A stretch of 64,000 nt of DNA, taken from contig CAWDIY010000036.1 in assembly GCA_963802455.1 (NCBI GenBank), positions 16,052-80,051 on the forward strand, written 5' to 3'. Position numbers and translations under genes: made by a program. Of this stretch, positions 1 through 64,000 are shown in pieces. Source of the stretch: an uncultured Alphaproteobacteria bacterium (GTDB lineage: Bacteria; Pseudomonadota; Alphaproteobacteria; Rhizobiales; Rhizobiaceae). The notes beneath the pieces are model-generated. The model saw only the letters and a program-made list of their open reading frames with translations, was not told the DNA's origin and searched no databases. Position 1 is the stretch's first letter. Every line of letters begins with the position of its first letter.

Positions 1-386
1 AGGGCTACAAAAACATTGAGGCCTTCCGCGGCATGGCCGTGCCGAATGTCACCGACTGGCAGTTCCTCAATCTCAACTATATCACCAAGGCCAAGATCAA
101 TCAGGATTCCTGCATCCAGTGCGGCCGCTGTTACGCCGCTTGCGAAGACACATCGCATCAGGCGATCATGGCGGCGAAAGACGGCAAGCGGCATTTCGAG
201 GTGATGGACGACGAGTGCGTCGGCTGCAATCTTTGCGTCAATGTCTGCCCGGTTCAGGATTGCATCACGATGGAGCCGATGCAGGCCGGTTTGGTTGATC
301 CTCGCTCCAAGCGCAAGGTCGAGCCGAACTACGCCAACTGGACGACGCATCCGAACAATCCGATGGCGAAGGCGGCGGCGGAATAG
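1..386 (+). CDS. preA: NAD-dependent dihydropyrimidine dehydrogenase subunit PreA, C-terminal end (5' part lies upstream of the window)
   Basis: The frame is open from the window edge (GYKNIEAFRGMAVPNV...). Two 4Fe-4S ferredoxin motifs are present, CIQCGRCYAAC and CVGCNLCVNVCP. Stop at 384-386. Neighbours are reductive pyrimidine catabolism genes. Confidence 0.8.
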   Translation, partial: GYKNIEAFRGMAVPNVTDWQFLNLNYITKAKINQDSCIQCGRCYAACEDTSHQAIMAAKDGKRHFEVMDDECVGCNLCVNVCPVQDCITMEPMQAGLVDPRSKRKVEPNYANWTTHPNNPMAKAAAE

Positions 387-842
387 CAGGGCCAGCCTCC
401 CTCCTTATCACGCCCCGTTTCCGGTCTGATCATTGAAATTCCAAGGGACGTACAGGGCGTGTGGTCCTGCCGTTTGGAAATGATTGAGAGTGTGGCTCGC
501 CACACGCCCTGTCACGGCTTTTTGCCCGGGCTGGCGCAAGGGGCGCACTGGTGATGCGCGGCAAGGCCAGGAGGGACATGGCTAAGGGAACTCCGCCCGC
601 GCCGGTAACCGTTACCAGCGCTGCCATAGGCCGCCCGCTCTCCCGAATGCCGGTTGATCACCCGGTCCCCATGAGAGCAGCGGGGCAAGTATCGCAGACA
701 GCGCGGGGCATTGGATAAAGTCTGCTGCGCTTTTCAATCAACGCATTGATATTAAACGATATTATTTTTCAAAACGTGCGATTCAATGCCCCATTTCGGC
801 CAACCTCCGTGACATGCAAGGCCCGAAAGAGGCGCAGCGGAT

Positions 843-994
843 GGAGGGGGCGGCTTGTCCTGCTTCGCTCTTCGAGCTTCGCAGGATTGGGTGCTTTATT
901 CTGCGGCGATTTTAATGGCTGCGGAATGAGTCTCGTCCTGCGGACCCTGCGAAGCTCGCCCTTGCGAGCGAAGCAGGACAGGCCACCCCCCTCC
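843..994. repeat. About 150-nt palindromic (MITE/REPIN-like) element
   Basis: Left arm 843-885 (ggagggggcggcttgtcctgcttcgctcttcgagcttcgcagg) is an imperfect reverse complement of right arm 946-994 (cctgcgaagctcgcccttgcgagcgaagcaggacaggccacccccctcc). A 60-nt AT-richer centre separates them. The element lies just 3' of the TetR gene. Confidence 0.6.
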
Positions 995-1005
995 GGCAGC
1001 TGCGC

Positions 1006-1647
1006 CTACCTCGGCCGCACGCCATTCAGCACCACAGACAGCACCGCCTGCGCGGTCTGCTCGTAGAATCCGGGCTTGTCCACCTGGCTGCCGAGCACCG
1101 CCCGCACCTGCACGTCGAAATCGGCATAGTGCTGCGTCGTTGCCCAGATAATGAAGAAGAGGTGCGGCGGGTCGATGGGGGCGAGCTTGCCTTGGCTGAC
1201 CCATTGGCGGATGACAGCGGATTTGCGGTCGACCAGCTCTTTCAGCCCGGTCTTCAGGAACTGCCCGACATGCGGCGCGCCGTGCAGGATTTCATTGGCG
1301 AAGAAGCGCGAGGCGGCGGGTTTCTTCGACGACATTTCAAGCTTGCGGGTGATGTATTTTCGCAATTCTTCAATCGGGTCGCCTTGCGGGTCCAGCGCCA
1401 GCATCGGTTTCAGCCACTCGTCAAGCGTCGCCTCCAGAACGGCGGCGTAGATGTCGTCTTTGCGCTTGAAATAATAGAGAAGGTTGGGCTTTGACATCCC
1501 GGCCCTCTCGGCGATCTGGTCAATCGTCGTGCCGCGCAGGCCGTAATTGGAAAACATTTCCAGCGCCGCGTCGAGGATGACGCCGCGGTTGACCTCCTGG
1601 ATGCGGGTCGGCTTTTCGCTGACTTCTTTTTTGGGTTTAGCTGCCAC
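1006..1647 (-). CDS. TetR/AcrR family transcriptional regulator, RutR-like (pyrimidine utilisation regulator type)
   Basis: 213-aa ORF with a GTG start. N-terminal TetR HTH: ILDAALEMFSNYGLRGTTIDQIAERAGMSKPNLLYYFKRK. It is divergent from the transaminase gene inside a pyrimidine catabolism cluster. Confidence 0.85.
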   Translation of the reverse strand: MAAKPKKEVSEKPTRIQEVNRGVILDAALEMFSNYGLRGTTIDQIAERAGMSKPNLLYYFKRKDDIYAAVLEATLDEWLKPMLALDPQGDPIEELRKYITRKLEMSSKKPAASRFFANEILHGAPHVGQFLKTGLKELVDRKSAVIRQWVSQGKLAPIDPPHLFFIIWATTQHYADFDVQVRAVLGSQVDKPGFYEQTAQAVLSVVLNGVRPR

Positions 1648-1766
1648 GTGTCGTTTTTCCAGAAGCGCCGGGACAGGCGCGGTTTCACATCAGGATTCAG
1701 CTAAACACAGAACCGGGATAACGCAAACGCTATTGACCGCCACCGCCTTCCCTTTTAGCCTGTAAT

Positions 1767-1782
1767 TTGACCGATTAGTCAA
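1767..1782. promoter_or_regulatory. Candidate RutR-type operator TTGACCGATTAGTCAA
   Basis: A 16-bp near-palindrome in the divergent TetR/transaminase intergenic region. It matches the E. coli RutR consensus TTGACCAnnTGGTCAA at 12 of 14 specified positions. Confidence 0.5.
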
Positions 1783-1823
1783 TAAATCCGACGCCTTCGC
1801 GCCGTGCTGTTGAAAGCACCTAA

Positions 1824-3149
1824 ATGTCAGCCAGCCCCAAATCCCTGAACAATATGGAAGCCTTCTGGATGCCGTTCACATCCAACCGGCAGTTCAAGCG
1901 CAACCCGCGCCTGTTTGTCGGCGCAAAGGACATGCACTACACGACCGATGACGGGCGGCAGGTGCTGGACGGGACGGCGGGGCTGTGGTGCTGCAATGCC
2001 GGGCACGGACGCGAGCGCATCGTCAAGGCGGTGCAGGAGCAGGTGGCGCAGATGGATTATGCGCCGGCCTTCCAGATGGGCCATCCCAAAGCGTTTGAGC
2101 TGGCGGCGCGGCTGGTCAATTATCTGCCGCGGCCGCTCGACCATGCGTTCTTCACCAATTCCGGTTCGGAGTCGGTCGAGACCGCGCTGAAGATCGCCAT
2201 CGCCTATCAGCGGGCGCGCGGCAAGGGCACGAAGACGCGGCTGATCGGCCGCGAGCGCGGCTATCACGGCGTCAATTTCGGCGGCATTTCGGTCGGCGGC
2301 ATTCCCAACAACCGCAAATTTTTCGGCTCGCTGCTGACCGGCGTCGACCATATGCGCCACACCCATGATCTGGAGCGCAACGCCTTTTCCAAAGGCATGC
2401 CGGAACATGGCGCGGAGTTTGCCGATGACCTCGAAAAGATCATCGCGCTGCATGACGCGAGCAACATCGCCGCCGTCATCATCGAGCCAGTGGCGGGCTC
2501 CACCGGCGTGCTGATCCCGCCGAAGGGCTATCTGGAAAAGGTGCGGGCGATCTGCACCAAGCATGACATCCTGCTGATTTTCGACGAGGTCATCACCGGC
2601 TTCGGGCGCATGGGCACGCCGTTCGCCACCGATTATTTCGGCGTGACGCCCGATCTCATCACGGTTGCCAAAGGCATCAATTCCGGAGTCATTCCGATGG
2701 GTGCGGTGTTCTGCACCTCCGACATTTACGACGCCTTCATGACCGGCCCCGACCATATGATCGAGCTGTTCCACGGCTACACTTACTCCGCCCACCCCAT
2801 CGCCTGCGCCGCCGCTTTGGCGACGCTGGATGTGTATGAGGAAGAGGGCTTAATGACCCGCGCGGCGAGCCTTGCCCAATATTGGCAGGATGCGCTGCAT
2901 TCGCTCAAAGGCGCGCCGCATGTGATTGACGTGCGCAATATCGGCCTGATCGGCGCGATTGAGCTGGCCTCCATCCCCGGCGAGCCGACCAAGCGGGCCT
3001 TCTCGGTGTTCCTAGATTGTTACGAGAAGGGCGTGCTGATCCGCACCACCGGCGACATCATCGCCCTGTCACCGCCGCTGATCGTGTCGAAGGCGCAGAT
3101 TGACACGATTGTTTCCACCATCGGCGACTGCCTCAAGGCGGCGGCCTGA
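1824..3149 (+). CDS. Class III (omega) aminotransferase, beta-alanine/omega-amino acid--pyruvate transaminase type
   Basis: 441-aa intact ORF with family motifs (FTNSGSESVETALKIA, DEVITGFGRMG, TVAKG with the PLP lysine). The context implies beta-alanine removal after pyrimidine reduction. Confidence 0.85.
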   Translation: MSASPKSLNNMEAFWMPFTSNRQFKRNPRLFVGAKDMHYTTDDGRQVLDGTAGLWCCNAGHGRERIVKAVQEQVAQMDYAPAFQMGHPKAFELAARLVNYLPRPLDHAFFTNSGSESVETALKIAIAYQRARGKGTKTRLIGRERGYHGVNFGGISVGGIPNNRKFFGSLLTGVDHMRHTHDLERNAFSKGMPEHGAEFADDLEKIIALHDASNIAAVIIEPVAGSTGVLIPPKGYLEKVRAICTKHDILLIFDEVITGFGRMGTPFATDYFGVTPDLITVAKGINSGVIPMGAVFCTSDIYDAFMTGPDHMIELFHGYTYSAHPIACAAALATLDVYEEEGLMTRAASLAQYWQDALHSLKGAPHVIDVRNIGLIGAIELASIPGEPTKRAFSVFLDCYEKGVLIRTTGDIIALSPPLIVSKAQIDTIVSTIGDCLKAAA

Positions 3150-3165
3150 GGGAAGGGGAAAACGG

Positions 3166-3642
3166 ATGCCGACCATCGCGCCTGAAAGTCCTTTGGCACC
3201 GGACCTGAAGTTGCTGATGCGGCGGCATTCCGATGAGATGCATTTGCATAGCCCGACCGCAAGCATCCACATGCTGGATGCTTCGAAACTGGCGGCGCCC
3301 GGCATCTGGTTTTTCGTGATGCGCGATGAAGGGCAGGCCATCGGCATGGGCGCAGTCAAGCGCATCGATGACAGTCACGCCGAGATCAAGTCGATGCACA
3401 TTCTGTCCGAGCGGCGCGGGCAAGGCTCGTCGCGGCAGATGCTGGATCATCTGGTTGATCATGCGCTGAGCCAAGGTTTTAAACGCCTCAGTCTCGAGAC
3501 CGGCAGCCAGGCCAGCTTCAAGCCGGCGCATAATCTCTACCGTTCAGCCGGATTTGCCGATTGCGGACCGTTTGAGGGCTATGTCCCGGACCCGAACAGC
3601 GTGTTCATGACACGTGAAATTTCGGCAAGCATGGGGAGTTGA
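3166..3642 (+). CDS. GNAT family N-acetyltransferase
   Basis: ATG 3166 is preceded by gggaagggga. Acetyl-CoA motif region: ILSERRGQGSSRQMLDHLVDHA. The ORF-track start at 3100 overlaps the upstream gene and was not used. Confidence 0.8.
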   Translation: MPTIAPESPLAPDLKLLMRRHSDEMHLHSPTASIHMLDASKLAAPGIWFFVMRDEGQAIGMGAVKRIDDSHAEIKSMHILSERRGQGSSRQMLDHLVDHALSQGFKRLSLETGSQASFKPAHNLYRSAGFADCGPFEGYVPDPNSVFMTREISASMGS

Positions 3643-3646
3643 TGCG

Positions 3647-4895
3647 ATGTCCCTGACGCCCAACATGAAAATCAACAGCGCCCGGCTCTGGGACTCGATC
3701 ATGGAAATGGCGAAGATCGGGCCGGGGATTGCGGGCGGCAATAACCGGCAGACGCTGACGGACTCGGACTCGGAAGGCCGCCATCTGTTCAAGCGCTGGT
3801 GCGAGGCGGCGGGGATGTCGATGGGCCTTGACACGATGGGCAACATGTTCGCCACGCGCCCCGGCGAGGACAAGAACGCCCTGCCCGTCTATATGGGCTC
3901 GCATCTCGACACGCAGCCGACCGGCGGCAAATATGACGGCGTGCTCGGCGTGCTCGGCGCGCTGGAAGTGGTGCGCACGATGAATGATCTTGGCATCAGG
4001 ACGAAGCATCCGATAGTCGTGACCAACTGGACCAATGAGGAAGGCGCGCGCTTTGCACCCGCCATGCTGGCGTCCGGCGTGTTCGCGGGTATCCACACCG
4101 AAGACTATGCCAAGGGGCGCACGGATCTGGATGGCAAAGTGTTCGGCGACGAGCTGACGCGCATCGGCTGGGTGGGCGATGAAAAAGTCGGCGCGCGCAA
4201 AATGCATGCGATGCTGGAGCTGCATATCGAGCAGGGGCCGATCCTGGAGGCCGAGGGCAAGGACATTGGCGTCGTCACGCATGGGCAGGGCCTGTGGTGG
4301 CTGGAAATCACGCTGACCGGCAAGGAGGCGCATACCGGCTCGACGCCGATGGCGCTGCGCGTCAACGCCGGCCTCGGCATGGCCCGCATCACCGAGCGCG
4401 TGCACCAGATCGCCATGAGCCATCAGCCGAACGCCGTCGGCGCGGTGGGGCAGGTGAAGGTCTTCCCCAACTCGCGCAATGTCATTCCCGGCAAGGTGAT
4501 TTTCACCGTCGACATCCGCTCGCCGGAGCTTGCCAAACTCGACACAATGCGCGGCGAAGTCGAGCGCGCGGCGCACAGCGTGGCGAAGGAGCTCGGCCTC
4601 GGCTGCGCCATCGAGCCGGTCGGCCATTTCGATCCGGTGACGTTTGATCCGGCGCTTGGTGAAGACAGTCCGCGCCGCCGCCGAACGCCTCGGCTATTCG
4701 CACATGGACATCGTCTCCGGCGCCGGCCACGACGCCTGCTGGATCAACCGCGTCGCGCCGACCGTGATGGTGATGTGCCCGTGCGTCGGCGGGCTGTCGC
4801 ACAATGAGGCGGAGGAGATTTCGCCGGAATGGGCGGCGGCGGGGACGGATGTGCTGTTCCATGCGGCGGTGGAGACGGCGGGGGTGGCGGGGTGA
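3647..4895 (+). pseudogene. M20-family Zn amidohydrolase (N-carbamoyl-beta-alanine / N-carbamoyl-L-amino-acid amidohydrolase type), one +1 frame break near 4658
   Basis: ORF 3614..4807 continues in ORF 4644..4895: ...VGHFDPVTFDPAL|VKTVRAAAERLGYSHMDIVSGAGHDACW.... An extra g at gg 4658-4659 accounts for the shift. ATG 3647 follows the GNAT stop. Confidence 0.8.
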
Positions 4896-4910
4896 AGAGT
4901 TTTTCGCTGC

Positions 4911-5027
4911 GGCTTCGCCGGACCCCCACCCCTAACCCCTCCCCACAAGGGGGAGGGGGACTAAAGAGCGCTCTGGAACCCCTCCCCCTCGTGGGGAGGG
5001 GCAAGGGTGGGGGCGCCTCGCGCCGAG
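4911..5027. repeat. REPIN (inverted doublet of family-1 REP units)
   Basis: Unit A is gacccccacccctaacccctccccacaagggggaggggg. Unit B is gaacccctccccctcgtggggaggggcaagggtgggggcgcc and is approximately the reverse complement of A. Each unit holds a cccctcccc/ggggagggg hairpin. Confidence 0.85.
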
Positions 5028-5058
5028 CTTTCCTCGTTAATGCACAGGGAAATCTCAG

Positions 5059-5421
5059 ATGCCCCACGCGATGACCACTGGAGCCATCAGCCGCGCCCGC
5101 TCCCTCCGGCGCAACATGACGGAGGGCGAGCGGAAGCTTTGGTCAGAGCTGCGGGAGTTCCGGCAGCTCTATGGCGTTCACGTGCGTAAGCAGGCCCCTA
5201 TTGGACCCTATATCGCTGACTTTGCCATTCATTCGAAGAACCTGATCATCGAAGTTGATGGCGAGCATCATTTCACACCGGATGGAATGGCACGGGATCA
5301 AAAGAGGGATTCTTGGTTTGCCTCACAGGGCTATAAGACAATCAGAATGACAACAGGTGAATTGTCAGAGTCCTTCGATGGCTGCGTGGAAGAAATCATG
5401 CGTGAAGCGGGGCTGATGTGA
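5059..5421 (+). CDS. DUF559 endonuclease-domain protein (Vsr-like PD-(D/E)xK fold)
   Basis: 120-aa ORF with the family signature LRRNMTEGERKLWSELR...PIGPYIADFAIHSKNLIIEVDGEHH. It is roughly half identical to the paralog at 7835-8203 and is flanked by family-1 REPs. Confidence 0.8.
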   Translation: MPHAMTTGAISRARSLRRNMTEGERKLWSELREFRQLYGVHVRKQAPIGPYIADFAIHSKNLIIEVDGEHHFTPDGMARDQKRDSWFASQGYKTIRMTTGELSESFDGCVEEIMREAGLM

Positions 5422-5440
5422 CGGAGAGTCTTTTCCTTGG

Positions 5441-5505
5441 GCGCTTCGCTCTGGAACCCCTCCCCCTTGTGGGGAGGGGAAGGGGTGGGGGTCGCGAGCG
5501 CAGCG
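5441..5505. repeat. Single family-1 REP unit (B orientation)
   Basis: gcgcttcgctctggaacccctcccccttgtggggaggggaaggggtgggggtcgcgagcg. Confidence 0.8.
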
Positions 5506-5597
5506 AGCCACGCAAGAACAACATCGGGATCGTCCCGACTCACAGTACGCAAATTGTCCAACCCAACGTTGGCAAACTTTCCGGCAGGTTTTTTAGT

Positions 5598-5716
5598 GGG
5601 CGCTTCGCGCCGACCCCCACCCCTAACCCCTCCCCACAAGGGGGAGGGGGACAAGCAAGCTCGATAGAACCCCTCCCCCTCGTGGGGAGGGGCAGGGGTG
5701 GGGGCGCCTCGCGCCG
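5598..5716. repeat. REPIN (inverted doublet of family-1 REP units)
   Basis: It has the same A-spacer-B organisation as 4911-5027 and is near-identical to that copy. Confidence 0.85.
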
Positions 5717-6113
5717 TAGGCCCAATTGTTGTCTAACCCGCGGACGGTGGAGTTAGTTGTATGAAATTTTGGCAGGTTTGCATGCAGACAAAGGCTTCAT
5801 TCGCCGCAATGGTTTAATATTTGTATCTGTCACTCTTAGCCTTAGCGTGTTGCGGCGTTCCCCAAGAACTTGAAGAAAATGCCGAGACGCTGAAGGCACA
5901 ATTTTCTTTGGCTGACCGAGAGACCGTGTTGACTGAGCAGTTCGTCAAAACAGCTGTGCTCAAACCACGATTGTGGTGCTTTCACGGAAGAACAGGCAAG
6001 TCTGCTTCTCGACCGCTACCTCAAGAGCAAGATCGCATTGCTGAGAAAAAGCTGATGGAATCGACGATGACCAGATGCTCAAGCGGAAAAGCAATCTGCT
6101 ACATTCAATCTAA

Positions 6114-7776
<1,663 letters not shown>

Positions 7777-7782
7777 AAACTG

Positions 7783-7832
7783 AACTCCCCTCCCCCTTGA
7801 GGGGAGGGGCCGGGGGTGGGGGCGAGCGCAGC
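7783..7832. repeat. Family-1 REP unit (B orientation), left inverted repeat of the DUF559 cassette
   Basis: Positions 7798-7824, tgaggggaggggccgggggtgggggcg, are the exact reverse complement of 8222-8248. Confidence 0.9.
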
Positions 7833-7834
7833 AA

Positions 7835-8203
7835 ATGTCTCCAGGAGTGGTAGCTAAATTTTCAATCTCGAAGGCACGGCGTCTTCGGAGGGAAATGTCA
7901 GAAGGTGAGAAGCATCTTTGGAGTCAGTTGAGGACACTGCGAAATTCAAATGGGATTCACGTCAGGAGGCAGGCGCCGATTGGACCTTACGTGGCCGATT
8001 TTGCCATTCACGCTGCCAAGTTGATCATTGAGGTGGATGGTCCGATGCATATGGACGAGACGCGGCGCGAAAGGGACAAGGTGCGGGATGACTGGTTTTT
8101 GCACGCGGGATATCGGGTCATTCGTTTCCGGACGGAAGAAGTCATGACTGCCTGGTCTGATTGCGCTGAACGGATTTTGAGGGAAGCAGAGGCATCAAAT
8201 TGA
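7835..8203 (+). CDS. DUF559 endonuclease-domain protein (Vsr-like PD-(D/E)xK fold), paralog 2
   Basis: 122-aa ORF: LRREMSEGEKHLWSQLR...PIGPYVADFAIHAAKLIIEVDGPMH...GYRVIRF. It sits 10 nt after the left REP and 18 nt before the right REP. Confidence 0.8.
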   Translation: MSPGVVAKFSISKARRLRREMSEGEKHLWSQLRTLRNSNGIHVRRQAPIGPYVADFAIHAAKLIIEVDGPMHMDETRRERDKVRDDWFLHAGYRVIRFRTEEVMTAWSDCAERILREAEASN

Positions 8204-8217
8204 CTCGGACCATTGAG

Positions 8218-8256
8218 GCGCCGCCCCCACCCCCGGCCCCTCCCCTCAGGGGGCGC
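8218..8256. repeat. Family-1 REP unit (A orientation, outer hairpin truncated), right inverted repeat of the DUF559 cassette
   Basis: Positions 8222-8248, cgcccccacccccggcccctcccctca, are the reverse complement of 7798-7824 (27/27). Confidence 0.9.
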
Positions 8257-8261
8257 TCGAC

Positions 8262-9045
8262 GTGAACGCGCGCAGTAATCTCCGCCCGCGGCCTCTCCCT
8301 CACCTTCGGCACAAACGACGGCCCCGTCCACGCGCTGTCCAACATCAATCTCGACATTAACGAGGGCGAGTTTGTCTCGCTGATCGGCCCCTCCGGCTGC
8401 GGCAAGACCACGCTTTTGCGCGTCATCGCCGATCTGCAAAGACCGACCGCCGGGACAATCTCCGTCAATGGCATGAGCCCGCAGCAGGCGCGGGAGAGCC
8501 GCGCTTATGGCTATGTGTTTCAGCAGGCGGCGCTGTTTCCGTGGCGCACGATTGCGGACAATATCGCGCTGCCGCTGGAAGTGATGGGACTTTCCAAGGC
8601 GGAGGCCTCCGCACGCGTGGCGGAAAATCTCGACTTGGTCAACCTGTCAGGCTTTGAGAAAAAGTACCCGTGGCAGCTTTCCGGCGGCATGCAGCAGCGC
8701 GCCTCCATCGCCCGGGCGCTGTCTTTGCAGCCGCAGATGCTGTTGATGGACGAGCCGTTCGGGGCGCTGGACGAGATCGTGCGCGACCATCTGAATGTGC
8801 AGCTTCTGGCGCTGTGGGCGAAGACGAAGAAGACCGTTGTGTTTGTGACGCACTCGCTGCCGGAGGCGGTGTTTCTGTCAACGCGCATCGTGGTGATGTC
8901 GCCGCGGCCGGGGAAGATACATGAGGTGATTGAGTGTGACCTTGGGCCGGAGCGGCCCTTGGAGATACGTGAGACGCCGGAGTTTTTGCGGATCGGGCAA
9001 AGGGTAAGGGACGGGTTAAGGGCGGGGCATAGTTATGAGGAGTGA
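8262..9045 (+). CDS. ABC transporter ATP-binding protein (NitT/TauT family), 5' end unresolved
   Basis: Walker A GPSGCGKTT, signature LSGGMQQR, Walker B LLMDEPFGALD. The conserved frame opens at 8266 (TRAVISARGLSLTFG...) without a start codon. GTG 8262 is one frame off, so a +1 break within about 8265-8275 is likely. Confidence 0.75.
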
Positions 9046-9062
9046 GTGCCAATTGGACGGTT

Positions 9063-9172
9063 CAGCGCGAGGCGCCCCCACCCCTGCCCCTCCCCACAAG
9101 GGGGAGGGGTTCCAGAGTGCGCCCTTGTCCCCCTCCCCCTTGTGGGGAGGGGTTAGGGGTGGGGGCGCGGAG
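9063..9172. repeat. REPIN (inverted doublet of family-1 REP units)
   Basis: gcgcccccacccctgcccctccccacaagggggaggggttc ... gtccccctcccccttgtggggaggggttaggggtgggggcgc. Confidence 0.85.
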
Positions 9173-9198
9173 CCCACTCATGTTGAGGGAAGGCAGAT

Positions 9199-10078
9199 AT
9201 GTTGACCCAATCCTCCCGCCTCCTCCCCGTCGCGACAATCACGCTGATCCTGCTCGTCCTCTGGTACATCTTCACCTTCATCATGAACGCCCCGTTCCAG
9301 CGGGATCAGGACCAGCGCGACGGCGTCACATCCACCTTCACCGAACTCGTCGCCAAAACCATGCGCCAGCCGAAGCCGACCATGCCGGCGCCGCATCAGG
9401 TGGCGCAGAATTTGTACAAGAATATTTTCACGGTGAAGCCGACTTCGCAGCGCAGTCTGGTCTACCATGCGGGCGTGACGCTTTCATCCACGCTGTTGGG
9501 CTTTCTGATGGGGACGGTGCTCGGCATCCTCATCGCCGTCGGCATCGTGCACATCCCGGCGCTGGAGCGTTCATTCCTGCCATGGATCATCGCCAGCCAG
9601 ACGATCCCGATGCTGGCGGTGGCGCCGATGATTATTGTCATTCTGGCGGCGGTGGGCGTGACGGGGCTTTTGCCCAAGGCGCTGATCTCGACCTATCTGT
9701 CATTCTTCCCGGTGGCGGTCGGCATGGTGAAGGGGCTGCGCTCGCCGGACGTGATGCATCTCGATCTGATGCGCACCTACAATGCGTCGAAATGGCAGAC
9801 ATTCTGGAAGCTGCGCGCGCCGGCCTCGGTGCCGTTCTTCTTCACCTCGATCAAGGTGGCGGTGGCGGCGAGCCTGGTCGGGCGCGATTGTCGGCGAGCT
9901 GCCGACCGGCGCGGTGGCGGGGATTGGGTCGAAGCTCTTGGCCGGGTCGTATTACTCGCAGACAATTGATGTCTGGGCGGCGCTGATCGCCGGGTCGGTT
10001 GTCGCTGTCATCCTCGTCATGCTGGTGGATATCGCGGCGCGCTTCACGGCGGCGCGCATGGGCGGGAGGCCGGCATGA
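9199..10078 (+). pseudogene. ABC transporter permease (NitT/TauT family), one +1 frame break near 9881
   Basis: ORF 9199..9969 continues in ORF 9782..10078: ...KVAVAASLVG|AIVGELPTGAVAGIGSKLL.... An extra g in ggg 9880-9882 accounts for the shift. RBS gagggaagg lies upstream of ATG 9199. Confidence 0.8.
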
Positions 10079-11265
10079 AGCTGACCTACAATTGGCAAGC
10101 TGTGACCGCCATTGCGCTTTTGGCTTTCGCGCTCACTCAATTGAATATCATAGGGTCGGCGGTTGACGCCCACTACTTTCCGAATGCGAAGGAAAACCTA
10201 ATCGCGGCCGCGCTCGCAAAGGAAGGCCTGATCGCTGTCGCGCTCGTTGCTCTATCCGCGATCTTGTCGATGTCCGCGGGCAACAAAAGTGTTTTGCCAT
10301 TCGCTTTTGGATTGTTCGCCCATCTTGGAGCGCTGAAACTCTTAGGCATGCTGTCGATTGCCGAAGGTTCAGCGAGCTTCAGCTATTTCGCTGACGCTCG
10401 CGCGCCTGCTGGCTTCTCGCCTGGCGGCTGGTCACGGTTCTGTCCGGCGACGGTTCGCGCGGGTCGGGCGAAGGCTGGCTTGGCAGGCTCGGAGTCCCCG
10501 CCCTGTTCGGGCTTTGGATATTGATCCTGTGGGAAGCCATCACGCGCGGCGCGGGCGTGCCGTTCGTGCTGCTGCCGCCGCCCTCGGCGATTGGCGCGCG
10601 GTTCATGGCGTCCATCCCGATCCTTGGCGCGGACTTTGTGCAGACGGTTTTGAAGGCCGTGCTGTTCGGCTACATGGTCGGCTCGCTGGCGGGCTTCCTC
10701 ACCGCCATTCTCGCCGACCGCTTCAAATTCCTCTCCGACGGGCTGCTGCCCATCGGCAATATGGTCTCGGCCCTGCCGATCATCGGCATCGCGCCGGTCA
10801 TGGTCATCTGGTTCGGCTTTGACTGGCAGTCGAAGGCGGCGGTGGTGATTGTCATGACCTTCTTCCCGATGCTGGTGAACACAATTGAAGGGCTGAAAGC
10901 GGCGGGGGACATGGAGCGCGACCTGATGCGCACCTATGCGTCCGAGCCATTGGCAGACGCTTCTCAAGCTGCGGCTTCCCGCCGCCCTGCCCTTCATCTT
11001 CAACGCCCTCAAAATCAATTCCACCCTTGCCATGATCGGCGCCATCGTCGCCGAATTTTTCGGCACGCCGGTCGTCGGCATGGGTTTTCGAATCTCGACC
11101 GAAGTGGGTCGGATGAATCTCGACATGGTCTGGGCCGAAATTGCCCTTGCGGCCATCGTGGGATCGTTGTTCTATGGCGCTATCGCACTTCTCGAGCGCG
11201 CCGCAACATTTCTGGCACCCGTCCTACCGATAACAAAAACCGGGGCCGCAACACAGGAGCACTGA
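10075..11265 (+). pseudogene. Second ABC transporter permease (NitT/TauT family) with an unresolved N-terminal region and at least three frame breaks
   Basis: ATG 10075 overlaps the upstream stop (ATGA). The reading passes frame 1 (10075..10524), then frame 2 (ORF 10358..10822), then frame 0 (10521..11270: LGVPALFGLWILILWEAITRG...). A further break lies at cc 10942-10943 (...RTYAS|SHWQTLLKLRLPAALPF...). Confidence 0.65.
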
Positions 11266-11266
11266 A

Positions 11267-12235
11267 ATGAAAAAAACACTCAGCCTTACCATGGCTCTCA
11301 CACTGTCGCTGATGGCCGGATCAGCGCTTGCCGCCGACAAAATCGCGCTGCAATTGAAGTGGGTCGCGCAGGCGCAGTTCGCCGGATATTACGTCGCCAA
11401 GGCCAAGGGCTTTTACGACGAGGCAGGCCTTGACGTGGACATCAAGGCGGGCGGGCCGGACATTGCGCCGGAGCAGGTCATCGCCGGCGGCGGCGCGGAT
11501 GTGATCGTCGACTGGATGGGCGGCGCGCTGGCGGCCCGCGAAAAGGGCGTCGGCCTCGTCAACATCGCGCAGCCGTTTGAAAAGGCCGGGATGCAGCTGG
11601 TCTGCCCCGCCAACGGCCCGGTCAAGACCGAAGCCGATTTCAAGGGCCGCACATTGGGCGTCTGGTTCTTCGGCAATGAATATCCGTTCTATGCCTGGAT
11701 GAACAAGCTTGGTCTCAAAACCGAAGGCGGCGCGGACGGCGTCACGGTGTTGAAGCAGTCGTTCGACGTGCAGCCGCTGATCCAGAAGCAGGCCGACTGC
11801 ATTTCGGTCATGACCTATAATGAATATTGGCAGCTGATCGACGCCGGCTACAAGCCGGAAGACCTTGTCGTGTTCAACTATTCGGCCATGGGCAATGACC
11901 TCTTGGAAGACGGGCTCTACGCCATGGAAGACAAGCTGAAGGACCCGGCGTTCAAAGCCAACATGGTCAAATTCGTCGCCGCCTCGATGAAGGGCTGGAA
12001 ATATGCTCTGGAAAACGTGGACGAGGCAGCCGGCATCGTCATGGACAATGGCGGCCAGGACGAGAACCACCAGAAGCGGATGATGGGCGAAGTCGCCAAG
12101 CTGATCGGCTCAGGTTCCGGCAAGCTGGTTCCCGCCGCCTATGACCGCACAGCCAAGGCGCTCCTAGACCAGAAGATCATCACCAAGGAGCCGGTTGGGG
12201 CCTGGACGGCGGAGATTACCGATGCGGTGAAATAG
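11267..12235 (+). CDS. ABC transporter substrate-binding protein (NMT1/THI5-like, NitT/TauT family)
   Basis: 322-aa intact ORF with signal peptide MKKTLSLTMALTLSLMAGSALA. It is the last gene of the transporter. Confidence 0.85.
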   Translation: MKKTLSLTMALTLSLMAGSALAADKIALQLKWVAQAQFAGYYVAKAKGFYDEAGLDVDIKAGGPDIAPEQVIAGGGADVIVDWMGGALAAREKGVGLVNIAQPFEKAGMQLVCPANGPVKTEADFKGRTLGVWFFGNEYPFYAWMNKLGLKTEGGADGVTVLKQSFDVQPLIQKQADCISVMTYNEYWQLIDAGYKPEDLVVFNYSAMGNDLLEDGLYAMEDKLKDPAFKANMVKFVAASMKGWKYALENVDEAAGIVMDNGGQDENHQKRMMGEVAKLIGSGSGKLVPAAYDRTAKALLDQKIITKEPVGAWTAEITDAVK

Positions 12236-12258
12236 GCTGCGTTGCGAGAACGATAAAG

Positions 12259-12290
12259 CCCGCCGGAGCAATCCGGCGGGTTCTTTGTTT
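12259..12290 (+). terminator. Rho-independent terminator after the transporter operon
   Basis: A 9-bp GC stem cccgccgga/tccggcggg with loop gcaa, followed by ttctttgttt. Confidence 0.7.
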
Positions 12291-12571
12291 CACGCGGCAT
12301 GCGCAATCCGCATCTCAATATGCAGCCCCGCCGGCACTGCCAAATTGACCAGCGCGTCCAGCGCAAACAGATTGATCTTGCCGCGCGTGAGATCGGAGAC
12401 ACGCGGCTGGGTGACGCCGAAGCGCGATGCCGCCTCAGCCTGTGTCCAGCCATGACGCGTGATCTGCTCTTTCAGCGCCATCATCAAAGACGAGCGCAGC
12501 TTCATGTTTTCAGCTTCCGCTGGCGTGTCCTCGATGGCGTCCCAGACGCTGGCGAATTGCTCGTTGCTCAT
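12290..12571 (-). CDS. XRE-family HTH protein, HigA-type antitoxin-like, no partner toxin gene
   Basis: 93 aa from ATG 12571: MSNEQFASVWDAIEDTPAEAENMKLRSSLMMAL...GWTQAEAASRFGVTQPRVSDLTRGKINLFALDALV. The ORF-track extension to 12925 runs through a REP and was not used. Confidence 0.7.
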   Translation of the reverse strand: MSNEQFASVWDAIEDTPAEAENMKLRSSLMMALKEQITRHGWTQAEAASRFGVTQPRVSDLTRGKINLFALDALVNLAVPAGLHIEMRIAHAA

Positions 12572-12651
12572 AGCGAGGACTCGTTTCACGCCCAATTTGT
12601 CAAAACAGCAATTGCACTGAAAAGCTGCGAAATTTTGGCGCTGCGCCTCGC

Positions 12652-12688
12652 CTTCCCTTCTCCCCGCAAGAAGCGGGGAGAAGGGAAG
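12652..12688. repeat. Family-2 REP-like hairpin
   Basis: cttcccttctccccgc-aagaa-gcggggagaagggaag. It is related to the ccttcccc..gcaagggggaagg units at 44240-44404. Confidence 0.6.
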
Positions 12689-12693
12689 AGCGA

Positions 12694-14286
12694 CTATTTT
12701 TCCGCCCAAACCGCTGCCGCTTCCCCTCGCTCCAATACATAAAACCCGTCCGCCGCCACGCTCTCCCATTCCCCCGCCGCCCCGTCCGGCCAGACCACGC
12801 GCAGCTTGGCTTTCTCCATCTCGCCCAGCCCCATATGCACCCAGCCGCTCTGCCCCGACGCATGGCCGCCGCCGGAGGTGATTTCGCGGCGCATCACTTT
12901 GCCGTCCCGCTTCACTTCCAGCCATGCGCCGACGGCGTTGACGTTTGGCGCAGGCTGTTCAAGGCTCACCTCGATCAAATGTCCGGAAAGCAGGCTGACA
13001 TTGCGCCAGAGCTGCGCCTTGGACCAGCGGTTGACGACCACAAGATCAAGGAGGCCATCGAGATTGAAATCGGCAAGCGCCGCGCCGCTTCCAATCTCTG
13101 TGCTTGCGATTCCGGCCTTGTTCCCCGCCTCCACAAATTTCCCGTCCGGCAATTGCAGCAACAGGTTGTTCGGGTCCTTCGCCGCGAAGTCCGGCATCTT
13201 GGCGACGTTGCCTTTGGCGATGAAAATGTCCGCCAATCCGTCATTGTTCACGTCCTCAAACTGCGTGTGCCACGCGGTCGAGGGCTTCAAATCCCCGCCC
13301 ATATAGGGGCGGTGCGCGGTGACGCCTCTCGGGTAGGCGACGTCCTTGAAATCGGCCTTGCCGTTTCCGGGCGCGGCGAGCGTCTGCAATTTATTATCGG
13401 CCATTGAGGTGAGGAAATATTCGGGGAAGCCGTCGAAATCCAAGTCGTAGGAGGCGACACCCATGCCCCATATGCGCAGCGGCTTCCAGCCTTCCGCCTC
13501 GGTGTAGAGCGCCGGCGCCTTGCCGGGATCGACATGCCAGAGCTGCTCCTGCCCGCCCTCGTAATATTCGCGGTCGTTCGACACGCGCAGGGACGGCGTG
13601 CCGGAACGGTTCCAGTCGGTGAACAGCATGGACAGGGCGCAATAGCTCGGCTTCAGCGGCAGCGGCGCGGCGAATTTGCGAGGTGTGTCCATAGCGGGCC
13701 GGTGCAGCCAATTATCGGTGCACGAGCCCCAGGGCGATATCTCCTCAGTGCGGTCCACATAATTGCCGATGGCAAGCGTCGGCCATGAAGCGCCTTTTTC
13801 CCATGTGGCGGCAAACGCCGTTGACCACGCGTCGCCGCCGTCAAATCCCCAAGTCTCGTTGGCGCGCTCGAATTGACACCAACCTTTGCCGCGCATGACG
13901 AGGTTTTCGCCGACGCGCAGCAAGACGAGGTCCATGATGCCGTCGCTGTCCACATCAAGCGGATAGGCACCGGTGACCTTGTCGAATTCGAGCCCACTCT
14001 TGAGCAGCTCAAACTTCAGCGCGCCGCCGCGCTGGCTGGCATTGCGGTAAAATTTCGCGGGCGCGGACCCTCCCGCCATCAGCATGTCGGCATAGCCGTC
14101 CGCATTGCAGTCGAACGCCGCGACGCCGCCGCCGGCGGTGAATTCCCAGTCGCCCTCATAGACGTGGTCAATGCCCGCGCTGGCGGTTTCCTCTGTGAAA
14201 GCGGGAACCTCGACGCTGTTCCCGGCGCCGAAACAACGCGCGCTGTGCAGCACAGCCATCAAAAGGCATGGCGCCAAATACTTCAA
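12694..14286 (-). CDS. Secreted FG-GAP/VCBS-repeat protein with ASPIC/UnbV-type C-terminus (CRTAC1 family)
   Basis: 530-aa intact ORF. Signal peptide MKYLAPCLLMAVLHSARCFGAG. Repeated Ca-binding-like motifs DCNADGYADM, DVDSDGIMDL, DLDFDGFPEY, DVNNDGLADI, DFNLDGLLDL. C-terminal ...TSGGGHASGQSGWVHMGLG. Confidence 0.75.
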   Translation of the reverse strand: MKYLAPCLLMAVLHSARCFGAGNSVEVPAFTEETASAGIDHVYEGDWEFTAGGGVAAFDCNADGYADMLMAGGSAPAKFYRNASQRGGALKFELLKSGLEFDKVTGAYPLDVDSDGIMDLVLLRVGENLVMRGKGWCQFERANETWGFDGGDAWSTAFAATWEKGASWPTLAIGNYVDRTEEISPWGSCTDNWLHRPAMDTPRKFAAPLPLKPSYCALSMLFTDWNRSGTPSLRVSNDREYYEGGQEQLWHVDPGKAPALYTEAEGWKPLRIWGMGVASYDLDFDGFPEYFLTSMADNKLQTLAAPGNGKADFKDVAYPRGVTAHRPYMGGDLKPSTAWHTQFEDVNNDGLADIFIAKGNVAKMPDFAAKDPNNLLLQLPDGKFVEAGNKAGIASTEIGSGAALADFNLDGLLDLVVVNRWSKAQLWRNVSLLSGHLIEVSLEQPAPNVNAVGAWLEVKRDGKVMRREITSGGGHASGQSGWVHMGLGEMEKAKLRVVWPDGAAGEWESVAADGFYVLERGEAAAVWAEK

Positions 14287-14289
14287 GGC

Positions 14290-15605
14290 CTAATTCCTCG
14301 TCTTCAACGCATTGGCATATGCGCCGATGCAGCGGCCCTGTTCGAGCCCACGCTCGATGGCGGCGCGGAAATGGATGCCACCGTAAAGGCGGGAAATCCC
14401 AGCCTCCTCAGCTGCTGCGTTGAAGCTTGAAAAGGTCCGCGCCTTGACGCCGTCCTTCACATGAGTGGCATCTTCAAAGGCGAAATTTTCGCCAAAGAAC
14501 TTCGTCAGCACAGCGGCCGCCGCCGCAGACTGGGTGGAGTGGCCGCTTGGATATTCCGGAAATGGCGGCGTGTTCAGCACGCTCTCCCATTTTGCGTCCA
14601 TGGTGCGGCGGATGTATGTGACGGGGCGCAAGAGGTCATACTCGAACTTGGTCTGCCAGCAGCCGATGAACGCGTCGGCCAGCGTCACGCCGAGCCGCGC
14701 CAAAATCTCGGCGCTCCGGTTCACATCCGCATTTTCCCGCTCAAGAATTTGCAGCGTGATCGACACCCAATGTCCCGGCGGCGTTGGCGAAAGCATGGCG
14801 TCATCCGACCAGAACCGCGCAATGGCGCGCTGCTCCGGCGTCAGGTTCTTCTTTACCTCGAACACTTCCAGCGCCTGCTTATAAAACTCGGAATCCTTGT
14901 CCTCGCTGTAGGCGGGCGGGGCGGGCAGCGGGCAGGCCTTGCCGTCCGGCATGGCGAAAGTGCGGTTTGTTCCCCATGTGGGCAGCAGCGGCATTTGCTG
15001 CAAGGGGATCACGCTGGTTGGAACCCAGTTCGGCGCGCCCTTTGTCAGGTCATAGACGGCGGGGAAGCCGAGGTTTTCGACAGCTGCGCCACCATCGTTC
15101 TGCGACCAGGCCAGTATGTGTCCGGCCACCGACTCTGCCATAGGCTTCGCTGCGCGCGGCGACATCGGCGGCAAGTCCGGATGAGGTTTCAGTGCGCAGC
15201 TTCGCCCCAAGCCGCTCCATGACGCGCTGGCCCGTCGGGCCAGTGTTGGAAAAAAAGCCTCTGACCGCCGTTTCCAAGGCGGCGTTCAAGACTGCCGCTT
15301 CGTCATATTTTTCGCCCGCCCCGCGCAGGGGCACAGCCTGCAGCGCGTTCAGCTGGCCCGCGAGCGAATTGCAGCCCGCCCGCTCCGCCTGCCGCAGCCT
15401 CAAAAGCCGTGACGCCGAGATAGGCGAAGGTCCGGCTGGCGACGGGCGGCGAATAGGTGGCGGTGTGGCGGGTCAGTTCAAGCGCAACTTTATACCAGGT
15501 CCGCAGCACTTGCTCCGGTGGCTTTCTTTCCGCCCAAACCGCTCCGGGAGAAGCCAGGAACGCAGCGGCCATTGCCGCTATCATCACTCTGCGCGAGACA
15601 CTCAT
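14290..15605 (-). pseudogene. PAP2-superfamily / vanadium-dependent haloperoxidase-like protein, secreted, two +1 frame breaks (about 15390 and about 15150)
   Basis: ATG 15605 ([25 protein letters not shown] signal). The gene is covered by ORFs 15303..15689, 15050..15403 and 14290..15210. PAP2 motifs PEYPSGHSTQSAAAA and SRLYGGIHFRAA are present. Confidence 0.75.
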
Positions 15606-15637
15606 TCGAGAAAAGCCGCCACGTTTTTTCGCGCCCT

Positions 15638-16543
15638 TCAGGCCGCTTCGCGCAATGCGCCCGGCCCCGGTATCGCGCCTTTGGGGCATTTGCCGGCGAT
15701 GATCATGCCGAGCACCTCGTCGCCGGTCACATCCTTGACATGGGCGGTGCCGACGACTTTGCCGTTTTTCATCACGCAGACACGGTCCGCAAGATCGAAC
15801 ACGTCATGGATGTCGTGGCTGATGAGGAAAATGCCGATGCCGTCCGCCTTCAGCTGCTTGATAAGCTCGCCGACCTGCGCCGTCTCCTGCGGCCCGAGCG
15901 CCGCCGTCGGCTCGTCCATGATGAGGATGCGGGCGTTGAACAGGATGGCGCGGGCGATGGCCACCGACTGGCGCTGGCCGCCCGACAGTTTGTTGACCGG
16001 CTCCTTGAAGCGGCGGAAGTTCGGGTTGAGCCGCCCCATGACTTTTCGCGCCTCGGCCTCCATTGCCACATCGTCCAGCGTTCCAAGGGCGGTTTTCAGC
16101 TCGCGACCGAGGTAAAGATTGGCGGCGGCGTCGATGTTATCGGCGAGCGCCAGCGTCTGGTAGATCGTTTCAATCCCGTACGCCTTGGCGTCGCGCGGAT
16201 TATTGATTGACGCTTCCACGCCATCAATGAATATCTGGCCGTGATCGCGCTTGTAGGCGCCGGAGAGCATTTTGATCAGCGTCGATTTCCCGGCGCCATT
16301 GTGGCCGAGCAGAGCGACCACTTCGCCCGGATAGAGATCGACACTCGCGTGATCCACCGCTCTGATGCCGCCAAAAGCGATGGAGATGTCACGCATCTCC
16401 ACAAGCGGCGCACCGCGCGACACTGGCGCAGGAGCGACTGTTGCCGCCCTAGCAGGCGAGGCATTCTTGGCGGCCGATTTCTTTGTGGGAGCCTTTTTGG
16501 CAACCGGCTTTTTCGCAGGGGCTTTGATTGTTGACTTGACCAT
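15638..16543 (-). CDS. Sugar ABC transporter ATP-binding protein (single ABC domain) with a Lys/Ala/Pro-rich N-terminal extension
   Basis: Walker [10 protein letters not shown], signature LSGGQRQ, Walker [15 protein letters not shown] 16543 has a strong SD (gaggggga, 5-nt spacer). Residues 1-49: [49 protein letters not shown]. Confidence 0.8.
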
Positions 16544-16554
16544 TTCTGTCCCCC

Positions 16555-17958
16555 TCACTTCACCCGCTTGCGATAGATCTGGTCAAGCCAGACCGCGAAC
16601 ACCAGAACCGATCCGACCACAATGTCCTTGAAAGCGGAATCAAAGTTCAGAAGCGTCATGCCCGACTGCAGCGACTGCATGAACAGCGCGCCGAGCAAAG
16701 CGCCATAGATCGTCCCGATGCCGCCTGCCAGCGATGTGCCGCCGATGACGGCCGCGGCGATGACGGCGAGCTCATTCAATGTGCCAAGCGCCGTGGTGGC
16801 GGCTTCGAGCCTGGAGGACGAAATGACCGACGAAATCGCCACAAGCGCGCCCATCAGCATGAAGACTTTGACCGTGAGTTTGCGCGTATTGATGCCGGCG
16901 AGCTCCGCCGCTTCGGGATTGCCGCCGACTGCGAACACATAACGGCCAAAAGTTGTGCGGGTTGTGATGAAGGTCATGACCAGGCCGACCGCCAGCGCGA
17001 TCAGCACCGGCAGCGCGTAGCCGGTGTAGTAGACCAGACCCTCCGTGCAGCGCACGATTTTTTCCGCCGCCATGCAGATGGCTTGCCCGTCCTTGTCCTC
17101 AACACCCGCCGGGATGGCGACTTTGTTGGCGACCGCGTAATTCTCAATCAGTTTTGGCGCCCATGCATAGGAATTGACAATATGGGTGACGCCGAGGACC
17201 ACCGCGCCGCCGAGGATGCCGAGCAGCCATTCGGCCCATATCGGGCGCAGCGGAAATTTGAAGCGCAGCCGGTTGCGGCGCTCATTGATGATCGCGAACG
17301 CGACGCCGAAGCAGCCGATTGCGGCGAGGGCCCAGCTCCAGAACGGCCCCAGCGAGGCGAGCGGATTGTTGCCGCCGATCAAGTTGAAGGTCTTGTCGAG
17401 CGGCGCGACCGTCACACCGCTGGCGACAAGAAAGCCGACGCCATTGTAGGCGATGAGGCCGCCGAGCGTGACGATGAAGGACGGTATGTTGCCATAAGCG
17501 ACCAGCACGCCATTGAACCAGCCGATCAGCACGCCGAGCGCAAGGGCCACGAGCACGGCGATGATCCAGATGAAACCATTGCCGACGCCGAGCGTCGGAC
17601 CCAGATAGTAGACCTGCAATACGCCAGTTGAAATCGCCACAAGGCTAAGCATTGATCCAACCGAGAGGTCGATGTGGCGCATCACGATAATGAGAACCAT
17701 GCCTGTCGCCATGACGGCGATTGATGAGGTTTGAACGAGCAGAGTTGAGAGATTGCGATAGGTCAGAAACGCACCGCCGAACAGGCCTTCATTGGGGCGC
17801 AGGATGCCGCTGTAAATGTCAAACCCAATCCAGATCGCCAGCAGCGCTGCGATCATGCCAAGCATGCGCGTGTCGATTTCCGTCTCCCGAAGAAACCGGG
17901 CCAGCGCGCCGTCATCGCTTGCCGCCGGATTTTGGCTTGTGTTCTCGCTTACTGCCAT
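16555..17958 (-). CDS. Sugar ABC transporter permease (XylH-like, CUT2 family)
   Basis: Polytopic membrane ORF. ATG 17958 is preceded by gggagg. The ORF-track TTG at 17985 is an alternative start. Confidence 0.8.
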
Positions 17959-18099
17959 GCTCGCCTCCCGATCGATAATGGACAAACCGTATTATGCGCT
18001 GCGCGCGACAGCAAAGCTCGGATTTCGGGCTCAGCCCCAAAACGCTTGAATTGTCATGCTGTCCTTCGTCACTGACGGTTTTGTCAAAGACGGAACTTT

Positions 18100-18147
18100 G
18101 AAAAATGGCCGCGCCACCGAAATGCGGAGGGCGCGGCCATTTTTTTC
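18100..18147 (-). terminator. Bidirectional hairpin between the binding-protein and permease genes (intra-operon attenuator/terminator)
   Basis: An 11-bp stem atggccgcgcc (18105-18115) / ggcgcggccat (18130-18140), flanked by an A-run and a T-run. Confidence 0.6.
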
Positions 18148-18165
18148 ATTGACTATGGGTTCAGA

Positions 18166-19206
18166 TCAACCACAAGCCGGATTTGTGCCAGCAGCCACAC
18201 CGGCGCAGACGACGTCCTTCGCCACCCAGCCCGCATCAATCACTTCATTGAGCTTGTCTTTGGTGATAGGGTTTGGAGCCAGTAGAATTGCGTTGACTTC
18301 AACCTTTTTGGCGCCGCCAGCGAACTTGGTCACACCGGCCAGAGTTGCAGCATCGGCGCCGCCAGCGATGGCGACAGCTGCTTCAGCGGCCACCTTGCCC
18401 AGCGCGCGGGCGTCTTTCCATACGGACACGGTCTGAGTGCCGAGAGCAACGCGGTTCAGCGCGGCATGATCGCCGTCCTGACCGGACACTGGAACGGTGC
18501 CAGCAAGACCCTGTGCGTTCAGAGCCGCGACAACACCGGATGCCATGCCGTCGTTTTCAGAAACAACCGCATCAATCTTGTTGCCGTTTGCCGTCAGGCA
18601 CTGTTCCATGTTCTTCTGGGCATTGTCCGGCTTCCAACCGTCGGTGAATGTCTCACAGACGTTCTTGATCTTGCCGCCGTCCATGTTTTCCTTCAGCACT
18701 TCCATAATGCCTTCGAAGAGGAACGTCGCGTTCGGATCGCCCTTGTCGCCCTTGATGAAGGCGTAGTTGCCCTCTGGCTTGGCGGCGAGGATTTCCTTGG
18801 CCATCAGACGACCTACGCCCACATTGTCAAAAGTCACGTAGAGCGCGTTTGGATCTTCCACGAGCACGTCGTAGGAGATCATTTTGACGCCTGCGTCGCT
18901 GGCGGCTTTGAAAGACGGCAGGATCGCGTCGCTGTCGAATGCGACAACGAGAATGACGTCAACCTTCTGCGAGATCAGGCCTTCGATATCGGCGGCCTGC
19001 TTCTGCGCTGAGCCTTGAGCATCCGTGGAGATGTATTTGTCGCCGGCAGCCTCAACAACGGCTTGAATGGCGGCTTCGTCGGTCTTCCAGCGCTCTTCCT
19101 GGAATGTTTTCCACGAAACGGCTATTGTCTTGTCCTTGGCAAGCGCGGCGCTTGTGTAGGACATTGCAAGCACAGCGCCCAAGAGCGCGGCGGTCAGTTT
19201 CTTCAT
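18166..19206 (-). CDS. xylF: D-xylose-type ABC transporter substrate-binding protein
   Basis: 346-aa ORF with signal peptide MKKLTAALLGAVLAMSYTSAALA. It is collinear with E. coli XylF (ERW..., FDNVGVG, DGWKPDNA, NDGMASGVVAAL, GQDGD). xylR/xylB/xylA lie next door. Confidence 0.8.
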   Translation of the reverse strand: MKKLTAALLGAVLAMSYTSAALAKDKTIAVSWKTFQEERWKTDEAAIQAVVEAAGDKYISTDAQGSAQKQAADIEGLISQKVDVILVVAFDSDAILPSFKAASDAGVKMISYDVLVEDPNALYVTFDNVGVGRLMAKEILAAKPEGNYAFIKGDKGDPNATFLFEGIMEVLKENMDGGKIKNVCETFTDGWKPDNAQKNMEQCLTANGNKIDAVVSENDGMASGVVAALNAQGLAGTVPVSGQDGDHAALNRVALGTQTVSVWKDARALGKVAAEAAVAIAGGADAATLAGVTKFAGGAKKVEVNAILLAPNPITKDKLNEVIDAGWVAKDVVCAGVAAGTNPACG

Positions 19207-19429
19207 GTGATCCTCCCGAGTGCCGTTCAGGCACGAATTTCTGTTCAGTCCGTGTGTTCCCGATGCTAAAACAACGTTGATAACATCAGGGAGCGTCTCT
19301 TTTAATTCGAGGCCCGAAATAATGAGTGACTCAGAATTAATCCTGTGTCAACATCCATTTCAGCGGGCTCCCTTTGAGCCTGCGCCACATTCAAAATAAA
19401 ATCAACAGGGTGTGGCAGGAGGAGAGACG

Positions 19430-20675
19430 GTGCAGCAGAAAGCGGGATCCGATCTCGTGCGCAGGCAGAACCGGGGCGTCGTGATTGCGGCGCTGCGGCG
19501 TCGCGGGCGGCTGTCGCGCACGGAACTGTCCTCCGCGACAAGTCTTTCGCCCTCGACTGTCTCGGCCATCACTTCCGATCTGTTGTCGGAAAGCGCCGTG
19601 CTGGAAATCCGCGACCCGGACGCGTCGCTGATCAAGCGCGGCAGGCCGCAGATCGCGCTGGCGCTCAATCCGGCGCGGGCCGTTGTCGCCGCCGTGGAGC
19701 TTTCGCTGAACCGGCTGTCGGTCACAATCGCCGACTATGCCGGAAACATGCTTGGCCGAAAAGGCGGAGAGCTTTGACACGGCGTCTGTCAGTTCGGCCG
19801 AGACACTGACGCGGATGACGGGCGCGATACGCGGCTGTCTGGAGCCGGTCGCATCCGAACTTTCCGCCATTGTCGTCGCCGTGCAGGGCCGCACCGACGC
19901 CAAGGGACGGGATCTTTTATGGTCGCCGATTTCGCCGGGCCGCGATGTGCAGCTGGCGGACGTGCTGGAGGCGGAATTCAGCGCGCCGGTCACAATCGCC
20001 AATGACTGCTCGATGATCGCCGCGGCGCTGCGCTGGCGGGACAGCGCGCGCTACGGGCGGGACTTTCTCGCCGTGCTGCTTTCGCACGGCATCGGCATGG
20101 GACTGTATCTGAACGGCAAACTCTTCTCCGGCACGCGCTCGTCCGCCGCCGAATTCGGACATATGCAGTTTAAGGCCGGCGGGGCGCTGTGCCGCTGCGG
20201 CGCGCGCGGCTGCATCGAGGCCTATGCCGGCGACTATGCCATCTGGCGCGCCGCGCAGGGCCAGTCCGAAGACACGCTGCCGCCGGTGGATCTGACCGCC
20301 GTCAACATGCAGGCGCTGGCGGAAAGGGCGCGCGCAGCCGATGGGCGCGAACGGCAGGCTTACCGGCAGGCGGCGGCTGCGCTGGGACATGGGCTGGCCA
20401 GCCTGTTTGCGCTGATTGATCCGGCGCCCGTCGCGTTTGTCGGGTCTGGCACGGCAGCGTTTGATATTATGAGGCCGGACATCGAGGCGGCGATCCTGAA
20501 TTCAAATGCCGGCGCATATGAAAACCTGTTTGACTTTGATCTCTATGATTCCGAGACGCCGCTGATACAGCTCGGCTCCATCATGACGGCGCTGCAGTCG
20601 GTGGATGAGCAGATCTCAAGCGGCGGAGAGGCCATTCAGGGACTGTTTCAAACCAACTGGAGGGCCATTGCATGA
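19430..20675 (+). pseudogene. ROK-family transcriptional regulator (xylose repressor type), one +1 frame break near 19756
   Basis: GTG 19430 follows aggagg. ORF 19412..19777 continues in ORF 19737..20675: ...ADYAGNMLG|EKAESFDT.... An extra c at cc 19756-19757 accounts for the shift. ROK Zn motif CRCGARGCIEAY is present. Confidence 0.75.
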
Positions 20676-22133
20676 GCTTTTTCCTCGGCATTGATCTTGG
20701 AACCTCGTCGGTCAAGCTGCTGCTCATCGGCGCGGACCAGTCCATCGTCGGCTCGTCCCACGCGCCGCTTGATGTGAACAGGCCGCATCCCGGCTGGTCG
20801 GAGCAGGACCCCGCAAGCTGGCTGACGGCCACTGAGGCCGCGATGGCGGAGCTGAAAGCGCAGCGTCCGAACGAGGTGTCGGTCGTCACCGGCATTGGCC
20901 TTTCCGGCCATATGCATGGCGCTACGCTTTTGAACGCCTCCGGCAATGTGCTGCGCCCCTGCATGCTCTGGAACGACACGCGCTCGTTCGCAGAGGCTGC
21001 AGAACTTGACCATCAGCCGATGTTCCGCCAGCTGACCGGCAACATCGTGTTTCCCGGCTTCACCGCCCCTAAAGTGCTCTGGGTCGCGCGGCACGAGCCT
21101 TCGGTATTTGCGGAGACGGCCAAAGTTCTCTTGCCGAAGGACTATCTGCGGCTTTGGCTGACCGGCGAATGTGTGTCGGAAATGTCGGATGCGGCGGGGA
21201 CGTCATGGCTTGATGTCGGCAAGCGCGATTGGGATGTGGCGCTGCTGTCAGCGACTGGACTGAGCCTTTCGCACATGCCGTCGCTGGTCGAAGGCACAGA
21301 GGTAAGCGGATACTTACGCAAAGATCTGGCGGCGCGCTGGGGGATGAGCGGCAATGTCGCGGTTGCGGGCGGCGCGGGCGACAATGCGGCTTCGGCCTGC
21401 GGCATGGGAACGGTCGCGCCGGGTTCGGCCTTTGTCTCACTTGGAACTTCCGGGGTGCTTTTCGCCTCGAACGACGCCTACCGGCCAAATCCTCAAAGCG
21501 CCGTTCACGCTTTCTGCCATGCAATTCCCGACACCTGGCACCAGATGGGCGTTATCCTGTCGGCGACCGACTCGCTGAACTGGCTGGCAAATTTAACCGG
21601 GCGCAATCCGGCGTCGCTGACCAGCGGCCTTGGCGAGACGCTTCAGGCGCCCGGTCCGGTCATGTTCCTGCCCTATCTGTCCGGCGAGCGGACGCCGCAC
21701 AATGACGCGTCGATCCGGGGCGTTTTCACCGGACTTGGCCATGAAAGCGGTGTGGACGCGATTGCGAAAGCGGTGATTGAAGGCGTGGCTTTCGCGGTGC
21801 GTGACAGCCTCGATGCGCTGCGGGCCGCCGGAACGGAGCTGACCCGCGTCACCGCCATCGGCGGCGGCTCGCGCTCGCTCTATTGGCTCAAAGTGATTGC
21901 CTCGACGCTGAATATTCCGGTCGATGTCCCCGCCGAAGGCGATTTCGGCGCGGCCTTTGGCGCGGCGCGGCTCGGGCTGATCGCCGCCACAGGGGCGGAC
22001 CCGCTCGCAGTCTGCGCGCCGCCGAAAACGGCCATGACCATTGATCCCGAATGCTGCGCTCGTCCCCGCCTTCCACGAGGCGCATGCGCGCTATCGCAGA
22101 CTTTATCCAGCCATTAAAGGAGCACTCAATTGA
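20672..22133 (+). pseudogene. xylB: Xylulokinase, one +1 frame break near 22050 affecting the last ~27 codons
   Basis: 481-aa ORF-track product. After correction at aa 22050-22051 the C-terminus reads ...DP(D/E)[26 protein letters not shown] with stop 22131-22133, overlapping the xylA start. Confidence 0.85.
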
Positions 22134-23441
22134 GCACAGGATTTTTCGGCGACATCGCGCCCATTAAATATGAAGGCCCTGATTCCACCAATCCGCTGGC
22201 CTTCCGCCACTACAATCCGGACGAGATGGTCATGGGCAGGCGGATGGAGGATCATCTGCGGTTCGCCGTCGCCTATTGGCATTCGTTTGCCTGGCAAGGA
22301 GGGGATCCGTTCGGCGGGCAGACATTCGAACGGCCATGGTTCGGCGACAGCATGGACCACGCCAAGCTGAAGGCGGATGTGGCGTTTGAACTGTTCCAGA
22401 TTCTCGGCACGCCCTTCTACGCCTTCCACGACGCCGATGTGCGGCCCGAAGGCGCGACGTTTCGCCGAAAGCCGGAAGAATCTTGAGGCGATTGTCGATA
22501 TTTTCGCGGAAAAGCAGAAGAAGACCGGCGTCAAGCTGCTTTGGGGCACGGCCAACCTGTTCTCGCACCGCCGTTTCATGGCGGGCGCCTCGACCAACCC
22601 CGATCCGGATGTGTTCGCCTGGTCCGCCGCAACGGTGAAGTCCTGCATGGACGCGACGAAGAAGCTCGGCGGGGCGAACTATGTGCTGTGGGGCGGGCGC
22701 GAGGGTTATGAGACGCTGATCAACACCGATCTTGCCCGCGAAGACGCCCAGATGGGCCGTTTTCTCAATCTCGTGGTCGAATACAAGCACAAGATCGGCT
22801 ACGAGGGCACGATCCTGATCGAGCCGAAGCCGCAGGAGCCGTCCAAGCACCAATATGATTACGATGTCGCGACCGTTTACGGCTTTCTGAAGCGGCACGG
22901 GCTTGAAAAGGAAGTGAAGCTCAATATCGAGGTCGGCCACGCCGTGCTCGCCGGACATTCGTTTGAGCACGAAATCGCCATGGCGACCTCGCTCGGCATT
23001 CTCGGCTCGGTCGACGCCAACCGCAATGATTACCAGTCCGGCTGGGACACCGACCAGTTCCCCAACAATGTGCCGGAAATGGCGGTGGCCATGTACTACA
23101 TTCTCAAAAGCGGCGGCCTGAAGACCGGCGGGTTCAACTTCGATTCCAAAATCCGCCGCCAGTCGCTGGACCCAGCCGACCTCATCCACGGCCATGTCGG
23201 CGGCATGGATGTCTGCGCCCGCGCCTTGAAAGCGGCGGCGAAGATGATTGAGGACAATGTCTGGGGCGCCTATGTCGAAGAGCGCTATGCGGGCTGGAAT
23301 TCCGCCGAAGCCAAGGCGATGCTGGAAGGCAAGCGCTCGCTGGCGGAGATCGCCGGACGGGTCGAGAAAGACGGCGTCAATCCCAAGCCGCGCTCCGGCG
23401 GGCAGGAATATCTGGAGAATGTCATCAACCGCTATGTCTGA
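22130..23441 (+). pseudogene. xylA: Xylose isomerase, one +1 frame break near 22461
   Basis: TTG 22130 ([29 protein letters not shown]). ORF 22130..22486 continues in ORF 22377..23441: ...DVRPEGATF|[12 protein letters not shown].... An extra t in ttt 22460-22462 accounts for the shift. Confidence 0.9.
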
Positions 23442-23632
23442 AAATGTCCGGCAAGACATGTCTTGCAGGTCAGACATTCTTGCATGGCTGCACTGACATT
23501 GCCGCGCTTGCCGTGCGAACACAAACCATCTGATACTCGGCGCTGGAACAGAACCTGCGCCGATTCCGCTTTTTAGCTTGTGCAGAAATCGGCGCGTCAA
23601 TAAGAATCAAATCGATTTAGCACGGGAACGTC

Positions 23633-26125
<2,493 letters not shown>

Positions 26126-26181
26126 CGGCTTGAAGCAATTGAAGATTCAAGGCTAGCATATTGCTTGGGAGGCAATCATCG

Positions 26182-28413
26182 ATGGCTGAACGGAAAATAG
26201 CGGCAAAGGCGAAGGCGGGCAAACAGCCCGGCTCCTTCCATCTTCATGGAGACTCGGTGCAGGCCGTCATTGACGGCCGCCACACCGATCCGTTCTCCGT
26301 TATGGGCATGCATGAGTCCGATGGCGGCTTCATCGCCCGCGCCTTTGTGGCGGATGCCGACGCTCTTGAAGCCTTCACACTTACCGGCGAATCCTGCGGC
26401 GTTCTGGAACGGCGGCATGATGCCGGGTTCTTCGAAGGCAAGCTGAATATCAAGAAGCGCCAGCCGCTTCGCTATCATGCGAAAAACGGCAGCGGCGAAT
26501 GGGATCTGAAGGACCCTTATTCGTTCGGGCCGGTGCTCGGGCCGATGGATGACTACTACATCGCTGAAGGCTCGCACCTGCGGCTGTTCGACAAAATGGG
26601 CGCGCATGTCATGGACCATGAGGGCGCGAGCGGCGTGCATTTCGCCATGTGGGCCCCAAATGCCAGCCGCGTTTCTGTTGTCGGCGATTTCAACTATTGG
26701 GATGGCCGCCGCCATGTGATGCGTTTGCGCCGCGATACGGGCGTTTGGGAAATATTCGCGCCTGATGTTCCCGCAGGCACCGCCTACAAGTACGAGATCA
26801 CTTCATCCAGCGGCGACATCATGCCGCTTAAAGCCGATCCCTATGCTTTCAAATCCGAAATGCGGCCGCAGACGGCTTCCGTTGTCGAGCACACATGGAC
26901 GCAGGACTGGGGCGATAAGGACCACCGCGACTTTTGGGCGGGCGTTGACCCTCGGCGCACGGCGATCTCGATCTACGAGGTGCATGCCGGTTCCTGGCAG
27001 CGGCATGAGAATGGCGATTTCCTCTCATGGGACGAGCTGGGCGACAAGCTGATCCCCTATGTGGTGGACATGGGTTTCACCCATATTGAATTCCTGCCGA
27101 TCAGCGAGCATCCCTATGATCCGTCGTGGGGCTATCAGACGACCGGCCTCTATGCGCCCTCCGCCCGTTTCGGCGACACGGCGGGTTTCGCGCGCTTTGT
27201 CGATGGCGCGCACAGGGCGGGCGTCGGCGTCATTCTCGATTGGGTTCCCGCCCATTTCCCCACGGATGCGCACGGCCTGTCGCGCTTTGACGGCACGGCC
27301 TTGTATGAGCATGAAGACCCGCGCCAGGGATTCCACCCGGACTGGAATACGGCGATCTATAATTTCGGCCGCAAGGAGGTGCGCTCGTTCCTCATTAACA
27401 ACGCGCTTTACTGGGGCGAGAAATATCATCTTGACGGGCTGCGCGTCGATGCGGTCGCCTCGATGCTCTATCTGGATTATTCGCGCAAACAGGGCGAATG
27501 GGTGCCTAACAAGGACGGCGGCCGGGAAAATCTGGAGGCGGTGAGCTTCCTGCAAGAGACCAATAAGGCGGTCTACGGCTCATATCCGGGCTTCATGATG
27601 ATCGCCGAGGAATCGACCGCCTGGCCGAAGGTATCGGGGCCGGTGCATGACGGCGGCCTCGGCTTCGGCTTCAAATGGAACATGGGCTTCATGCATGACA
27701 CGCTCGCCTACATGCAGCGCGAGCCGGTCTACCGTAAGCATCACCACAATGAGCTGACTTTCGGCCTGCTCTACGCCTTCACCGAAAATTTTGTCCTGCC
27801 GATTTCGCACGATGAAGTGGTGCACGGCAAAGGCACGCTGCTCACCAAAATGGCGGGCGACGACTGGCAGAAGTTTGCCAATCTGCGCGCCTATTACGGG
27901 TTCATGTGGGGCTATCCCGGCAAGAAGCTTTTGTTCATGGGCCAGGAATTCGCCCAGCGCGCCGAATGGAGCGAGGCCAAATCGCTTGACTGGCATGTGC
28001 TGAACTATCCGCAGCATGAAGGCATGCGGCTTCTGGTCAAGGACCTCAATCATCTCTACCGGGCGATCCCGGCGCTGCACGCGCGCGACTGCGAGCAGGA
28101 AGGTTTCCAATGGCTGGTCGGCGATGACAGCGCCAACTCGGTCTTCGCCTGGCTGCGCTCGGCGCCGGGCGAAAAGCCCTGCATGGTTGTCACCAATTTC
28201 ACGCCGGTGCCGCGCGAGAATTACAAGATCCCGCTGCCGGTCTCAGGGCGCTGGGTGGAGCGCTTCAACTCCGACGCGACGATCTATTCCGGCAGCGGCA
28301 AGGGCAATGGCGGCGAGGTCCGCGCGGTCAAGGGCGACTATAAGGGATTTGCGGCGAGCGCCGAGTTCCTGCTGCCGCCGCTGGCGACAATGATTTTCGA
28401 GTTTGATATCTGA
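26182..28413 (+). CDS. glgB: 1,4-alpha-glucan branching enzyme
   Basis: Intact ORF. ATG 26182 is preceded by gggagg. GH13 motifs [17 protein letters not shown] and MIAEEST are present. Confidence 0.95.
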
Positions 28414-28438
28414 GTTCTGGTTTTTGGGAGGAGGCCTT

Positions 28439-29702
28439 ATGGAAAGACGTTATGAACAGCCTCTGGCCCGTGACACGATGGCCTATGTTTTGGCCGGAGG
28501 GCGCGGCAGCCGTCTGATGGAAATGACCGATGTGCGCGCCAAGCCAGCGGTCTATTTCGGCGGCAAGAGCCGGATCATCGACTTCGCACTTTCCAACGCG
28601 CTCAATTCCGGCATCCGCCGCATCGGGGTCGCCACGCAGTACAAGGCGCATTCGCTGATCCGGCATCTGCAGCGCGGCTGGAACTTTTTTAGGCCGGAGC
28701 GGAACGAGAGTTTCGACATCCTCCCCGCCTCGCAGCGCGTTTCTGAGGACCAATGGTATGCCGGCACGGCCGATGCGGTGTTTCAGAACATCGACATTAT
28801 CGAGTCCTATGCGCCGAAATACATGGTGATTCTGGCGGGCGATCATATCTACAAAATGGACTATGAGCTGATGCTGCGCCAGCACGTGGATTCCGGCGCG
28901 GACGTGACAGTCGGCTGTCTTGAAGTGCCGCGCATGGAGGCGGTCGGCTTCGGCGTCATGCATGTCGATGAGCAGGACCGCATCCTGCATTTCGTCGAGA
29001 AGCCAAAAGACCCGCCCGGCATTCCCGGCCAGCCCGACATGGCGCTGGCCTCGATGGGCATCTATGTGTTCGAGACCAAGCTCCTCATCGACCAGCTGAA
29101 GCGCGACGCGGCTGAAAAAGGCTCGAGCCGCGATTTCGGCAAGGACCTCATTCCGTTCCTCGTCAACGGCGGCAAGGCCTTTGCGCACCGGTTCAACAAA
29201 AGCTGCGTGCGCTCCGAGTTTGAAACCAAATCCTACTGGCGCGACGTCGGGAACCGTGGACGCCTATTGGGAAGGCAATCTCGACCTCACCGACATCACG
29301 CCTGAGCTCGATCTCTATGACCGCGACTGGCCGATCTGGACCTATGCCGAGATCAAGCCGCCGGCAAAGTTCATCCATGATGAGGACGGACGGCGCGGCT
29401 CGGCGGTTTCCTCGCTCGTGTCGGGCGACTGCATTGTCTCCGGCTCGAGCCTGAAGCGCTCGCTGCTGTTCACCGGCGTGCGCGCCAATTCCTATTCGTC
29501 GCTGCATGAGGCCGTGGTTCTGCCGGACTGTGTGATCGGCCGCCATGCCAAGCTCAGCAAAGTTGTGCTCGACCGCGGCGTCATCATCCCCGACGGGCTG
29601 GTGGTCGGCGAGGATGCCGAGCTTGACGGCAAGCGCTTCCGCCGCACTGACAAGGGCGTCTGCCTCATCACCCAGTCGATGATCAACCGTCTTGGGATGT
29701 GA
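28439..29702 (+). pseudogene. glgC: Glucose-1-phosphate adenylyltransferase, one +1 frame break near 29252
   Basis: ATG 28439 follows gggaggagg. ORF 28403..29305 continues in ORF 29181..29702: ...SYWRDVG|[13 protein letters not shown].... An extra a at aa 29252-29253 accounts for the shift. Confidence 0.9.
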
Positions 29703-29705
29703 GGC

Positions 29706-34784
<5,079 letters not shown>

Positions 34785-34851
34785 CTTGACTGTCTCCAGA
34801 TTAGCGCTTCGCCGGGAAAACGCCTGCGCCCGTTCACGGACCCCCTGCCGG

Positions 34852-35334
34852 CTACCGCCTCTTGGCCTCAGACAGCGCTGAGGAGAAGGCTCTTGAAAAG
34901 CTCTCCCTGTCATCGGGATTGAGGAAGCCGCCCAGCGTCACGGTGCGGCCCTCGCCCGCAACAACCATCCGCGTGATCCCGGTGAACTCGTGGCGGTTCA
35001 CGTCAAACTTCGCCCAGAAAGGGTTAAACCCATGCTCGGACTTTTTGCCAGAGGGCGCATGTTTGCGAATCGCCAGATGCAGCGGTGAAAGCTCAACTTC
35101 CTCATGCGCCTTTCCGGAATGATAGTTCCAGCGGAAGGCCAGCCAGATCAGCAGCACGTCGAGGCCGAAAAAACCGAAAATCGGCCACGCGCCGAGCGAC
35201 AGGAACACCGCGCCGGTTGCCAGCCAGATGGCGATGAACACGCCCATCAGAATGCGGAAACCCTGCGGGCCGAGCGAACGGTGCGGCGTCAGCCGCGCGT
35301 GGAACATAGCCTCGCTCCTGTTTGTCTCATCCAT
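34852..35334 (-). CDS. DUF2244-type integral membrane protein
   Basis: 160 aa from ATG 35334 (MDETNRSEAMFHARLTPHRSLGPQGF...). Two TM helices are followed by a soluble tail. The family name is recalled, not searched. Confidence 0.6.
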   Translation of the reverse strand: MDETNRSEAMFHARLTPHRSLGPQGFRILMGVFIAIWLATGAVFLSLGAWPIFGFFGLDVLLIWLAFRWNYHSGKAHEEVELSPLHLAIRKHAPSGKKSEHGFNPFWAKFDVNRHEFTGITRMVVAGEGRTVTLGGFLNPDDRESFSRAFSSALSEAKRR

Positions 35335-35355
35335 GACATTGACTATAGTGCCGCA

Positions 35356-36090
35356 ATGAAAAACGGAAAGACCAAAACCGCCGCAGGCAAAGCCAAAAAG
35401 GCGAAGAGGACAAAATCCCTCTATGCGCCGGAAGAAGTGCGGGAAATATTCAGGCGTTTTTCGGTCCGGGAACCCGAGCCGAAGGGCGATCTGGAATATG
35501 TCAACGCCTTCACCCTGCTGGTGGCTGTCGTTCTGTCGGCGCAAGCCACTGACATTGGCGTCAACAAGGCGACGCGGGCGCTCTTTGCCATCGCCGACAC
35601 ACCGGAGAAGATGCTGGCGCTCGGCGAGGAGGCGGTTGCAGGCCATATCAGAACCATCGGGCTATGGCGCAATAAGGCGAAGAATGTCATCGCGCTGTGT
35701 GAGGCGATGATCCGCGATCATGGCAGCCAAGTGCCGGACAGCCGCGAGGCTTTGATGAAACTGCCCGGCGTCGGGCGCAAGACCGCCAATGTCGTGCTCA
35801 ACAATGCGTTCGGAATGCCCGTGATGGCGGTCGACACGCATCTGTTCCGCATCGGCAACCGGCTCGGCCTTGCACCCGGCAAGACGCCGGAGCAGGTGGA
35901 AGCGGGGCTGATGAAGGTGATTCCGCCAGACTACCTGTTCCATGCGCACCATTGGCTGATCCTGCACGGCCGCTATGTCTGCAAGGCCCGCAGTCCGGAC
36001 TGCAAGGCCTGCATCATTGCTGACCTATGCAAGGCGGCGGAGAAGACCAATGCCATCCCCGCGCCGCTGACCGCCGCCACAGGAGAATGA
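35356..36090 (+). CDS. nth: Endonuclease III
   Basis: ATG 35356. HhH-GPD element LMKLPGVGRKTANVVL and Fe-S cluster loop CKARSPDCKACIIADLC are present. Confidence 0.9.
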   Translation: MKNGKTKTAAGKAKKAKRTKSLYAPEEVREIFRRFSVREPEPKGDLEYVNAFTLLVAVVLSAQATDIGVNKATRALFAIADTPEKMLALGEEAVAGHIRTIGLWRNKAKNVIALCEAMIRDHGSQVPDSREALMKLPGVGRKTANVVLNNAFGMPVMAVDTHLFRIGNRLGLAPGKTPEQVEAGLMKVIPPDYLFHAHHWLILHGRYVCKARSPDCKACIIADLCKAAEKTNAIPAPLTAATGE

Positions 36091-36094
36091 TGCC

Positions 36095-36454
36095 ATGACA
36101 GACCATGCAACGCCAAATCTGCCTTCGCGCGACTTCGAGGCGACTGAAAAATTTTACGCGGCGCTCGGCTTTGTCACCACCTGGAGCAATAGCGGCTGGA
36201 TGATCCTGAGGCGCGGCACGGTCACGCTTGAATTCTTTCCACACCCGGACCTGGACCCAAAATCCAGTTGGTTCTCGTGTTGCCTGCGCCTTGACGATCT
36301 CGACGCCTTTTACGCCGTCTGCAAATCGGCGGGCATCGCGGAAACAGACAAAGGCTATCCCCGCCTGCACCCACCAAAACTGGAAGACTGGGGCGGCAGG
36401 GTGGGCGCGCTGATTGACATTGACAGCACGCTTGTCCGGCTGATCCAGAACTGA
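36095..36454 (+). CDS. VOC/glyoxalase-bleomycin resistance family protein
   Basis: 119-aa ORF: NLPSRDFEATEKFYAALGF...TLEFFPHPDLDP... Confidence 0.7.
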   Translation: MTDHATPNLPSRDFEATEKFYAALGFVTTWSNSGWMILRRGTVTLEFFPHPDLDPKSSWFSCCLRLDDLDAFYAVCKSAGIAETDKGYPRLHPPKLEDWGGRVGALIDIDSTLVRLIQN

Positions 36455-36514
36455 GCTTCCCATTTCGCCCCGCCTCCTCTAAGGAGCGCGGGTTTGCAAA
36501 TCTGAGGATTTTTC

Positions 36515-37507
36515 ATGGCCGAGTACGACGTTCTGACCATCGGCAACGCCATTGTCGATATCATCGCCCGCACCGAGGACGATTTCATCCGGGCCAACGG
36601 CATCATCAAGGGCGCGATGAACCTGATCGACGGCGAGCGCGCCGAGCTTCTATATTCACGGATGGGTCCGGCGGTCGAAACCTCCGGCGGCAGCGCGGGC
36701 AACACGGCGGCGGGCGTGGCCAATTTCGGCGGCAGGGCGGCCTATTTCGGCAAAGTCTCCAGCGATCATCTCGGAGGCGTGTTTAATCATGATATGCATG
36801 CGCAGGGCGTGGCCTTTGATACCAAGCCGCTGAAGGGCCAGCCGCCGACCGCGCGCTCGATGATTTTTGTCACTCCTGACGGCGAGCGCTCGATGAACAC
36901 GTATCTGGGCGCCTGCGTGGAGCTGGGGCCGGAGGACATTGAGGAGGATAAGGTCGCCGGTTCAAAAATCACCTATTTCGAAGGCTATCTGTGGGACCCG
37001 CCGCTCGCCAAGGACGCGATCCGCCTCGCGGCGAAGATCGCCCATAAGCACGGGCGCAAAATGGCGATGACGCTGTCGGACCCGTTCTGCGTTGACCGAT
37101 ACCGCGCGGAGTTCCTGGAGCTGATGCGCTCTGGAACGGTGGACATCTGCTTTGCCAACGAACATGAATTGAAATCGCTGTATCAGACCGCCGATTTCGA
37201 CACGGCGCTGGCGGCGCTGCGCAATGACTGCGAAATGGCGGCGGTCACGCGCTCGGAGAAGGGCTCGCTCATCATCAAGGGCGATGAGACGGTCATGGTT
37301 GAGCCGGTTCCGGTTGAGACTGTGGTGGACACGACCGGCGCGGGCGACCTCTATGCGGCGGGTATGCTGTTCGGCCTGACCCAGGGCTTCCCGCTCGCCA
37401 AATGCGGCAAGCTCGGCTCGCTCGCCGCGTCTATTGTCATCAGCCAGATCGGGCCAAGGCCGCAGGTGAATCTGCGGGACAAGGCGAGGGAGATGGGGAT
37501 TATCTAA
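36515..37507 (+). CDS. Adenosine kinase (PfkB family)
   Basis: 330-aa intact ORF with PfkB motifs GGSAGNTA and DTTGAGDLYAAG. Confidence 0.8.
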   Translation: MAEYDVLTIGNAIVDIIARTEDDFIRANGIIKGAMNLIDGERAELLYSRMGPAVETSGGSAGNTAAGVANFGGRAAYFGKVSSDHLGGVFNHDMHAQGVAFDTKPLKGQPPTARSMIFVTPDGERSMNTYLGACVELGPEDIEEDKVAGSKITYFEGYLWDPPLAKDAIRLAAKIAHKHGRKMAMTLSDPFCVDRYRAEFLELMRSGTVDICFANEHELKSLYQTADFDTALAALRNDCEMAAVTRSEKGSLIIKGDETVMVEPVPVETVVDTTGAGDLYAAGMLFGLTQGFPLAKCGKLGSLAASIVISQIGPRPQVNLRDKAREMGII

Positions 37508-37514
37508 ACCTCAA

Positions 37515-37901
37515 TCACGGCTGCATCCGGTCCGCCGCCCTGAAGAATTTCCGCGCCAGCGCCAATATCTGGCCGTCGGTCGGATGATCGGCGCTTTCCA
37601 CGCCGACGATGCGGGAGGCCAAGACGTGATGATGTCTTGCCACGTGTTTGGCGAGCTCATCCTTGGCGCTGCCGGGGCCGGTGATCAGCCATTCGGCAGC
37701 TGGTTCCAACGCTCTGACGATATCGTTCATCAGGGCAACATCCATCTCAATGCGTCGGCCCTCGCGCGTTCCGGCATGTTTGTGCATCTGATCGACAGGA
37801 TTTGTCGCGGCAAGTTTGAGTTCCTGCGCATGATCGCGGTCAAAGAAGAATATCTTCGCCTCGCGGTGATCGAGCCAGACAACGGCATGTTGGGTTTGCA
37901 T
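37515..37901 (-). CDS. Conserved hypothetical protein (128 aa)
   Basis: Intact ORF: MQTQHAVVWLDHREAKIFFFDRDH.... It resembles a small family I recall being labelled translational machinery / host-attachment-like. That cannot be verified here. Confidence 0.5.
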   Translation of the reverse strand: MQTQHAVVWLDHREAKIFFFDRDHAQELKLAATNPVDQMHKHAGTREGRRIEMDVALMNDIVRALEPAAEWLITGPGSAKDELAKHVARHHHVLASRIVGVESADHPTDGQILALARKFFRAADRMQP

Positions 37902-37983
37902 GGGCGAGACTCCTCAGCTGCCAGCCAATTTCTTATTCTCAGCCGCTGATGACTATGCGGCCTTGACCTGTGTCAAACAGCGT

Positions 37984-38645
37984 TCATTTGCGCTTTGGCT
38001 TGTGAGGCCTGACCACATCGTCCGGCTCCCTGCCGGCGCGGGCGCGGTAGACCGGGAACTGCCAGCCAAAATGCAGCGCCCCGCCGCGCACGGCGAACGC
38101 GGCAAGCGCCGAGACAAGCGTCGCGGGCAGAGCGGGAGCTCCCAAGAGATTCAGCACCACATAGAGGCTTGCGCCGATGAGCGCGGCGGACACGTATATC
38201 TCCCGCCGCATCAAAACAGACGGTTCGCCCGTCACCATGTCGCGGAAGATGCCGCCGAATGTGGCGGTCATCACACCGGTGACCACCGCGATCGGCGCGG
38301 GAACGCCAACCGCCAGCCCCTTGGCCGCGCCGATGACGCAATAGGCGGACAAGGCCAAGCGCGTCGAGCCAGAGCAGCCACAGATAGCGCGACCAGACCA
38401 GATGGGCGGTGAAATAGACAATCACCGCCGTCCCCGCCGCGACAATTAAAGAATGCCGGCTCATTGACCCAGAACACCGGCGTCTGCCCCAGGATCAAAT
38501 CCCGCAGCGTTCCGCCGCCGACGCCGGTGACGATGGCGAGGAAAATGAAGCCGATCAGGTCCATCTGCCGCCGGGAGGCAGCCAGCGCGCCCGTGGCGGC
38601 GAAGACGGCGACGCCGGCGTAATCGAGAAGCGGGAGGATGTTCAT
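37984..38645 (-). pseudogene. Trimeric intracellular cation channel family protein (UPF0126/YadS), two +1 frame breaks (about 38455 and about 38355)
   Basis: ATG 38645 (MNILPLLDYAGVAVFAATGALAASRRQMDLIGFIFLAIVTGVGGGTLRD). It continues through ORFs 37973..38464 and 37984..38421 (second repeat VVTGVMTATFGGIFRD). Confidence 0.75.
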
Positions 38646-41306
38646 GGGTGTTGACCGTTCCTCGCTGCGTTGTCGATCATGGAAAACTCCTCGTCTTGCA
38701 CCATGACAAACAGGCACTTGCCGTCAGAGCGCTCGGCCCAGAACTCGCCGACGAGCCGCTTTTCTTTGGAATCATCATTGGAGAAATCGCGTTTGCTTTT
38801 ATATTCGATCACCAGGACGCGTCCGTCGTTCAAGAACGCGACAAAATCCGGATAGAACTTGTCCGACCCCGTCTGCAGCCAGAACGAATTCGGTTGGCGC
38901 GATGTGTTGCGCAGCCAGGCCTTGATGTGGGGATTGCGCTCGATCGCCACGGCGCACTTATGTTCCTCGCCCGCCGCTTCAAGGTCTCCGACGACGCGGA
39001 ACAGGTGCTTCTTGAAATCCGTGCCGCCTCTATAGGGCTGATTGTAGCCATAGCGGTCTTCCTCAAACACAAGCTCGATGTCGGCGCTGGTTTTGAATTC
39101 AAGTCCGCTCTGCGGGAACAGCGCGCGCCCGAAGGCGGCTTTTTCGCGTTCGTCGCGGTGCTTGGCGATCACTTTGACGAATGCGTCGACAAGCCGGAAA
39201 TTCGCCCGCGCCAAGGCTTCAAGGCTCATGCCGGTCTGCGCTGAAATTTCGTCCAGCGCCTTGGAAATGAACAGGGTCGAAGAGACGCGGGTGATGTCGC
39301 GGCGCGACGAAAACGGCAAACGCCGGTCTATCCAGTTGACAAGCGCACCCCTTGTCCAGCCGCGGCCAGCCAGCGCCATGGAAAGCTGCTCATGCAGGTC
39401 GGCGACGAATTCGACCCTCACTTTCTGGGCGGCGTCCACATCGATATGGGCTTCTTCGGCGGCGTTTTTCGGCGGGACGAAAAAATCAAGAACCGGCGCG
39501 GCATCGTCTTCCTCAAGTTTCCAGGGAGTGTCGAGAAAATGCGCCCGGTCGAACAATTGCCAGTCCTGCCCGGCGCGCACGGCCAGTTGCGGAACGGCAA
39601 AGCGAATGGTTTGGGCGGCCGGATCAGGCGCTTTCAGCCGCGCGCCGCGCGAACGGTGCACCAGCGCGTCAATAATTGCCGCCGCCGCATCCGGCATGGC
39701 GAGCTGCATCGCCTTGCGGTCATAATCCGACAGCGCGCCGCGCGCCCGGACGCGCCGGTTTCAGATCGACCTCAACCCGACCGCCCGTGGCCCTCTCGAT
39801 ATTGGTCTTGAACGAAGCTGCATCCATGCCGGCAGGCAGCGCCTCTTCATGGACGAAGGCCGAACCGCCTTCCTCCATGCCGGGGATGGACGTTTCGGCG
39901 GCGCGCACCAGCGCCTGCGCCTCCACCTTTTCGAACCCGTTGTTCACCAGACCGTCGCGCAGCGTGCCAGCGGCGTTTTGAAAGCTTGTCGTGGTGGCGA
40001 AGGCATAGGCGCGGTTCAGGTCTTCATGTTTTTTCCACGAGGCGCGCGGCAGGCGCAGCACGCGTCCGAGAAGCTGTTCCACCGCGCGCGGCGATTTCTG
40101 TTCCGCCACCGAACACAGGACATAGGCGAAGGAGCAGTCCCACCCTTCTTTCAGGGCCTGCTGCGTGATGATGAAACGCACTTTGCAGTCGCTGTCGAAA
40201 AGATCGACGCCGTCCAGCCCTTTCACATCGCCGGTCGCGATGACGATATGGGCTTCCGGCACGCGGAAATCATCGGTCAGAAGCTTTTTCACCTCTTCGG
40301 CGTGAAGCGTCGGTCTGTCTTTCGATTTGGCTTCGGACTGAAGCAGCATCACCGGGCGGATGAATTCGCCTGTTTGCTTCTCTTCGGCGCGCGCGGTTTC
40401 GTTCAGCTCGTCAAGCCATGCGATGGCGTCGCCGATGGTCTCGCGCGGGTCGGCGCGTCCGCGCAGAATGATCGGCAGCTTGATCATTTCCGCCGCCTTC
40501 AGTTCGGCGGCGGACACTTGGTGCAACACATTGGAGGCGTAAATGCCCTTGTCGGGCCTGTGCTCTTCCGGCGTCACCGGCGTTGCGGTGAATTCGACAA
40601 TCAAGGAGGGTTTGAGCCGCGCCAATGTGTCAAAGGACAGGTCGGTGCGCGCATTGTGGGCCTCATCGACAATCACCATCGGGCGGCGCAGGCGCAGCTC
40701 ATTGGCCAGCGAGCGCACTGGAGCGACCGGACGGCCAGCACTCCAGCGCGCCGCGCAAAGCGCCGTCAAGCCCGGTGAAATGGTCCATCAGCTCGCCATT
40801 TTCTTCATAGACTTTGCGGCCTTCGGTCTCCTCGACGCGGAAGGCCTGGATGGTCGCAACGATCACCACCGCGCCGCCGTCATAATCGGCGCGTTTGGCG
40901 TAGAGCGCGTCGGCGACGCGTCATCACCCGGACATTTTCGCCGAAGCGCTCGGCAAGAGCGCGGCGGTTCGGGTGCGCCCGGTCCTGCAGGCTCGCCAAT
41001 GTCTGCTCGCGGATCGTCTGCGACGGCACCAGCCAAAGCGCGGTGGGCGCGTCAGTGCGCAGGAAACTGTCGGCGGCGATGGCGAGCGAATGCGCGCAAG
41101 AATGGTCTTGCCGCCGCCCGTGGGGATGCGCAGGCAGACATAGGGCAGGCCGGGCAGGCTTGGCACATGCTCATAAGGTGCGGTGGGTGAGCGCATAAAA
41201 GGCCGTGTCGGCGTCGTTCAACTCCACTGTCTTTTCAAGATATTTGCGCAGCGCGGCGAGCGTCTGGACTTGATAGGATCTTCAGGCTGAAAACGGGCAG
41301 GCTCAT
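38642..41306 (-). pseudogene. res: Type III restriction enzyme Res subunit (SF2 helicase plus C-terminal PD-(D/E)xK nuclease), at least 6 frame breaks
   Basis: ATG 41306 follows the rhuM stop. Pieces include YQVQTLAALRKYLE, motif I LRIPTGGGKTILA, motif II MVIVDEAHN, a helicase C-lobe in ORF 39720..40769 and nuclease-like DFVAFLNDGRVLVIEYK in ORF 38642..39709. Breaks lie near 41272, 41180, 41095, 40920, 40735 and 39750. Confidence 0.8.
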
Positions 41307-42357
41307 TCAGGACTTGCCCTTCTTTTTCAGTGACGCTGGTTCTGCTGCGGCGATCATCCGCGACGCATCGCGCTCAAAATCGCTTTCAAACGCGCGGTCC
41401 TGCGACACCCGGTAAGCTTCGTATTCCCTTTCCACTAATGCCTTGGCCACAGCGTGCGAAACCTTGCCCGCGTCAGCCAGGATTTCGTATTCATTGAATG
41501 TCAGAAATGCGTCGAGCTTGGCGATCCAGTCTTTCATTTTCATGGGAATTTGGCGCGCCGCCTGATTTTCCGCGAAGTCGAGATACATGGACACGATGCG
41601 TTCGAGCGCCTTGATTTCGTCCTCTTCAAGATAGTTCTTGGCGATCGGAACATCGGATTTGACGATCTTGCCGGTAGGGCGCGTTCTTCCATGTTGTCAG
41701 CCCCATATTCGGCTTGGCTGCGTCGGCGCGGGAAGCGATGATTTCGGCAGCGGTCTTGCCGGTTATGGCCCAGTGCAGCTTGTTCTGCACCGTTTTGAAG
41801 AACGTGTCAGTGATTTCGTCGTCCTTGCGGTAGTCGATGCTGCATTGCTCATAGATATCGGTGATTTTGAGATAGAAGCGCCGTTCACTGGCGCGGATTT
41901 CGCGGATGCGCTCAAGCAGCTCGTCGAAATAGTCCGTGCCGAACATTTTGCCCTGTTTCAGCCGCTCATCATCCATGGCGAAGCCCTTGATGATAAATTC
42001 GCGCAGCACCGAAGTGGACCACTTGCGGAACTGCGTCGCCTGGCGGCTGTTGACGCGGTAGCCGACAGCGATGATCGCATCCAGATCGTAGAAGCTTGTC
42101 AGATAGCTTTTGCCGTCGCTGGCAGTTATCCGGAATTTCCGGATAACTGAATCCTCCATCAGCTCGCCAGTCTTGAACAGGTTTTGCAGGTGCTCGCTGA
42201 TGGTGCGCACATCCACGTCGAACAGTTCCGACATGCGCTTCTGCGTCAGCCAGAAGCTTTCATCTTCGAACAGAACCTCAACGCGGACCGCGCCGGAGGG
42301 GCCGGTGTAGAGCAGGATTTCGCCTTCGCGCGGCACTGTTTTGTCCGCCATGCTCAA
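41307..42357 (-). pseudogene. rhuM: RhuM family protein, one +1 frame break near 41678
   Basis: ORF 41626..42357 continues in ORF 41307..41594: ...TTWKNAP|TGKIVKSDVPIAKNYLEEDEIKALERIVSMYLDFAENQA.... An extra base in ggg 41677-41679 accounts for the shift. Confidence 0.75.
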
Positions 42358-43974
42358 AGCCCCTCAATCTGATAGGGCACCTGCTTGAAGGTGACGCCGA
42401 GGCGGGAGAGGCGGTCTTCGGGCACGGTGCAGCCTTCGCCATAGACGATGCGCGCGCCGGAAAAGCCGGGCTCGGGCAAGGGCAGCTTTTCGAGCGCGGC
42501 TGATGTGAGCACATTGCCGGCCTTGGCGCTGGCGACGCCGACCGCCTTCGCATTGTGCAGCAGATAGATTGCCCTTCCCTGAAACGCGCCGATCAGCGGC
42601 GTCGCGCCATCGGCGCGGCGCGGAATGGGCGAACCCGTCTCGCAGAAGAACACATGGGCGGCAAGGTCCGGGAAGGTGACGGCGGGGCTGACATTGCCGT
42701 CGGCATCGAACAGCGGTTCGCCGAGAGTGCAGAAGCGGAAGCCGGAGCCGCCCTTCCAGCTGACCTCGGCGGAAATGCCGCCTTGTTCGCCTTCGACCAC
42801 TTTTTGATATCGCGGCACAATATGAGATGCGGCGTGTGCGCCCATTTCAACGCCGATGTGCTTTCGCCCCAATTTGTGGGCAACAGCCCCCGTCGTTCCG
42901 GAACCAGCAAAAGAATCAAGGACCAGTTCGCCGGGTTCAGACGCCAATTCGACGATGCGCCGAATGAGTTTTTCAGGCTTCGGCGTCGGAAATGGATCAT
43001 CGGGAATAAGAGATAGCTGTTCCTTTCGCCCATCTTGCGTATGGCTGACTTCATCCGCAAAGCCAAATCGTTTGTGCGTTGGTGCCTTCGGAACGAAGTT
43101 TGTCGCGAAAGCGCTTAAGCGCGGGCACGCTGTTGCGGCCTTCCTTCCCCCACCAAATTAAATCGTTCGCGACATTAGATTCGTGAGCTTCGCGGTTAAA
43201 CCGCCAACACGCCCGTCCGCTTGGGCCATATCTCTTGACCAGTGTTTGGCGTTCACAATCGGATAGTATAGGTTTGGTCTTTCATCGGCATTGCTTATTG
43301 CAAGTGTAATCGCCAGCCTTCCAAACGCCGCGTTCGATCGCCATCTGGATTTTTGTAGGCAGCGTCGGCTTTTTCGGTGCGCACAAGCTTGTTGGAGCCG
43401 CCAACGTCTCCTTGGAAAGCGCATATACTACGATGTGATCGTGACTTTCTGACAGCCATAGAGCATCGTTCGCCGGTGCGTATTTTTTCTGCCAAATCAC
43501 ATTCGAAATGAAGTTCCGACGGCCAAAGATTTCATCAAGGATGAGCTTCAGCCCGTGAACTTCATTGTCATCAATGGAAATCCAAATCGATCCATCCTCG
43601 CTCAAAAACTCCTTCAGCAGCCTCAGGCGCGGATACATCATGCACAGCCATTTATCGTGGCGCGACAGGTCCTCCGCCTCGCGGCCGACGACCGCGCCGA
43701 GCCAGGCTTTGATCTCCGGCGAGTTGACATTGTCATTGTAGACCCAGCCCTCATTGCCGGTATTGTAGGGCGGATCAATATAGATGCATTTCACCTTGCC
43801 GGCGTAATAGGGCAGCAGCGCTTTGAGGGCTTCCAGATTGTCGCCCTGCACCAAGAGATTGCCTGCGTCCGGATCGCCGGCGCTCTTGTCCCTGTCGCAG
43901 TGGATCAGCCGGTAGGGCACATCGCGGTGATGGTTGACCACCGCCTTTTTGCCGATCCAGTCGAGTGTGGGCAT
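42354..43974 (-). pseudogene. mod: Type III R-M Mod subunit (N6-adenine DNA methyltransferase, beta class), at least 6 frame breaks in the central target-recognition region
   Basis: ATG 43974 (MPTLDWIGKKAVVNHH...). Catalytic motif IYIDPPYNTG lies in ORF 43282..44148 and AdoMet motif VLDSFAGSGTTG in ORF 42354..42947. The centre (YKNPDGD / ERGVWKAGDYTCNK / ADERPNLYYPIVNAK / TGQEIWP / WRFNREAHESNVANDLIWWGKEGRNSVPALKRF / VPKAPTHKRFGFADEVSHTQDG) is scattered over all three frames between about 43100 and 43410. Confidence 0.8.
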
Positions 43975-44065
43975 GAATGATGTCTTTCCGAAGCGGGCGG
44001 AAATTTCCCGCGATTCGCGCATGGGTAACATCGTTCGCTGCGTCTTGCCACCGGTGGAACGGGCA

Positions 44066-44090
44066 CAAAAAAACCCGCTTGCGCGGGGTT
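44066..44090 (-). terminator. Rho-independent terminator downstream of tRNA-Leu
   Basis: On the minus strand: aaccccgc-gcaa-gcgggtt followed by ttttttt. Confidence 0.65.
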
Positions 44091-44104
44091 TTGCAAAAAT
44101 CAAA

Positions 44105-44189
44105 TGGTGCCCTGAAGAGGACTCGAACCTCCACGCCTTGCGGCACACGGACCTGAACCGTGCGCGTCTACCAGTTCCGCCATCAGGGC
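44105..44189 (-). tRNA. tRNA-Leu (anticodon CAG), CCA encoded
   Basis: Minus strand: GCCCTGATGGCGGAACTGGTAGACGCGCACGGTTCAGGTCCGTGTGCCGCAAGGCGTGGAGGTTCGAGTCCTCTTCAGGGCACCA. It has a 7-bp acceptor stem, anticodon stem CACGG/CCGTG with loop TTCAGGT, a long variable arm and a GTTCGAGTC T-loop. Confidence 0.9.
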
Positions 44190-44239
44190 AACGGGGGTTC
44201 CTTTAGGCAGGGCGGGGGATGGTGTCAACGGGGGTGGCA

Positions 44240-44404
44240 GCCTTCCCCCTTGCGGGGAAGGTGGACGCGGAGCGGACGGATGGGGGTGGTGCGAAAGATG
44301 CTGAAGGCGCAGGATGAAGCGCTGCGGCCATGTTCTGCGCCACTGCATCTTCCTCACCACCCCCATCCGCGGCTCACGCGACACCTTCCCCGCAAGGGGG
44401 AAGG
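44240..44404. repeat. Large inverted repeat (about 60-bp arms) built on family-2 REP units
   Basis: Left arm 44240-44301 (gccttcccccttgcggggaaggtggacgcggagcggacggatgggggtggtgcgaaagatgc) is an imperfect reverse complement of right arm 44345-44404. The central spacer is 43 nt. Confidence 0.8.
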
Positions 44405-44410
44405 CTGGAG

Positions 44411-45031
44411 CTAGCCTTCCAGCACTTCTTTCGAAGCCACCGTCGAATCCGCGTTCAGCTTGTAAATCACCGGCACGCCGGTCGCGAGCTCCTGTTTGAC
44501 GATCTGTTCCCCGGTCAGCCCGTCCAGCGCCATGATGAGGGCGCGCAGGGAATTGCCGTGGGCGGCAACGAGGACCGTTTCGCCGCGCAGGACATGCGGC
44601 TGGATCTCGTGCAGGTAATAGGGCCAGACGCGCGCGCCAGTGTCTTTCAGGCTCTCGCCGCCGGGCGGGGGCACGTCGTAGGAGCGGCGCCAGATGTGCA
44701 CCTGCTCCTCGCCCCATTTGGCTCTTGCGTCGTCCTTGTTGAGGCCGGACAGCTCGCCATAGTCGCGCTCGTTCAGCGCCATGTTTTTGATGGTTGTCAG
44801 CGAGGGCTGGCCGACGCCGTCGAGAATGTACTGGCAGGTGCGCTGCGCCCGGATCAGCACGGACGTGTAGGCGATGTCGAACTTGAAGCCTTTGGCATTG
44901 ATTTTCGCGCCCGCCGCTTTCGCCTCCTCATGGCCGAGCGGCGACAGGTCCGGATCGCGCCAGCCGGTGAAGAGGTTTTTCAGGTTCCATTCGCTCTGGC
45001 CGTGGCGGACAAGGACAAGGGTGCCGGACAT
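44411..45031 (-). CDS. gpmA: 2,3-bisphosphoglycerate-dependent phosphoglycerate mutase
   Basis: ATG 45031. The N-terminus [24 protein letters not shown] contains the RHG catalytic motif. Confidence 0.9.
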
Positions 45032-45044
45032 GTGGTTTTTCCTT

Positions 45045-45861
45045 TTAATCGTTGAGGTCGAGAACATCGCGCATCGAATAAGATGCCGGGTTTTTTGCCC
45101 TGCGCCCACAGTGCGGCGCGGATGGCGCCGGCGGCGAACATGTCGCGGTTGACGGCGTGGTGGGTGAAGGTGATCTGCTCGTCTTCGCCGGCGAAGATCA
45201 CCGAATGGTCGCCCGCCACCGAGCCGCCGCGCAAAGTGGCGAAACCGATGGCGCCTTCGGGCCGCGCGCCGGTATGGCCGTCGCGCACGCGCACGGAATT
45301 GTCTTTGAGGTCAATCCCGCGTCCTTTGGCCGCCGCGCCGCCGAGGAGAAGCGCCGTGCCGGAGGGCGCATCGATCTTGTGCTTGTGGTGCATTTCCAGA
45401 ACTTCAATGTCGAAGTCCTTCGGCCCAAGCGCCTTGGCTGCCTTCTCGATGAGGACGGACAGGATGTTCACGCCGAGGCTGTAATTGCCGGACTTGACGA
45501 TGGTGGCATGGCGCGCGGCGGCGGAGATTTTCGCCTCGTCCTCCGCGTTCAATCCCGTCGTGCCGATCACATGCACGATGCGCGCCTGCGCGGCGTAACC
45601 GGCAAACTCGACCGTTGCGGCGGGAATGGTGAAATCCAGCACGCCGTCGGCATGGGCAAAGGCGCGCAGCGGGTCGTCGGTGATGGGAACGCCGAGCCTG
45701 CCGACGCCCGCCAGTTCGCCCGCATCCGCGCCGAGCTGCGGCGCGCCCTGGCGCTCGACAGCGGCGTGAAGGATCACGCCCTCTGTCTGCGAAACGGCGC
45801 GGATCAGCGCCTGTCCCATGCGGCCGGCCGCGCCGGTGACCACCAGTTTCATCTTGCTCAT
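45045..45861 (-). pseudogene. dapB: 4-hydroxy-tetrahydrodipicolinate reductase, one +1 frame break near 45080 affecting the last ~11 codons
   Basis: ATG 45861 ([16 protein letters not shown]). After correction the C-terminus reads ...[17 protein letters not shown] with stop 45045-45047. As given, the frame runs on to 44980. Confidence 0.85.
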
Positions 45862-46877
45862 GTCCGCCAATGCCGCCCGCTCATGTTGACGCCGAAATTG
45901 AAAGGATTGCGCGCGAAGGCCGCAAGGCCAATCACCGCCGCCAGCGGATGCGTCATCACAAAGACGGGCATTTTTGACATGATCTCACTGTGCGGGGCCT
46001 TGTCGCTGAACGCGGCGCGGAACGCGCCCTGTTTCAGAACGGGCAGGATTTTTTGCGCGATGCCGCCGGACAGATAGACGCCGCCCTTGGCCATGAACAC
46101 CAGCGCAAGGTCTCCGGCCAGCCGTCCGAGGTAGGTGGCAAACAGGGTCAGTGTCTCAACAGCGGCGGCATCGCCCTGCGAGGCGGCCTCGGTCACTTCC
46201 TTGGGTTCCGCGAATTTCGGCGCCGCGCCATCCGCCATGCAGATCGCGCGGTAAAGATAAACCATGCCGCGCCCGCACAGGATCTGCTCGGCGGAGATGC
46301 GGCCCTCAATCGGCTCCAGATGCGGGAATATTTCAAAGTCGCGCGCTGATCGTGGACCGACATCAACATGGCCGCCCTCGCCGGGTATCGGCTGCCAGAT
46401 CCCGCGCGCATTGATGAGGCCCGCAACACCCAATCCGGTGCCGGGCCCCAGAACGACGCGGCCTGCAGTCGGGTCAATATCTCCGCCGCCGATCTGTTCG
46501 AGGTGCTCCTTGTCCAGTGCCACGACAGCGAGCGCCTGCGCCTCGAAGTCATTGAGCACGAAGACTTCCTCAAAGCCGAGCGTTTGCATCATCACTTTGG
46601 GGCGCACGACCCAGGGGCAGTTGGTCAGCTCGATCTCATCGCTGTTGATCGGACCGGCAATGGCGAGGATCGTGGTCTTAGGCGGCTGCGGTGCTTCGGG
46701 CAGGATGGCCTGGCGGATGGCATCGTCAATGTTCTTGTAATCGGCAGTGCGCACATTCGGAAACGAGATCAGCTCGGCATCCTTGCTGGTCAACAGGGCA
46801 AAGCGGCCATTGGTGCCGCCAATATCGCCGACAAGCACGGGGTATTTCACGCTTTCCAATATGTTTCCGCCCGCCAT
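45858..46877 (-). CDS. glk: Glucokinase
   Basis: ATG 46877 ([28 protein letters not shown]). The stop overlaps the dapB start (ATGA). Confidence 0.85.
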
Positions 46878-47054
46878 CACGCGCCCCGCCCCTGCTCTGC
46901 GACAGTCATGGACGAAAGCGTTTTTGCTGGCAAGGGTCCGGCGGCAGGCACCGCCCGTTCCGGCCTTTTCTGGTCGCGCGCAGTCAAGGAAGGCCGCATT
47001 CAATCGTTCCGTTCTAATCGGTTGAACGGCTATACCGGCGCGGCTGGAAAGTGT

Positions 47055-47933
47055 CTAGTTTTGCACCGCCGGCGCTTCAAGAACCTGCACGCAGGCAGGC
47101 GGCAGGTCGGCAAGCGTCAGCGGCGGCTTTTTCTTCACCGGCTTGTCCTTCGGCGCGGGCTTCCAAGGCTCATCGGTGAACCACCAGGCCAGGGACTTGT
47201 CGCATCCCTCGCCGGTCGCGACTTTTTCCTGCCCCTTGCAGCCGGGCGAACCGGCCTGGCATTTGATGCGCATGTGGAAATGGTAATTGTGGCCCCAGTT
47301 CGGGCGGACCTTGGAAAGCCATGCCCGGTCGCCTTTCACTGTGTCACACAACTTCTTCTTGATGCCGGGATGCACCAGAATGCGCTCGACTTCGGGATAG
47401 CTGGCCGCCGTCTGCAAAATGGCGGCGTGCGCCGGCGTCCATATGTCCGGGTCAACGTAGAGCCCGTTGCCCTTCAGCATGGAGAGGGCGCTGATATCCT
47501 CGCGCTCTTTGGCGGAAAGGCGGCGGTTCGGCATCGGGTTCATCCAGATGTCGGCGTCAAGGCCGATCTGGTGCGAGGCGTGGCCGGTCAGCATCGGCCC
47601 GCCGCGCGGCTGCGAAATGTCGCCGACCATCAGGCCCGGCCAGCCGACCTTGGCACCGTCGGCGGCAAGCCTTTTGAGGATGGCGATCAGGTTCGGATGG
47701 CCCCAGTTGCGGTTGCGCGACAGGCGCATGACCTGCCAGTTCGGACCGTCGATGGAGATGGCCGCGCCACCGGCAAGACAGCCTTTCGAATAAAATCCAT
47801 ATGACTGCGGCTCAAGCTGAGCCGGCAGCTTCTGCGCGCCGAACAGCTCTTTCGCCGGCGGTTCAGCGAAAGCGGGTGACGCCGCGAGCGCCAATGCCGC
47901 CAATACTGCACGGCCCGTCTGCCTGATATTCAT
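47055..47933 (-). CDS. mepA: Penicillin-insensitive murein endopeptidase
   Basis: ATG 47933 is preceded by ggagg. Signal peptide MNIRQTGRAVLAALALAASPAFA. Zn-site motifs GHASHQIGLDADIW and HFHMRI are present. The ORF-track start at 47960 is an alternative. Confidence 0.85.
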   Translation of the reverse strand: MNIRQTGRAVLAALALAASPAFAEPPAKELFGAQKLPAQLEPQSYGFYSKGCLAGGAAISIDGPNWQVMRLSRNRNWGHPNLIAILKRLAADGAKVGWPGLMVGDISQPRGGPMLTGHASHQIGLDADIWMNPMPNRRLSAKEREDISALSMLKGNGLYVDPDIWTPAHAAILQTAASYPEVERILVHPGIKKKLCDTVKGDRAWLSKVRPNWGHNYHFHMRIKCQAGSPGCKGQEKVATGEGCDKSLAWWFTDEPWKPAPKDKPVKKKPPLTLADLPPACVQVLEAPAVQN

Positions 47934-48009
47934 TCCCGCCTCCGGCGCATTAGATCTCATTCACCCTGACGGTAATATGGTTACCGAAATCTGAACAAAT
48001 TGCGGCAGC

Positions 48010-48879
48010 CTAGCGCCAGCGGCCATTTTGCCACATGTCATCGAGCGCCGCGCGGTAGTTTTGATATTGAAAATTATAATCCATTTTGTGGATTTTGGCA
48101 TTCGAAACGCGCTTGACCTCGCCATAGAAGGAGCGCGCCATCGGCGACAATTCCGCGTCTTCATAAGCCACTTCCGGCGGCGGCTCCATGCCCATCAATT
48201 CTGCGGCATAGGTGACCACATCCTGCGGCGGCGCGGGCTCGTTGTCCGTGACATTGAACAGACCATCCGCCTTGTGGCGGGCAAGCAGCATTGCCGCGCC
48301 CGCTATGTCGGCGACATGAATGCGGTTGAAATATTGTCCCTTTTTGATGATGCGTTTGGCCGAGCCGTCTTCCAGATTAACGAATGTGTTGCGTCCCGGC
48401 CCGTAAATGCCGGAGAGGCGCATTATGGCGAGCGGCTTGGCAGCTTCGTCCGCAACAGCGCGCCATGACGCTTCGGCCTTGAGGCGCTCGATGGAGCGGT
48501 TTGACACGGGCCTGCACTCGGTCTCCTCGTCCACCCATCCGCCCTCATGGTCGCCATAGACGCCGACGGTGGAGAGGTAACCGATCCATTCAAGCGCGGG
48601 CATTATTGCTGAGAGCTGGCCGCTGAGCGCGTTCAGAACCGGATCGCCGGCTGCGTCCGGGCCGATTGAAATGACGAGATGCGAAACCGTTTCCAGGCGC
48701 TTCGCGAGCGCGCCGCCCGGCGCAGATCCATCAAACAGGTATGGTTCGATGCCAAGCTCCGCAAGCTTGACGGCCTTCACTTCAGAGCGTGTCGTTCCCG
48801 CCACTTGTGCGCCTTGTGCGAGCGCCGACTTGGCGATCGCGATGCCGGAAAAGCCGATGCCGAAAATGAAGAGATTCAC
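48010..48879 (-). CDS. SDR-family NAD(P)-dependent oxidoreductase (epimerase/dehydratase-like)
   Basis: GTG 48879 overlaps the queG stop (GTGA). N-terminal Rossmann segment [18 protein letters not shown] 48903 is an alternative start. Confidence 0.7.
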
Positions 48880-50029
48880 CCGCCCGTCCTTCCAAGCGCC
48901 CATTCCGCCAGCACGCTCTCATCCCGTTCAAAAGCCTGCTGCGCGGCGGACTTTTCGGCGAAATTCGCGCCACTGGCAAGCCGGGAAAACGCCCAGACCG
49001 CCGCGCCGCGCAGAAGAGCACTTTCGGCGCTGAGGAATTCTGTGACCGGTGCAATCAGGGATGAGTCGCCGCTGTTGCCCGCCGCAACAAGCACATTGCG
49101 GATGAAGCGCTCACGGCCAATGCGCTTGATGGCGGAGCCGGAAAAGAAGCTGCGGAAAGAAGCGTCATCCAGCGTCAGCAGGAAGGCGAGCGGCGGCGAC
49201 CTTAGGTCATCGCGTGCCTGAAGCTTTGCTTCGCGCGCTGTCTCCGCAAATTTGTTCCACGGGCACACGGCGAGACAGTCGTCGCAGCCGTAGATGCGGT
49301 TACCCATGGCGGCGCGGAACTCGTGCGGAATAGGGCCCTCATGCTCAATGGTAAGATACGAGATGCAGCGGCGCGCATCTAGCTGGTAGGGCGCGGGAAA
49401 CGCGTTGGTCGGGCAGATGTCAAGGCAGGCGCGGCAGGAGCCGCAATTGTCAGGTTCGGGTTCGTTTGGCTCTATTTCCGCCGCGCTGAAAATGCTGCCG
49501 AGAAACAGCCAAGAGCCATTTTGCCGGCTGACCAGATTGGTGTGCTTGCCCTGCCAGCCGAGACCTGCGGCGGCGGCGAGCGGTTTTTCCATGACGGGGG
49601 CGGTGTCAACGAAGACCTTTACTTCAGCGCGGGTAAGCCGCTTCAGCCGTCCGGCGATGGTTTTCAGGCGGCCTTTGATGAGCTGGTGGTAGTCGCGGTT
49701 CCGGGCGTAGACGGAGATGGAGGCGGCGGACTTGTTTCGACAGACTTGTCGAGCGGGTCCGTGTCGGGGCCGTAGTTCATTGCGAACATGGCAATGCTTC
49801 TGACGTCCGGCCACAACGTTCTTGGATCGGCGCGGCGGTCGAGTTCGGATTCCATCCATGCCATGCCACCATGGCGGCCCAACGCCACGAAGTCCCGCAC
49901 CCTTGCACCGGCTTCTGCAAGCCGATCAGGGCCGGTCACGCCGACAGCGTCAAACCCGTGGGTTTCGGCTTCCCGTTTCAGAAACTCAACCGGGTCTTGG
50001 CGCGCGGATTTAGAAGTCGAGGTCTGCAT
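48876..50029 (-). pseudogene. queG: Epoxyqueuosine reductase, one frame break near 49740
   Basis: ORF 49664..50053 (ATG 50029, MQTSTSKSARQDPVEFLKREAE...) continues in ORF 48876..49859 (...[24 protein letters not shown]...). Fe-S motifs [12 protein letters not shown] and CDDCLAVCP are present. Confidence 0.85.
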
Positions 50030-50702
50030 AGTGCGAGACCGGATTGAGGCCACGTATCCGGTCGGCCAGCAATGGCCGGAACGAGGGGCGCGACTTCATC
50101 CGCACATACCAGTCGCGGGCCGCCGGCGCGTCTTTCCAGTCGATCTCGCCGAGATAGTCGAGAATTGATATGGCGGCGGCCGCCGTCAGGTCGGCATAGG
50201 AGAGCCTAGATCCCGCCAGCCAATTGCGCGTGCCCGCGAGCCAGTTCAGATATTTCATGTGCTGCTTGATATTGCCGCGCGCCGCGCGCAGCGCAGATGA
50301 ATCCGGCGCGCCGCCGCCCTCTTCGACGGTCATCTGAATCTTGAAAACACGCTCGCGCACAAAGTGGCGGGTGACCTCGCTTTCGAGCTTGGTCAGGAAC
50401 CAGTCGCACAGGCGGCGGATTTCCGCGCGCTCAAACGGATCTTCCGCAAACAGACGCTTATCACGTTTTAAGACGCCGCGCGTCTCATCCAGATACTCGG
50501 CGATCACCATGCCGCCCGGCACGACGCGGTTATGCTCGGCAAGCAGGACCGGCAGTGTGCCCGCCGGGTTAATCGCCAGGAATTCGCGCCGCTTGGCCCA
50601 AGGCCGTTCTTCGATCAGCGTCGTCTCCACCTCATATTCAGTCAGCGCCAGACGCACGAAGCGCGAAGGTGTGGACATGATGTTGTGGAACAGTGTCAAC
50701 AT
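50010..50702 (-). CDS. Glutathione S-transferase family protein
   Basis: 230-aa intact ORF with an N-terminal thioredoxin-like and a C-terminal helical GST layout. Confidence 0.7.
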   Translation of the reverse strand: MLTLFHNIMSTPSRFVRLALTEYEVETTLIEERPWAKRREFLAINPAGTLPVLLAEHNRVVPGGMVIAEYLDETRGVLKRDKRLFAEDPFERAEIRRLCDWFLTKLESEVTRHFVRERVFKIQMTVEEGGGAPDSSALRAARGNIKQHMKYLNWLAGTRNWLAGSRLSYADLTAAAAISILDYLGEIDWKDAPAARDWYVRMKSRPSFRPLLADRIRGLNPVSHYADLDF

Positions 50703-50832
50703 TTTTTCTTGGGTGCGATCCGTGTGCGAGGCGCTCTTGATAAGGGATTCCCCGCCAAAAGTGAATCAGCTATAGGCACATAAGGCGCGGGTGACAAGCA
50801 ATCCGAAATGCCGCCAACCTGCGGGGGATTTC

Positions 50833-51639
50833 ATGGATTTTATCACGGGCGCGCAAGCGCTGTTCCTTGGTCTCCTGGAGGGCCTCACCGAGTTTATCCC
50901 GGTTTCCTCCACCGGGCATATCCTGTTGGCGGGGCACTTTCTCGGCTTTAAATCGACCGGCAAAGTTTTCGAAATTGTCATTCAGCTCGGCGCGATCTTG
51001 GCGATCCTGTCGGTTTATTTCGCCAAGCTCTGGCGGCTGCTCATTGATTTTCCGAAGGATGCGCGCACGCGGCAGTTCGTCTTCGGCATTCTCATCGCCT
51101 TCTCTCCAGCGGCACTGATCGGGGCTTTCGCGCATGATTTCATCAAGACGGTTTTGTTTGAATCGCCAAGGCTGATCTGTATGATGCTCTTGATCGGTGG
51201 CGTGGTCCTGCTTGCCGTGGACCGGATGAACTTCAAGCCGCGCTTCACCAACATTATGGATTTCCCTCTTTCGCTCTGCCTGAAGATCGGGCTGTTTCAG
51301 TGCCTCGCCATGATCCCCGGCACGTCCCGCTCCGGGGCCACCATCGTCGGCGCGCTTTTGATGGGAACCGACAAGCGGGCGGCCGCCGAATTCTCGTTCT
51401 TCCTCGCCATGCCGACCATGGCCGGGGCGTTCGCTTATGACCTCTACAAGAACCGCGATATTCTGAGCTTCGACGATTTCGGCATCATCGCGCTGGGCTT
51501 TGTTGCGGCGTTTCTCACGGCGGTGTTTGTGGTGCGCCATGTGCTCGACTATGTCAGCCGCTCCGGCTTTGCGCTGTTTGCCTGGTGGCGGATTATCGTG
51601 GGCGCGGCGGGCCTCGCAGCGCTGGCGGCCGGTTTTTAG
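50833..51639 (+). CDS. uppP: Undecaprenyl-diphosphate phosphatase
   Basis: ATG 50833 ([29 protein letters not shown]). Second motif [10 protein letters not shown]. Confidence 0.9.
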
Positions 51640-52632
51640 CGCAAGAGGAATCCGCCGCCGAGCGGGTCGTCGTGCTCAACAATGTAGCTGGCCTCTCCTG
51701 AATAATAGGCTCTGCCGCCGACGCGGGCAATGATGGCGTCATGCGGGCCGCGCCGTACCGTCCGCGCAACTTCGCCCGTGAAGCGCGCGCCAGTGACACT
51801 CTCGAAGATGCGCTGTTCGCCAATGCCGACTCCGCCCTTGGCATGCATGGCGGCGAGCCTTGCGGTGACGCCCGAGCCGGTGGGTGAGCGGTCCACCTCG
51901 CGGTCGGCAAAGACGCAGACATTGCGTGTTCGGTGAAACCTTGCCATTGCCGCCGTCGGTGATGATTGTGCCGTAGAGAAAGGCGAGGTCCGCTGAATCC
52001 GGGTGTGAAAGCGCGATGCCCTTGGCCGCCAGCGTCAGGGCGTCCGCCGCATCGGTGAAATCGCGGATGGCGGAGACGCCAAACTCAAGGCCGAATTGCG
52101 CCGCTTCAATCAGGCAGTAGAACGCCCCGCCGTAAGCAATGTCGAAGATGACGGGGCCGAAATCGCCGAGGTCGAGCTCGATGTCCCTGGCGAACAGAAA
52201 GGCCGGGACGCTCTCGAAGCTGACATTGCCCGCCTTGCCGTCCTTCACCTCAACATCGGCAATGACCATGCCGCAAGGACATTCAATATTAACCCGCGTC
52301 ACCGGCTCCCGCACGGCCACCAGCCCCCTCTCCACCGCATAGCGGCCAAGCGCGATGACAGCGTGACCGCACATGGTGGAATAGCCCTCATTGTGCATGA
52401 ACAGCACCGCAAGGTCCGCGCCGGACAGGTCCGGCTCGACCAGCAGCGCGCCATACATGTCATGATGGCCGCGCGGCTCGAACATCAGAATTTTGCGCAG
52501 ATGGTCGAGATTGTCGCGGACATAAGCGCGCTTTTGAAGGATCGTGCCCTTGGGCAGCGGCGGGTAGCCGGAAGTGACGATCCGCAGCGGCTCACCGCCG
52601 GTGTGCATGTCGGTGACGGTGAGTTTTTCCAT
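51636..52632 (-). pseudogene. Proline racemase-family enzyme, trans-3-hydroxy-L-proline dehydratase type (Cys/Thr catalytic pair), one +1 frame break near 51945
   Basis: ATG 52632 (MEKLTVTDMHTGGEPLRIV). The first catalytic site is STMCGHA. ORF 51739..52788 continues in ORF 51636..51947, which carries DRSPTGSG (Thr where racemases/epimerases have Cys). Confidence 0.75.
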
Positions 52633-52643
52633 AAGCCGAGTGT

Positions 52644-53545
52644 TCAGAAATCCGCCATCGGCGTCAAGGCGAAAGGCCGGGACGGCAGCAGGGAAAGATC
52701 GCCGCGCGCCATGAAAGGCAGGCGGTTTTCGTCGATGACGGCCTTCTGCTTGCCAATCCAAGCAGGTCGGGAGAAAAGAAGCACTCAACCGATGCGCCGC
52801 TGGCTTTGAGCAGCGCCGAAGTAATGGCGCTGCATTGGCGGGATGTTTTCAGCGGCAATGTCCAGCAGCTGAAACACGCCGCCATCTGCTCACGCGCCAT
52901 GCGATGACGGCATCATGGCTTTCGAGCAGCGACAGACTGATGCTGCGGTCCCAGAAGGCGTTGACCAGAAACATGGCGGGGTGGCTCAGCGGGGAAAACA
53001 GCGCCGAGGCTGGCGCCCGGTTATTGATGTATCCGGTGAGCAGCGCGACATCGTCTTGATCGTCCATGCTCAGGAGACGGGCCGGACTAGCCTGCCCGCC
53101 AATGGAGCAGGACCGGTGAATTTCTGCAGCGGCACGGTCTTGAAGCCATACGGCTCATACATTGCGGGCTTGTCGGTGTAGAGGATGGAAAGATCATATT
53201 CCTCCGCGTCAATCCACGCAAAGGCGCGCTGCATCAGATCGCGGTACAGGCCCTTGCCGCGATGCTCCGGCCGCACCGCGCCGGACTGCAGCGCGGCGAC
53301 TTTCCGGCGCATGGCCATTGACCATCATCGGCATGGAGAAGGCGGAGAAATTGGCGGCGCAGACGCCTAGCCTCGTCAAACCATGCGAACGGCATGGAGG
53401 ACGGCTCCATGCCGCCGAGATCGTCGAGCACGCTGATGTCGATGTGGAATGTGTCCCGCAGCAGGTCCGCCAGCGCCTTCCAGCCGGCGGGGTCGGCGAA
53501 ATAGTTCTGGCGGAACGTGAGGCCGCCCGTGTCCAAATTTTTCAT
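52644..53545 (-). pseudogene. GNAT-family acetyltransferase-like gene, at least 5 frame breaks
   Basis: ATG 53545 overlaps the dut stop (ATGA). Pieces lie in all three frames: [25 protein letters not shown]..., LGVCAANFSAFSMPMMVNG, RRKVAALQSGAVRPEHRGKGLYRDLMQRAF (acetyl-CoA motif), MDDQDDVALLTGYINNRAP..., ...AWIGKQKAVIDENRLPFMARGDLSLLPSRPFALTPMADF. Stop at 52644-52646. Confidence 0.6.
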
Positions 53546-53997
53546 TTCGTTCCCGTCGAGCCAAATCCACCCGCGCCTCGCGCTGACTCTGACAGTTCTC
53601 TGACTTCAACTATTTGCGCAGTCGCCACAGGCGCGATGACGAGCTGCGCGATACGCATTCCCCTCGTCACGATGAACGGCTCCGCTCCGAGATTGGCGAG
53701 GATGACTTTCACTTCGCCGCGATAGTCGCAGTCAATTGTGCCCGGCGAGTTCAGGCAGGTGACGCCATGGTTCAGCGCCAGCCCTGAGCGCGGGCGGACC
53801 TGGCCTTCGAAGCCTTCGGGGACTTCGAGGACAAGCCCAGTTGGAACCGCCAGCCGCGCACCGGGCGCAAGCGTCAGCGGAGCGCTTTCAGGCACGGCGG
53901 CGCGCAGGTCCAAACCCGCCGCGCCTGCGGTTTCATAGGCAGGCAGCGGCAAGTCCTCGGCATGGGAAAGGCGCTTGACGCGCAGCGCGGGTTTCAT
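53542..53997 (-). CDS. dut: dUTP diphosphatase
   Basis: ATG 53997. dUTPase motifs [22 protein letters not shown] and [10 protein letters not shown] are present. Confidence 0.9.
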
Positions 53998-54160
53998 GCG
54001 CCCTGCCCTAGCGGCGCGAAAGGGAAACATCAATCGTTAAGGCACAAAATTCAAAACCGGCAATACTCCGGGTTGCAGCCGGGGAAACACGCCAAGTTGC
54101 TTCAAATTCTCCAAAACAAGGCTACACTGCAGACGCAAGGGAACAAAAAGGGCATGCTTC

Positions 54161-55345
54161 GTGGCAGAATTGGAGGAACTCAGCGATCTGGTTCTGGAAA
54201 TTTATGACACGGCGCTCGATCCTGGGCGCTGGCCTGATGTGCTCGAAAAAGTCTCGCACTATGTCGGCGCGCGCGGGGCGTTTATCTTTGAATTGCAGGG
54301 CGTCGGCGCCGCGCAGAAGATTTTCGCTCCGTTTTTTTCAAGCTCCTATGACCCTGCAATCGTCACCAAATATCTGCAGGTGCATAATCAGCAAGAGCTC
54401 GCCGACCAAGAGATTTTCGCCCGCCTTTCGAGGCGCACCGACCGAATTCAGCTGATCGGCGACGATGTGCTGACCGAGACGGAGGAGGAGCTGGTCTCCA
54501 GGGCAAATGTGCAGGAGATGATGCGCAACGGCCTGCGCTACCGCGCCGGAGCGCTGCTCAACAAGGACCAGCTCAACCAAGACCGGTTTGCCCTGCAGTT
54601 TTCCAAGCGCGGCGGGCCGATCACCGCTGAGACGGCGCGCAAGGCCGAGCTGATCCTGCCGCACATCGCCAAGGCGCTCAATGTCAGCCGCCCCACAACG
54701 CAGCTGGCATTGAAGTTCCGCTCGGTCGCCGACTGCCTCGACCAGTTGGTGATAGGCATCTGCATTCTGGATTCCAATGGGTCGATCATTCTGGCCAATC
54801 AGGAATTCCGGCGGCAGATGGACTGGCACACTGTGTTCCGCGCCGACCCGTCCGGCAAGCTCCTGATGCGCACCGATCAGGCGCAGCAGACACTGACACA
54901 TCTGCGCAAGGATGTGGCAAATCATGGCAGGTTCGGCGCGCGGCCGCGCAAGGAGGCGATTGTCTCCACCGTCGGCGGCGAGCCGCACACGCTGTGCGTC
55001 GAGGTGGTGCCGCTGCATTCTTCCCGCGAGATGGGCGAGAGCGATTTGGACGGCCATATCATCTACAGCATGGACACCGGCAATTCCTACAAGATCAGCG
55101 GCGATGTTCTCTCTGAAATGTTCTCGCTGACCCATGCTGAATCCGCCGTGCTTGAGCTGATGGCCGACGGGCTGACAAACAGTCAAATTTCCGAGCGTCG
55201 GTCGAAATCCATCGAAACCGTGAACAGCCAGGTCAAGTCGGTTCTGGTCAAGACCGGCACCGCGAACCGGACCCAGGCGATACGCCTCGCCACCAATATC
55301 AGTTCCTCCTTCATTTTGGACGCCCATCACCCAAATGGGGGATGA
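54161..55345 (+). CDS. LuxR/FixJ-type HTH transcriptional regulator with a large uncharacterised N-terminal sensor region
   Basis: 394-aa intact ORF with a GTG start. C-terminal HTH: LTHAESAVLELMADGLTNSQISERRSKSIETVNSQVKSVLVKTGTANRTQAIRLA. No receiver or autoinducer-domain motif was recognised. Confidence 0.75.
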   Translation: MAELEELSDLVLEIYDTALDPGRWPDVLEKVSHYVGARGAFIFELQGVGAAQKIFAPFFSSSYDPAIVTKYLQVHNQQELADQEIFARLSRRTDRIQLIGDDVLTETEEELVSRANVQEMMRNGLRYRAGALLNKDQLNQDRFALQFSKRGGPITAETARKAELILPHIAKALNVSRPTTQLALKFRSVADCLDQLVIGICILDSNGSIILANQEFRRQMDWHTVFRADPSGKLLMRTDQAQQTLTHLRKDVANHGRFGARPRKEAIVSTVGGEPHTLCVEVVPLHSSREMGESDLDGHIIYSMDTGNSYKISGDVLSEMFSLTHAESAVLELMADGLTNSQISERRSKSIETVNSQVKSVLVKTGTANRTQAIRLATNISSSFILDAHHPNGG

Positions 55346-55429
55346 AAGGACTGGCGGCTTGCGTAAAATGCGCTAACGTTGGGTAAGGCCGGGCGCTGGC
55401 GCGACTCGGCAAAAAAGTGGGGATTTGCC

Positions 55430-57349
55430 ATGCGCGAAACACGCTTCCGTCAATTGCTGCTTTCGATGTTCCTGCTGGCGCTGGCTGCTGTTCCGGCTAT
55501 GGCGAAAGACAGCATCACTTGTCTGGGCGGCCTGACATGCCTGGATCAGGGCTGGACCAATGCCGAGCGCAATGTCTGGTATCGGACGACGCAGGGTTCG
55601 CGGCTTCTGCCGCTCGACTGGATGATGGCGCTGGAACTGGCCGGGTCGCAGGAAAAGTTCATGTCCGACGCCAATATGGCGCGGCTCGGCTATTTGCCCG
55701 AAAACGCGTCTGGCGCGAATGAGCAGGGCCTTCCTGTCGGCTTCACCGTGGATCAGGACCGGTCCAGCGGCGCCGATCTGATGTGCGACGTTTTCCCCAA
55801 AATGTGCGAGAACGGCGCAATGCGCCGCGCATGGATAGGCATGAACTGCTCTGCCTGCCACACAAATGATATCCAAATCGGCGACAAAAAATTGCGGGTG
55901 GAGGGCGCTCCGACGCTGGCGGATTTTCAGGGTCTTGAAGAGGACCTTCTGGCTTCCATCAAGGAAACTTCCGCCAATACGGTGAAGTTCGACCGGTTCG
56001 CCCTAGCCGTCCTCGGCGCAGATGCAAATCCCGAGGACAGGGTGTCGCTGCAGGACGAACTGAAAGAACAGATCGAATGGCAACAGAAACTGCACGACAA
56101 GAACGCCGCCCCGGTGCGTTACGGCCACGGCCGTTTGGACGCGCAAGGTCATATCCTGAACAAGGTGACGCTGACGACCGGCGAAAAGCTGCTCCCAACA
56201 GTGCTCGCCGACGCGCCCGCCAGCTATCCGTTCGTATGGAACACATCGCAGCAGAAAAAAATTCAGTGGAACGGCATCGCGACGAACAAGGCGCGCATAC
56301 CATTCTTTGGCCTGGACACTGATTTGGGCGCGCTGATCCGAAATGTCTCCGAAGTCATCGGCGTCTTCGGCCACATTGACACAAAGGACCGCAAAGCCTG
56401 GCGCGGTTACAATTCGAGCGTGCGCGTCAAGGAGCTGATCGGGCTTGAGCGGCAATTGGCGAGCCTTCAATCGCCGCAATGGCCGACAGATTTGCTGGGG
56501 GCCCTTGATGCTGCAAAAGTTGAGGCCGGCAAGAGCCTGTTCATCAAGAAGTGCAGCGAATGCCATGACCATCTCAATCCACAGGACACATCCACTCCGA
56601 TGAAGGAGCGCATGGACCCGATCACGGCGCAGGGCACTGACATATTTCTGGCCTGCAACACTTTCCTCCACGAATCAAATGCCGGCAAATTTGCCGGGCA
56701 GAAGACTTTTGGATTTGTCGGCCAACGTCTCCTGCCGGTGGAATTCACCCGCAACATGCTTGTGAACACCACTGTGGGCACAATCCTCGGAAAGAGCGAC
56801 GAGCTGATCGAAGGCATGTTCACCGACGTTCTGGCAACGGGCCGGGGCGCAAAAGACGCCCGCGAGATTGGCATCGACTATCTGCCGGGAGTCAAAGACC
56901 CTGCCAAGAAGAAGGCCGCTGAAACCTGCCTGAGCAAGCGCTATCCCAAAGACAAGCAAGACGAAAATATCCTGCAGTACAAGTCACGCTCGCTCAACGG
57001 AATTTGGGCGACCGCCCCCTATCTGCACAATGGTTCGGTGCCGACGCTCTACGACCTCCTGCTTCCCAGCAGCATGCGGCTGACCGCGCGGATTAACGAT
57101 GCCGCTCCGGTCATTGCGGGCGAGACGCGCCCCGTTGAATTCTATGTGGGCTCGCGCGTTTTCGATCCGGTGAAAGTGGGTTTTGCAACAGACAAAAGCG
57201 CGCCGGGCAATAAGTTCCTGTTCAGCGCAATTAACAAACAAACAAAAGAGCCAATTCCGGGAAATTACAATTCCGGCCACGATTACGGCAATGCAAAGCT
57301 TTCAGAAACTGACCGTCAGAACCTCGTGGAATACCTGAAGAGTCTGTGA
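55430..57349 (+). CDS. Secreted dihaem c-type cytochrome, RoxA/MauG/cytochrome-c-peroxidase-like
   Basis: ATG 55430 with signal peptide [25 protein letters not shown]. Two CxxCH motifs are in frame: CSACH (55847-55861) and CSECH (56552-56566). A conserved [23 protein letters not shown] segment is present. GC is lower than in the flanks. Confidence 0.65.
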
Positions 57350-57461
57350 CCGGACGCGCTTTTGTTACGCCTCGTCTCAATTAGTGAAGCCGCCTTGCCG
57401 CTTTCCCGCCGCATTTCATCGTTTTCTGGCCGCAATTCTTAACGTTTGCGGGGCGATTCAC

Positions 57462-57806
57462 TTGAAAGTCAAAACAGCAATTCTGGGCGCGCTTGCCGTG
57501 TCATTTCTTGGGTTGACCGGCGCCAATGCCGCCGAATGCGGCCGCGCATCTTGGTATGCGCTTCATTCAATGACCGCCAACGGCGAGCGGATGAACCCGT
57601 CAGCCATGACGGCTGCGCACAAGAGTCTGCCTTTTGGCACGCGCATCAAGGTCATCAACAAGGCCAACGGCAAGAGTGTCGTAGTGCGCATCAATGACCG
57701 CGGCCCGTTCATCCGCGGTCGCATTGTTGACCTCTCCAAAGCTGCGGCAAGGTCTATCGGCATGATCCATTCCGGCCATGCCAAGGTCTGTTACACGCGC
57801 ATCTAG
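57462..57806 (+). CDS. RlpA-like double-psi beta-barrel (DPBB) protein
   Basis: Signal peptide [22 protein letters not shown], then [55 protein letters not shown]. The start is ambiguous (TTG 57462 or GTG 57384). Confidence 0.7.
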
Positions 57807-58685
57807 AGCAGAACCTTGGGCTCGTGCCGCCCGTTCAAGCGGATATCGGCGATGAAGGTCTTCCCGGCATCCGGCGCGGCGGCGAGGGCTTGTTCACTCA
57901 TTAGCTTGTAAGCCGACGTCACAATAATCCTGTCAGCGTCCTTCCCGGCGAAAGCGGGGCAGGAGGTCTGCGGCGACATCGGTACGGCGAACCTTGAGAT
58001 TTCGCGTCCATCGGGCGCGTGGCAGACAACCTCCCCCGCCCCCCAGCGCGCGTTCCAGACATTGCCGTCCGCGTCGCATACCGAGCCGTCAATCCAGCCT
58101 GCGCCCTTGTGTTCATAAAACAGCTGCGGCGCGCCGATGGGCAGCGCCGTGCCGGGATCGATGGCGACGCGCATCAGCTGATGCGTCGGCGTATCGACGA
58201 AGTAGGCGGTTGCGGCGTCCGGGGAAAAGCAGATGGAATTCGGGATGGTGATGTTTGCAAAAAGCTTCCGGACGCCGCCTTTGAAGAAAGTGATAAATGG
58301 CCCCGGCTTCTGCCTCCTCATCAATACCCATCGTGCCGAACCAGATCGCGCCGCATGGATGGGCGCGGGCGTCGTTGGAACGGGTGATCCTGTTGTCCGC
58401 TTCCACGCCGGTGTGCGGCGACAGCGCGCCTGTGGCGCGGTTGCGCATGTGCAGGCCCTGTTCGGACAGGATCAGCTGGCGGCATGCATCGACGGAGAAT
58501 ATTGCGCTGGCCATGAAGGGCAGGTCATGGATCTTGGTTTGGCCGGTGTCGAAACCGTGCTCCAGCAGCTTCCTGTCCAGAATGTCGAACCAAAACAGGG
58601 TGTCCGTCTCCGGCTCATAAGACGGCCCTTCGCCGAGGCGGCAACGCGTTTCATCCAGAATGCGGATAGTAGGCGCGTCGCTCAC
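57803..58685 (-). pseudogene. SMP-30/gluconolactonase/LRE family protein, one +1 frame break near 58290
   Basis: ORF 58113..58685 (GTG start, MSDAPTIRILDETRCRLGEGPSYEP) continues in ORF 57803..58324 (...FKGGVRKLFANITIPNSICFSPD...). Confidence 0.75.
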
Positions 58686-59312
58686 TTGTCCGCCTCGTCA
58701 TAAGCGGCGACTGCGATGGCGGCGCGCTTGGCGACTTCGGCTGCGGAGAAGCCCGGCTTATAGAGACTGGAGCCAAGGCCGAACGTGCGCACACCGACTT
58801 TCATATAGTCGGCGAAGTTCGCCTCCGACACGCCGCCGACCGCGCCGACTATGCAGTCGGCAGGCAGGATGGCCTTGATGGCGGAAATGCCGGCGGGGCC
58901 GGGAATTGAGGCCGGGAAGAATTTCAACGCCGACGCCCCGCATTTCAATGCCAAGAGCGCCTCCGTCGGCGACAGGACGCCCGGCATCGACACCATGCCA
59001 TGGTGCGCGGCGCGGGCGAGAACCAGCGGATCGACATTGGGCGTCACCAGCAGCCGCCCGCCCGCATCGTGCAGCCGGTCAACATTTTCCGGCGATCAGA
59101 ACGGTGCCGGCGCCGATCCAGACATTATCCGGCGCGCGCTCGGCCAAGGCATGGATTGAATCAAACGGATGCGGCGAATTCAGCGGGACTTCGATGGCCT
59201 CGAACCCGGCCTCCATCAACGCCTCGCCAATGGGGATGATCTCCTCCGGCTTTACTCCGCGCAGAATGGCGACCAGATTGCGCTTGAATGGCGGCCAATG
59301 GGCTGATTTCAT
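58682..59312 (-). pseudogene. dgoA: 2-dehydro-3-deoxy-6-phosphogalactonate (KDPGal)-type aldolase, one +1 frame break near 59095
   Basis: ATG 59312 ([24 protein letters not shown]...EVPLNSP). ORF 59079..59339 continues in ORF 58682..59047 (TPNVDP...ALKFFPAS...). Confidence 0.7.
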
Positions 59313-59471
59313 CTGAAGCTCTCCCCGTGGGTGTTTCAAGGCGGTTGGCCCGCCTTATCAAGTGCCGGCGCGGGCCATTGTCAAGCGGTCGGGGCCGATT
59401 CCTCCGACCTTGATTTCGGCCGGCCAAAGCCTCACACACGCCACATTGTTTCTCAAAATGCGGGCTGTGCC

Positions 59472-60416
59472 ATGGCGCTGAAGATCGCGGTCCAGATGGA
59501 CCATATCAGCAGGATAAATATCGCGGGCGACACCACGTTTGCGCTGTGTCTTGAGGCGCAAAACCGGGGCCATGCATTGTTTCATTATGTGCCGGATCAA
59601 TTATCGCTGCGCGGAAGCGCGGTGACGGTTAAGCTTGAGACTTTGAGCGTCAAAGACGAGGCGGGGGCGCATTATGTGCTGGGAAGCCCAGTGCGGACCG
59701 ATCTTTCGGAGATGGACGTTGTTCTCCTTAGGCAGGACCCGCCGTTCGACATGCATTACATCACCAACACGCATCTGCTGGAGCGGGTGCATCCGCAGAC
59801 GCTGGTGGTCAATGATCCGAAATGGGTGCGCAACTCGCCGGAGAAAATTTTCGTCACCGAGTTTGCCGACCTGATGCCGGAAACGCTGATCACGCGCGAC
59901 AATGAGGAAATCCTCGCCTTCCGCCGCGAGTTTGGCGACATTATCCTGAAACCGCTCTACGGCAATGGCGGCGCGGGCGTGTTTCATCTGCGTGAGGACG
60001 ACCGAAACCTCTCTTCTTTGCTGGAAATGTTCAACGCGCTGACCCGCGAGCCGATCATCGCGCAGCGCTATCTGAAAGACGTGCGGGCCGGCGACAAGCG
60101 CATCATCCTGATCGACGGCGAGCCGGTCGGCGCGATTAACCGCGTGCCGGCGGAACATGACGCGCGCTCGAACATGCACGCGGGCGGGCGCCCGGAGAAG
60201 ACGGCGCTGACAGAGCGCGAGCTGGAAATCTGCGAGCGGATCGGGCCTTCCTTGCGCGAGCGGGGCTTCATTCTCGTCGGCATTGACGTGATCGGCGATT
60301 ACATGACCGAGATCAATGTGACCTCGCCGACCGGCATCCGCGAGATCAAGCGCTTCGGCGGAGCCGATGTGGCGGCGCTGTTCTGGGACGCGGTGGAGAA
60401 GCGCCGGGCGGCTTGA
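59472..60416 (+). CDS. gshB: Glutathione synthetase
   Basis: ATG 59472 ([25 protein letters not shown]). ATP-grasp segments [15 protein letters not shown] and [11 protein letters not shown] are present. Confidence 0.9.
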
Positions 60417-60484
60417 GGCGAAACGGAACGTTTGTTCTTGTTTTTCAACGGGTTGCAATCCGCTTACAGCTTAACCGTTAATAA

Positions 60485-60499
60485 GTTCTATTTTTGTTC
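60485..60499 (+). promoter_or_regulatory. Alphaproteobacterial LexA (SOS) box candidate GTTC-N7-GTTC upstream of comM
   Basis: gttc tattttt gttc lies about 90 nt upstream of the comM start, in an AT-rich leader. Confidence 0.55.
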
Positions 60500-60589
60500 T
60501 TTTCATGCGCGTTAAAGTGTGCTTATTTCATTCCGGCACTGAATTTTTGCAACCAAGTGCGGCTCTGGTTGCGGGCAATGCGGGGACGG

Positions 60590-62125
60590 ATGATGGTTGC
60601 GCGCGTGAGTACGATTGCGTTTGAGGGGATCGAGGCGGTGCCGGTTGATGTGCAGGTCATGTTCGGACCGGGCAAGCAAAATATGCACATCGTCGGGCTT
60701 GGCGACAAGGCTGTGGCCGAGAGCCGGGAGCGGGTGCAGGCGGCGCTGCATGCGTCAGGTCTTTCTTTGCCGCCGAAGAAAATCACCGTTAATCTCGCGC
60801 CCGCTGATCTGCCCAAAGAGGGCAGCCATTATGACTTGCCGATCGCGCTTGGCCTGATGGCGGCTCTGGGGGCTATACCGGGCGATTCGCTGCAAGGGTT
60901 TGTCGTGCTCGGCGAATTGTCGCTTGACGGGACCATCGCGCCCGTCGCGGGGGTTCTGCCCGCCGCCATCGGGGCCAACGCTTTGGGCAAGGGCCTTATC
61001 TGCCCGCACGAATGCGGGCCGGAGGCGGCTTGGGCGGGCGATGACATGGAGATTGTCGCGCCGCGCAGCCTGATCGCGCTCGCCAACCATTTCCGCGGCA
61101 CGCAGGTTTTGCGGCGGCCGGAGCCGGCGGTGCGGCCGCAGAGCGAGGACCTGCTCGATCTCGCCGACTGCAAGGGGCAGGAAACCGCCAAGCGGGCGCT
61201 GGAAGTCGCGGCGGCGGGCGGACATAACCTTTTGATGATCGGGCCCCCCGGTTCCGGCAAATCGATGCTGGCGCAGCGGCTGCCTTCCATATTGCCGCCT
61301 TTGTCGCCGAAAGAATTGCTGGAAGCCTCGATGATCGCCTCGGTGGCGGGGGAACTGTCGGACGGCAAACTTTCGCTGCGCCGCCCCTTCCGCGCGCCGC
61401 ACCATTCGGCGTCGATGGCGGCGATGGTCGGTGGCGGCACCCGGGCGCGGCCCGGCGAGGTGTCGCTGGCGCATAATGGTGTGCTTTTTCTTGATGAGTT
61501 TCCGGAATTCACGCCGCAGGTGCTTGATTCGCTGCGTCAGCCGCTGGAGACCGGCGACTGCATGATCGCGCGGGTCAATCACCGGGTCTCTTATCCGGCG
61601 CGGTTTCAGCTGATTGCGGCGATGAACCCGTGCCGCTGCGGCATGGCGGGCGAGCCGGGCATGACCTGCGCGCGCGGCCCGCGCTGCCAGAGCGATTATC
61701 AGGCGCGCATTTCAGGGCCGATGATGGATCGGATCGATCTGCGGGTGGAGGTTCCGGCGCTGACGCCGAGTGATTTGATCCGTCCGAACAAGCCGGAAAC
61801 CAGCGCGGTCGTGGCCAAGCGCGTGGCGCGGGCGCGGCAAATACAAAGGGAGCGGTTTGAAAGGCGCGGGCTGCCAAGCGTCTCCACCAACACACAGTGT
61901 TCGGCGGCGATGATCGAGGAAATCGCTGCGCCGGACGCGGGCGGGGCGGCGCTTCTGGCGGATGCGAGCGCGCAGCTCAGATTTTCGGCCCGCGCCTACC
62001 ACAGGATTTTGAAAGTCGCGCGCACGCTGGCCGATCTTGACGAGGCGGAGCAGGTTGGGCGCATTCATCTGGCCGAGGCGATATCCTACCGGATGCCTGG
62101 CGAACGTTTGGCGCGGGCCGCCTGA
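60590..62125 (+). CDS. comM: YifB/ComM family Mg-chelatase-like AAA+ ATPase
   Basis: The start is ATG 60590 or 60593 (MMVARVSTIAFEGIEAVPVDVQV). Walker A GPPGSGKSM, Walker B VLFLDEFPEF, and a Zn-finger-like CRCGMAGEPGMTCARGPRC are present. Confidence 0.9.
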   Translation: MMVARVSTIAFEGIEAVPVDVQVMFGPGKQNMHIVGLGDKAVAESRERVQAALHASGLSLPPKKITVNLAPADLPKEGSHYDLPIALGLMAALGAIPGDSLQGFVVLGELSLDGTIAPVAGVLPAAIGANALGKGLICPHECGPEAAWAGDDMEIVAPRSLIALANHFRGTQVLRRPEPAVRPQSEDLLDLADCKGQETAKRALEVAAAGGHNLLMIGPPGSGKSMLAQRLPSILPPLSPKELLEASMIASVAGELSDGKLSLRRPFRAPHHSASMAAMVGGGTRARPGEVSLAHNGVLFLDEFPEFTPQVLDSLRQPLETGDCMIARVNHRVSYPARFQLIAAMNPCRCGMAGEPGMTCARGPRCQSDYQARISGPMMDRIDLRVEVPALTPSDLIRPNKPETSAVVAKRVARARQIQRERFERRGLPSVSTNTQCSAAMIEEIAAPDAGGAALLADASAQLRFSARAYHRILKVARTLADLDEAEQVGRIHLAEAISYRMPGERLARAA

Positions 62126-62165
62126 CCGTCTTCCAAGCCTGGGCCCTGCCGCCAATTCGCCGCCA

Positions 62166-63109
62166 TTACCGCTCGCCCCTTCTGTATGGCGTCATCAGAG
62201 CCTGCGGATATGCGGCGCGGCGTGACATGATGACGAGCGCGATGATGGACAGGACAAATGGCAGCATCAGGAAAAGCTGATAGGGAACATAACCGCCCGC
62301 CAATTGCTGCAGCCGAAGCTGATAGGCGTCGAACGCGCCGAACAATACCGCGCCCAGACAGCGCTTTGCCCGGACGCCACGAGCCAAAGACGACCAGCGC
62401 AATGCAAATCCAGCCGCGGCCATTGACCATTTCGAAAAAGAAGGAATTGAAGGCGGAAAGGGTGAGGAAAGACCCGCCAACACCCATCAGGGCGCTGCCC
62501 GCTATCACCGCGCCGATCCGGATCCGGTTGACATCAATGCCCTGCGCCTCGACCGCCATCGGGTTTTCGCCAGCGGTGCGCACGGCGAGGCCCAGCGGCG
62601 TGCGGTAGAGAAACCATGCGGCCAGCAGCGACGGCGGCGAAGGCCAGATAGGTCAGCGGCGTCTGGCGGAACAGCGCTTCGCCAATGATTGGAATATCGG
62701 AGAGATACGGCACGCTCCAGCTTTGAAACGGCTCGATCTTTGGCGGCGATGTCACCTCGGGCAGGGCGAGCCTGTAGGTGTAGTAGGACAGCGAGGAGGC
62801 GAGCAGCGTGATGCCAATTCCGGTCACGTGCTGCGACAGGCCGAGCGGCACAACGAGCACAGCGTGCAGGAGGCCGAACAGCGCGCCCGTCAGCGCGGCA
62901 ACGGCGACGCCCAGCCACAGGTCGCCGCCCAGATAGACTGTAAGCCAGCCAGAGAAGGCGCCGGCCGTCATGATGCCTTCTATGCCGAGATTGAGCACCC
63001 CCGCCCGCTCGCAGATCAGCTCGCCCAGAGTGGCAAAAATCAACGGCGAGGCGATGCGGATGGCGGCGGCCCAGAGCGATGCGGTGAAAAGGATTTCAAT
63101 CGCCTGCAT
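62166..63109 (-). pseudogene. ABC transporter permease (BMP/nucleoside-type, YufQ-like), two +1 frame breaks (about 62620 and about 62370)
   Basis: Covered by ORFs 62534..63109, 62086..62583 and 62166..62483: MQAIEILFTASLWAAAIRIASPLIFATLGE..., ...VRTAGENPMAVEAQGIDVNRIR..., ...AVLFGAFDAYQLRLQ.... Confidence 0.75.
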
Positions 63110-63112
63110 GGC

Positions 63113-64000
63113 TCACCTCCACCTTATGCGGAAGCGCGTCAGCATCATGGCTGTGACCATGGAGAGAAGCGAGGCGGCGACCATGACCTGCGCAATGTAG
63201 CTCGGCACTCCGGCGCTGCGGCTCATCGCATCCGCCCCGACAAAGACTGCGGCGACGAAGATCGCCGCAGCGACGACGCCGAGCGGATGCAGCATGGCGA
63301 GCATGGCGACGACAATGCCGGTGTAGCCAAAGCCGGGCGACAGATCGAGCGTCAGATTGCCCTTCAAGCCGGCAACTTCGGAGAAGCCGGCCAGTCCTGC
63401 AAGGCCACCCGAGAGCAGCGCAGTCTTTGCCAGGACGCGGTTGACCGGAATGCCGGCGAAGCGCGCCGCTTTGGCATTGGAACCCACGGCCCGCATCTCA
63501 TATCCCAGCGCTGTCTTCCAGTCGATGATCCAGACTGCCACCGCCGCCGCCAAACCGATGACAAAGCCGAAATGGAGCCGCTTGCCGGCGATCAGCTTTG
63601 GCAGCGCGGCGTCTGCGATCACCTTCTTCGACTGCGGCCAGCCCAGCCCTGCCGGATCTTTCAACGCGCCTTCCAGCAGCAAGCTGACGAACAGGATCAT
63701 GATGAAATTGATCAGGAGTGTCGTGACCACCTCGTCCACTCCAAAGCGTGTTTTGAGAAAAGCCGGCACAGACAGCATCACCGCTCCCGCCAACATGGAC
63801 GCAATGACGAGAATTGGAAGCAGCAGCGGCGCGGGAAGCTGCAGCGCGCCTGCGCCCAGCGCTGCCGTCATCACCGCCCCCGCATATAGCTGCGCCTCGC
63901 CGCCAATGTTCCATAGCCTGGCGCGGAATGCCACTGCGGCGGCGAGGCCGGTGAATATCAGCGGCGTGGCGCGGGTCAGGGTTTCGAAGAATGCAAACTG
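63113..64000 (-). CDS. ABC transporter permease (BMP/nucleoside-type, YufP-like), 5' end beyond the window
   Basis: The frame is open to the window edge (...FETLTRATPLIFTGLAAAVAFRARLWNIGGEAQLY...). Stop at 63113-63115. Confidence 0.75.
   Translation of the reverse strand, partial: QFAFFETLTRATPLIFTGLAAAVAFRARLWNIGGEAQLYAGAVMTAALGAGALQLPAPLLLPILVIASMLAGAVMLSVPAFLKTRFGVDEVVTTLLINFIMILFVSLLLEGALKDPAGLGWPQSKKVIADAALPKLIAGKRLHFGFVIGLAAAVAVWIIDWKTALGYEMRAVGSNAKAARFAGIPVNRVLAKTALLSGGLAGLAGFSEVAGLKGNLTLDLSPGFGYTGIVVAMLAMLHPLGVVAAAIFVAAVFVGADAMSRSAGVPSYIAQVMVAASLLSMVTAMMLTRFRIRWR

What the first reader, a model, noticed from the sequence alone, without database searches (positions are those of the whole stretch)
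7783..8256. DUF559 nuclease gene bracketed by a perfect 27-bp inverted REP pair (RAYT-like architecture without a RAYT)
Positions 7798-7824 (TGAGGGGAGGGGCCGGGGGTGGGGGCG) and 8222-8248 are exact reverse complements (27/27). The 369-nt DUF559 CDS (7835-8203) sits between them with 10-nt and 18-nt spacers. The repeats are units of the family-1 REP that forms REPIN doublets nearby. The second DUF559 paralog (5059-5421, roughly half identical) also lies between a B-oriented unit (4976-5020) and an A-oriented unit (5611-5650). Both cassettes occupy intergenic gaps of an otherwise contiguous pyrimidine catabolism/transport cluster, and no transposase or RAYT is present. Known REP/REPIN populations are associated with a Y1 transposase (RAYT) gene flanked by inverted REPs. 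Here the flanked gene encodes a Vsr-like PD-(D/E)xK protein. Two readings follow. DUF559 may be a REP-associated nuclease that maintains, mobilises or polices this REP family. Alternatively, REP-DUF559-REP may itself be a small mobile cassette. I do not know of either being described.
Basis: partly seen in the sequence, partly recalled or inferred. Interest (0 to 1): 0.7.

Follow-up and report, generated by a model that had tools for sequence, protein, structure and literature searches.

The report
Nuclease gene with its own inverted repeats
A small DUF559 (Vsr-like) nuclease gene bracketed by inverted copies of a G-rich hairpin repeat is one copy of a module conserved across many bacteria, built like the known transposase-plus-REP systems but around a different kind of enzyme, and I found no description of it in the papers I could search.

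Summary
7798-7824 and 8222-8248 are exact reverse complements around a DUF559 gene (7835-8203).

It is not chance and not peculiar to this genome.
- In 80 loci from other Alphaproteobacteria, 55 of 84 homologous genes have such an inverted pair, against 0 of 1700 same-size control segments.
- The repeat unit is about 80-fold denser within 300 nt of DUF559 genes than elsewhere.
- A second DUF559 lineage carries a different repeat sequence with the same design: 24 of 47 genes, against 0 of 310 controls.
- In the pyrimidine operon, three intergenic sites hold cassettes in different genomes. Occupied sites carry repeats (32/35); gene-less sites rarely do (4/59).
- The gene is under purifying selection (dN/dS about 0.1).
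- The repeat arms are conserved beyond the neutral rate and match each other within a cassette.
- The unit is a covarying hairpin plus a G-rich tail that mirrors the hairpin's purine arm, so it could form a triplex.
- No RAYT was found in the sequence sampled.

Best reading: a nuclease-plus-cognate-repeat element, analogous to RAYT/REPIN or to a homing element. The mechanism is inferred, not shown. I found no prior description in the held library.

The parts
7786..7824 (+). Left repeat unit of cassette 2. Pyrimidine arm 7787-7796 CCCCTCCCCC, loop 7797-7800 TTGA, purine arm 7801-7809 GGGGAGGGG, linker 7810-7812, G-rich mirror tail 7813-7822. It starts 10 nt after the hydA stop (7774-7776) and ends 10 nt before the ATG.
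   Evidence: Covariance model R1 54.9 bits, E 3e-10. nhmmer E 1e-7. DNA fold shows the 9-bp hairpin.
7835..8203 (+). DUF559 endonuclease gene, copy 2 (122 aa), Vsr/EDxHD-type PD-(D/E)xK fold.
   Evidence: Pfam PF04480 E 3.6e-29. PDB 3HRL E 1e-13. AlphaFold pLDDT 87.5. Foldseek top hits 3HRL, I-Bth0305I 3R3P, Vsr 1CW0/1VSR. Invariant E25, D55, E66, D68, H72, D81, R84. dN/dS 0.11 against the L001 ortholog.
8222..8253 (-). Right repeat unit of cassette 2, inverted. Tail 8224-8234, purine arm (as CCCCTCCCC) 8237-8245, loop 8246-8248, outer arm cut down to GGGGG 8249-8253. The ABC ATPase start (GTG 8262) follows.
   Evidence: I6. R1 22.8 bits. The orthologous unit in L001 has the full hairpin.
4921..5016 (.). 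Doublet D1: (-) unit 4921-4959, 18-nt spacer (4960-4977), (+) unit 4978-5016. REPIN-like long hairpin. Its inner (+) unit is the left arm of cassette 1.
   Evidence: (D2, I7). DNA fold -41.6 kcal/mol, z -5.6.
5059..5421 (+). DUF559 endonuclease gene, copy 1 (120 aa), 53% identical to copy 2. It sits between the M20 amidohydrolase (hyuC-like) gene and hydA.
   Evidence: The same site is occupied in 14 other genomes and empty in L001.
5456..5493 (+). Extra single (+) unit just after copy 1. With the (-) unit at 5612-5650 it forms a gene-less tail-to-tail pair (arms 5457-5505 / 5601-5649, 78% complementary, 95 nt between them).
   Evidence: (I2).
5612..5707 (.). Doublet D2: (-) unit 5612-5650 (the right arm of cassette 1) and (+) unit 5669-5707. 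It is a 91% direct repeat of D1.
   Evidence: (D2: 4921-5025 vs 5612-5716).
9072..9167 (.). Solo doublet D3 between the ABC ATPase (stop 9043-9045) and the permease (ATG 9199). Fifteen other genomes hold a DUF559 cassette at this site. It is probably the remnant left when recombination between two flanking doublets removed the gene.
   Evidence: DNA fold -52 kcal/mol, z -8.9. The site is empty, with overlapping genes, in L001.
3614..4895 (+). Upstream host gene, an M20-family amidohydrolase (hyuC-like), with a frame break near its 3' end.
6313..7776 (+). Host gene hydA (dihydropyrimidinase-like amidohydrolase), with two frame changes. Cassette 2 begins 10 nt after its stop.
8262..9045 (+). Host ABC-transporter ATPase gene. 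The start region is one base short relative to L001.

Best explanation
The feature is one copy of a conserved two-part genetic element. One part is a gene of about 120 codons for a DUF559 endonuclease with a Vsr/EDxHD fold. The other part is the gene's own terminal inverted repeats.

Each repeat unit is a 9-10-bp C-rich/G-rich hairpin, a short linker, and a G-rich tail that is the mirror image of the hairpin's purine arm. The tail ends a few bases before the start codon on the left. An inverted copy follows the stop codon on the right. An outer partner unit often makes each end a palindromic doublet.

The element sits between cistrons of conserved operons. Here it is in the pyrimidine-catabolism and transport operon, where three different gaps are used in different genomes. 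Elsewhere it is between glyQ and glyS, hisS and hisZ, or pntAA and pntAB. It is mostly inherited vertically, kept at low copy under purifying selection, and gained or lost over evolutionary time. It leaves or spawns gene-less doublets that have multiplied in some genomes.

Mechanism I think most likely (inferred). The nuclease recognises the folded repeat at its own ends, as a hairpin or cruciform plus third-strand tail, and nicks there. Recombinational repair of that damage then copies or retains the cassette and its gene-less derivatives. This would be a nuclease-driven counterpart of RAYT/REPIN or of homing. The same repeats probably also limit translation of the nuclease inside the host operon's mRNA.

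Shown: the anatomy, the linkage of gene and repeat, the conserved structure, the selection, the patchy site occupancy, and the absence of a RAYT in the sampled DNA. Inferred: that the protein cuts DNA, that its substrate is the repeat, and that this drives copying.
For: Linkage of gene and repeat.
- Inverted-repeat score >=40 in 55/84 genes against 0/1700 controls.
- In a second DUF559 lineage carrying a different repeat sequence, 24/47 against 0/310.
- 159/191 units lie within 300 nt of a DUF559 gene, 1.80 per kb against 0.023 per kb.
- Operon sites with the gene carry repeats in 32/35 cases; sites without it in 4/59 (p 2e-17).

Cognate pairing.
- The arms of one cassette are closer to each other than to arms of other cassettes: edit distance 3.4 against 7.8, 0/10000 permutations, own partner the best match in 26/34.
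- One metagenome contig (L093) has a type-1 gene with type-1 repeats and a type-2 gene with type-2 repeats in the same operon.
- Distant homologs also carry such units in S. meliloti (114-nt arms, 96%), Azospirillum and Deinococcus.

Functional constraint.
- dN/dS is 0.07-0.17 in most ortholog pairs.
- The left arm is identical over about 42 nt between the window and L001 (my count), while 61% of synonymous sites differ.
- 95.9% of hairpin cells pair, with 4 compensatory pairs; 0/500 shuffles reach that, and slid registers are much worse.
- The tail mirrors the purine arm: mirror beats direct register in 53 units, ties in 39, loses in 6. Arm A faces T or A in 220 of 221 cases; arm G faces G in 1097 of 1107.

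Nuclease.
- PF04480 hit; fold matches 3HRL, the I-Bth0305I homing endonuclease and Vsr.
- Acidic and histidine residues are invariant.
- A Caulobacter DUF559 protein causes DNA damage in vivo (PMC12907096). The EDxHD family includes a proven homing enzyme (PMC3239194).

Gain and loss.
- L001 lacks cassette 1 and the site-3 doublet.
- Three sites of one operon are used across genera.
- Solo doublets occur at sites occupied elsewhere.
- The repeat has amplified without the gene nearby in Pannonibacter (>=40 units in 351 kb) and S. meliloti (24 places, 1 gene).

No RAYT.
Against: - No biochemical or genetic datum links the protein to the repeat.
- Copy number is low, 1-2 per Mb-sized replicon.
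- Paralogs are old (53% identity). Protein clades roughly follow the insertion site. So there is no sign of recent transposition.
- No target-site duplication or clean boundary was seen between the window and L001.
- Long purifying selection is unusual for a purely selfish homing gene.
- The left unit is present without a right unit in Shinella and Sphingomonas, and its tail sits where a ribosome-binding site should be. That fits a purely regulatory role.
- E. coli ycjD has no such unit.
- A 120-aa nuclease has no obvious strand-joining activity.
- Whole genomes were not available, so a RAYT or another mobilising enzyme elsewhere in the source genome is not excluded.
- The mirror-register statistic chooses the best offset, so part of its perfection is built in.
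Confidence: 0.45

Rival explanations
1. The repeats are cis-regulatory or insulating parts of the gene and have no role in mobility. The G-rich tail is the ribosome-binding site. The hairpin, and the complementary C-rich 3' unit, occlude it or create an RNA-processing site. This keeps a potentially toxic nuclease at low level while it rides inside a host operon transcript, much like fold-back inhibition of IS10 transposase. The nuclease itself would be a host repair enzyme of the Vsr type. Gene-less doublets would be by-products.
For: - The tail ends 3-12 nt before the ATG in most loci, and GGGGGU can pair with the anti-Shine-Dalgarno sequence (my reading of the sequence).
- The left unit alone is kept in Shinella and Sphingomonas.
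- Cassettes are co-oriented with the operon and have no promoter of their own upstream.
- Long vertical inheritance and dN/dS of about 0.1 suggest a selected function.
- Caulobacter VsrA, a DUF559 protein, behaves as a mismatch-type nuclease tied to cytosine methylation (PMC12907096).
Against: - It does not explain the outer partner units, the gene-less doublets and arrays far from any DUF559 gene, or the mirror-repeat tail in the right arm, where it is antisense.
- Purine-motif triplets (G*G:C, T*A:T) are a DNA feature rather than an RNA one (textbook knowledge).
- No methyltransferase gene is next to the cassettes.
Confidence: 0.25
2. DUF559 is a free-standing homing endonuclease. Its target lies in the conserved neighbouring genes or in the empty intergenic junction. 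It spreads between genomes by cutting cassette-free alleles, which are then repaired from a cassette-bearing copy. The repeats are packaging and are not the substrate.
For: - The fold is closest to the I-Bth0305I catalytic domain after 3HRL, and the EDxHD family is a proven homing family (PMC3239194).
- Cassettes are wedged between cistrons of highly conserved gene pairs: hyuC|hydA|ABC|permease, glyQ|glyS, hisS|hisZ, pntAA|pntAB.
- Occupancy of identical sites is patchy across genera.
- Duplicated junction fragments surround one insert.
Against: - The protein is only the nuclease domain, without the NUMOD/HTH DNA-binding region of I-Bth0305I (PMC3239194).
- Homing genes are not known to carry conserved inverted repeats.
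- It does not explain arm-arm matching, gene-less repeat populations, or repeat conservation across unrelated insertion sites.
Confidence: 0.15
3. The repeat is an ordinary REP/REPIN family moved by a RAYT or other enzyme encoded elsewhere in the genome. DUF559 genes merely attract such repeats, target them, or tolerate them.
For: - The repeat occurs without a nearby DUF559 gene: Pannonibacter plasmid arrays, S. meliloti pSymB, and solo doublets.
- Doublets fold like REPINs.
- Whole genomes could not be searched.
Against: - No RayT homolog in the window, in 1.49 Mb of loci, or in Sinorhizobium and Shinella chromosome-sized records.
- The units lack the GTAG/CGTC tag of RAYT-associated REPs (PMC3733652).
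- Different DUF559 lineages each carry their own repeat type with fixed geometry relative to start and stop codons. Passive accumulation would not produce that.
Confidence: 0.1
4. Coincidence: REPs pile up in any permissive gap, and the DUF559 gene just happens to lie in one.
For: Only the weak fact that a few gene-less sites hold the repeat.
Against: 0/1700 and 0/310 controls; 80-fold enrichment; 32/35 against 4/59 sites; conserved spacing to start and stop codons.
Confidence: 0.02

Closest known systems
REP/REPIN-RAYT systems (REP-associated tyrosine transposases; Nunvar 2010, Bertels & Rainey 2011, Ton-Hoang 2012; PMC3116915, PMC3337134, PMC5581495)
   Same: A low-copy, vertically inherited gene under purifying selection, flanked by inverted copies of a short extragenic palindromic unit. 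The same units form inverted doublets that fold as long hairpins and occur, in varying numbers, elsewhere in the genome. Each gene lineage has its own repeat type.
   Different: The enzyme is a PD-(D/E)xK Vsr/EDxHD-fold nuclease, not an HUH Y1 transposase. There is no GTAG/CGTC tag. The unit has a mirror-repeat G tail. The tail sits at a fixed distance from the start codon. The dispersed population is small in most genomes sampled. The gene sits inside operons, at several sites of one operon.
EDxHD homing endonucleases (I-Bth0305I; Taylor 2011, PMC3239194) and free-standing phage homing genes
   Same: A related catalytic fold (Foldseek TM 0.53-0.76 to 3R3P). A small nuclease gene inserted between or within conserved genes. 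Patchy presence at identical sites.
   Different: No intron or intein, no NUMOD/HTH DNA-binding region, conserved inverted structured repeats, and gene-less repeat derivatives. No cleavage data.
Vsr very-short-patch repair endonuclease and Caulobacter VsrA (PMC12907096)
   Same: Same superfamily fold. VsrA carries a DUF559 domain and damages DNA in vivo when its cognate methylation is missing.
   Different: The Pfam hit is DUF559, not the Vsr family. There is no neighbouring cytosine methyltransferase. Nothing in the Vsr literature I read mentions flanking repeats.
Insertion sequences and MITEs
   Same: Terminal inverted repeats around a single gene. Gene-less derivatives made of two arms and a short spacer (window 5457-5649 and 44230-44410; Pannonibacter arrays).
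   Different: No transposase of any known class. No target-site duplication seen. Low copy number and old paralogs.
Rhizobial intergenic repeats (RIMEs, Sm-repeats, AB and C palindromes; mentioned in PMC2573895)
   Same: Dozens of conserved structured intergenic repeats of unknown function in Rhizobiales. The S. meliloti unit found here (24 places on the chromosome) may be one of them. That is my recollection and I could not check it.
   Different: The papers I could read report no link of those repeats to a DUF559 gene. The original RIME paper was not available.
H-DNA / intramolecular triplex motifs and the Neisseria pilE G-quadruplex (textbook knowledge, not tested here)
   Same: A homopurine mirror repeat with the G*G:C, A*A:T, T*A:T code. 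Type-1 units also have four G tracts with 1-4-nt loops. Such structures are known to provoke nicks and recombination.
   Different: Here the mirror repeat is attached to a hairpin and tied to a nuclease gene. Structure formation is untested.

Membership tests
DUF559 (PF04480), Vsr-like PD-(D/E)xK nucleases | Match to the family profile above the curated cut-off | tested here: met
   101.3 and 94.8 bits against a cut-off of 20.6.
DUF559 (PF04480), Vsr-like PD-(D/E)xK nucleases | Restriction-endonuclease-like fold shared with 3HRL, 3R3P and Vsr | tested here: met
   AlphaFold pLDDT 87.5. Foldseek: 3HRL E 2e-6, TM 0.66/0.84; 3R3P; 1CW0; 1VSR. Sequence hit to 3HRL at E 1e-13.
DUF559 (PF04480), Vsr-like PD-(D/E)xK nucleases | Conserved catalytic acidic and histidine residues (E...D...H...D) | tested here: met
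   E25, D55, E66, D68, H72, D81 are invariant in 24 sequences. Residue-by-residue mapping onto Vsr was not done.
DUF559 (PF04480), Vsr-like PD-(D/E)xK nucleases | Nuclease activity | not testable with these tools
   Needs biochemistry.
Vsr (very short patch repair) | Match to the Vsr family profile, and genetic linkage to a cytosine-5 methyltransferase | tested here: not met
   Pfam lists DUF559, MTES_1575 and DUF2726, but not Vsr, at E<=0.01. The neighbours are catabolic and transport genes.
REP/REPIN-RAYT system | Short extragenic palindromic units, also arranged as inverted doublets | tested here: met
   9 units and 3 doublets in the window. Doublets fold at -42 and -52 kcal/mol, z -5.6 and -8.9.
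REP/REPIN-RAYT system | Associated gene flanked by inverted units | tested here: met
REP/REPIN-RAYT system | Associated gene encodes an HUH Y1 (IS200/IS605-type) transposase | tested here: not met
   The flanked gene is DUF559. There is no RayT homolog in the window or the loci.
REP/REPIN-RAYT system | Conserved GTAG or CGTC tetranucleotide at one end of the unit | tested here: not met
   Alignment of 62 units: the position before the C-arm is variable and no GTAG/CGTC is present. Criterion taken from PMC3733652.
REP/REPIN-RAYT system | Large dispersed population of units in the same genome | tested here: inconclusive
   None outside the operon in this 64-kb window. 0.023 per kb in related loci. 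Tens per replicon in S. meliloti and >=40 per 351 kb in Pannonibacter. The source genome was not available.
Homing endonuclease gene (free-standing, EDxHD) | Presence/absence polymorphism at the same site in related genomes | tested here: met
   Window against L001 at sites 1 and 3. Site table across 38 operons.
Homing endonuclease gene (free-standing, EDxHD) | Sequence-specific DNA-binding region in addition to the nuclease domain | tested here: not met
   122 aa: a single domain plus two N-terminal helices. I-Bth0305I has NUMOD/HTH regions (PMC3239194).
Homing endonuclease gene (free-standing, EDxHD) | Cleavage of the cassette-free allele | not testable with these tools
   Needs an in vitro or in vivo assay.
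Insertion sequence / MITE | Terminal inverted repeats | tested here: met
Insertion sequence / MITE | Transposase gene of a known class; target-site duplication | tested here: not met
   The only ORF is DUF559. No duplication at the window/L001 boundaries.

The most novel reading that the evidence does not exclude
DUF559 nucleases are the cognate enzymes of a second, RAYT-independent class of REP/REPIN-like elements that is widespread in Alphaproteobacteria and present beyond them. The repeat unit folds as a hairpin plus a third-strand (triplex) tail. The nuclease nicks this structure. Host recombination then copies or maintains both the gene cassette and its gene-less doublets. This would give a function to a very large 'unknown' protein family and to rhizobial intergenic repeats that have been unexplained for some 30 years.
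Probability: 0.35. Interest if true: 0.9.

Novelty: new variant of a known kind. Interest (0 to 1): 0.8.

Why it matters
DUF559 is one of the large bacterial protein families still without an accepted role. Structured intergenic repeats of Rhizobiales (RIMEs, Sm-repeats, palindromes) have had no known function or mobilising enzyme since the 1990s.

A specific, conserved pairing of the two would make both questions testable with one purified protein and a few oligonucleotides. So far that pairing rests only on sequence comparison.

If the nuclease acts on its repeats, REP-type elements are not tied to HUH transposases, and a Vsr-fold nuclease can sustain a repeat population. The hairpin-plus-mirror-tail design would also be a natural, evolutionarily conserved candidate for an intramolecular DNA triplex with a dedicated protein partner.

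Practically, these cassettes sit inside operons and their repeats are translated by gene callers. Examples are C-terminal 'PTPNPSPQGGGE' tails and N-terminal extensions of the ABC ATPase. Recognising them would clean up annotation in thousands of genomes.

Tried and rejected
- Exact-protein look-ups of both window proteins found nothing. The source genome is not in the collections. The closest relative is a Phyllobacteriaceae MAG (L001).
- Rfam at gathering and permissive thresholds gave only spurious microRNA-precursor matches to the doublets.
- Recombination breakpoint at the cassette. Nucleotide identity to L001 drops from 86-88% upstream to 76-80% downstream. The same gradient appears in protein identities to more distant genomes. 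I attribute it to gene-specific constraint and did not use it.
- Target-site duplication or clean insertion boundaries: none seen. At site 1 the whole 1.4-kb spacer differs from L001.
- G-quadruplex as the conserved feature. It fits type-1 and type-3 units but not type 2, which has only two long G tracts. The mirror-repeat relation holds in all types.
- E. coli ycjD as a model case has no such repeat.
- Single-unit folding energies are not better than shuffles, because any C-rich plus G-rich sequence folds. Covariation, not energy, supports the hairpin.
- A first fuzzy-regex repeat scan timed out and was replaced.
- A six-sequence alignment was too diverse for the metagenome scan.
- Literature searches for DUF559, COG2852, RAYT/REPIN/Vsr, RIME, EDxHD and the repeat sequence found no description of the association. 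The original RIME paper is not held.
- Operon linkage as a clue to a metabolic role was rejected. More distant cassettes sit in unrelated operons: glyQS, hisSZ, pntAB, ABC|ABC.
Full report
OBSERVATION

- 7798-7824 and 8222-8248 are perfect reverse complements. The repeat finder extends the pair to 32 nt at 97%.
- Between them lies a 122-codon ORF (7835-8203) that hits Pfam DUF559 at E 3.6e-29.
- The ORF at 5059-5421 hits the same family (E 3.6e-27) and is 53% identical to it.
- With one scoring scheme the flanking inverted-repeat scores are 62 and 73. The maximum was 31 in 1500 same-size segments elsewhere in the window.

Each repeat unit has a fixed design: a pyrimidine arm (CCCCTCCCCC), a 4-nt loop, a purine arm (GGGGAGGGG), a 3-4-nt linker and a G-rich tail (GGGGTGGGGG).

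All nine units of the 64-kb window lie between 4921 and 9167:
- a doublet (-)(+) at 4921-5016;
- gene copy 1;
- a single (+) unit at 5456-5493;
- a doublet at 5612-5707;
- (+) unit 7786-7824, gene copy 2, (-) unit 8222-8253, whose outer hairpin arm is truncated;
- a solo doublet at 9072-9167.

The host genes are a class III aminotransferase, an M20 amidohydrolase, a dihydropyrimidinase-type amidohydrolase, an ABC ATPase, permeases and an NMT1-type binding protein.

IS THE ASSOCIATION REAL?

I scanned one genome per bacterial species with a peptide pattern from the protein. This choice is blind to the repeats. It returned 80 loci from many alphaproteobacterial genera.
- Of 84 DUF559 genes with enough flank, 55 have an inverted pair scoring >=40. 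None of 1700 random same-size segments of the same loci does.
- The anatomy is constant. The hairpin faces outward. The tail faces inward and ends 3-12 nt before the ATG. The inverted copy begins about 3-18 nt after the stop.
- A profile of 62 units finds 191 units in 1.49 Mb. 159 of them lie within 300 nt of a DUF559 gene: 1.80 per kb against 0.023 per kb elsewhere. The covariance model gives the same picture.
- A second, independent sample used a different DUF559 lineage (the Shinella / S. meliloti type) in metagenome contigs. It gave 24 of 47 against 0 of 310 controls.
- There the repeats have a different sequence, for example CCCTCTCCCC-loop-GGGGAGAGGG-TTA-GGGTGAGGGG, but the same design.
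- Single distant homologs carry such units in S. meliloti (114-nt arms, 96% identical), Azospirillum and Deinococcus.
- Shinella and Sphingomonas have the upstream unit only. Neisseria and Synechocystis have a degenerate one. E. coli ycjD has none.

CONTEXT

About 45 of the 51 closest loci carry the gene in the same operon as the window, at three different gaps:
- M20 amidohydrolase | hydA (site 1, as for copy 1);
- hydA | ABC ATPase (site 2, as for copy 2);
- ABC ATPase | permease (site 3).

At site 3 the window has only the solo doublet.

I counted sites across 38 operons. 32 of 35 gene-occupied sites carry repeat units, against 4 of 59 gene-less sites (Fisher p 2e-17). So repeats do not pile up on their own in these gaps.

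The closest relative is L001, whose neighbouring proteins are 93-95% identical.
- It has cassette 2 at the same place.
- It has a 53-nt repeat-free spacer where the window has copy 1.
- It has overlapping ABC and permease genes where the window has the solo doublet.

More distant cassettes sit between glyQ and glyS, between hisS and hisZ, between two ABC genes, and between pntAA and pntAB. The common theme is a co-oriented position between cistrons of conserved operons, not pyrimidine metabolism.

Protein clades roughly follow the site, with exceptions. Copy number is 1-2 per Mb-sized replicon. Inheritance therefore looks mainly vertical, with occasional gain, loss or switching.

CONSTRAINT

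Most orthologous gene pairs give dN/dS of 0.07-0.17 (two of the 12 computable pairs give 0.45 and 0.62), similar to or only somewhat above the host neighbours at 0.05-0.09. The protein is kept by selection.

The repeats are constrained too.
- Between the window and L001, 61% of synonymous sites in the gene differ, yet I count the left arm as identical over about 42 nt.
- The two arms of a cassette resemble each other more than arms of other cassettes: mean edit distance 3.4 against 7.8, 0 of 10000 permutations. The own partner is the best match in 26 of 34.
- One contig (L093) has, in this same operon, a type-1 gene with type-1 repeats and a type-2 gene with type-2 repeat doublets.

STRUCTURE OF THE UNIT

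- In 62 distinct units, 95.9% of hairpin cells pair, and four of nine pairs show compensatory changes. 0 of 500 shuffles reach the observed values, and registers slid by 1-3 nt pair in only 60-78% of cells.
- The tail is a mirror image of the purine arm. Examples: GGGGAGGGG/GGGGTGGGG, GGGGAGAGGG/GGGTGAGGGG, GGGGAGAAGG/GGATGAGGGG, GGGGGAGGG/GGGAGGGGG.
- Among 98 units with asymmetric arms the mirror register beats the direct one in 53, ties in 39 and loses in 6.
- An A in the arm faces T (144) or A (76) and once G. A G faces G in 1097 of 1107 cases. Shuffling tails among units never reaches the observed score.
- G*G:C, A*A:T and T*A:T are the triplets of the antiparallel purine-motif DNA triplex (textbook knowledge). 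So the G strand of a unit could fold as a hairpin with its tail as third strand.
- This is an inference. The offset was chosen to maximise the score, and no structural experiment exists.
- Type-1 and type-3 units also contain four G tracts. Type 2 does not.
- Doublets fold as long hairpins: -42 and -52 kcal/mol, z -5.6 and -8.9.

THE PROTEIN

- The AlphaFold model (pLDDT 87.5) is closest to 3HRL, a Neisseria DUF559 protein.
- Next come the catalytic domain of the homing endonuclease I-Bth0305I and Vsr (sequence hit to 3HRL).
- E25, D55, E66, D68, H72, D81 and R84 are invariant.
- Published work shows that the EDxHD family, to which DUF559 is assigned, includes a true homing enzyme (PMC3239194, PMC3424549, PMC9403480).
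- A Caulobacter DUF559 protein, VsrA, causes an SOS response when a solitary cytosine methyltransferase is missing (PMC12907096).
- None of these papers mentions flanking repeats.

REPEATS WITHOUT THE GENE

- Solo doublets occur at low density in the related loci.
- S. meliloti has 24 places of its unit on a chromosome-sized record with one DUF559 gene, and about 5 on pSymB with none.
- A 351-kb Pannonibacter plasmid has at least 40 type-1 units, arranged as (+)-106 nt-(-)-80 nt arrays. No DUF559 gene lies in the 40 kb I read.
- The two doublets flanking copy 1 are 91% identical direct repeats. Recombination between them would delete the gene and leave one doublet. That is how I read the solo doublet at 9072-9167 (inference).

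NO RAYT

E. coli RayT finds nothing credible in the window or in the 1.49 Mb of loci held at that point (best E 0.3). It finds nothing in alphaproteobacterial records of the plasmid collection, although it finds Neisseria, Pseudomonas and cyanobacterial homologs there. The units lack the GTAG/CGTC tag of RAYT-associated REPs (PMC3733652). The whole source genome could not be searched.

INTERPRETATION

Coincidence is excluded. Gene and repeats form one conserved unit, and that unit has the hallmarks of a REP/RAYT pair with a different enzyme.

My preferred mechanism is that the nuclease recognises and nicks its folded repeats, and that recombination then copies or retains cassette and doublets. 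It rests on analogy and on the fold, and I give it 0.45.

The main rival (0.25) is that the repeats only regulate expression.
- The tail sits where a ribosome-binding site belongs.
- The 3' unit is complementary to it.
- Some lineages keep only the left unit.

The two are not exclusive. The other rivals are a classical homing gene whose target lies in the neighbouring genes (0.15) and an unseen RAYT (0.1).

NOVELTY

Full-text searches for DUF559, COG2852, RAYT/REPIN with Vsr, RIME, EDxHD and the repeat sequence itself found no report of this association. The library lacks most subscription journals, and the original RIME paper was not available, so prior description cannot be excluded.

I rate it a new variant of a known kind: a gene with its cognate extragenic palindromes. 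If the nuclease-driven mechanism holds, it would be a new kind.

Noticed in passing
window 3614-4895, 6313-7776, 8255-8275: Four frame breaks in 5 kb of the operon. The M20 amidohydrolase ORF stops at 4807, although homology runs to 4895 (one gap against L001). hydA changes frame near 6466 and again near 7030-7127. The ABC ATPase start lacks one base relative to L001 (gcgcgc-ca against gcgcgcgcc). Either these are assembly indel errors or the operon is decaying.
   Followed up: partly
window 44230-44410: A gene-less tail-to-tail module of a second repeat type: CCTTCCCCC-TTGC-GGGGAAGG, 17-nt linker, GGATGGGGGTGG, about 75 nt, then the inverted copy. It lies next to the tRNA gene at 44108-44189 (- strand). 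Its tail again mirrors its purine arm.
   Followed up: partly
window 5222-5249 and 8001-8028: The same sigma-70-like match (TTGCCA, 16 nt, GATCAT; 9 of 12) lies at the equivalent codons inside both DUF559 genes and points downstream. It could feed transcription into the next operon gene, or it may be just conserved coding sequence.
   Followed up: no
window 5710-6312: About 600 nt of lower-GC sequence upstream of hydA with no counterpart in L001. The ORF 5821-6255 has no Pfam hit. Origin unknown. It is part of the 1.4-kb insert at site 1.
   Followed up: partly
L093 700-2500 and 4990-5700: In this metagenome contig the site-1 insert is bracketed by duplicated pieces of the host junction: the hydA 5' end three times and the M20 gene 3' end twice. 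It also carries a CdiI_3 immunity-like gene. Site 3 has a 352-nt tandem duplication with type-2 doublets. This suggests recombination-mediated insertion or local duplication.
   Followed up: partly
L090 16538-17201, 20001-20552, 31637-31964 (Pannonibacter plasmid NZ_CP013069.1): Arrays of alternating (+) and (-) type-1 units with about 106-nt and 80-nt spacers fill intergenic gaps of paa and transporter operons. There are at least 40 units on the 351-kb plasmid, and no DUF559 gene in the 40 kb read.
   Followed up: partly
L001 10366-10440; L093 4366-5211; proteins P0020, P0025: Gene callers read through the repeats. The ABC ATPase is called from a TTG overlapping the DUF559 stop, which gives an N-terminal 'APTPGPSPRGGGE' stretch. 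Several DUF559 proteins get C-terminal 'PTPNPSPQGGG' tails. These are annotation artefacts caused by the repeat.
   Followed up: partly
L083 2908-3328 (E. coli K-12 ycjD): E. coli's DUF559 gene ycjD also sits directly after an ABC ATPase gene (sapF). It has no G-rich unit. A perfect 16-bp AT-rich hairpin overlaps its start.
   Followed up: partly
L089 1825-4349 (Synechocystis plasmid): A DUF559 gene lies between a 175-aa 'DUF1156' fragment and a 434-aa hypothetical protein. It may be an insertion that splits a methylase-like gene.
   Followed up: no
The search for homologous proteins list: Many of the closest DUF559 homologs come from contigs of only 0.5-2 kb. That is expected if the flanking repeats or presence/absence variation break metagenome assemblies at these cassettes.
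   Followed up: no
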